This document shows, in pieces, positions 1 through 20,000 of a stretch of DNA of 20,000 nt. The stretch is taken from the IMG/VR virus record IMGVR_UViG_2061766007_004155. One strand, given 5' to 3'. The first letter of the stretch is position 1; the number at the start of each line of letters is the position of its first letter. Source of the stretch: an uncultured virus (IMG/VR IMGVR_UViG_2061766007_004155). Taxonomy: Duplodnaviria; Heunggongvirae; Uroviricota; Caudoviricetes. The position numbers and the translations under genes were made by a program. A model generated the notes under the pieces. The model had not been told where the DNA came from, made no database searches, and saw only the letters and a list, made by a program, of their open reading frames with translations.

Positions 1-992
1 CTTTAATACATGGCTTGGCTCTCCATCAGAAGCGTTACAGGCAGAACCCGCAGAAGCACATACGCCTTTAGCATCCAACATCATTAACAGTGATTCTGCT
101 GAAACGCCATCAAAACGAACATTCAAAATTTTAGAAGCGTAAACAGGGGAGTTGTAGTGAATAATATCTTTTAGATTCTTTTCATATAAGGAATGCTCTA
201 AACTGCCCATGAANNNNNNNNNNNNNNNNNNNNTTGATCGTTTTCTCTTGCATTTTCTTTCGCAAGTTCACAAGCTTTCCCGAATCCAACTATTCCTGCT
301 ACGTTTTCAGTTCCACCACGAAGACCATATTCCTGAGACTCCCCGCCGTGAATAAGCGGGAAAAACTTATCAGGCTCTTTTACAAACAATGCTCCAACAC
401 CCTTCGGGCCGTGGATTTTGTGGGAAGAAAGAGTAAGGAAGTCACATTTGAATTTCTTTACATCTAATTCTGCAAAGCCAGCTGCCTGTACGCAATCGGT
501 ATGGAATGGTACATGATTAGCTTTGCAAAGACTACCTATCATTTCTATCGGGTTCTCAATACCTAACTCATTGTTTGTGTGGATAACGGAAAGCAAAGAA
601 ATATTATGAGCATTTACAGATATTTGCTCTATGAGGCTGTCAAGATCAACGATTCCTTGAGATGTTACAGGAAGGACAATTAAACCTAAAAACTTTACTA
701 TTGAATCATGTTCTGTAGCGGTTGTGACTATACTTTTTTGCCCGAAAAGTTTAGCATTATGGATCACCATGTTGTTTGCTTCTGTCCCGCTTGAAGTAAA
801 TATAATCTGTTCAGGGGAAGCGTTGATGAACTTTGCTACCTGTTTTCTTGCGTTATAAACTGCGTCATAAGCGGTTCTCCCCATAGAATGAAGAGAACCC
901 GCATTACCATATGATGACGTTAAGAACGGCATCATTGCATCCAAAACAGCCGAATCTATTGCGGTTGTAGCCGCATTGTCTAAATATATCAT
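1..992 (-). CDS. iscS: Cysteine desulfurase, IscS/NifS group I (3' end beyond window; spans N gap 214-233)
   Basis: Starts MIYLDNAATT at 992 (ATGA overlap with the upstream stop). Motifs: FTSSGTEANN, EH, HTDCVQ, SSHKIHGPKGVG (PLP Lys), RGGTENV. After the gap the gene continues ...LDAKGVCASAGSACNAS...PSHVLK, with the catalytic Cys at 37-39. Confidence 0.95.
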
Positions 993-1228
993 ACGATAAT
1001 CTTTCCTACCTTCTGCCTTGAGTAGTAGAATGTACTCCCCAAATATCCACAATGCGGGCATCTAAGGTATGTGTTTCCACGTTTGCTTTCAGATGCGGTA
1101 TTCCCGTTGGCATAGAACGGTTTTGAACAGCGTAGGCAGTTTACTGACGCACCGTCATGGATTTCGTGCTGTCTTACTACACCTTCAGTAGAAATGCGCT
1201 CAACAATAGGGAACGTAGCTTTATTCAT
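989..1228 (-). CDS. Small zinc-ribbon protein
   Basis: CLRC...CPHCG; stop overlaps the iscS start. Confidence 0.7.
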   Translation of the reverse strand: MNKATFPIVERISTEGVVRQHEIHDGASVNCLRCSKPFYANGNTASESKRGNTYLRCPHCGYLGSTFYYSRQKVGKIIV

Positions 1229-1841
1229 TTTCATCTTCCTTTTCCATTTTGATATTATAGTGTCGCCCTGTCTTGTAGCATATCTCGTTTGGGAAATATG
1301 CGTATGTCCTGCCTTCTGAATCTATACCGGCGATATCGTTATCAATACATGTAATAACGAAGCGAACCATACCATTATCCGCAATGACCTCATCACCGAC
1401 AGAGTATGTGTTATCAAAACAGCTTGACTTCTTCTCAAAATCTGTTAACAACGAACAGACTTTTTCGTAAGGCATACTAAATATTTCAGAGAAAGAATTC
1501 GTGCCGAATATACTCCAAAGCGCTTCTCCGTCATGTGAGCAAACCTTTTCGGCGGTTTTCCAAACTACAATATTTCCTAAACGCTTGCCGTCCTCAAACC
1601 CTTCAGAATATGATTTGTTCACTGATTCGACAAACGCTTCTTTCTTTACACAGTTCTTTTCTGCTTCGGCATACCCGCGTTGATATTCAGAAGCTTTTTC
1701 TTTTTCACAGCACCGATACCCTTCGTTGTAGGCATTGCGAAAGTCCTGCTCTATTCCGTCAAGCGCTTTGCTGATAATATTATTGAATCTGCTTTTGCAA
1801 CGCTCCATTACTTTCTGTATTACACTTTCTTTGCTTTCCAT
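1221..1841 (-). CDS. Hypothetical phage protein with repeated YxxGY/F helical motifs
   Basis: GGAGA RBS before MESKE; AYNEGY, EYQRGY, SYSEGFEDG repeats. Confidence 0.75.
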   Translation of the reverse strand: MESKESVIQKVMERCKSRFNNIISKALDGIEQDFRNAYNEGYRCCEKEKASEYQRGYAEAEKNCVKKEAFVESVNKSYSEGFEDGKRLGNIVVWKTAEKVCSHDGEALWSIFGTNSFSEIFSMPYEKVCSLLTDFEKKSSCFDNTYSVGDEVIADNGMVRFVITCIDNDIAGIDSEGRTYAYFPNEICYKTGRHYNIKMEKEDENE

Positions 1842-1843
1842 GT

Positions 1844-2140
1844 TTATTCTCCCCATATTGTTTCCTGCCCGTTTATAGGCTTAATTGTTTTTTGCTTCCG
1901 TTTAATAGGTTCAGTGGTAAAACTTTTACATGTTTTACCACCAAGTCCGCCATCCCACTCCATTAGGTCATCGAATGGGAAACTTTCTTCGCCAAGGAAT
2001 CGTGCCATTTCTATTGCGTTTAATATTTTACAGTGCCAACACCTGAATCTTTTGCACTTAAAGCATTGACATTCAAGGAAAAATTCATACTCAGTTCCGT
2101 TGGAGAACATGCTTTTGCAAGGGACTTTGTTTGGACTCAT
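1844..2140 (-). CDS. Cys-rich hypothetical protein (FSNGTE motif)
   Basis: ATGA overlap with the esterase stop; CxxCxx(n)C pattern. Confidence 0.7.
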   Translation of the reverse strand: MSPNKVPCKSMFSNGTEYEFFLECQCFKCKRFRCWHCKILNAIEMARFLGEESFPFDDLMEWDGGLGGKTCKSFTTEPIKRKQKTIKPINGQETIWGE

Positions 2141-3003
2141 GATTCTTTGTCGAAGAACTTCAACAAGCAATTGATAATTGCGGTATCGTAAGTTCTTGCA
2201 TCGTGACCACAGTTCGGTATGATAACCAAATCGCTATTGGCAGACAAATCTGGAACACCATTCAGGAACGTATTATACATCTCATGGGTCTGCGCATAGG
2301 CATTGTCTTTATCCCCGCACCCTGCATAGAAAAACGAAATCGAATAACGACCAATTTCAGAAATAACGTCTTTGATAGATGATGACAGGTCAGCGTGGAA
2401 AATAGATGAAGCGCCAAACCAAGAGAACAGGTCAATACATTCAGGGATAATGTACTTCGGAATCATTGTTGATGTGTAGCTGAAGCCGAATGTGCCGAAG
2501 TGTTCACGTGCGTTTGATATGGAAATACTGTCCGTTCCTTTAGCGTATGTGCTGTAGTTTGATATCATATACGGAAGCAAATCATAACGCAGTTCATTAA
2601 TAAGCTGATTCCCGTCCAACTCCATAACAGGATGACCCTCAACAGTAGCACCGTAATAGGGGAGAGTAACAATGATTGACGGCTCGATAACCTTTGCGTC
2701 GATAAGATTATCCAAAACATTCTGAAACTGAACACTATACAGAACAGGGGAGTATCTGTGCGCTCTGCTAAGATAACAGGAATACGGCATATCCATGCCA
2801 GGTAGCAGAACCATTACATTGTATTCTTTGAGAGTGTCGTACCCATAGGGAACGTAAATGCAAATAGGTTTCTTAAATGCTGTTGCGGATTTGCCGCTGT
2901 ACCAATGTGTATGGTACTGAATCTTAATTACTTCGCCTCTGCGCTTTGACTGCTTCCACAGAGTAGGATCATCTAACGATAAGCAGGGGTAATGAAAATC
3001 CAT
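2137..3003 (-). CDS. Alpha/beta-hydrolase, putative esterase (Fes/XynZ CE1-like)
   Basis: IYVPYGYD..EYNVMVLLPG N-terminal motif; ELRYDLLPY; GFSYT nucleophile elbow; CGDKD; GHD His. Confidence 0.8.
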   Translation of the reverse strand: MDFHYPCLSLDDPTLWKQSKRRGEVIKIQYHTHWYSGKSATAFKKPICIYVPYGYDTLKEYNVMVLLPGMDMPYSCYLSRAHRYSPVLYSVQFQNVLDNLIDAKVIEPSIIVTLPYYGATVEGHPVMELDGNQLINELRYDLLPYMISNYSTYAKGTDSISISNAREHFGTFGFSYTSTMIPKYIIPECIDLFSWFGASSIFHADLSSSIKDVISEIGRYSISFFYAGCGDKDNAYAQTHEMYNTFLNGVPDLSANSDLVIIPNCGHDARTYDTAIINCLLKFFDKES

Positions 3004-3314
3004 TATTTCTCTCCTTTGTATTTTCTTTCGCCGTCAGCACAGAACCATTCTCCATCATGGATATAACTTGCTTGCTTCGGGCAGAAACTTATATTCTTCT
3101 TTAAGTGTCTACAATCTTTACATCTTACTACTTCCACAACGTCGGCAGGATGCAACGCTTCTTTGTGCGCAATCCATCCAATATAGAATCTGCAAGTACC
3201 GCTGAAGTCTGCAACGCTGATTAATTCTTCTGGTTCAAAATTATTGTTTGTTACTTTTCTCTTGCAGTCCTTTGATGGACAGTCTGCCGAAGCACAATAA
3301 GTAATGTCAGCCAT
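3003..3314 (-). CDS. Cys-rich phage protein (ADVVEVVRCKDC...FCADGER C-terminal module)
   Basis: Recognisable phage module; coupled start and stop. Confidence 0.75.
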   Translation of the reverse strand: MADITYCASADCPSKDCKRKVTNNNFEPEELISVADFSGTCRFYIGWIAHKEALHPADVVEVVRCKDCRHLKKNISFCPKQASYIHDGEWFCADGERKYKGEK

Positions 3315-3531
3315 CTTCGATATCCTCAACCCATGTGCAAAACCTCATCCGCACACGCCCACATTTTGTGCAAGTTGCATTCGGCTTATTGCCTTGATAT
3401 TCAGGTATCTTTACCCTCATGTCGGGAGAAACGAACCTTCCGCACTTAGGGCATATTCGATAATAGCTATGGCAATACTCTCCATGACCGTAAACTACAA
3501 CAGGGACATTTTCTGAATATTCATCTGCCAT
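3307..3531 (-). CDS. Zinc-ribbon hypothetical protein
   Basis: CPKCG...CTKCG. Confidence 0.7.
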   Translation of the reverse strand: MADEYSENVPVVVYGHGEYCHSYYRICPKCGRFVSPDMRVKIPEYQGNKPNATCTKCGRVRMRFCTWVEDIEDG

Positions 3532-3534
3532 ATA

Positions 3535-3717
3535 TTAAGCCTCCGACTTCAACCATTCTAACCAAGCAAGATAGCATTTGCTTCTGTTTCCCTGACATTG
3601 CTCTGCGTTAATAGGGCATTGCCTGTCAATAGGGCAATCTGAGCAATAAGCTATATGGCTAATCCACTTTGCCAACTTCTTATCCTGCTTTGCTCTGATT
3701 TTATCCCCATTTTTCAT
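3535..3717 (-). CDS. Small Cys-rich phage protein (MxNGDKIR...WLEWLKSE type)
   Basis: AGGAG RBS; CxxC..C..C..C. Confidence 0.7.
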   Translation of the reverse strand: MKNGDKIRAKQDKKLAKWISHIAYCSDCPIDRQCPINAEQCQGNRSKCYLAWLEWLKSEA

Positions 3718-4376
3718 ATGTTTCTCCTAACTGATGTAGTAAATGCCTTTTCAACTGACCATCCACGCAAATAAAGCCTGTCATATAGCGTGTGATAGTT
3801 GATGCCAAGGCGGTCAGCCCAATAGGATAACTGCATAGTTTCGCCGTTGTATGTCAGCCATAGCGTTCGTGCTTGGTTATTGTTCTGCTCTCTGACGCTT
3901 ACCCAACGGCAGTTATTGGGGGAATAACCCTTACTCACATCAATGCGGTCTATTGTCAAATCGTCTGCGTACCCATGAGATAACGCCCATTCTTTGAACG
4001 GTTCAAAGTGTTTCCAATCCTCACAGACGGCAATCCCTTTCGCGCCGTATCTTTCCCACGATGTATCATTAGGGTTTGTACATCTTTGAATGATTCCAGC
4101 CCATTCCCGATAGAGCCTTGTGCCAACACCACCGTGAATGGTATTTCTTTCTGCACTCCGTTTTGCGGAACAGCATGAACAACGCTTTGTGTTGCCACTT
4201 GTAACGGAATTCTTACGAAGCACAACCTCGTTTCCGCAATCACATCTAAACAACCAATAGTGTTGACCACCCTTAACTCGGTTATCACGATGGTCAAATC
4301 TGATAGCCGTTAGTTCTCCAAACTTTTGCTGTGTAATATCCCTTGTCTTATTTGGTTGGAAACAAGTCCTACCCAT
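3714..4376 (-). CDS. HNH-type (beta-beta-alpha-Me) homing endonuclease
   Basis: KFGELT..WLFRCDCGN..CSC; RC..YGAKGIAVCEDW; LTIDRIDVSKGYSPNNCRW..EQNNN; C-terminal HTH-like segment. Start MGRT at 4376 after GGAGG. Confidence 0.9.
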   Translation of the reverse strand: MGRTCFQPNKTRDITQQKFGELTAIRFDHRDNRVKGGQHYWLFRCDCGNEVVLRKNSVTSGNTKRCSCCSAKRSAERNTIHGGVGTRLYREWAGIIQRCTNPNDTSWERYGAKGIAVCEDWKHFEPFKEWALSHGYADDLTIDRIDVSKGYSPNNCRWVSVREQNNNQARTLWLTYNGETMQLSYWADRLGINYHTLYDRLYLRGWSVEKAFTTSVRRNI

Positions 4377-4671
4377 CTTTACCCTCCACTTCCGCCGGAT
4401 ACAGCGCATCCAACTTTTCCATATCTGTCTCGACAAACAAAACATCCATCTGTGTTGCGTCTTGATTATAAACAGCCAATCCGTGATTTAATCCCCTTGC
4501 TGTGCTACCTGTAATCTCCCTGTAGTCAGAACGTTGAATCTTGTCAATCACTTCGTCTCTGTCCCAATCCGCCCCAACCAATGCAAGCGGAGAACTGACG
4601 AATGTGTGGACTTGTTCTCCTTCTGGAAGCAGTTCAGTTGCTTGCTGTGTTGTAAGAAATATTCTGCTCAT
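4369..4671 (-). CDS. Hypothetical protein
   Basis: ORF with coupled junctions on both sides. Confidence 0.7.
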   Translation of the reverse strand: MSRIFLTTQQATELLPEGEQVHTFVSSPLALVGADWDRDEVIDKIQRSDYREITGSTARGLNHGLAVYNQDATQMDVLFVETDMEKLDALYPAEVEGKDG

Positions 4672-4850
4672 CACTCACCCTCCTCCGCCTTCTCTGCCAA
4701 TGGGCAACGCAAATAGCAGTAATCTTCATCACAGGCATCGCACTCATAGCCAAGCACATCACAAGCGCAAAGCAAATCGTCAACGCTCATGTCAATGACA
4801 TGGAAGTGTTCGCAATTCTTATCCCAACAGTCCTTTGGAAATCTGCTCAT
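4671..4850 (-). CDS. 59-aa Cys/acidic-rich protein (not in ORF track)
   Basis: Manual translation MSRFPKDCWDKNCEHFHVIDMSVDDLLCACDVLGYECDACDEDYCYLRCPLAEKAEEGE; GGAGGAGG RBS; fills the gap exactly. Confidence 0.75.
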   Translation of the reverse strand: MSRFPKDCWDKNCEHFHVIDMSVDDLLCACDVLGYECDACDEDYCYLRCPLAEKAEEGE

Positions 4851-5107
4851 GTCTCGCCCTCCTCCGCTTCGACGATTTTAGTCCATTCAATCATCTCATT
4901 CCATTTATTAACCGCATCGAATTCCGTTTTCCCTACAGGAGATTTCCTGTGGCAGTTGTTGCATTCATAAAACAAACCTTCTGCTGCCCACCATTTTGCC
5001 CTCCTGTTGCAACCACATACGCATGGTAACTTCTTTGGCATTTTCTTTATTGGAATTAATTTGTAGCCAAGTTTTGCTGCTTCTGCTTTTAATTCAAAAA
5101 TGTCCAT
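4847..5107 (-). CDS. Lar-like (restriction alleviation family) zinc-finger protein
   Basis: LPCVCGC...YECNNC...DAVNKWN pattern. Confidence 0.55.
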   Translation of the reverse strand: MDIFELKAEAAKLGYKLIPIKKMPKKLPCVCGCNRRAKWWAAEGLFYECNNCHRKSPVGKTEFDAVNKWNEMIEWTKIVEAEEGET

Positions 5108-5321
5108 CGCTCATGTCTTCTCCGCTTAATGGTTTTTCATTCCATACGAAAGCACCGCACAGTTTGCAATCAGCAACAGGCTCTTCTGTCATTGTCTCCC
5201 ACATTCCGCAACAGAACACACGCTTGTCTCCAAGTCCGTATTCGTTGGTCGTGGTATGTGCCTTCTTACACATTGGCGATAGTGGTTTGCCACGCAATTG
5301 CGCCCTCGATACCCGTTTCAT
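5094..5321 (-). CDS. Cys-rich hypothetical protein
   Basis: Coupled ORF with RBS; C..CCG..CKLC. Confidence 0.7.
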   Translation of the reverse strand: MKRVSRAQLRGKPLSPMCKKAHTTTNEYGLGDKRVFCCGMWETMTEEPVADCKLCGAFVWNEKPLSGEDMSDGHF

Positions 5322-5509
5322 GTTCCATCCTCCTCATAAAGAATCTTCTTCAGCCTTTTTTTGCACTCATCACATATTTTTGGGACTTGGTTATAGCTAC
5401 CGTAGTACCCAAATCCAAGCGGAATAAAATCATCACAAATTATGCAACTTGTACCAACTTGGCACGGATGTGGTTCAACCTTAATAGTTTCAAAGTCGTC
5501 TATACTCAT
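5318..5509 (-). CDS. Zinc-finger hypothetical protein
   Basis: CIIC...ICDEC. Confidence 0.7.
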   Translation of the reverse strand: MSIDDFETIKVEPHPCQVGTSCIICDDFIPLGFGYYGSYNQVPKICDECKKRLKKILYEEDGT

Positions 5510-5847
5510 GTTCCATTAATCCATTTAATAATTGTTTTGTAAGCATACATTTCCGGGAATTTAATAATCATATGCAAGTTATAACAAGAGATAAGCGTAA
5601 AGCCAATGCCAAAACTAAAACCTATAACAGCAACAGCTGCGAATATTATATCTGATATGCCATATGCATCTTTTCGATAGCATCTGATGGCCAATAATGT
5701 AGACATTGTGCCAATACCAATTAAAATAAATCCAGCCACTAAGCCGATCCCATTATTGTGGGTGCAGTATTCAATAACAGCCGGAATAATGTTTTCTACC
5801 GTTGTGCCAAGCTTTTGGCATATCATCTCGATTGTTGTTTCGTTCAT
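5506..5847 (-). CDS. Predicted membrane protein (2 TM helices)
   Basis: Hydrophobic stretches GIGLVAGFILIGIG and IIFAAVAVIGFSFGIGFTLI; AAGGAGG RBS. Confidence 0.75.
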   Translation of the reverse strand: MNETTIEMICQKLGTTVENIIPAVIEYCTHNNGIGLVAGFILIGIGTMSTLLAIRCYRKDAYGISDIIFAAVAVIGFSFGIGFTLISCYNLHMIIKFPEMYAYKTIIKWINGT

Positions 5848-5960
5848 GTTTCGTCCTCCTTTATTGCCCCAAGCGGGGCATCGCTACATATAATCTGGTG
5901 TGCAGTCACTTCCACCGTAACCGTTTCTGATGGGGCATCACCCTCTTCCTATTTTGATTT

Positions 5961-6131
5961 TCAAAATATCGGACTCTCCCTATTCGCGTAAGGGCAAGTG
6001 TTATTCCAATCTACATCTTTCCCAAAGTATTCAGATTTTACACATTTGCAAATTCCATGCGTACAACTGCAAAAGCCGAAACTGTCACAATATAAACAAT
6101 ACAACACAAAGTTTTCATCTTCTATACTCAT
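5961..6131 (-). CDS. 56-aa Cys-rich protein (not in ORF track)
   Basis: MSIEDENFVLYCLYCDSFGFCSCTHGICKCVKSEYFGKDVDWNNTCPYANRESPIF. Confidence 0.6.
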   Translation of the reverse strand: MSIEDENFVLYCLYCDSFGFCSCTHGICKCVKSEYFGKDVDWNNTCPYANRESPIF

Positions 6132-6138
6132 TTCATGT

Positions 6139-6318
6139 TCAATCCTCCTCCGCTCCGGTTGTTATCTCCCAAATATAAAATGGTTTTTCACATAACAATT
6201 CTTTTCTTACCTTTAACAGTTTCTTTTTATGCAATTCAGAAACAATTCTATATGCCACTTCAATTTCAACAGGAAGTTCTTTGCATGTTGGAGTGACAGC
6301 ACCTTTTAAAATCGTCAT
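6139..6318 (-). CDS. Hypothetical protein
   Basis: GAGGGGG RBS before MTILK. Confidence 0.6.
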   Translation of the reverse strand: MTILKGAVTPTCKELPVEIEVAYRIVSELHKKKLLKVRKELLCEKPFYIWEITTGAEED

Positions 6319-6332
6319 GTTTCCCCCTCGAT

Positions 6333-6719
6333 TTAATTCAGTTCCCATCCGTAATGTTCTGCCACAGAAGTGAACTGATTAATTGAGTAATATCCTGTGT
6401 CATCGTCATCAAGTTCAAGACCGTTCTCAAGGACTTTACACCATGCCCTTACAACCATGCACATCAACCCTGAAGAAATACCGCGTTCATTAATTGCTTT
6501 TTGATAGCCAAACTCAACATCTCTCTTCAATTGCGCAAGAATGTTTTCTTCCGTCCATTCTTTAGGAACATAAGAGCCTTCACCGCCATATCCGAATCCG
6601 AACTGTTCCCATTCTTCCACAGGAAGGAATTCAATAAACCTCTTTGTAAAACGTCTATCAAAAATATAGTCTTCCTCAAACTTACCGATGTGGTTCTTTA
6701 CATAATCTAATGTTTTCAT
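6333..6719 (-). CDS. Phage hypothetical protein
   Basis: 128-aa ORF; EWTEENILAQLKRDVEFG..RGISS motif. Confidence 0.8.
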   Translation of the reverse strand: MKTLDYVKNHIGKFEEDYIFDRRFTKRFIEFLPVEEWEQFGFGYGGEGSYVPKEWTEENILAQLKRDVEFGYQKAINERGISSGLMCMVVRAWCKVLENGLELDDDDTGYYSINQFTSVAEHYGWELN

Positions 6720-6766
6720 TCACTCACCATCCTCATCCCCTGTAATCATAATTGCGAGGTATATAT

Positions 6767-6955
6767 TCATACATATTTCTCCCACGTATTTTTCTTTTTT
6801 GGATCATCTGTCCACAAATCGCAAGCTTCATCATGTGGAGGGGTTACATTAACAGGAACGCCGACATAATAAAATCCATATTCCTCACATACCCACCCAA
6901 GATTTTTAGTCTTTTCGCAGTTAACGCAGTTCCCACAACTCCGTTCTTCTTCCAT
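6767..6955 (-). CDS. Small Cys-rich protein
   Basis: CGNCVNC...C...ACDLW. Confidence 0.7.
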   Translation of the reverse strand: MEEERSCGNCVNCEKTKNLGWVCEEYGFYYVGVPVNVTPPHDEACDLWTDDPKKKNTWEKYV

Positions 6956-7065
6956 TACTCACCATCCTCATCGTCATCGGAAGAATATGATTCTTCGCAT
7001 TCACTCTCATAGAAATCGTGGTTGGCATACCACTCTCCAAGGTCTTCACCATAAGTAAATTCCAT
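6955..7065 (-). CDS. 36-aa highly acidic peptide (not in ORF track)
   Basis: MEFTYGEDLGEWYANHDFYESECEESYSSDDDEDGE; overlaps both neighbours by 1 nt. Confidence 0.6.
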   Translation of the reverse strand: MEFTYGEDLGEWYANHDFYESECEESYSSDDDEDGE

Positions 7066-7280
7066 CACCAACCATCCTTCCACCTGCACCCATCGCAAGC
7101 ACCCTCGTGCTTTTTCTCGTACTCACCGCATCTCCAACACAGTTCGTTCTTGCAGTCTTTCAAATCAATCAGAGCAGTATCTACTTTCTGTAGAATGATT
7201 TGCAGTTCGGAATCATCTGCTATAACTTTCATCATTGACCGGACATTCTTAATCAATTCACACAGTTCGTCGTACTTCAT
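7065..7280 (-). CDS. Cys-rich phage protein (NELCxxCG...GACDGCRW)
   Basis: Coupled ORF; Cys motif. Confidence 0.75.
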   Translation of the reverse strand: MKYDELCELIKNVRSMMKVIADDSELQIILQKVDTALIDLKDCKNELCWRCGEYEKKHEGACDGCRWKDGW

Positions 7281-7921
7281 CACTCACCATCCTTCCGCAT
7301 GTCAGCACCGTGGGATTGCCTCCAACCTTTTGTTCTCAATCTTACAGGGCGATTAATGGCATCTTCTACAGACCACCCTGTGTTAAGCCGTTCTTTAAGT
7401 GTTGTTTTGCTGATGCCAATTTTTTCGGCAAGTTGGGTAAGCGTGTATTTATTCCCTTGGTACTCAATTATCCTGTTATTTCTCCTATTGTTCTGTTGTT
7501 CTTTCATGGTAACCCATCTGCAATTATTAGGGGAATAGCCTTTTTCGTTGTTTATCCTGTCAATGGAAAGACCGTCATTATATCCATGCTGAAATGCCCA
7601 TTTTGCAAATGGCAAATATGAATCCCATTCTTTGCAAATAGTTATTCCTCTCCCACCATATTCATTAAAATGTGGATGCTTATCGTATTCACATCTTGCA
7701 TGAATTGATTCCCATATTTTTCGGAGGCGATGATTGTTGTATAGTTCGCTTTCTGATATTCCTTTGATTACTTCATATCCTTTGCATTTTGTTTTACTGC
7801 GGTAACAACTTGCAATTGTGCATTGCACAACTCCAAGATATTCGCAAGCGTTTTTTTCTGATTGGAATACAAGATATTCGTCCCCTTTTTTTAGGATATA
7901 TGGTGATGTTTTATGTTCCAT
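7280..7921 (-). CDS. HNH-type homing endonuclease with NUMOD1-like N-terminal HTH
   Basis: Start MEHK after GGAGGAG; FQSEKNACEYLGV; RC..YGGRGITICKEW; LSIDRINNEKGYSPNNCRW..EQQNNRR. Confidence 0.9.
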   Translation of the reverse strand: MEHKTSPYILKKGDEYLVFQSEKNACEYLGVVQCTIASCYRSKTKCKGYEVIKGISESELYNNHRLRKIWESIHARCEYDKHPHFNEYGGRGITICKEWDSYLPFAKWAFQHGYNDGLSIDRINNEKGYSPNNCRWVTMKEQQNNRRNNRIIEYQGNKYTLTQLAEKIGISKTTLKERLNTGWSVEDAINRPVRLRTKGWRQSHGADMRKDGE

Positions 7922-8234
7922 GCTCTCCTCCGTTGTAACTGCCGCAGTTGGGGCAGAAGTTGTGAAGTGGTTGAACATGGATTTTTGTGAATACATACCC
8001 ACATTCAGAACATTTGTAACGGAAGATTTCAAGACCGTTTAATAATTCAATTCTGTCACCACCGTTGTCTTCCCACTTTCCATGCCTGACTTCCGCAACA
8101 TCTGCGGATGGGATGGAATCAATGGCCCGAGCCGCATCCCCACGAATGACCCAACAGTAACCGTCACCGTCTACCTTTGGCACAAGTTTTAGGATGGCGT
8201 TAAATGCCGCTTCTCTTTCGATGCAATCAGCCAT
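7911..8234 (-). CDS. Phage zinc-ribbon protein (ADVAEVRHGKW...CSECG...FCPNCG)
   Basis: Well-known Firmicutes phage module; AAGGAGG RBS. Confidence 0.85.
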   Translation of the reverse strand: MADCIEREAAFNAILKLVPKVDGDGYCWVIRGDAARAIDSIPSADVAEVRHGKWEDNGGDRIELLNGLEIFRYKCSECGYVFTKIHVQPLHNFCPNCGSYNGGEHGT

Positions 8235-8781
8235 CTGTTTCCTCCTTTGGCGGTTCGGGGAAATACGGAACGCACTTCCATGTCACACCGTTAATAGCGT
8301 TCTGCATTGTTTTCTTCGATACTCCGTATCTATCAGCAAGTTCTTGAAACGATGTTCCCTTATAGGCGCGTTCCCATCTCGCGTCTTTGACAGTTTTCTT
8401 CGTCAGCTTTGATGTTATTTGTTCTTCTCCAACCTTTACAACATTGCGCCCTTTGCGTTCTCTGTCGGCTACGTTGTCTGCTCTCGTTCCCAAAAACAGA
8501 TGCTCCGGGTTTATACAGGATGGATTATCGCATTTGTGGCACACTTCAAACCCGTCCGGGATTTCACCATTCCATGTGATGTATGCCAATCTATGCGCTC
8601 TTTCAGAACGACGCGTTCCGTCTGTTCGGCTACCAACTATTGTGTGTCCGTAGCCGCCTCTTTTGCATCCAGTCCACTCCCAACACCCAGATACGGGATT
8701 GACTTTCATGTTTGCTTTAAGACGTTCTTCAATTGGCATGGTCGGCATACCGCGTTTTCTTGCGCTATAATCAGGTTTCAT
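8227..8781 (-). CDS. HNH endonuclease (HNH_3 type) with C-terminal HTH
   Basis: GCWEWTG..GYG..RAHRLAY..VCHKCDNPSCINPEHLFLGTRADNVAD; SFQELADRYGVS. Confidence 0.92.
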   Translation of the reverse strand: MKPDYSARKRGMPTMPIEERLKANMKVNPVSGCWEWTGCKRGGYGHTIVGSRTDGTRRSERAHRLAYITWNGEIPDGFEVCHKCDNPSCINPEHLFLGTRADNVADRERKGRNVVKVGEEQITSKLTKKTVKDARWERAYKGTSFQELADRYGVSKKTMQNAINGVTWKCVPYFPEPPKEETDG

Positions 8782-9130
8782 TTAATCCCTCCGTACTTGG
8801 CAACGGCATCCAATGGGTTATGTCTTCCTGCATAAAAATTATCCATCGTCCATGATCGCAAACATCAAAGCATACTCTTGAAATATGGCGACCCCAAACT
8901 AAAACAGTATGGTCATTTTCCGGCAACCTCTCACTCACAGGAATCCACTTCGGCAACTGCGCTTGAAGTTCCTCTATGGCATCAGCTGCATCCAATTGCA
9001 AAACGGAATTGCAATTCCTACAATCACGGTCGCTCTTCATAGCCATACACCCAATTAATTCTTCCGCTTCTCCAGCGCAGTCATGTGTTCCGCAGTATCT
9101 AAGGTCTTTTATCAGTTCATCGTACTTCAT
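8771..9130 (-). CDS. DUF551-domain protein
   Basis: AADAIEEL; WIPVSERLPE...VLV...ITHWMPLP. Confidence 0.85.
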   Translation of the reverse strand: MKYDELIKDLRYCGTHDCAGEAEELIGCMAMKSDRDCRNCNSVLQLDAADAIEELQAQLPKWIPVSERLPENDHTVLVWGRHISRVCFDVCDHGRWIIFMQEDITHWMPLPSTEGLNET

Positions 9131-9150
9131 GTTTACTCTTCCATAACCTC

Positions 9151-9357
9151 CTACATTTCTACAGGCATACCAAATAGTGAGCAAATCCCACTCTCTTTAA
9201 CCCAACACGGGCAAGTTGAATTCACGTTTTCCATAGCCTGTATAGTTCTTAGATAAACAATTACATCAACAATAGCTTCTGCATAGTCAGGGTCTAACCT
9301 TTCAGCAATGCATTGCTCGGAATACCTTAACAGCCTGTTAATCAATTCTTCCAACAT
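9151..9357 (-). CDS. Hypothetical protein
   Basis: 68-aa ORF in operon orientation. Confidence 0.55.
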   Translation of the reverse strand: MLEELINRLLRYSEQCIAERLDPDYAEAIVDVIVYLRTIQAMENVNSTCPCWVKESGICSLFGMPVEM

Positions 9358-9432
9358 CTAAAAAACAACCCCCACCCTATAAAATCTATTGCTATAAAAA
9401 GTAACTCAAGTTGTACAAATCCGCAGAGCATA

Positions 9433-9897
9433 TCAGCCAAGCCTCCTCCGGCAGAACTCGGCAATCATAAGCGCATCGGCAATTCCGTCATCATCCGTTC
9501 TGCATTTCGGAGTACGTTTCAGAGATACATCAGGGAAGAGTTCTTTTGCGACCTGAATAGTACGGGCTTTCTTCTCCGCTTTTGAATAATCTTTAGAAAG
9601 GTTTAGGCTAAATGTGCGCTTCCAAGTTTGTGAAGGAATCAATTGAACAGGGATTTTGAATGCGTAACACATTCCCCTTACAAATCCCCAGTTCGTTCCG
9701 AAGTTGAATGTTGACGAGATACCTTGCCCAGGCATTGAACCAACTTTTTCGATTGCCATAACACAATCGTCTTTAGACCATCTATCTAAAGCTTCACGGT
9801 AATTTTCTTCATCGAATGGTATAATTTCCACCCCGTCATCAGAGATGCACACAAGCGCTCCTGAAGCCCCTGGGTCACAGCCAATGTATCTTTTCAA
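9433..9897 (-). CDS. RuvC-like Holliday junction resolvase (phage type)
   Basis: YIGCDPG (Asp), AIEKV (Glu), STFNFG, QTWK, DGIADALMIA (Asp); TTG start overlapping the recombinase stop. Confidence 0.88.
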   Translation of the reverse strand: MKRYIGCDPGASGALVCISDDGVEIIPFDEENYREALDRWSKDDCVMAIEKVGSMPGQGISSTFNFGTNWGFVRGMCYAFKIPVQLIPSQTWKRTFSLNLSKDYSKAEKKARTIQVAKELFPDVSLKRTPKCRTDDDGIADALMIAEFCRRRLG

Positions 9898-10853
9898 GAT
9901 GCAATACCTTCTTTCTTGTAAATACTCGAAACAGTTTTTGCAAAGTTGCTTGCAGTTAATTCGGGGTCAAGGTCTTTAGCGTAAATGGCAGTGGTTTGCA
10001 GACGGCTATGACCAAGCATGTTGCTAATAGCTTCAATGGACGTTCCGCCTGTGAGCGACACAGAAGCAAAAGCATGACGAAGAGCATGAGTTCTTGATGC
10101 TTTCTCTTCGCCAAGCACACCGCTTACATAACTGTATACTTTTTCAGAGAGTTCAGTTCTTTCAAATCCACGCCACTCACCGCCGTTTGTTACGACACCG
10201 AACAGCAGATCATCACTTGTGAGAAGATATGGTCTTAATCCGCTATTAAGATAATCGTTAACAGCAGACTGCGCTTCCTCTGTAAACGGTACATATCTTG
10301 GCTTACCACCCTTTGCAACCTCGCAATAAATCGTTCCTGTTTCAAAGTTCAGATTCCTGAGTTTAAGATTCCTCAGTTCTATGTTACGCATACCAGATGT
10401 GAGGAACACAGTTACGATTGCCTTTTCCCTTACAAACGTTCTCGGTGTCCTGCGCCCTTCGGTTGTGTACCTCTCCGCACTCATAAGAGCCATTGCGTCC
10501 TGCGCATCAAGGACGTGATCGTATTCCTTGTTCTTCTCTTTGCTAATCTGCTTCTTCGGCGGGAACATCTTCTCCACAACAAAAGGAGCGGAGTAAATGC
10601 AAGTATCTACACCGAAATCTGACAGGTATTTAAGGATTCTCAGGTACATATCGAGAGTGCGGAATGAAACATTAAGGCTCTCTTTCCACTTGAGAGTAGC
10701 AATTGCGCTTGCATCTTCATACCCGTTATTCTCCAAGAACTCACGGTAAAACCTGAAGACGTTTGCGTAAGTTTCCAATGTGGCTTTTGTGCATTCATTT
10801 GTACGGCAGTTTGACATAAACATATCAACTGTTGTTTTGTAGTTTTCTAACAT
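9894..10853 (-). CDS. Tyrosine recombinase/integrase (XerC/D-like)
   Basis: Catalytic set intact: SGMRNIEL (R), AKGGK (K), HALRH, LGH, TTAIY; N-terminal SAM-like domain. Confidence 0.93.
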   Translation of the reverse strand: MLENYKTTVDMFMSNCRTNECTKATLETYANVFRFYREFLENNGYEDASAIATLKWKESLNVSFRTLDMYLRILKYLSDFGVDTCIYSAPFVVEKMFPPKKQISKEKNKEYDHVLDAQDAMALMSAERYTTEGRRTPRTFVREKAIVTVFLTSGMRNIELRNLKLRNLNFETGTIYCEVAKGGKPRYVPFTEEAQSAVNDYLNSGLRPYLLTSDDLLFGVVTNGGEWRGFERTELSEKVYSYVSGVLGEEKASRTHALRHAFASVSLTGGTSIEAISNMLGHSRLQTTAIYAKDLDPELTASNFAKTVSSIYKKEGIAS

Positions 10854-10901
10854 TGACTTTCGCTCCTTTCTTTAATCATATTGTGTAATTTTTTTAATTG
10901 G

Positions 10902-11123
10902 TTATTGATTCCTGCCACACTCATCTAATGAGTATTCGACATGACGAATTGTAATTGGTTCTAAAACGGATTCATCTTTTGAAAGAGTTTCAAATGTTCT
11001 TTCCAGACTTGCGGAAAGACGATTGATTAAATAAGGACAACTTAGAATCAGTTCAATTGATTCGCTCGTTAATTCTTTCGGCAAGTAATAAGGCATCTCA
11101 ACCTGTTCTTCATCATTTGGCAT
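10902..11123 (-). CDS. Hypothetical protein
   Basis: MPNDEEQ start overlapping the upstream gene end. Confidence 0.55.
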   Translation of the reverse strand: MPNDEEQVEMPYYLPKELTSESIELILSCPYLINRLSASLERTFETLSKDESVLEPITIRHVEYSLDECGRNQ

Positions 11124-11448
11124 TTTTGGGTTTCCGTCCTCTCTTTTTTGGTTCAGGAATCGGCGGGGGAGTAGGTTCAACTTTCTCTTTTGGTTTACGC
11201 CCTCTCTTCTTCGGCTCTTCTTTTGGCTTCTTCCCGTTATCCTCAATCATAATCTCTTGAACCGATTTAGGAGGCTCTGGGAGCGGTTCACGTGGCGTGA
11301 ATGTATAACCGCAACATTGTTCATACGCTGACTTCAAAGCGTTCACAACGGTGTCTGTGTGAGCTACAAACGTGTCAATCAGTTTGCCGTCCAAAGTAAT
11401 TGCGATGTGATAATCTCTTTTGCGTGTGTTTGTTTTTAATCCTTCCAT
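11113..11448 (-). CDS. Protein with two AT-hook-like KKRGRKPK motifs
   Basis: EPKKRGRKPK twice in a Pro/Lys-rich tail. Confidence 0.7.
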   Translation of the reverse strand: MEGLKTNTRKRDYHIAITLDGKLIDTFVAHTDTVVNALKSAYEQCCGYTFTPREPLPEPPKSVQEIMIEDNGKKPKEEPKKRGRKPKEKVEPTPPPIPEPKKRGRKPKNAK

Positions 11449-11634
11449 TCAATTCTCCTCATTTATTATCTCGACTTTTTCAACTGTTGCTTTTTCTTCC
11501 TTTTCAGAGAAAAGGCAAAGGCCGTTGAATATAGCTTGCCAAACTTTTTTGATATCATCTTCTGTTATACCGTCTGGTACTTTAGCGTCATTTTCCGTGA
11601 GTATCGTTAATCTTACTTTCATCTTGCCCTCCAA
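11449..11634 (-). CDS. Hypothetical protein
   Basis: Abuts both neighbours; start may be a few codons downstream. Confidence 0.6.
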   Translation of the reverse strand: MEGKMKVRLTILTENDAKVPDGITEDDIKKVWQAIFNGLCLFSEKEEKATVEKVEIINEEN

Positions 11635-11841
11635 TCATGAATACCATTTATGCCTTTTTTGGAAAATTTCAATTCCTTTTTCATATCCAAGCGTCTTCAT
11701 AACTTCGCAAATTAAATTGTCTGCACTCCGATGAAAAGTTTCGGTATCTCTTTGCATATTGAGCAGATTCATTGAAGTTTCAAATTCTTCCGGTGTCATG
11801 AAATCTAAATCGTCTTCAAATTTTAAAACAAGTTTTTTCAT
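11635..11841 (-). CDS. Hypothetical phage protein (D.E..H..AD..LC..L..LGY..G...F...KWY type)
   Basis: Recognisable small phage motif; coupled start. Confidence 0.7.
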   Translation of the reverse strand: MKKLVLKFEDDLDFMTPEEFETSMNLLNMQRDTETFHRSADNLICEVMKTLGYEKGIEIFQKRHKWYS

Positions 11842-12269
11842 TAGTGTTCATACATTTCTCCACCGTGGTCATCCAACCATCTGCCAAAATCAACGTTATC
11901 TAACAAGTCGGCATAATCATCAACGCTCTTGCCAAAGTAATTTTCTAAATCCAAGTCGCTTTGAATTTCATATTCTTTTTCTTCTCCTGCGACATTTGTG
12001 ATTTCGTATTCCCGCTCCCGCTCTATTTCTTCCAAAGCATCATTCGCCATATCTTCCTCATATTTTCGGAACGTGGTTTGAATTATTTCTGCACCATCAA
12101 CAGGGAAGTACAAAGCGATAGAGCTATACTGCTTCCCGTCTTTCTCAGCGCGAACAAGGTAATGGGTTTCGTAGTCATCCAATGATTTTACGATTTCAAT
12201 GTGTTCAAATCCATCATATCTGTACGCATCGGTTATCTCCCTGTTTACCTCTTCCAAGTTTTTCTTCAT
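11841..12269 (-). CDS. Acidic hypothetical protein
   Basis: 142-aa ORF with a D/E-rich C-terminal half. Confidence 0.75.
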   Translation of the reverse strand: MKKNLEEVNREITDAYRYDGFEHIEIVKSLDDYETHYLVRAEKDGKQYSSIALYFPVDGAEIIQTTFRKYEEDMANDALEEIEREREYEITNVAGEEKEYEIQSDLDLENYFGKSVDDYADLLDNVDFGRWLDDHGGEMYEH

Positions 12270-12565
12270 TTGAATTTCACCACCAAATCGTAGTCTTTTT
12301 TTAATACACGTTTAATATCCGACAGAGACATGTTTCCGTCTTCTACTGTGTTCAAGAAAGATTTGAACCGCTCCACAAAGATTCCGATTTCTTCATTGTT
12401 CATAAACTCGCTGTCTGCCAAAACCCACACCATCAAATTCATTGCGGAATCTATGGCATCTGTGAATCCGTCTGCGTGTCCCATCCTGTATGCTTTCAGC
12501 GGGTCAGTTGGTAATTGCAGTTGGCTTTGTGGACTTCGCTTCTTCGCTTTTGGTATTGTAATCAC
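12266..12565 (-). CDS. Hypothetical protein (first gene after terminator)
   Basis: GTG start; AYRMGHADG motif. Confidence 0.7.
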   Translation of the reverse strand: MITIPKAKKRSPQSQLQLPTDPLKAYRMGHADGFTDAIDSAMNLMVWVLADSEFMNNEEIGIFVERFKSFLNTVEDGNMSLSDIKRVLKKDYDLVVKFK

Positions 12566-12653
12566 CGCCTATTAATATATTTATATTGCAGTATGATTAT
12601 ATGAATGTGCGCAATACATAAATATGGATTAACTGTTATATAAATCATGGCAC

Positions 12654-12686
12654 AAAAATAGAGACTGCCTTTTCAGACAGCCTCTA
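12654..12686 (-). terminator. Intrinsic terminator
   Basis: Minus strand TAGAGGCTGTCT-GAAA-AGGCAGTCTCTA then TTTTT. The two G-U pairs only form on this strand. Confidence 0.85.
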
Positions 12687-12702
12687 CAATTTTTTTAGCA
12701 TA

Positions 12703-12921
12703 TTAAAGGTCAAGTGGTATTGCGTATCTTGGGTTTTCTTCATTCCACTTCTCGCGGTTTTTAGTTAGCGTATCAACCCATTCAAAGCTTTCTATTTTTG
12801 ATCCGAACGGGAGCATATCTTTCAAAACCTTTTTCGGATTCTCACCCTCTTCAGCATAAGTTTTGATGGTGTCCTCTGTTCCATCGTTATGTTTGATTTT
12901 CGCAACAAGCAGTTTAGTCAT
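12703..12921 (-). CDS. Hypothetical protein
   Basis: AAGGAG RBS; start at 12921 or 12927. Confidence 0.7.
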   Translation of the reverse strand: MTKLLVAKIKHNDGTEDTIKTYAEEGENPKKVLKDMLPFGSKIESFEWVDTLTKNREKWNEENPRYAIPLDL

Positions 12922-13435
12922 TATCATATTCTCCTTCAGAATTTAATCCAAATTTTTTTCTTTGTTCTTCTAACTCCGCAGCAGTCATTTCCCGATGCTC
13001 AGACCACAGGTTTTTAAAAATGAAAACGATTCTCGCATCTAAATCTCCACACGGAACTACTGACATTTCATCGGAAAGCTCTACAATCCTGCGGAAAGAG
13101 CAATAAGCAGTCCCTTTGAAAAACGCCAATCCATTATGAATTGTGATTGCAACAAAAGCTTCCCTGAGTTTCGGATTCGGCTCTTCAAACTTTTCGATTT
13201 CCACATCTTCTGTCGTGCCGATTACGTCCAGACATTTATTGACAGCTTCAAGTTTTAATATTACTTCTTCATTGACTACAGTTCCATAAAACCTGTCAAT
13301 ATCACGTTCATTGAAAAGCGCAAAAATATCACCGTCCACTTCTTCGATTCTTTTCTGAATCTGCAGATAATCTTGCATGTTTTCCATAACAGCGCCTGTC
13401 ATTTCCTCATTGATTTTATAGTCTATCAAAATCAC
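12914..13435 (-). CDS. Acidic hypothetical protein
   Basis: 173-aa ORF, GTG start. Confidence 0.75.
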   Translation of the reverse strand: MILIDYKINEEMTGAVMENMQDYLQIQKRIEEVDGDIFALFNERDIDRFYGTVVNEEVILKLEAVNKCLDVIGTTEDVEIEKFEEPNPKLREAFVAITIHNGLAFFKGTAYCSFRRIVELSDEMSVVPCGDLDARIVFIFKNLWSEHREMTAAELEEQRKKFGLNSEGEYDND

Positions 13436-13458
13436 CCCCTAATTGTTTCATAATATAT

Positions 13459-13485
13459 TACACAGATTTGCGTGGATGCGCAATA
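13459..13485 (-). promoter_or_regulatory. Putative sigma70-type promoter (TTGCGC-N17-TAATAT)
   Basis: Intergenic; 17-nt spacer; shares TATTGCGCA with the 12608-12616 intergenic site. Confidence 0.35.
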
Positions 13486-14187
13486 TTAAATTCCGTATTG
13501 CTCTCTGAAATCTTTCCCCGTCATTTCATACAGCCTTTCCAACACTTCCCGTATTGATTTTCTGCCAAGATTTCTAACGCTTAACAGTTTTAATTCTTTG
13601 CCATCATTTTCGCAATAGTTTATTAAATCCAAAATTGTATTTATTTTTGCACGTCTCAAACAATTAAAAGAGCGGACAGATAAATCCATTGCCTCGATAG
13701 ACATATTGTTGCAGAAAGCTTCTTTCACTTCTTCTAAAGGACTTTCAATTGTGATGTGTAACGCATCAAACTTCGGCTTGTACTTCTCCAACATTTCATT
13801 CAGTTTTTTCTCACGTTCCCCTATGTTTTTTTCTCGTTCATTCAACTCCTCTTCTTTTGCTTTCAGCTTTTTCAACTCTGCACCGCCAAAATATCCATGC
13901 ATAATAAAGTTTTGTCTTGCCGGATGACGGAGTTTTCGCAATGCTTTAGCCTCTATTTGCCTAATGCGCTCACGGGTTACATTGAAATCCTTCCCGACTT
14001 CTTCAAACGTTTTAAAATCTTGAAACCGTTTTTCCAACACTTTCTGCTCACGATCAGATAATGTTAGCAAAGCATGTTCCAATCCTGCAATGTGGTCTTC
14101 ATCATCAACCCACACAATTTCATCACAGAATATAGCGTCAATTAGATTGAACGGATACCCAACATTATCATAAGTTATTGCTGACAT
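13486..14187 (-). CDS. Sigma-70 region 4 HTH fused via a coiled coil to an RNA polymerase alpha C-terminal domain
   Basis: [43 protein letters not shown] (sigmaA r4.2). Heptad-like [63 protein letters not shown] (alphaCTD). Confidence 0.9.
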
Positions 14188-14201
14188 ATATCATACCTCC
14201 T

Positions 14202-14576
14202 TTAACAATCTACAGCGATGCTGTGATACACATAGAATCTTCCACGTCTTTTAAAAATCTTATGCCCTATTGTGAAATGCTGTCCTGTGCAATCGTACAT
14301 TGACGGCATATATTCCATACGTTCAAACTCATCAAAGTATTCCTCTGCATCTTCATCACTCTTCAGAAATTCTGGAAGACGTACAAGCATAACGTAATAA
14401 CCATAGTTGTCTTCATAGATGCATCTGCGCTCCTCATTACTAGGCTTATTCAGATACTGTCTCAAATTTCGTTTAAGTTCTTCAATTCTTTCAGGCTTAG
14501 CATGATGCATAAAATCCTCATCACGGAGAATCGAATATGCAATTTTGCAATCAATAGGGGAAGTAATGTTAAACAT
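14202..14576 (-). CDS. Hypothetical protein (YDCTGQ.FT motif)
   Basis: GGAGG RBS; 124-aa ORF. Confidence 0.75.
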   Translation of the reverse strand: MFNITSPIDCKIAYSILRDEDFMHHAKPERIEELKRNLRQYLNKPSNEERRCIYEDNYGYYVMLVRLPEFLKSDEDAEEYFDEFERMEYMPSMYDCTGQHFTIGHKIFKRRGRFYVYHSIAVDC

Positions 14577-14610
14577 TTATGCCTCCATTTCTATATGTTT
14601 TTAATGTGCT

Positions 14611-14823
14611 TTACACTATTTCAAAATGAATATGTTCAAAAATCAGCGTCGGGCCATTGGTCGCTATCCCTGTCAGAATATTTGCGAATCCGCACCAGTC
14701 TCCGACATTGCATACTCTGCCATTAAATTCATGCTTTGAATGTGCCTTGCCGATATAATCCTTATGTTCTGCAACTAACTTCCGGAACTTTTTGCGCGGA
14801 ATCCTGATAATATCATTTGCCAT
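14611..14823 (-). CDS. Hypothetical protein
   Basis: MANDIIR start just after the upstream stop. Confidence 0.7.
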   Translation of the reverse strand: MANDIIRIPRKKFRKLVAEHKDYIGKAHSKHEFNGRVCNVGDWCGFANILTGIATNGPTLIFEHIHFEIV

Positions 14824-14824
14824 A

Positions 14825-15631
14825 TTAAAACCATCCTTTCTCGTCAGCAATTTTATAATACTTCTGCTTCGCTGCAATGTATGCTTCTCTCTGCATCTTG
14901 TTGAATCCAACGTCATTAAACATCTTTTCCAGATTGCTGTTATAATCTTCACTATACCAATTTACATTACCGAAAGCAGACAGAGTATCATAATCTCTTT
15001 GCCAGTTGATTCCGTATTCATGGTTGCACATTTCCGTGTAAATAGCATCCACCCAGTAATCAAAATTATCAAGTGTATCATTCTTCGCTGCCGTCAAAGC
15101 AACATGCAGTTTTACACACTTCTCCACAAATTCCCGGCTGTCATAATAAGCATAGCAAACAGGGTTAAAATACATCTTTTCAACTTTGCGCTTAAAAGCC
15201 TTTTCTTCCTTCTCAGACGGACTAATCATAAACGCCGATATATAATCTTCCCTCATTCCGTAATAGTTTTGCAGGAAGCTTCTTTTCGACTCATAATCAT
15301 CATAACTTTTGATTGGCTCAGACAATTCTTCCTCGGTGTAAAGCTTGTGATTCATGGTTTCAATATACCAATTTTTCAGGTCTTCACGGCTTCTCCCTTT
15401 GTGGTGAAGTTCATAGTCATTTGCGTAATGGATATGATGACCATTGCAGAAAACGCAAGCTGAATAGCCGAAATAGCCGGGAAAATCAATAAAGTAAATG
15501 TTATGGCCTTTAATAACCATGCTTTCTTCAGAAAGTTCTTTTGCCTGATCTTCAGATAAAGCTTCAATATCTTTGATCGTGTATTCAGACACAGTTTTGA
15601 TATCAGTATTTTCCATTTTCATATCCTCCAA
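14825..15631 (-). CDS. Hypothetical protein (Tyr-rich)
   Basis: 268-aa ORF; true start probably the ATG after GGAGG near 15622. Confidence 0.8.
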   Translation of the reverse strand: MEDMKMENTDIKTVSEYTIKDIEALSEDQAKELSEESMVIKGHNIYFIDFPGYFGYSACVFCNGHHIHYANDYELHHKGRSREDLKNWYIETMNHKLYTEEELSEPIKSYDDYESKRSFLQNYYGMREDYISAFMISPSEKEEKAFKRKVEKMYFNPVCYAYYDSREFVEKCVKLHVALTAAKNDTLDNFDYWVDAIYTEMCNHEYGINWQRDYDTLSAFGNVNWYSEDYNSNLEKMFNDVGFNKMQREAYIAAKQKYYKIADEKGWF

Positions 15632-15648
15632 ATTTTATATAATTGATT

Positions 15649-15903
15649 TTAAAATAGGATTTCTGGGTCAGGCTCACGCCAGTTAAAACCACCATCATAT
15701 CCGATGCCATATAGAAAAGCCGTGTATACTGATTGCAAGAAGCCGAACCGGATACTATAGCAACCTTTCAACAAATTCTGTTGAACAGGGAAATGCAAGG
15801 CATCCCAGCACCGACTCTTTTCATCCTCTGTCAATCTTTCAAACGTCCATGACTTCCGGATCATCTCACAAAAATCATAGTATGCATTACCAGTTTTGTT
15901 CAT
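15649..15903 (-). CDS. Hypothetical protein
   Basis: 84-aa ORF with AAGGA RBS. Confidence 0.7.
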   Translation of the reverse strand: MNKTGNAYYDFCEMIRKSWTFERLTEDEKSRCWDALHFPVQQNLLKGCYSIRFGFLQSVYTAFLYGIGYDGGFNWREPDPEILF

Positions 15904-16028
15904 GTCTGCTCTATCCTTTCAATGTCCTCAATGTTTGCATAGGATTCATGGTCAATCATGATAACGTCTCCCATGAATTCAATCTCACTGCAATCGTAAT
16001 AACCGCCACCATAATAGTAAATTCTCAT
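15900..16028 (-). CDS. 42-aa acidic protein (not in ORF track)
   Basis: MRIYYYGGGYYDCSEIEFMGDVIMIDHESYANIEDIERIEQT; ATGA overlaps at both ends. Confidence 0.65.
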   Translation of the reverse strand: MRIYYYGGGYYDCSEIEFMGDVIMIDHESYANIEDIERIEQT

Positions 16029-16279
16029 GCACCATACCTCTTTCTGCTGTCTGCATAGGCGTAATTGCCGTACATCATATAGCTTTTGTTTTTGTCATCA
16101 GCTTCGTTCATCGCAAGTTTCTTTGATGTATAAACTTCTGCTGACACTACATTACCTATGTTCCGCAACTCTGCGCAAATGTTAGTTCCGGATTCAAAAG
16201 TCCAGACACCAGCGCATCTCTTTCCCTGTTTTTCTTTTACGATAACCGCATAAACGTTTGTGTTAATAATTCTTGCCAT
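16025..16279 (-). CDS. Hypothetical protein
   Basis: GAGG RBS; 84 aa. Confidence 0.7.
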   Translation of the reverse strand: MARIINTNVYAVIVKEKQGKRCAGVWTFESGTNICAELRNIGNVVSAEVYTSKKLAMNEADDKNKSYMMYGNYAYADSRKRYGA

Positions 16280-16293
16280 GTTCTATACCTCTT

Positions 16294-16464
16294 TCAGCAT
16301 ACTTTAATGACGGCTTCTTTGCCGTATATTTCCTGAAACTTCTGCTTCACGATTTGCGCTAACCCTTCAGATTTAACTTTCGCCAGCAGTTCATCCTGTA
16401 AATCTCCGCTCATCCCCGGTTGGCGTTTACAGGTAACTCTAACCTCATACCATGTTTTACTCAT
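16294..16464 (-). CDS. 56-aa protein (not in ORF track)
   Basis: AAGGAGG RBS; MSKTWYEVRVTCKRQPGMSGDLQDELLAKVKSEGLA... Confidence 0.65.
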   Translation of the reverse strand: MSKTWYEVRVTCKRQPGMSGDLQDELLAKVKSEGLAQIVKQKFQEIYGKEAVIKVC

Positions 16465-16478
16465 TTTTAAACCCTCCT

Positions 16479-16607
16479 TTAGTTTTCACCATTTATTATT
16501 GCGTTTATTGCCATCATCAGTTTATGGCAAGGGAATTCAGAACATTTCTCGCATTCTTCAAACGGTTTTATTATCATACCGTTTTCATTTACACAATCTT
16601 CATGCAT
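16479..16607 (-). CDS. 42-aa Cys-containing protein (not in ORF track)
   Basis: MHEDCVNENGMIIKPFEECEKCSEFPCHKLMMAINAIINGEN. Confidence 0.5.
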   Translation of the reverse strand: MHEDCVNENGMIIKPFEECEKCSEFPCHKLMMAINAIINGEN

Positions 16608-16695
16608 TTCAATTCATCCCTTTCAGATTTTCCAATTTTAAATTATCATGGTAGTCTATACATAAAAACGTATTAGTATTTATATAAAAGACGGC

Positions 16696-16974
16696 TCACT
16701 TACTAACAGTGAACCGTCTCTGCGTTGTGGTCTTTGTGAACATGTTGTACAGGTCTGCATGTTCTTTTTTGAACGCGGAAGAATCAAAAGCAGATTTGAA
16801 AAATGTACTCCACCTGACTATGTACTTCCCGGCAACAAGTTCTTCAGTTTCGCGGTTAAGCATCTCCTGTTTGATTTGATCTGTTAATCCTTCTACCATC
16901 TCTTTCGCTTCATCCAGAATTTTCATCCACTCTTCACGCTGCGCGACAAGATTTTCAAGTTCGTTGTTAGCCAT
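16696..16974 (-). CDS. Stand-alone protein resembling the C-terminal region of YqaJ-type phage exonucleases
   Basis: Coiled coil, then IKQEM..YIVRW..FDSSAFKKEHADLY..FTK...RRFTV; AAGGAG RBS. Confidence 0.65.
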   Translation of the reverse strand: MANNELENLVAQREEWMKILDEAKEMVEGLTDQIKQEMLNRETEELVAGKYIVRWSTFFKSAFDSSAFKKEHADLYNMFTKTTTQRRFTVSK

Positions 16975-16975
16975 G

Positions 16976-17122
16976 TTATTTATTCTCCTTTTCAATATAA
17001 TAATTTTCAGCTTTCAGATAATCTTTATCCCACACATAATAACCGCCCTTGTACTCAAAGGCACAAGGGCAATCTTTATCAACAGTCCATGCAACTTTTT
17101 CACCAATTACAACGCCGAACAT
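16976..17122 (-). CDS. 48-aa protein (not in ORF track)
   Basis: GAGGAGG RBS; MFGVVIGEKVAWTVDKDCPCAFEYKGGYYVWDKDYLKAENYYIEKENK. Confidence 0.55.
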   Translation of the reverse strand: MFGVVIGEKVAWTVDKDCPCAFEYKGGYYVWDKDYLKAENYYIEKENK

Positions 17123-17131
17123 TATTCCTCC

Positions 17132-17509
17132 TCATTCAAACAATGTTATATACTCGTCTATGCCGTTTGATAAGTTCATATAATCTTCGCTGTTTGGATT
17201 TACATGTTTGTACATCTGCGAGAAGTACCATCTATTATCTCTGTCAATATATGGATACCATTTCGGAGCGTCAGGGCTGCATTGCTTCGCTGAAAAATAA
17301 TTTGCATAAGGAAATCGGTTATGATCTACAGCTCCGCCTATCTTATTGATAATTGATACTTCAATTTCTGTATCCCGGCATATCAGTTTAGCTCTGTTCC
17401 CGTTCTGGAAAGCGATATATGCCGAATCGCCGACAAAATGAAATCCGTTTTTATATTTTGAGTACAGTGAAATATTTTTTAATGTTTCAATGCGTATATT
17501 GTTATTCAT
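17132..17509 (-). CDS. Hypothetical protein
   Basis: GGAGG RBS; 125 aa. Confidence 0.75.
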   Translation of the reverse strand: MNNNIRIETLKNISLYSKYKNGFHFVGDSAYIAFQNGNRAKLICRDTEIEVSIINKIGGAVDHNRFPYANYFSAKQCSPDAPKWYPYIDRDNRWYFSQMYKHVNPNSEDYMNLSNGIDEYITLFE

Positions 17510-17650
17510 TGATTATCCCTCCACTACTCTATAAGAATTATGGCTTNNNNNNNNNNNNNNNNNNNNNNNNNNNNNNNNNNNNNNNNNNNNNNGCTTTTTC
17601 AGAAAAGCATAACCACTTGAAAGAATTGTATCTAACATTTCATGCCTCCA

Positions 17651-17989
17651 TTAATATGCGGAATAAATATCATATTTCGGCTGAATAGTTTCATTCAGAT
17701 TTTCTATGCATTTTGAAACAACTTCTTTCATGTACTCCCATTTTGCTTTCGGCATCCTCACCAGTTCATCAATTGCGTTCTTCCGGTTGTAGCCGTCAAT
17801 AATTTTATAGCCGGTTGTTAGCTCTGTTATCGTCCATACATCATGCTTCTTTCCGTCTATTCCGACATTAGATACTCCGAATCTAACATTGCCGATGTTA
17901 AATACATAGCCAGGAATCATATTCATTGGATTCATTGGATTTTTGTCTGCTGATTTTCTAACAGAAATACGATAATTAACTTTTTCCAT
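17651..17989 (-). CDS. Hypothetical protein
   Basis: AAGGAG RBS; WTITELTTGY motif. Confidence 0.75.
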   Translation of the reverse strand: MEKVNYRISVRKSADKNPMNPMNMIPGYVFNIGNVRFGVSNVGIDGKKHDVWTITELTTGYKIIDGYNRKNAIDELVRMPKAKWEYMKEVVSKCIENLNETIQPKYDIYSAY

Positions 17990-18019
17990 CTTTTTTTCTC
18001 CTTATGTTTTATAGATTTT

Positions 18020-18229
18020 TTAGTTAATAGGGAAGTGGCTGTCTATCAGATTATAAATATAATTGAAAGCCGTCTCTGTTAGTAATTCACATAAACGGCT
18101 GCCATCATTTTTCATGATTATATTCTTCAGTTTTTCCACAGTTTCCGGCGTGATGTTTTTATCCATAATGTCTAGACAGCTTTCCAAGTCTTCATTATCT
18201 AATGTGTAAAGAAAAAATGGTTTATTCAT
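18020..18229 (-). CDS. Hypothetical protein
   Basis: GAGGAG RBS; 69 aa. Confidence 0.65.
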   Translation of the reverse strand: MNKPFFLYTLDNEDLESCLDIMDKNITPETVEKLKNIIMKNDGSRLCELLTETAFNYIYNLIDSHFPIN

Positions 18230-18251
18230 TGCTTTTTAGCTCCTCTCATAA

Positions 18252-18605
18252 TTACACAGATAACAGATTGTACAGTTCTTGTGACTCTTGCCTATCATGG
18301 ATCGCAACGGCTCCATACATTCCCTCGATAGCTTGTGAAAATCTGCTGTCACAAGTTGCACAATAGTTTCCGCCCATCATCCATCCTGCGCCTGACGGTC
18401 TATCTATCGGTTCCACGTGGAAAACATCTCGCCCGAACAAGTGACGCTTTACCAGTTTGCACAGATTTGCCGGTTTATTGTTTTCATCAATATTAATCCA
18501 TCCCTGATCGCAAACAACCAGAAGGGAAGAAAACCGGGAAGAAATACCCCCATTTGTAAAGTCACCCTTGCCATGCCTGAATACTTCAACCGGAATAGCT
18601 TTCAT
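18252..18605 (-). CDS. Conserved-type phage hypothetical protein (TNGGISS...GGNY...DSRF...IHDR)
   Basis: Recognisable motif set; AAGGA RBS. Confidence 0.8.
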   Translation of the reverse strand: MKAIPVEVFRHGKGDFTNGGISSRFSSLLVVCDQGWINIDENNKPANLCKLVKRHLFGRDVFHVEPIDRPSGAGWMMGGNYCATCDSRFSQAIEGMYGAVAIHDRQESQELYNLLSV

Positions 18606-18610
18606 ATTTT

Positions 18611-18904
18611 TCAGTTCCTTTCAATACCGTTTTCAAAATAACCTATGTATCTCATATACACGATCTCATCATCTGTTATGTCATCTGTTCCGTTATCACA
18701 GAAAACCATTGAACAAAAATCGTTATACATCCAATCTTCTATGCCCTCATACTCCCACAGATTGCCGTCTTCCGTCACGATGTAAAGCGTATCAGACGGA
18801 ATGTCATATCCTGCAACTCTGCCGACAGTTGAATAATAACTAAAGTTTACTGACATAAACAACACTATTGCCATTGCCAAAATGTTGTTGAAATGCTTTT
18901 TCAT
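18611..18904 (-). CDS. Secreted or membrane-anchored hypothetical protein
   Basis: MKK plus hydrophobic N-terminus; DGNLW...DNGT..ITDDEI; AAGGAG RBS. Confidence 0.7.
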   Translation of the reverse strand: MKKHFNNILAMAIVLFMSVNFSYYSTVGRVAGYDIPSDTLYIVTEDGNLWEYEGIEDWMYNDFCSMVFCDNGTDDITDDEIVYMRYIGYFENGIERN

Positions 18905-18929
18905 TTTTAAGCTACTCCTTTCAGATTTT

Positions 18930-19124
18930 TCAGTCCATAAATTTTTCTTGACGTTCAAGTATCATATTTTCCCAATAACAACCTTCCTCGTATGTTGGCT
19001 CTGCAACACGCGCCGGGGCAAGGTCAAACCTTACTGGCTTGCAATCAAAGCAAATGTCACCGGCAAACGTGCATCCGTTAACGCCATTAATTATTTCTTT
19101 TCCGCATATTCTACAGATTTTCAT
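18930..19124 (-). CDS. Zinc-finger hypothetical protein
   Basis: GGAGG RBS; CRICG...ICFDC. Confidence 0.7.
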   Translation of the reverse strand: MKICRICGKEIINGVNGCTFAGDICFDCKPVRFDLAPARVAEPTYEEGCYWENMILERQEKFMD

Positions 19125-19128
19125 TCTA

Positions 19129-19215
19129 TTACCTCCCTGTAACATTTCCGCCGACATAGCCTACTACAACCATTACTGCACCAATTATTGACCACATAAG
19201 ACACCATTCTATCAT
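19129..19215 (-). CDS. 28-aa single-TM peptide (not in ORF track)
   Basis: MIEWCLMWSIIGAVMVVVGYVGGNVTGR; AGGAGG RBS; ATGA overlap. Confidence 0.5.
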   Translation of the reverse strand: MIEWCLMWSIIGAVMVVVGYVGGNVTGR

Positions 19216-19460
19216 GCCATGAATTCCTCCTGTATTTTGGTTTTCAATGTTTTAACCATCATCATTTTTGCCCTGTAGTTTTCGATCTGCTGCGCCGTTA
19301 TCCATTCCGGTTTTGCAATGTTGAAAAGCTCTTTCATTTTTTCGATCTGTCCTTCAACTGTCCCTGCCCACAGATGCGCCTCAAAACCATATCCGTTTCC
19401 AAGATAATAATCGCAATCAGATTTCAACCGGCCTAACATCATGTTTTCAAATTCAAACAT
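19212..19460 (-). CDS. LPD11 (large polyvalent protein-associated domain 11) protein
   Basis: MLGRLKSDCDYYLGNG..LWAG.VEGQIEKMKELFN..KPEWIT..QIENY. Confidence 0.75.
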   Translation of the reverse strand: MFEFENMMLGRLKSDCDYYLGNGYGFEAHLWAGTVEGQIEKMKELFNIAKPEWITAQQIENYRAKMMMVKTLKTKIQEEFMA

Positions 19461-19516
19461 TTTTCTTTTTCCTTTCGTTTTTTGTAGATTTTTCAATAAA
19501 TAGGGGATTATTAATA

Positions 19517-19544
19517 GACTGTACAGATTCGCACCTGTACAGTC
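19517..19544. repeat. Perfect 10-bp inverted repeat / GNRA hairpin
   Basis: GACTGTACAG-N8-CTGTACAGTC, probably intergenic. Confidence 0.75.
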
Positions 19545-19561
19545 CATGATATAATCCTCTA

Positions 19562-19804
19562 TTAATAACACCGCGCTGTAACTACGCCATTTCGTATTGT
19601 AAACGCCTGATTCTGCGCATAATAGTATGCATTATCATAAGAGTCTACTTCGTGAATATGCCAGATTTCGTTGTCGTTTAAATTCCATCTCATTTCGTTT
19701 AATACTTTCAAGATTTTTTCCGCGCTGCGATCCGATACTTTCCGGGCACTCCTAGCGTTGTAAAAGAATTCCTGTCCCTTAATACTTTTTGCTATTACTT
19801 TCAT
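19562..19804 (-). CDS. Hypothetical protein
   Basis: AAGGAG RBS before MKVIAK. Confidence 0.7.
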   Translation of the reverse strand: MKVIAKSIKGQEFFYNARSARKVSDRSAEKILKVLNEMRWNLNDNEIWHIHEVDSYDNAYYYAQNQAFTIRNGVVTARCY

Positions 19805-19820
19805 GTTCTTCAATTCTCCT

Positions 19821-20000
19821 TTACAGATTTTCGGCAATGTATTCAACCGTTTGTTTGATAAATTCATCGATAGAATCAACGGCGTAAATATCTCCGTTCA
19901 AACAGTCAAATATAACAACTCTTTCATAATTCAAAACCGCATAGTCAACACCTTCAAAATCATCAATATGATCTAGAAACAGTTTTTCATCTTCTGTCAT
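19821..20000 (-). CDS. Acidic hypothetical protein (may extend beyond window)
   Basis: Open frame MTEDEKLFLDHIDDFEGVDYAV...EYIAENL. Confidence 0.6.
   Translation of the reverse strand: MTEDEKLFLDHIDDFEGVDYAVLNYERVVIFDCLNGDIYAVDSIDEFIKQTVEYIAENL

Follow-up and report, generated by a model that had tools for sequence, protein, structure and literature searches.

An endonuclease-like gene and a substitute gene end that appear to travel together among phage zinc-ribbon genes

In the window, that is, the whole stretch of 20,000 nucleotides from an uncultured gut phage (Caudoviricetes) that was analysed, a free-standing endonuclease-like gene begins inside the 3′-end of a zinc-ribbon gene and runs in frame into a second, displaced zinc-ribbon tail. 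The zinc-ribbon gene itself ends in a substitute tail. Substitute tail and endonuclease gene appear to move as one cassette, with the junction at CPNCG, because the tail is found on six gene bodies whose nearest relatives mostly have A-x-M tails. The cassette-homing model as a whole, in which an endonuclease clade lives at the CPNCG/A-x-M motif and swaps gene ends, we consider probable. The original prediction had read the locus as intron-free homing into conserved gene ends; its observation is confirmed and its interpretation is partly supported.

All genes of this region are on the minus strand. The features discussed here are the following.

7065..7280, minus strand: downstream gene, 72 aa; its ATG (7278-7280) overlaps the endonuclease stop
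7280..7309, minus strand: displaced native zinc-ribbon tail GADMRKDGE and stop, in frame as the endonuclease C-terminus
7310..7351, minus strand: basic linker RPVRLRTKGWRQSH, residues 191-204 of the endonuclease, clade-conserved and predicted disordered
7352..7471, minus strand: C-terminal helix-turn-helix region, residues ~151-190, with weak Pfam matches (HTH_10, HTH_24)
7472..7735, minus strand: HNH-like core, residues ~63-150, with IDRIN in place of VDHKD of I-HmuI
7763..7918, minus strand: predicted N-terminal NUMOD-like DNA-binding domain, residues 2-53
7280..7921, minus strand: endonuclease-like gene, 213 aa, without a stop of its own before that of the host gene
7911..7940, minus strand: substitute tail SYNGGEHGT and stop, containing GGAGGAG (7925-7931) and the endonuclease ATG (7919-7921)
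7941..7955, minus strand: CPNCG knuckle codons TGC CCC AAC TGC GGC, presumed to be the left half of the target motif, and 5′ junction of the cassette
7911..8234, minus strand: zinc-ribbon accessory gene, 107 aa, from the ORF listing
8227..8781, minus strand: neighbouring HNH_3 endonuclease gene, ending YFPEPPKEETDG and stop (Pfam HNH_3, E 4.5e-15)
8771..9184, minus strand: DUF551 gene, ending WMPLP-STEGLNET and stop (Pfam DUF551, E 1.2e-10)
3714..4445, minus strand: paralogous endonuclease-like gene without a captured tail, ending SVRRNI and stop

The zinc-ribbon product has a conserved N-terminal domain, a variable CxxC...CxxCG ribbon and an aberrant tail. It was assigned to phrog_22543, and it matches Pfam Zn_ribbon_8 with E 6.6e-6, under the curated cut-off. 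Both gene ends read as predicted: the zinc-ribbon product ends ...LHNFCPNCGSYNGGEHGT, i.e., FCPNCG-SYNGGEHGT, and the endonuclease product ends ...RTKGWRQSHGADMRKDGE, i.e., WRQSH-GADMRKDGE. The family typically ends CPNCG-A-x-M, as had also been claimed. A terminal CxxCG is present in 67/96 zinc-ribbon homologs, and A-x-M follows it in 60 of the 67 and SYN in only two; in the zinc-ribbon alignment (A2), A99 and M101 are each at least 90% conserved. The homolog P0007 ends exactly in NFCPNCGADMRKDGE, and P0046 ends in KFCPNCGADMRTEGE. At the DNA level, the knuckle (7941-7955) agrees at 15/15 bases with the consensus of 78 distinct phage sites, where conservation looks codon-level with weak third positions and is thus neutral as to a DNA recognition site. 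The genes are themselves mosaic, one N-terminal domain being joined to three C-terminal module classes.

The end of the endonuclease comes from the host gene. GADMRKDGE matches the tail of P0007, a homolog of the gene immediately upstream, at 9/9 residues. Deleting 7310-7943 in silico (634 nt) reproduces the join that had been proposed: the zinc-ribbon frame enters the endonuclease frame and reads ...TGC/GGT GCT GAC ATG CGG AAG GAT GGT GAG TGA, i.e., CPNC-GADMRKDGE and stop, with CGG at both edges (7944-7942 and 7310-7308). A-x-M tails close 73 of the 120 listed clade homologs (with NCG in front in 17 and CG in nine), and 13 of the 120 have no captured tail, ending KGWRQSA. In the wider family, among the matches listed (161 loci, L001-L161, most of them from alignment scans of databases), the ORFs end soon after PVR, except at L003, L082 and L083. 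The AlphaFold model of the product (mean pLDDT 87.8) is confident over residues 11-190 (86-96) and declines through 68, 52 and 44 along residues 191-213. The last ~23 residues are an extension: the wider relatives end soon after PVR, and the confidence drops there. The same had been argued from the paralog at 3714-4445, which is 36% identical up to PVR/SVR and also has an IDRID motif. The argument stands, except that the paralog ends three residues after SVR, not four.

Tail capture was thus correctly recognized, but the junction does not lie at G/ADMR. Relatives in the clade end S-NCG-ADMR (17/120) or S-NG-ADMR (P0097, 96% identical), so S-H-G in the window is what erosion has left of a duplicated N-C-G that used to be longer (S-H being the remnant of S-N-C), and the true site is a few codons further 5′. 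The junction position varies within the clade (S/NCGA, S/GA, R/AKM). The distal tail also differs between near-identical bodies: P0189 and P0197 are 98% identical and end ADMREVTT vs. ADMRGEKDG, P0162 and P0167 are 94.5% identical and end AKMDGGED vs. AKMDLEG, and P0108/P0117 are a further such pair. Three clade members with zinc-ribbon-like tails (L003, L242, and L243) are preceded by genes of other kinds.

The substitute tail moves with the endonuclease between gene bodies. SYNGG(E/K)(H/D)GT closes 7/159 family proteins, which amount to six distinct bodies of 27-58% identity. When the five nearest other bodies of each are considered, A-x-M tails are found in 33 of the 35 listed neighbors and CDM in the other two. 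P0085 is the same as P0218, P0217, and P0219 in its final ~40 residues as far as NFCPNCG, and diverges from them beyond. Some endonuclease relatives at 62-64% identity have N-terminal run-on ORFs, whose alternative frame bears on the prediction that endonucleases with such tails follow an aberrant CPNCG gene. In all three testable cases that frame fits CxNCG-[S/G]-Y-N-G-G and excludes A-x-M after CxNCG. In run X5, a 1424-nt contig retains 7616-7961 (16 differences) and continues into an unlike upstream body; similarity to the window ends at 7961, just 5′ of NFCPNCG. The longest contig listed for P0264, which has the SYNGGEHGT tail, is 1424 nt. Most of the cassette evidence is at the protein level (ENA/Logan proteins), which holds also for the 7/159 count as a measure of putative patchiness; the contrasts at the DNA level come from the related type (L246 vs. 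L317) and from the HNH_3 neighbor, with its empty allele. Four IMG/VR genes without an endonuclease downstream end in CPNCGSYNGGEEE-type tails, so the SYNGG tail class also occurs on its own. Within the long-form clade, SYNGGE.. and A-x-M tails share the CPNCG knuckle only, whereas a short-form relative (L083), where the layout is also present, has a homologous-looking substitute copy (CRMDGGDDE vs. CGAKMDGGDSDEAD).

The endonuclease ATG (7921-7919) is 11 nt inside the zinc-ribbon gene, its ribosome site is GGAGGAG (7931-7925) and its stop is at 7282-7280. The ORF has a ribosome site and a start of its own and is separate from the host gene, in a frame unlike that of the latter. An Rfam search of 6500-9500 returned no family at E ≤ 1, and the gene is taken to lie outside any intron or intein. 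A search of the minus strand from 7283 to 8234 found no promoter- or terminator-like site. Two PHROGs annotated as HNH endonuclease match the product, phrog_3377 (E 2e-53) and phrog_374 (E 1.7e-43); none of the HNH models of Pfam does. A profile of its alignment (A1) against PDB finds I-HmuI (1u3e, E 1.3e-4), with residues 110-152 on 63-106 of the chain. In a Foldseek search with the model, 1u3e comes at rank 2, with probability 1.00 and an rmsd of 2.1 over 54 columns, but with E 0.21. By profile and predicted fold, then, the product resembles the I-HmuI-like HNH (His-Me finger) enzymes. The NUMOD-like domain aligns with I-HmuI residues 124-168, and PF22083 (I-HmuI NUMOD-like) gives weak matches in relatives. 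The same domain shares 58% identity with the C-terminal domain of the L246-type endonuclease. The long form, with the NUMOD-like domain first, may have originated when a short-form gene entered the end of a gene of the L246 type. Helices are modeled at residues 161-190.

The first His of the HNH motif is the catalytic general base. In the clade profile, tIDRId aligns with VVDHKD of I-HmuI, so that Arg occupies this position; R122 is invariant among 72 clade sequences (IDRI[DN]). N133 does not vary either, N144 and N145 reach at least 90% conservation, and these conserved Asn residues of the motif align with N..RWVT and ..EN of I-HmuI. In the L246 type the motif is LDKD, with Lys in place of His. 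Because of the Arg (or Lys) at the catalytic position, nuclease activity is uncertain on present sequence comparison.

The layout recurs with endonucleases of other kinds. The HNH_3/DUF551 pair next to the zinc-ribbon gene is built in the same way, and its HNH_3 product has no BLASTP similarity to the 7280-7921 product, in agreement with the claim that two unrelated HNH families share the layout in adjacent genes. Both substitute tails start with AGT and contain ACGGAGG, as predicted. A third endonuclease type (L246/259/260/261, L265 and the remnant L245) ends in AKMD or ARMD tails. When L246 is compared with L317, the endonuclease body (L246 1957-2469) replaces the body of gene B (L317 1997-2272) between a shared start ATG and ..AKMDKEETNELD, where homology resumes. 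The endonuclease therefore sits in place of a whole second zinc-ribbon body, not inside the upstream gene. Three copies are present in the window, and three matches on one contig of another genome (G002).

The comparison of empty and occupied alleles that had been suggested gave a split result. For the HNH_3 neighbor, a contig of public run X7 has the empty, joined DUF551 form (...WMPLPEPPKEETDG and stop). For the 7280-7921 locus, no contig skipping 7310-7943 was found in runs X3, X4, X5, and X7, where parts of the stretch are uncovered, so that this result does not speak against the existence of empty alleles, and an IMG/VR pattern scan for CPNCGADMRKDGE-coding DNA gave 0 matches. The 72-aa downstream gene is missing from contigs of X4 and X7 (joint 7062 to 7278). 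The pattern FCPNCGADMRK is found at 22 IMG/VR loci, none of them syntenic with the window. It is a gene end at 21, where the next ORF is never an endonuclease of the clade; at L340 a relative of the wider family lies ~450 nt downstream. Close relatives were scarce elsewhere. Among GenBank phages, DNA matches reach 68-72% and cover no more than 8% of the query, and the 155 records of the protein search are all below 60% identity. A single-protein scan of IMG/VR gave two distant loci. When IMG/VR, GTDB genomes and metagenomes were scanned with the alignment, most of the matches listed were from the wider family, the clade members being L003 in IMG/VR and L082 and L083 in GTDB. No clade member is among the 80 metagenome loci listed (34-54% identity), nor among 400 genomes sampled at class level around G001, where seven matches were from the wider family. 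A clade-specific DNA pattern found L242 and L243 in IMG/VR. Homing driven by nuclease activity, which the original prediction had proposed as the mode of spread, is therefore a putative mechanism here, given the invariant Arg and that no DNA-level empty allele was found in the four runs or in IMG/VR.

In the cassette model, a clade of free-standing I-HmuI-like genes lives at the conserved coding motif CPNCG/A-x-M, with which many small zinc-ribbon genes of phages end. The 5′ part of the cassette, the substitute end SYNGGE..., stops the invaded gene just past its last zinc-binding Cys-Gly and at the same time provides the endonuclease with a ribosome site and a start codon. The stop-less endonuclease ORF then runs in frame into the displaced tail, (N-C-)G-A-D-M-R-K-D-G-E, and uses its stop. 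This tail (7280-7309) includes the ribosome site of the next gene and an overlapping TGATG stop/start, and because it supplies these signals translational coupling would be kept on both sides. Splitting the motif would leave the occupied allele without an intact target, and the short motif copies on either side could be the homology arms when the cassette is copied into further genes that end in this motif. The endonuclease, we infer by analogy with fungal mobile ORFs and yeast WHO elements, may cut intact CPNCG-A-x-M sites, after which repair would copy the cassette in. The putative substrate would be DNA with TGCCCNAAYTGCGGNGCNGAYATG-type sites: ..NFCPNCGADMRK.. duplexes should be sensitive, and ..NFCPNCGSYNGGE.. 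and ..WRQSHGADMRK.. duplexes resistant.

The same facts can be read as passive mosaicism, which we regard as unlikely. The CPNCG-A-x-M motif and gene ends with ribosome sites would serve as short homology linkers for ordinary phage recombination, and the endonuclease-like gene would be a passenger, or a DNA-binding protein that does not cut, once fused to a zinc-ribbon tail. The replaced catalytic His, the mosaic zinc-ribbon genes, the body swap of L246 and L317 between the same ATG and AKMD motif, and the clade members that retain tails away from zinc-ribbon genes all agree with it, as does the empty allele that was not found for this locus in four runs and IMG/VR. Recombination of this kind does not explain, however, why three endonuclease architectures, and essentially only those, are found fused to displaced tails, or why the fusions are at two motifs (CPNCG/AxM and PLP/EPPKE) and one substitute tail with an embedded endonuclease start is on six bodies. 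Multiple copies per phage with patchy presence are also typical of homing genes.

That the endonuclease merely took over a gene slot is less probable still. The upstream gene would then be intact with a natural SYNGG-class tail, and the endonuclease would have replaced a second zinc-ribbon body, leaving its last 9-12 codons. L246 looks like this beside L317, and SYNGGEEE tails do exist without an endonuclease downstream; but SYNGGEHGT, in which the overlap with the endonuclease start fixes the last codons, ends six unrelated bodies with A-x-M or CDM neighbors, so the tail follows the endonuclease and not the body. Break repair in a tandem array should likewise lead to the loss of a body, which makes slot replacement a sub-case of the cassette model. 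We consider it very improbable that (N)CG-A-x-M arose by convergence as an original functional part of the endonuclease, e.g., a degenerate zinc knuckle. Many clade members keep the tail, some of them not beside zinc-ribbon genes, but it is missing from the wider family and from the 13/120 clade members noted above, is predicted disordered, varies in junction and in distal sequence, and matches in full the tail of a homolog of the very gene upstream.

A bolder version of the cassette model has four parts, and that all hold jointly we propose tentatively and with some doubt. CPNCG/A-x-M, and likewise PLP/EPPKE in DUF551, would be a portable homing site that dozens of accessory genes in gut and rumen phages have in common without being orthologous. 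One seamless design would have arisen by convergence in several unrelated endonuclease families: a resistant tail with ribosome site and start, a stop-less ORF, and read-through that keeps operon coupling. Cassette traffic would be a main cause both of the strikingly uniform gene ends and of the shuffled gene bodies, and the enzymes would act with an HNH-like site without the canonical His. If true, homing by an endonuclease with a spare gene end extends from fungal mitochondria and yeast nuclei to bacteriophages, in a version aimed at a short motif of many genes rather than at one gene. The cassette model would give a concrete mechanism by which recombination breakpoints come to lie at gene ends when phage genomes are mosaic. 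Odd C-termini and run-on ORFs, which make annotation confusing, would find an explanation in it as well. A cutting-resistant and a sensitive tail make a compact testable pair, and the question is raised of how an HNH-like fold with Arg for the catalytic His could act.

Among solved structures, the best relative is I-HmuI of Bacillus phage SPO1, an intron-encoded HNH nicking endonuclease (1u3e). Both the HNH motif region and the NUMOD-like domain align with the 7280-7921 product, in permuted order, since here the NUMOD-like domain comes first. The window gene is not in an intron by Rfam, and it has Arg at the motif His (the ‘DH’ of VVDHKD). Among free-standing homing genes, T4 MobA/gene 60 and Aeh1 mobE/nrdB are reportedly examples of HEG-split genes. 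For T4-like and ICP1 phages, the available part of a study on seg, mob and T5orf172 genes and on HEG-split genes describes elements that are likewise intron-less, patchy, placed between or inside phage genes and found at recombination boundaries (PMC10448857). These usually lie between genes or divide one gene into two functional parts, and the same text mentions no endonuclease ORF that enters a displaced gene end while giving a substitute one (PMC10448857). In the open full-text literature (subscription journals being outside the scope), the layout was not found described for phages. For phages it is apparently undescribed, and ‘little-described’, as the original prediction put it, fits there; outside phages the same logic has been published for fungal mORFs and yeast WHO elements.

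The fungal mitochondrial mORFs are at gene 3′-ends (Allomyces macrogynus atp6; Glomus atp6, atp9, cox2, and nad3). As far as the accessible text goes, they too are endonuclease ORFs in the 3′ region of a gene, with a substitute C-terminus expressed with the gene and the native one displaced downstream, insert and ORF being sometimes in phase with the gene (PMC3630166). Yet in that account they use LAGLIDADG or GIY-YIG enzymes, and tens to hundreds of codons of one specific gene give way to a homologous foreign copy. The phage cassette is HNH-like and uses a 5-8-codon motif common to many non-orthologous genes; its substitute tail is a different tail class, and its displaced tail is translated as the C-terminus of the endonuclease. 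The WHO elements, known at FBA1 from Torulaspora and Lachancea yeasts, swap the 3′-end of their target gene by homing for a cleavage-resistant one, according to the portion of the source at hand, and keep the old fragment just downstream of the endonuclease as a second homology arm (PMC7282813). Relocated copies still carry the fragment, much as L242, L243, and L003 carry their tails. WHO proteins, as described there, are nuclear, intein-derived LAGLIDADG-zinc-finger enzymes, with fragments of ~400 bp that are not read into the endonuclease and with a single main target gene (PMC7282813). In sum, an element-borne substitute 3′-end lies directly upstream of the phage endonuclease and the displaced native 3′-end directly downstream of its ORF, as in mORFs and WHO elements, whereas the substitute end in the long-form clade is no diverged homologous copy and the enzyme is neither LAGLIDADG nor GIY-YIG nor intein-derived. 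The phage cassette thus works like these elements and is not a member of their families.

Every gene of the window, which is phage-like, lies on the minus strand, and the genes are small and densely packed, with stops overlapping starts. Metagenome runs from bovine gut, and from other gut samples, contain near-identical DNA. The features that matter here are the following.

9894-10853, minus strand: tyrosine integrase
7911-8234, minus strand: zinc-ribbon ORF, 107 aa; N-terminal domain conserved, zinc ribbon of the form CxxC...CxxCG; C-terminus NFCPNCG-SYNGGEHGT
7280-7921, minus strand: endonuclease ORF, 213 aa; ATG at 7921, 11 bases ahead of the zinc-ribbon stop and preceded by GGAGGAG; C-terminus ..RPVRLRTKGWRQSH-GADMRKDGE

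The zinc-ribbon ORF matches phrog_22543 and Pfam Zn_ribbon_8 (E 6.6e-6, under the Pfam cut-off). The endonuclease stop (TGA) shares bases with the ATG of the gene that follows (TGATG). Neither promoter-like nor terminator-like sites were found on the minus strand from 7283 to 8234, and no Rfam intron model matched. Between 2500 and 9200 (minus), nearly all small genes end in ..[DE]-G-[ET] or ..EE[DG][ET], the stop overlapping the next start; these ends also serve as ribosome sites, a double role that constrains each gene's final 3-5 codons. The 72-aa gene downstream of the endonuclease (7065-7283) is absent from contigs of two public sequencing runs, X4 and X7 (joint 7062 to 7278), and is thus itself a variable cassette, beginning exactly at the endonuclease stop.

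The zinc-ribbon gene carries a substitute tail, and the endonuclease gene reads into a displaced zinc-ribbon tail. An in-silico deletion of 7310-7943 brings TGC against GGT GCT GAC ATG.. and restores CPNC-GADMRKDGE, as the original prediction had it. Such an end is usual for this gene: 67/96 zinc-ribbon homologs have a terminal CxxCG, followed in 60 of the 67 by Ala-any-Met (A-x-M; ADM 27, ARM 13, AKM 7 and AMM 7 among the variants) and in only 2 by SYN, and A99 and M101 are conserved at 90% or more in a 46-sequence alignment. The homolog P0007, with an N-terminal domain nearly as in the window protein, ends in NFCPNCGADMRKDGE, and P0046 in KFCPNCGADMRTEGE. The predicted CGG microhomology is present at both deletion edges but is rather a remnant: P0097, 96% identical to the window endonuclease, ends in ..QSNGADMRKDGGT, so the S-H-G of the window is an eroded S-N-C-G, and CGG the leftover of a longer duplicated AAC TGC GG.

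The tail of the endonuclease is an appended zinc-ribbon end. When ORFs were re-read in 161 loci (L001-L161, mostly from alignment scans), those of the wider family (34-56% identity) ended a few residues past ..PVR.., the exceptions being L003, L082 and L083; the paralog in the window (3714-4445, minus) stops 3 residues past SVR. Capture beyond that stop recurs among the best 120 of 543 homologs, 73 of which carry an A-x-M tail past the conserved ..RTKG[WY]R.S (NCG-A-x-M 17, CG-A-x-M 9); several more have degenerate A-x-M tails, and 13 the tailless end ..KGWRQSA. The pLDDT is 86-96 over residues 11-190 and 68, 52 and 44 over residues 191-213. Distal tails differ on near-identical bodies (P0189/P0197, 98%, ..ADMREVTT vs. 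..ADMRGEKDG; P0162/P0167, 94.5%, AKMDGGED vs. AKMDLEG; P0108/P0117, 92%, a third such pair), which indicates crossovers within or just past the motif.

The substitute tail (7911-7940), in turn, travels with the endonuclease. The endonuclease start, ATG GAA CAT AA, overlaps its last codons (GAG CAT GGA ACA TAA) and thereby fixes them. A search based on the zinc-ribbon protein P0085 collected 206 proteins, 159 with a terminal CxxCG, and 7 of the 159 end in SYNGG(E/K)(H/D)GT. The replacement predicted for the upstream gene is thereby seen on six distinct bodies (window with P0001; P0085; P0221; P0264; P0312; P0324) that are 27-58% identical in pairs, or not alignable, and the five nearest other bodies of each have ordinary zinc-ribbon tails (A-x-M in 33/35 listed neighbours, CDM in 2/35). 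P0085 equals P0218, P0217 and P0219 at every residue over ..WIEQEDGFGDTYYDCSCCGESFCLIEGTPTDNMYNFCPNCG; past this point it has SYNGGEHGT, whereas they have ARMDGE, ARMDGGT and ADMRKEGE. Run-on N-termini were annotated in three endonuclease homologs (P0104, P0114, P0125; 62-64% identity), and in all three the alternative frame permits C-x-N-C-G-[S/G]-Y-N-G-G and makes A-x-M impossible. Run X5 contains a 1424-nt contig similar to window 7616-7961 (16 differences), the similarity ending just upstream of NFCPNCG, and the X5 downstream side (6742-7457) is ~99% identical to the window; the longest contig with P0264, a SYNGG-tail protein, is likewise 1424 nt. Four IMG/VR genes carry CPNCGSYNGGEEE-type tails with ordinary genes behind them, so the tail class exists on its own too; these free tails are either a natural source of a resistant end or the footprint of a lost endonuclease cassette. 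The zinc-ribbon genes of L324, L325, L326 and L328 end in CPNCGSYNGGEEE, ..EKE or ..EEDDSISD, without an endonuclease downstream.

The 213-aa protein matches phrog_3377 (E 2e-53) and phrog_374, both annotated as HNH endonuclease; Pfam gives weak HTH matches and nothing else. A profile of 72 clade members matches I-HmuI (1u3e) with E 1.3e-4, spanning the HNH motif and the NUMOD-like domain (N-terminal 50 residues). The AlphaFold model is confident (mean pLDDT 87.8), and Foldseek places 1u3e at rank 2 with probability 1.00 across 54 columns, yet E 0.21. The family's tIDRId aligns to VVDHKD of I-HmuI, with the Arg invariant in the 72 sequences and the motif Asn residues retained. In the HNH-like motif (7472-7735) this Arg (IDRID/IDRIN) occupies the position of the I-HmuI motif His, L246-type relatives having Lys (LDKD); H82, at another place in the domain, is invariant too. 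With the motif His so replaced, DNA cutting by the protein is uncertain. Identity to the paralog is 36%.

The layout recurs. At locus L083, the upstream gene ends in HCPNCGCRMDGGDDE and the short-form clade member behind it in ..YRTSASCGAKMDGGDSDEAD. Among 80 IMG/VR loci from a zinc-ribbon-alignment search, a different endonuclease stands behind the zinc-ribbon gene in 6 (3 distinct arrangements). This L246 type (184-188 aa, phrog_953/2081) ends in ..KCKGYKI-AKMDKEETNELD in L246 and L259-261 and in ..KCKGYTI-SKMDGGEEDEK in L265. In L245, the zinc-ribbon gene ends in CPNCGALMREDDNGKE and is followed by a 43-aa remnant of the L246 type (2160-2291) that retains the NUMOD-like end alone, with a captured ..ARMDEEDEHEAD tail still attached; this has the appearance of a cassette in decay. 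The NUMOD-like domain, 58% identical between the two types, is N-terminal in the window endonuclease (7763-7918) and C-terminal in the L246 type (L246:2320-2475), and the CPNCG|A-x-M junction is the site of both types. The domain they share may confer site specificity; alternatively, the long form may derive from nested invasion.

The adjacent pair (HNH_3 gene 8227-8781, DUF551 gene 8771-9184) has the same layout on another motif, and its endonuclease has no BLASTP similarity to the 213-aa protein, which upholds the prediction of two different HNH families in adjacent genes. DUF551 ends in WMPLP-STEGLNET and the HNH_3 protein in ..YFPEPPKEETDG; both substitute tails begin with the codon AGT and contain ACGGAGG. 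Genome G002 carries three endonuclease-profile matches within ~31 kb of contig C27 (L330, L332, L333; L083 included in the contig), a multi-copy carriage resembling the window's three endonuclease-like genes. In P0051-P0083, one N-terminal domain (MAEYIEREAAFNAILKLVPKVDDDGYCWVIRGDAA..DV.PV) combines with three classes of C-terminal module, each with a stereotyped gene end: the CPNCG-A-x-M zinc ribbon, ..DDFCS[YR]GE[KR]RE.. and DUF551 ..HWMPLPEPPKEE.

We propose the following mechanism. The cassette is made up of a substitute end, which holds the ribosome site and the start, and a stop-less endonuclease ORF, the whole seated in the motif. With the motif split, no intact site is left in the occupied allele. 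Intact sites would be cut and the cassette copied in by repair, the flanking motif copies (left CPNCG, right (NC)G-A-x-M) offering short homology to any gene whose end is the motif; by running through to the native stop, the ORF keeps the native ribosome site and the stop/start overlap for the next gene. What the sequences show is the anatomy, the origin of the displaced tail in the invaded gene, and tail and endonuclease moving together; the cutting and the copying are inferred. The original prediction holds for tail capture, tail replacement and recurrence, and homing activity is putative. An empty allele with the joined sequence was predicted, and it was found for the neighbour but not for 7310-7943. 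An X7 contig connects 8799 with 8253 through 4 intervening letters, so that DUF551 reads ..WMPLPEPPKEETDG, a DNA-level empty allele of the HNH_3 gene; X7 has a second joint there (8259 to 8918), and X3 also lacks the gene (joint 8256 to 8967). No contig of X3, X4, X5 or X7 skips 7310-7943, and IMG/VR held no CPNCGADMRKDGE-coding DNA. FCPNCGADMRK occurs at 22 IMG/VR loci, none syntenic with the window; it ends the gene in 21, none of which has a clade endonuclease as its next ORF; in L340, a wider-family relative lies ~450 nt downstream.

Clade members in L003, L242 and L243 have zinc-ribbon-like tails behind genes other than zinc ribbons. In L317, an allele of L246, a second whole zinc-ribbon gene body occupies the endonuclease's place, from the same ATG to the same ..AKMDKEETNELD. 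Break repair in a tandem array would give this swap if the left crossover fell in the upstream gene; plain modular recombination fits it as well.

The homing mode had been called little-described. For phages this holds in the full-text literature searched, subscription journals lying outside its scope, where no endonuclease with this tail layout was found; passages of a phage HEG survey describe none (PMC10448857). Outside phages the mode has precedents. Fungal mitochondrial mobile endonuclease ORFs at gene 3' ends bring a foreign C-terminus expressed with the gene and displace the native one behind the ORF (PMC3630166), and yeast WHO elements swap the FBA1 3' end for a resistant one, keeping the old fragment downstream, at ectopic sites too, as the other homology arm (PMC7282813). 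The window cassette shares its logic with both: a substitute end on the gene, the native end displaced downstream. It is unlike both in its HNH-like enzyme, in a very short target motif common to many non-orthologous genes, in a substitute tail that is not a homologous copy, and in a displaced tail that forms the translated C-terminus of the endonuclease.

Follow-up and report, generated by a model that had tools for sequence, protein, structure and literature searches.

A putative free-standing HNH homing-endonuclease gene with tail replacement and tail capture in a phage DUF551 gene

Described endonuclease genes in host-gene ends

Endonuclease genes that lie at the 3' end of a host gene and replace it are known from fungi. 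In the mitochondrial 'gene hybrids' of Glomus (atp6, atp9, cox2, and nad3) and Allomyces macrogynus (atp6), which are termed mORFs, an endonuclease ORF sits in the 3' part of the host gene, supplies a new C-terminus, and pushes the native one downstream, according to the passages of PMC3630166 on these genes. The DUF551 gene of the phage studied here is laid out in the same way, with the insertion in its 3' end and its native end downstream. However, the new end of a mORF is a homologous, diverged copy of the native one (passages of PMC3630166), whereas the new end here is an unrelated eight-residue read-out of the nuclease leader (STEGLNET, which is unlike the native EPPKEETDG). In addition, the mORF enzymes are of the LAGLIDADG or GIY-YIG type and the enzyme here is an HNH protein; and here, in contrast to the mORFs in those passages, the native end is translated within the nuclease and still serves initiation of the next gene. 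Spare DUF551-like ends are carried by three loci with distant relatives (L180, L181, and L182) and by one with another nuclease family (L099). At these loci both genes have DUF551-like ends, closer to the fungal pattern.

In Torulaspora and Lachancea yeasts, each integration of a WHO element exchanges the 3' end of FBA1 for a new one, as the relevant passages of PMC7282813 relate. These elements resemble the present case in that the 3' end of a host gene is replaced, but according to the same passages they are nuclear and intein-derived, bring a homologous replacement end, and have been demonstrated to cleave, whereas cleavage is presumed here.

In Aeromonas phage Aeh1, mobE lies in nrdA, and the split gene carries insertion-derived tails (passages of PMC3045599 on the locus). 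As in our case, it is a free-standing mobile endonuclease gene of the HNH family inside a phage gene, with new tails derived from the insertion. However, the insertion divides nrdA mid-way into two halves that are both functional and that require their new tails to assemble, whereas here only nine residues are cut off, and these end up on the nuclease. The free-standing HNH and GIY-YIG homing genes of T4-like, ICP1, and lactococcal phages likewise have a patchy distribution and lie near conserved genes; a nuclease that reads into a displaced host tail is not described in the passages of PMC10448857 and PMC12724721 that deal with them. A description of such a layout in phages was not found in the literature searched, a limited subset in which DUF551 and homing endonucleases occur together only in phage genome notes. 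The bypass in T4 gene 60, as treated in the part of bioRxiv 10.1101/2022.08.31.505936 considered, has no bearing on this case.

Anatomy of the insert

All genes of the window (the whole stretch of 20,000 nucleotides that was analysed) are on the minus strand. The DUF551 gene in its current form (8771..9130, minus strand) codes for 119 residues from the ATG at 9130; the ORF lister gives TTG at 9184 as an alternative start. Alignment with 26 relatives divides the product into an N-terminal helical part, the DUF551 domain, and a substitute tail. The Pfam profile PF04448 (DUF551) matches residues 79–130 of the 137-residue ORF with 42.5 bits (cut-off 22) over profile positions 1–65 of 68, the last three positions being absent, and the protein ends in ITHWMPLPSTEGLNET before the stop codon.

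The last host codon before the insert is CCA (8798..8800, minus strand), for the second P of P-L-P, which places the left junction at 8798/8797. The inserted cassette of 541 bases (8257..8797, minus strand) begins with AGT at 8797 and runs down to CCC at 8257; it is composed of a leader with a ribosome site and an HNH gene that lacks a stop codon. When the cassette is excised in silico, the PLP codons (the last at 8800–8798) abut GAA at 8256, and the frame continues through EPPKEETDG to a stop. The earlier note had placed an HNH gene in the 3' end of the DUF551 gene and had proposed that removal of about 8260–8800 restores the native tail. The insertion holds at the single-base level, and the interval is now exactly 8257–8797.

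The first 27 bases of the cassette are read twice. In the host frame, they code for the substitute tail STEGLNET and its stop (8771..8797, minus strand), which ends the DUF551 frame eight codons past the junction and is about as long as the original tail. The identical bases are the leader, ribosome site, and start of the HNH gene, with GGAGGG at 8787–8792 and the ATG six bases on, at 8781–8779, within the last DUF551 codons. The claim that the insert brought a substitute tail with its own ribosome site is thereby sharpened: the tail is the nuclease leader, ribosome site and start included, read in the DUF551 frame.

The HNH_3 endonuclease gene (8227..8781, minus strand; 184 residues) has no stop of its own. 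It reads into the displaced host tail and terminates at the stop of that tail, so that the protein ends in WKCVPYFPEPPKEETDG. The displaced native tail, EPPKEETDG and its stop (8227..8256, minus strand), is now the C-terminus of the HNH protein and is identical to the endings of three DUF551 relatives (P0009, P0011, and P0012). As the earlier note had held, the old tail still contains AAGGAGG (8241–8247) and the overlap of its stop with the start of the next gene (ATG at 8234–8232). This next gene codes for a zinc-ribbon protein of 107 residues (7911..8234, minus strand; Pfam Zn_ribbon_8) and is translationally coupled to the captured tail. The predicted termini of the two proteins across the junctions are PYFPEPPKEETDG and PLPSTEGLNET.

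Since excision would restore both the reading frame and the native tail, the 541 bases could be thought of as a self-splicing intron, or their product as an intein, that is removed to give a normal DUF551 protein. HNH genes of the I-HmuI kind do occur inside phage group I introns. However, no Rfam family matches positions 7000–9500 on either strand at E-values up to 1, and the HNH ORF occupies the insert except for 16 bases. A U is expected before the 5' splice site of a group I intron, but of the seven occupied loci, the six whose sequence is displayed have A, G, or C immediately ahead of the insert. As for an intein, a stop at 8771–8773 closes the host frame, and the HNH gene is read in another one. 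Thus, with neither a ribozyme match nor the conserved U, the insert does not have the features of a group I intron-encoded HNH endonuclease, in agreement with the claim that neither an intron nor an intein is involved, and we give splicing hardly any credence.

Distribution of the two tails and their linkage to the nuclease

A search of a large protein collection gives 133 matches to the DUF551 protein. Among the 120 listed, 53 have a STEG-type tail, 63 have a native tail (mostly EPPKE or close variants), in which THWMPLP runs on into EPPKE as had been anticipated for HNH-free relatives, and 4 lack the motif. The exact ending PEPPKEETDG occurs in 8 of the 120, including P0009, P0011, and P0012, which are among the relatives closest to the DUF551 domain of the window. 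The identity of this ending in the HNH protein and in DUF551 relatives is, on the evidence of the sequences, not a matter of chance.

STEG-type tails are nearly constant. They have 7 to 9 residues in 52 of 53 cases (13 in the other), and 28 are identical to that of the window. The domains that bear them are diverse, with a median pairwise identity of 36% (1326 pairs). Conversely, some domains with and without the cassette are nearly the same: P0002 and P0027 are 100% identical over 63 columns, P0024 and P0031 96%, P0041 and P0039 93%, and P0050 and P0001 89%. An inserted cassette predicts both a single constant ending on many unrelated domains and near-identical domains that differ only there. 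The comparison shows a single fixed site, shared by many very different DUF551 genes, that is occupied by the cassette in some of them and empty in others, a pattern in keeping with a free-standing homing endonuclease gene. An empty allele of the window's own phage was not found; the closest native-tail domain, that of P0005, is 80% identical at the protein level.

Because the substitute tail bears no likeness to the native one, the host protein may have suffered from the swap instead of staying intact; the forms without a DUF551 core described below would be in keeping with this. One might imagine a STEG tail arising from a native S-P-P-K-E-G tail through the loss of six bases, but this is a thought only.

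With five different queries, 300 loci were fetched, and all their ORFs were scored by profiles built from the DUF551 and HNH matches. Among the 161 distinct DUF551 ORFs, all seven with STE-type tails (in the window and at L081, L082, L083, L177, L179, and L259) are followed at once by this HNH gene. Of the 154 with other tails, 149 lack an adjacent HNH gene, and the exceptions are L099, L180, L181, L182, and L185. At loci picked without an HNH query (150 ORFs), the single STE-type tail has an HNH gene and one of the 149 other tails does. No HNH-free gene ending in PSTEGL, which would speak against an insertion, is seen in the fetched DNA.

Small changes in the substitute tail go hand in hand with the opening codons of the HNH gene behind it (tails in LNET with M-K-P-D, in LK with M-I-D-N, and in LNGG with M-E-G-N), indicating that the substitute tail is the leader and start of the nuclease read in the host frame. 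At the six of the seven occupied loci whose junctions are displayed, the last host codon varies (CCA, CCG, or CCC), and the ten bases past the junction, AGYACGGAGG, are the same apart from one synonymous C at L259. Therefore, the left edge of the cassette lies directly after P-L-P. Native-type sites (95 distinct) read CAYTGGATGCC-N-YT-N-CC-N, and in the E-[PQ]-P-K subset (15 displayed) the site continues GARCC-N-CC-N-AAR.

The nuclease, its captured tail, and signs of mobility

The HNH protein matches the Pfam profile HNH_3 (PF13392, His-Me finger) at residues 61–104 with 55.5 bits (cut-off 24.8) and the zf-His_Me_endon profile with 28.4 bits (cut-off 27), and the PHROGs matches of the 184-residue protein are HNH endonuclease families. 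The nuclease motif is located at residues 81–103 (bases 8473–8541, minus strand) and a helix-turn-helix part at residues 128–163 (bases 8293–8400, minus strand). Residues C81, H82, C84, D85, N86, C89, N91, H94, and N103 are invariant in 31 sequences of 67–91% identity. Catalytic roles may be assigned to particular motif residues by analogy, and the invariant residues make the nuclease look intact.

A sequence search of the PDB with the HNH profile gives no match. Foldseek against the PDB with the HNH model gives none at E-values up to 0.001; the top fold match, a weak one, is to I-HmuI (PDB 1u3e; E-value 0.017, probability 0.91). I-HmuI likewise has its HNH nuclease at the N-terminus and a DNA-binding part at the C-terminus, but it is borne by an intron.

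The captured tail is common to the lineage. The HNH protein has 1509 matches (protein clusters), of which the closest 120 (67–91% identity) were examined. The pattern W-x-C-V-x-Y followed by a P-x-P-P-like tail occurs in 114 of these best 120; five of the remaining six have tail variants and one runs on into other sequence. Past PEPPK, the endings of the HNH proteins vary (EETDG, EE, GE, DGE, and others) in the same ways as native DUF551 endings. That the old tail was taken up as the C-terminus of the HNH protein, proposed for this locus, is thus true of the whole nuclease lineage.

In the 80 genome loci of more distant HNH relatives, from many phyla, 73 lack the DUF551-type proline tail, as had been expected of relatives in unrelated contexts, and 44 of these 73 end a few residues from a conserved W-x-H-[VIL]. 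The seven with a proline tail are the closest ones (41–71% identity), and five of them have a DUF551 gene directly upstream. These comparisons argue strongly that the nuclease did not originally possess the captured tail.

In the AlphaFold model of the HNH protein, the last helix comprises residues 156–163, no secondary structure follows residue 163, and the pLDDT is 59 and then 43 over residues 171–184. In that of the DUF551 protein, the last strand comprises residues 104–109 (ITHWMP), and residues 110–119 are coil. Both tails are thus predicted to lie outside the folded parts of their proteins.

The gene order might instead be read as that of ordinary neighbors, with no insertion and with the PEPPKE-like ends forced by AAGGAGG and the ATG–stop overlap. 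The K-E-E codons indeed form the ribosome site of the next gene, and other gene families in these phages also have conserved tails with ribosome sites. However, P-E-P-P is shared although a ribosome site has no need of it; either tail is found on DUF551 domains with pairwise identities of 100%, 96%, and 93%; the STEG tail goes with an HNH gene in all seven cases in the DNA examined; and distant HNH relatives stop right after the last helix. The twin domains, the linkage, and the tail-less relatives already contradict this reading, and we consider it very unlikely.

Eight of the 120 close HNH relatives start with the N-terminal motif of DUF551 (M-S-E-W-I-S-V) and have no DUF551 core. Core-less DUF551/HNH forms are likewise present at L084 and L085/L086. 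Such forms suggest that the host gene can be lost after invasion.

Several observations bear on mobility. Between the window, L081, and L082, the HNH proteins share 92–97% identity, while the DUF551 domains of their hosts are 48–50% identical and differ in length (50, 73, and 76 residues). Near-identical nuclease genes are thus present in divergent host genes. The nuclease gene of L177 has an in-frame stop, which resembles the decay of selfish genes.

Public sequencing runs labelled bovine gut and anaerobic digester contain parts of the stretch. Contigs of four runs (X3–X6) were compared with the window, and none spans the whole stretch. In X4, a 480-base contig covers 8227–8703 with 6 differences. 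In X3, three contigs cover 8241–8373, 8406–8556, and 8554–8715 with 1, 0, and 0 differences; one departs from the window at 8241, indicating that the nuclease and the E-P-P-K-E codons are shared and the following sequence is not. Contigs of other samples place nuclease stretches of 99–100% identity in other flanks. A contig of X6 matches the nuclease start and junction (8732–8820, 4 differences) and the N-terminal part of the host gene (8967–9042, no difference); where the window has its domain core of 146 bases, the contig has 209 different letters.

In both X3 and X5, contigs agree with the window along the conserved end of the DUF551 gene as far as 8798 and differ from it beyond; past this point the X3 contig has 16 letters whose complement codes for E-P-P-K-E. 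The empty-site matches extend over only about 21 letters of the conserved motif and therefore belong to the DUF551 genes of other phages. They show where the junction lies and do not represent an empty copy from the window's phage.

Scanning metagenomes with a subfamily alignment (A3) returned 44 loci, of which only L300 exceeds 41% identity (62% over 21 residues), and a scan of viral contigs with the single DUF551 protein gave no match. In INPHARED, blastn with 7200–9400 returned 8 records (8–10% cover, 68–72% identity) that match a second HNH gene only, and a related phage record was not found there.

A real cassette could also spread by ordinary homologous recombination, with an HNH protein that serves the phage (in packaging, nicking, or competition) and does not home. 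The codons for THWMPLP and EPPKEE, which flank the insert, are highly conserved in otherwise diverse genes, so recombination alone could move the cassette, and many unrelated genes in related phages have conserved tails in which the next gene has its ribosome site. However, HNH_3 followed by a helix-turn-helix is the domain layout of a homing enzyme, with I-HmuI as the best, though weak, fold match. In addition, the distribution is patchy, the gene is near-identical across very different hosts, one copy is decaying, and three HNH genes lie within the 20-kb window. Moreover, phage-serving HNH genes adjoin terminase genes in the systems treated in the relevant passages of PMC12724721, which is not the case here. 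We therefore regard recombination without homing as improbable.

A proposed mechanism for tail replacement and tail capture, and its meaning

Very probably, what lies exactly between the P-L-P and E-P-P-K-E codons is a free-standing HNH homing-endonuclease gene that invaded the 3' end of the phage's DUF551 gene. A homing gene of this kind, with tail replacement and tail capture, is well supported; the sequence comparisons establish how the locus is built, that the cassette occupies one site or is missing from it, that tail type and nuclease are linked, and that near-identical nucleases occur in divergent hosts. From these we infer that the HNH protein cleaves DNA and homes. In such a mechanism, the enzyme would recognize the strongly conserved DNA that codes for THWMPLP/EPPKE(E). 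In a mixed infection, alleles without the cassette would be cut, and recombinational repair would then copy the cassette into the cut allele. The swap of tails would be tolerated because the tail lies outside the folded domain. Lacking a stop, the nuclease frame would end at the host stop, and ribosomes would still terminate on the ATG–stop overlap of the next gene. Reading into the host tail would thereby keep the translational coupling, should minimize polar effects, and would lower the cost to the phage.

The insert would be expected to disrupt its target site. Yet most of the presumed target is still recognizable at the right-hand junction, so that immunity of the occupied allele is not evident from the sequence. 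In any single lineage, the cassette may have been either gained or lost.

The zinc-ribbon gene downstream offers a second candidate swap. It ends in CPNCG followed by SYNGGEHGT and a stop, with a swapped-looking tail at 7911–7940. Most zinc-ribbon homologues (80 related loci) end in C-P-x-C-G-A-[RKL]-M and acidic residues, commonly CPNCGARMDKEDEHE. A second HNH endonuclease gene of another family (7280..7921, minus strand; phrog_3377, PHROGs E-value 2e-53) has a start that overlaps the substitute tail of the zinc-ribbon gene and an end that reads SHG, then ADMRKDGE and a stop. The segment ADMRKDGE (7280–7306) looks like the displaced zinc-ribbon tail. Many of the 120 listed relatives of the second HNH protein end with NCGA[DKR]M and further residues, and some forms of 163 residues end in GWRQSA. 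The arrangement looks like a repeat of the strategy by another nuclease, at another conserved gene end. Two swaps in neighboring gene pairs suggest that it is commonplace among these phages.

The principle of replacing the end of a host gene is already established elsewhere. The present case differs in that the enzyme is an HNH protein, the spare end does not copy the end of the host gene, and the displaced end is translated throughout a nuclease family. The locus provides a base-exact and well-replicated example of a selfish nuclease gene that resides in a coding region with neither an intron nor an intein and would leave the expression of its neighbors undisturbed. It also reveals a large nuclease lineage (1509 matching clusters, with the captured tail in nearly all of the closest 120) that is tied to one conserved target, and for this reason the recognition site is easy to guess. 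For annotators, the last 8–10 residues of many DUF551 and HNH proteins of gut phages are junction products and not native ends.

A broader reading is speculative, and we hold it as a possibility that is more doubtful than likely. In phages of gut Clostridia, gene endings that carry the next ribosome site (PEPPKEE, CPNCGA-x-M, and others) may be the homing sites of specialized HNH families. The nucleases would enter at these endings, read on, and spare the chains of coupled genes polar damage. Repeated homing with gene conversion of the flanks might drive the exchange of modules at gene boundaries and help to keep last codons, such as those of DUF551, nearly identical. If this is true, part of the DNA conservation of end codons would reflect selfish DNA and not protein function.

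The zinc-ribbon gene and its neighbouring HNH genes

The end of the zinc-ribbon gene that follows the cassette, together with the second HNH gene of the window (7280-7921), makes up a region (7280-7940, minus strand) examined by tail comparison and PHROGs family. The C-terminal end of the zinc-ribbon protein is CPNCG-SYNGGEHGT-stop rather than the usual ending of its family, which is C-P-x-C-G-A-[RKL]-M followed by acidic residues (e.g., CPNCGARMDKEDEHE). The start of the HNH gene, which belongs to the phrog_3377 family, falls within the SYNGGEHGT tail, and its product ends in ...SHG-ADMRKDGE. Many relatives of this HNH carry ...NCGA[DKR]M... endings, while some are shorter and have ...GWRQSA as their last residues. 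On these sequence comparisons, the pair looks like a second tail swap in the window.

A third HNH endonuclease gene (3714-4376, minus strand; phrog_374 and phrog_3377) is a paralogue of the second. Its likely start overlaps the ...EGKDG-stop of the upstream gene, and no captured tail is seen on it.

Variant nuclease copies and endings

At locus L177, a DUF551 gene with an STE-type tail is followed by an HNH gene (2498-3052) that has an in-frame stop after 145 residues, with 37 more residues beyond, and is probably a copy in decay. Two listed HNH relatives have composite endings. In P0162, (T)EPPK is followed by ...DDFCSHGERKEGAD, a motif found as well at the close of other small cysteine-rich genes, such as the window gene at 3003-3329, which ends in ...WFCADGERKYKGEK. 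P0202 (246 residues) continues into a small cysteine-rich protein of that type.

P0202 is also one of eight proteins (with P0173, P0176, P0182, P0196, P0228, P0236, and P0239) that, together with HNH genes of the cassette's family at three loci (L084 2423-2998, L085 926-1522, and L086 903-1499), lack the DUF551 core as well as an upstream DUF551 gene. All open with M-(S)-E-W-I-S-V..., the motif found at the N-terminus of DUF551, and close with the DUF551 tail, and their junctions are not the same from one lineage to another. By their sequences, these genes look like products of in-frame loss of the middle of the host DUF551 gene after invasion.

At locus L099 (231-1500), a DUF551 gene ending in ...PLPNPPKE-stop is followed by a different endonuclease. 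The N-terminus of this endonuclease is unlike that of the window HNH, and the HNH profile matches it only at 4e-10 to 7.5e-10. Its C-terminus, ...SWSHVSLPAAPQEVKSE, is a DUF551-type ending. Here a tail may have been captured independently, the spare end being a homologous one.

A mosaic host gene and recurring gene ends

A 374-base contig from public sequencing run X6 is identical to the window over the DUF551 gene's N-terminal region (0 differences) and matches the junction and nuclease start with 4 differences, but where the window has the 146-base DUF551 core (8821-8966) it reads 209 different letters. Because the contig keeps both ends and differs in the core, the host gene flanking the cassette is mosaic. 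Downstream of the second HNH gene, a small gene (7065-7283, minus strand) starts M-M-K-Y-D-E-L, resembling the M-K-Y-D-E-L-I-K of the DUF551 gene's N-terminal part (8951-9130, minus strand). Among relatives, the shuffling of this N-terminal module is independent of the DUF551 domain.

Among the ORFs immediately 5' of zinc-ribbon homologues at loci L001-L080, a few short tails (...EAALRREQDG, ...ALRREQE, and ...ERRWSE) recur on unrelated genes and overlap the start of the following gene. These phages seem generally to have conserved gene ends in which a ribosome site is embedded.

Follow-up and report, generated by a model that had tools for sequence, protein, structure and literature searches.

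A gene in the 20,000-nucleotide stretch of gut-phage DNA analysed here (the window) encodes a protein in which sigma region 4 (sigma-4), a long helix and the domain at the C terminus of RNA polymerase (RNAP) subunit alpha (alpha-CTD) are joined in one chain (Table 1). The fusion belongs to a large, uncharacterised phage family and is not a one-off. It is tentatively regarded, at a little under an even chance, as a binder of −35-like and A/T-rich DNA that acts independently of RNAP and regulates transcription, probably via promoter occupation. In bacterial RNAP, sigma-4 binds the −35 element and the beta flap, and alpha-CTD binds the adjacent UP element and activators.

Table 1. The fusion gene, the parts of its product and nearby signals (positions in the window; aa, residues of the protein).
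Feature	Residues (aa)	Position	Strand	Basis or remark
Fusion-protein gene		13486..14187	minus	233 aa, ATG start, read from 14187 to 13486; ORF, Pfam domains and AlphaFold2 model
N-terminal motif YPFNLxxAIF	11-20	14128..14157	minus	putative look-alike, in cis, of the beta flap-tip helix of RNAP
Sigma70_r4 domain	39-88	13924..14073	minus	Pfam PF04545
−35 recognition helix	70-89	13921-13980	minus	part of sigma region 4
Long helix between domains	89-143	13759..13923	minus	AlphaFold2 helix 89-142, heptad pattern, 7-residue indel
RNA polymerase alpha-CTD	159-220	13528..13713	minus	Pfam PF03118
Shine-Dalgarno AAAGGAGGT		14195..14203	minus	7 nt 5' of ATG; sequence reading
Intergenic stretch 3' of fusion gene		13436..13485	minus	TTGCGC-17 nt-TAATAT, TGTG before; sequence reading
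Terminator-like hairpin		12658..12687	minus	13 pairs then T run; consensus scan

Both domains were recovered above cut-off by the profile search that the original prediction had called for. The Sigma70_r4 match spans the whole profile (1-50 of 50; E 3.4e-17; 62.1 bits, cut-off 24.1), and the RNA_pol_A_CTD match covers profile positions 10-66 of 67 (E 1.6e-17; 63.4 bits, cut-off 23.8). The sigmaA-like region 4.2 with an intact recognition helix that had been described is borne out by Pfam and Foldseek; the letters quoted for it are those of residues 70-89 and are identical, letter for letter, to the recognition helix of primary sigma factors. The best PDB sequence matches of this part are region 4 of SigA/RpoD. 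The two alpha-CTD strings reported earlier are likewise present, LSVRSFNCL at residues 169-177 and NLGRKS at residues 206-211, in a domain that bears a clade-specific five-residue insertion (196-200). AlphaFold2, supplied with an alignment of 89 sequences, returned a model of mean pLDDT 87.7 in which helices at 30-86 (sigma-4) and 151-223 (alpha-CTD) flank the single long helix. In Foldseek, solved sigma-4 structures were matched with an rmsd of 2.0 over 59 columns (4g6d_A) and 1.0 over 64 (7mkj_L), and solved alpha-CTDs with 1.7 over 63 (9dvt_A) and 2.1 over 64 (1z3e_B). VIA-align gave Z 8-9.5 and rmsd 1.1-2.2 Å over 60-69 residues for sigma-4, and matches in BFVD were confined to single domains.

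As had been stated, neither sigma region 2 nor an alpha N-terminal domain (NTD) accompanies these modules: the Sigma70_r2, Sigma70_r3 and alpha-NTD families had no Pfam match at E<=1 in the fusion protein. Only the C-terminal ends of the NCBIfam RpoD and RpoA models were matched, namely the last ~60 positions of RpoD (73.6 bits, cut-off 555) and positions 205-311 of RpoA (59.9 bits, cut-off 227.8). Assignment as a sigma-70 family sigma factor was rejected, since a protein that has region 4 but is missing regions 1-3 cannot be one. Assignment as an RpoA subunit was also rejected; the C-terminal helix-hairpin-helix domain is present but the N-terminal dimerisation and assembly domain is not matched, and the protein cannot join RNAP as alpha because it has no alpha NTD. 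A co-encoded region-2 partner, as expected for the region-4 half of a split sigma factor, was not found: Sigma70_r2 (PF04542) was matched in none of five phage records carrying the gene, four of them complete (at least 90%), and in none of the 32 window ORFs, a search that a very divergent region 2 would escape. A LuxR/CsgD (GerE-type) regulator was dismissed, since Pfam at E<=1 matched no GerE family; the 'CsgD family' name given by JGI to four relatives (P0035, P0073, P0090 and P0105) is unsupported for the window protein.

The pairing of Sigma70_r4 with alpha-CTD (PF04545 plus PF03118) is common to 116 among the best 120 homologue clusters, and 2,141 representatives at 50% identity reach E<=1e-30. 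Membership was assigned to single proteins of 200-330 residues with both Pfam domains, sigma-4 first; the window protein fits this description and is 30-86% identical to 88 aligned members. The members found lie on phage contigs, and MAG labels place the family in phages of very different hosts. Homologues that were mainly chromosomal genes of known function would have spoken against the original prediction; those recovered are phage-borne and uncharacterised. The fused form was found in none of 401 sampled bacterial genomes, PLSDB plasmids or GenBank phages, and a literature search returned no paper on a sigma-4/alpha-CTD fusion. Searching for the fused form with a DNA pattern picked out at least three loci, an undercount because the pattern fixes exact motifs and a single codon for Glu. 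A protein-pattern scan of genome contigs was swamped by rpoD, and none of its 80 kept loci was a fusion; three loci that passed the coverage filter (L009, L062 and L064) were ordinary SigA without alpha-CTD. No close relatives came out of a viral scan queried with the single protein, and three metagenome loci (L164-L166) had no ORF in common with the window by BLASTP. Some relatives carry further domains, with HTH_3 in 4 of 16 loci and HTH_17 in 2 of 16; one (P0136) has an array of up to 11 alpha-CTDs, and another (P0135) has three Spo0A_C domains plus three alpha-CTDs. The HTH and Spo0A_C domains fit a DNA-binding role of the fusion.

Conservation was assessed in an alignment of 89 members of the family (column identity 30% on average). 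Invariant columns were L43, E47, E73, R76, Q77, R84 and K85 in sigma-4 and S170, R172, C176, N206, G208 and E214 in alpha-CTD. When 78 SigA region-4 sequences were compared with 74 members picked by the motif in residues 79-86, the family matched the SigA residues of helices 4.1 and 4.2 at nearly all SigA-conserved positions (R72, 77%; E73, R74, R76 and Q77). E63, V64 and F68 are relaxed relative to SigA, and all 74 aligned members lack the four-residue loop that joins helices 4.1 and 4.2. R91, which corresponds in position to sigma-70 R603, is Arg in 73% of members. For alpha-CTD, 30 RpoA sequences were compared with 86 members picked by the SVRSxNC motif; in the latter conservation is 100% at S170, R172, N175, C176, N206, G208 and E214 and 93-99% at R205, L207, R209, K210 and S211, both hairpin motifs (SVRSxNCL and RNLGxKS) being invariant or nearly so. 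In contrast, the family is relaxed at K178, I182, V185, L188, E194, D195, M202, K203, L212, E213 and V215, positions with 80-100% conservation in RpoA, and in the 192-203 loop; K178 is K in 100% of RpoA and R in 52% of the family. Acidic E165 and D168 are retained in 64-73% of members. On these alignments the most conserved positions of the family are the predicted DNA-contact residues of both modules, and of the three mechanisms first proposed, occupation of UP/−35 DNA would fit this pattern best.

Ahead of sigma-4 lies a conserved helix that, from its sequence, resembles the beta flap-tip helix on which sigma-4 normally sits. In the 89 sequences Y11 (91%), P12 (98%), N14 (92%) and L15 (96%) are conserved, and motif positions 16, 19 and 20 are hydrophobic in 93-99%. 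Of 146 fusion proteins no longer than 420 residues, 133 have the motif 50-100 residues ahead of the recognition helix, a spacing that holds with or without an extra N-terminal domain in front. AlphaFold2 placed a helix at residues 13-20 with pLDDT ~88-89, and the fragment of residues 1-95 was predicted to fold as one unit (pTM 0.76; residues 11-30 at pLDDT 86-89); helix 13-20 would dock in the sigma-4 groove. A 14-position HMM of the motif gave LLRAIFGE/D as the best match in four of five RpoB proteins (E 0.6-1.1, not significant alone), and the four count as one observation because they are homologous. In the sigma-4/flap-tip chimeras 6ido_A, 3t72_o and 7kuf_B, the same stretch is what beta contributes. 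Residues L15, I19 and F20 of the fusion align with beta L901, I905 and F906, which are described as contacts of sigma-4 or AsiA (PMC10216364; PMC6755090). A PDB search with residues 1-36 alone gave nothing at E<=10. Conservation within sigma-4 cannot tell a cis mimic from the real flap, because the flap-binding positions are also core residues.

The coiled coil proposed between the domains stood in part. The family displays a 3-4 hydrophobic repeat over residues 105-143, with Leu-type residues at 108, 115, 122, 129, 136 and 143, in a predicted helix of 54 residues; a clade-specific insertion in this helix is of exactly seven residues (110-116). In the window protein, however, Glu occupies alternate zipper positions (112, 119 and 126). 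The long helix is possibly a leucine-zipper-like linker, either a dimerisation element or a rigid spacer. Dimerisation is uncertain because of the three Glu residues, on account of which part of the helix could instead be a charged single helix.

Retention despite replacement of its flanks and the positions of its variants mark the fusion gene as a real, selected gene. Contigs from other animal-gut runs keep it at 85-99% identity, and in related contigs the flanks are swapped out and the gene is retained. Six of the seven listed variants within it fall at third codon positions; the remaining one is A90S, Ser being the commonest family residue at that site. RNA-library contigs of one run (X20) match parts of the gene at ~85% identity, which is not proof of transcription because such libraries can contain DNA and the contigs are maybe from a relative.

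The Shine-Dalgarno sequence shares nucleotides with the stop codon of the ORF lying upstream (14202-14576), and the gene is third from the end of the operon. A strong terminator-like hairpin 800 nt downstream marks the predicted end of the transcription unit that holds it, in agreement with the placement near the end of a block in the original prediction. The next unit begins behind TATAAT without a good −35. Immediately 3' of the gene, the intergenic stretch is a possible promoter of the next ORF, absent from the consensus-scan list, and it also holds a short inverted repeat (TTGCG/CGCAA). The role of this repeat is a candidate at most because a related contig of run X3 differs in one of its arms, at 13470. 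The downstream neighbour (12914-13402) was dropped as an orphan with three relatives, no family and no Atlas match, and a tRNA scan found none. An attempt to place the host through the aminotransferase gene retrieved only contaminant-like records. Counts of TTGACA in the window show neither enrichment nor depletion (14 sites, with 17.3 +/- 4.1 expected), and no convincing repeated regulatory motif was found there, two results that weigh against the explanation favoured below. Promoter-like sites are rarer than in shuffles (42 against 55.4 +/- 8.1), and no conserved upstream site was found.

In the favoured explanation, the fusion would be a free-standing copy of the upstream-promoter-reading part of RNAP that works without the polymerase. 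Sigma-4 would read a −35-like TTGACA hexamer, as it does within RNAP, and alpha-CTD would read an A/T-rich minor groove of the UP-element kind. The YPFNLxxAIF helix would copy the beta flap-tip helix and fill the hydrophobic groove of sigma-4 in cis, which would keep sigma-4 folded and DNA-competent without RNAP and would prevent docking on the RNAP flap. The long helix would probably pair two chains, bringing together two sigma-4 and two alpha-CTD heads, or alternatively would act as a rigid spacer. Once produced from an operon of the phage itself, it would occupy −35/UP-type DNA as a whole protein and change the promoters usable by the host polymerase. The likeliest effect would be that promoters dependent on −35 and UP contacts are blocked and others spared. 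The choice between repression and activation is the least certain step. Late-gene activators are usually located just before packaging genes, as the fusion gene is in several temperate relatives (L163, L087), and that placement speaks for activation more than for shut-off.

It is possible, though somewhat unlikely, that the fusion is a stand-alone weapon, with a self-folding sigma-4 stabilised by its own copy of the flap-tip helix and an alpha-CTD on one helical stalk, that competes with the host polymerase at −35/UP DNA and silences the strongest (rRNA-type) host promoters, phage promoters without need of these contacts continuing to fire. If true, this would be promoter-selective host shut-off through DNA mimicry of the polymerase, in which competition does what AsiA and gp67 do by sigma binding. 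An activator of phage middle or late genes, an unlikely reading but one with genomic arguments behind it, would bind near weak promoters and recruit host RNAP through the natural contacts of sigma-4 and alpha-CTD, the fusion being an extra, sequence-anchored partner of either kind at a −35-like or A/T-rich site. The replication/recombination module has the gene at its distal end, shortly ahead of packaging genes in some relatives; one locus (L163) has the order fusion, HNH, terS, terL, portal, and two others (L087 and L088) have terL 3-3.5 kb downstream. The place of the window gene in its operon, with no good −35 for the following unit, points the same way, as do the retained R91, E165 and D168. 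Against activation, the acidic patch and other RpoA-conserved surface residues of alpha-CTD are less conserved than in RpoA, no conserved upstream site was found, and many relatives (L081, L082, L085, L091 and L092) have the gene in replication modules far from late genes. That most relatives carry it among replication and recombination genes would suit an architectural or replication-linked binder, which would bridge or coat A/T-rich phage DNA at the origin, packaging site or nucleoid and have no direct role in promoter choice. The multiple alpha-CTDs of P0136 and P0135 are in keeping with such a binder, and a parallel zipper, if so formed, would hold two kinds of DNA-binding heads apart; the reading is very unlikely all the same, as a recognition helix identical to that of primary sigma suggests that a promoter-type hexamer is read.

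Two further readings give the modules protein partners. Retention of nearly all SigA-conserved residues in sigma-4 is what would be expected if it replaced host region 4 on the beta flap, or served as half of a split sigma, and brought an extra alpha-CTD to RNAP. Use of the flap by phages has precedent in T4 AsiA/MotA (PMC6755090) and T4 gp33/gp55 (PMC7892883). The flap-tip look-alike in the same chain would, however, compete with the real flap, and with the lack of a region-2 match in the five phage records it makes the sigma appropriation of the original prediction very unlikely. The proposed decoy, in which free modules soak up binders of sigma-4 or alpha-CTD (Spx, anti-sigma factors or defence sensors) without binding DNA, is given the least credence. 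Both modules are known protein-contact hubs, and the Foldseek matches include alpha-CTD-Spx complexes (1z3e, 3gfk) and sigma-4 with WhiB proteins or ORF67 (4g6d). Conservation is centred instead on DNA-contact residues, whereas positions outside the DNA-binding hairpins that are 90-100% conserved in RpoA, among them K178 and the 192-203 loop, are relaxed; occurrence in phages of very different hosts would also be awkward for a host-specific decoy.

The fusion shares with SigA/RpoD region 4, which binds −35 DNA and the beta flap-tip, its fold, recognition helix and conserved residues. It differs in the absence of regions 1-3, the deleted 4.1-4.2 loop and relaxed E63/V64/F68, and in the long helix that follows region 4, where a sigma factor ends. 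Similarly, its alpha-CTD has the fold of RpoA alpha-CTD (rmsd 1.7-2.2 Å) and both DNA-binding motifs, but lacks the alpha NTD, has a relaxed surface outside the hairpins and bears the insertion of this clade. The two modules are together as at a promoter; unlike in RNAP, they are in one chain, ~70 residues apart. The PDB sequence matches include 3n97_A, and 3N97 is reported to contain sigma-4 and alpha-CTD side by side on DNA. Like the engineered sigma-4/beta flap-tip chimeras (3T72, 7KUF/7KUG, 8CWR/8CWT, 8D5V and 6IDO), the fusion combines sigma-4 and an L-(L)-x-A-I-F helix in one chain, by which sigma-4 would be self-sufficient. Unlike in the chimeras, the helix is natural, is N-terminal and not C-terminal to sigma-4, resembles the flap only at the motif level, and has a putative docking.

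Phage proteins aimed at the same corner of RNAP provide further comparisons. Phage G1 gp67 (ORF67) binds domain 4 of S. aureus SigA and stops alpha-CTD from using UP elements (4G6D; PMC3694059). The fusion would share with gp67 the sigma-4/alpha-CTD/UP target and promoter selectivity; gp67 has an unrelated fold and binds the host sigma, whereas the fusion consists of host-type modules and would act on DNA. T4 AsiA grips the flap-tip residues L901, I905 and F906 (PMC6755090). Takeover of the flap/sigma-4 position by T4 AsiA/MotA and gp33/gp55 is a comparable strategy, but those proteins are RNAP binders, whereas the fusion is without an RNAP anchor, brings a flap-like helix of its own, and had no region-2 partner in the five phage records searched.

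Textbook components of RNAP, sigma region 4 and alpha-CTD have, to our knowledge, never been described as a free-standing pair. New here are the conserved DNA contacts set against a relaxed alpha-CTD surface, the flap-tip-like motif and the failure to find a region-2 partner in five phage records. Thousands of phage proteins joining both modules would amount to a new class of transcription regulator, the novelty of which would be greater if the fusion has within it a stand-in for the polymerase helix on which sigma-4 normally depends. Such a protein would also be a ready-made soluble sigma-4 module of the kind that structural biologists formerly had to engineer. The family would be a natural experiment on the reading of −35 and UP elements, and offers a way, open to direct testing, of controlling transcription promoter-selectively in gut Bacillota and other hosts.

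The fusion gene runs from 14187 to 13486 on the minus strand and encodes 233 aa, with an ATG start preceded by a strong Shine-Dalgarno sequence. Pfam places a complete Sigma70_r4 domain at aa 39-88 and RNA_pol_A_CTD at aa 159-220, both with E about 1e-17 and about 40 bits over the cut-offs. Region 2, region 3 and the alpha-NTD were not found in the protein by Pfam. NCBIfam is concordant: of its RpoD and RpoA models, nothing but the C-terminal ends matches. An AlphaFold2 model built from 89 sequences (pLDDT 87.7, pTM 0.55) contains a short helix (13-20), the sigma-4 helices (30-86), a long helix (89-142) and the alpha-CTD helices (151-223), and each domain superposes on solved sigma-4 or alpha-CTD structures at 1-2 A rmsd (Foldseek, VIA-align). 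Since Pfam, NCBIfam, the model and the fold matches agree, the original prediction of sigma-4 and alpha-CTD joined in one ORF is confirmed; the HMM search that it proposed matched both domains, and its claim that sigma region 2 and the alpha NTD are absent also holds. Lacking region 2 and the NTD, the protein is neither a sigma factor nor an alpha subunit.

The mean column identity of the 89-member conservation alignment is only 30%, and the recognition helix (E73, R74, R76, Q77, K81, R84, K85) and helix 4.1 (L43, R46, E47, R54) nevertheless hold invariant or near-invariant residues. Alignment to E. coli chains equates aa 72-91 with sigma-70 584-603; R584, E585 and Q589 of sigma-70 read the -35 hexamer. 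The alpha-CTD hairpin motifs are invariant or nearly so (S170, V171, R172, N175, C176; R205, N206, L207, G208, R209, K210, S211), and R172, N175, C176, G208, K210 and S211 correspond to the alpha '265 determinant', which binds UP DNA. Compared with 78 SigA region-4 sequences, 74 members chosen by an aa 79-86 motif, which conditions those columns, keep almost all SigA-conserved residues; they depart in a 4.1-4.2 loop that is shorter by four residues, in relaxed E63, V64 and F68, and in the tail after P89. Compared with 30 RpoA alpha-CTDs, 86 members chosen by the SVRSxNC motif keep the DNA-binding motifs and relax many sites at which RpoA is 80-100% conserved (K178, I182, V185, L188, E194, D195, M202, K203, L212, E213, V215, L222, G224, F227). 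Judged from these alignments, selection in the family guards the contacts to DNA more strongly than the surfaces with which the alpha-CTD meets other proteins, a point in favour of DNA binding and contrary to a decoy.

An N-terminal motif, YPxNL(h)xx(h)(h), is shared by nearly all members and occupies aa 11-20 of the window protein (conservation: Y 91%, P 98%, N 92%, L 96%). Among 146 fusion proteins no longer than 420 aa, 133 have it at a distance of 50-100 residues ahead of the recognition helix, and in 39 of the 133 an extra N-terminal domain precedes it. A 14-position motif HMM was run without filters on five RpoB proteins of 1,121-1,338 aa. Its single best match in four of the five was LLRAIFGE/D (E 0.6-1.1, alone not significant), the four matches being mutually homologous. 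In alignments, the 45-residue RpoB segment holding this stretch matches E. coli beta 876-920 as well as the beta portion of three sigma-4/flap-tip chimeras (6ido_A, 3t72_o and 7kuf_B); the stretch is the beta flap-tip helix. Beta L901, I905 and F906 (and K900), which contact sigma-4 or AsiA according to passages of two papers (PMC10216364, PMC6755090), align with L15, I19 and F20 (and N14) of the fusion protein. Structure prediction of a fragment, aa 1-95, gave pTM 0.76 and pLDDT 86-89 at residues 11-30, which fits an N-terminal helix packed on sigma-4, and we infer that it docks there. With a flap-like helix in its groove, sigma-4 would be self-sufficient and its flap-binding groove occupied, which, if right, speaks against RNAP docking. 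Consistent with this, none of five phage records with the gene (four at least 90% complete) has a Sigma70_r2 match.

Between the two modules, the hydrophobic positions of the family fall at 105, 108, (112), 115, 119, 122, 126, 129, 133, 136, 140 and 143, with a Leu-type residue at each seventh linker position. Exactly seven residues are inserted at 110-116 in the clade of the window protein, and the distance between the sigma-4 and alpha-CTD motifs shows peaks at 77 and at 90 residues. This resemblance to a leucine zipper suggests a dimer. In the window protein, Glu occupies 112, 119 and 126 inside an E/K-rich stretch, so that the linker may there be a rigid single helix. The predicted coiled coil is thus favoured by the heptad pattern of the family but not by these glutamates.

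A cluster search covered 5.8 billion proteins. Both Pfam domains were present in 116 of the best 120 clusters examined (exceptions P0023, P0026, P0041 and P0080), whose identity to the window protein falls from 99% to about 33%; the closest relatives sit on 74-88 kb contigs. With a profile, 2,141 of 1.84 billion representatives scored E<=1e-30, and the best 150 of these comprise 103 single-stretch proteins of about 170-390 aa and 47 larger, multi-stretch ones. Two of the larger ones were scanned with Pfam: P0135 combines three Spo0A_C domains, one sigma-4 and three alpha-CTDs, and P0136 has 11 alpha-CTDs; these and P0142 are large proteins with arrays of promoter-region DNA-binding modules. 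The distribution check that had been proposed located full-length fusions in 13 of the 80 IMG/VR loci kept (L081-L093), but no E<=1e-35 match in 401 genomes sampled from the order of G007 (seven candidates scored per genome). A restrictive DNA pattern of the fused form found three loci, all MAGs, in a species-representative genome collection. PLSDB (158 matching records) and GenBank phages (106 matching records) contained no place that spanned at least 80% of the query. Outside the phage loci found, the fused form is rare. In the phylum of G007, five of 41 sampled genomes (G414, G416, G417, G437 and G445) have open frames 584-1,182 aa long with alpha-CTD matches, too long for RpoA. No publication on the fusion was found in the full text of open-access PMC and bioRxiv; the family is undescribed, and the window gene is one more member of it.

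Gene context was sampled at 16 related loci, 13 viral and three from MAG assemblies. Replication, recombination or packaging genes flank the fusion gene in 12; the flanking genes seen include helicase/primase, RecE/RecT, SSB, replication initiators, DNA methyltransferases and RusA, and in L083 a DnaD-like helicase loader and a DnaB-like helicase lie upstream. No such genes were seen around it in L084, L089, L090 and L162; there is, however, an excisionase-type regulator in L090 and a transcriptional regulator in L162. The gene directly precedes HNH-terS-terL-portal in L163 and lies 3-3.5 kb before terL in L087 and L088. Some carriers are temperate, since three of five whole viral records hold an integrase. 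L084, a 95.6-kb viral record, has a second small ORF (7056-7577, 173 aa) 2.2 kb upstream of the fusion gene, with only a weak sigma-4 match (E 3.6e-4, under the Pfam cut-off).

In the phage-like window itself (GC content 34-47%), the minus strand carries every convincing gene, and no GenBank phage matches at the DNA level. Besides the features tabulated here, there are DUF551, an LPD11 protein, a RecE-like fragment and numerous small ORFs without any family. Two of the three HNH genes are mutually related, both matching phrog_3377 and phrog_374. The tyrosine recombinase lies directly upstream of the resolvase in the middle of the one-strand gene array, and the pair could act in lysogeny or genome-dimer resolution. 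The first N run interrupts a class-V aminotransferase gene (ORFs 198-1061 and 1-210; Pfam match ending at profile position 275 of 371), so its apparent split is probably a masking effect.

Coordinates of features in the window
Feature	Position	Remark
HNH endonuclease	3714-4445	homing-type; the three within 5 kb
HNH endonuclease	7280-8032	homing-type
HNH endonuclease	8227-8781	homing-type
Tyrosine recombinase (Phage_integrase, 319 aa) and Holliday-junction resolvase (phrog_1770)	9433-10853	
Segment swapped for unrelated sequence in related phages	14187-14880	skipped by X20 contig
Segment swapped, as above	14426-14598	replaced in X3 contig
Segment swapped, as above	13405-13428	
Segment swapped, as above	12667/12695-12737	
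N run	214-233	20 bases
N run	17547-17592	46 bases
24-nt repeat, first copy	3607-3630	inter-ORF gap
24-nt repeat, second copy	18023-18046	inter-ORF gap; copies 83% identical
TATTGCGCA	13477-13485	
TATTGCGCA	within 12566-12702 gap	

The 24-nt repeat could be a regulatory site; its first copy reads ATTGACAGGCAATGCCCTATTAAC on the coding strand, which includes TTGACA, and TGTCAG follows 26 nt later. TATTGCGCA occurs in both non-coding stretches after the unit of the fusion gene, and the copy nearer the gene belongs to an inverted repeat, TTGCG/CGCAA, that overlaps a -35-like position and has one arm altered in a related contig. A target site for the fusion protein was sought within the window and none was identified.

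Animal-gut metagenome runs from 16 studies, possible source included, contain words of the 4 kb surrounding the gene, a count that takes in four rows whose share is at most 0.14; only three runs hold half or more of the words. Over window 12500-15000, related contigs from runs X3, X4, X5 and X20 carry the gene at 85-99% identity with neighbouring segments replaced. Six of the seven in-gene differences listed are at third codon positions, and 169 further differences lie outside those listed.

Our tentative preference is for a protein that binds -35-like and A/T-rich DNA independently of RNAP, probably as a dimer, and alters promoter use in the infected cell; the likeliest effect of such a predicted DNA binder is to occlude promoters. 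Among the roles originally proposed, occupancy of UP/-35 is thus retained, the DNA contacts being conserved. The main rival is a late or middle activator, for which the position of the gene ahead of packaging genes in some temperate relatives speaks; we consider this unlikely, though a serious competitor. RNAP docking or a split sigma is improbable, because the flap-like motif would fill the sigma-4 groove and no Sigma70_r2 partner was found in the five phage records. An architectural or replication role is likewise improbable. A decoy is the least expected, since the family keeps the DNA contacts and relaxes the alpha-CTD protein-contact surfaces.

The closest known things to the fusion protein include sigma-4 and alpha-CTD modules side by side at promoters, and engineered sigma-4/flap-tip chimeras. 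G1 gp67 and T4 AsiA offer a functional likeness, as phage proteins that act on the same promoter corner (PMC3694059; PMC6755090). Compared with published systems, the fusion would represent a new form of phage transcription control, its function being a prediction throughout.
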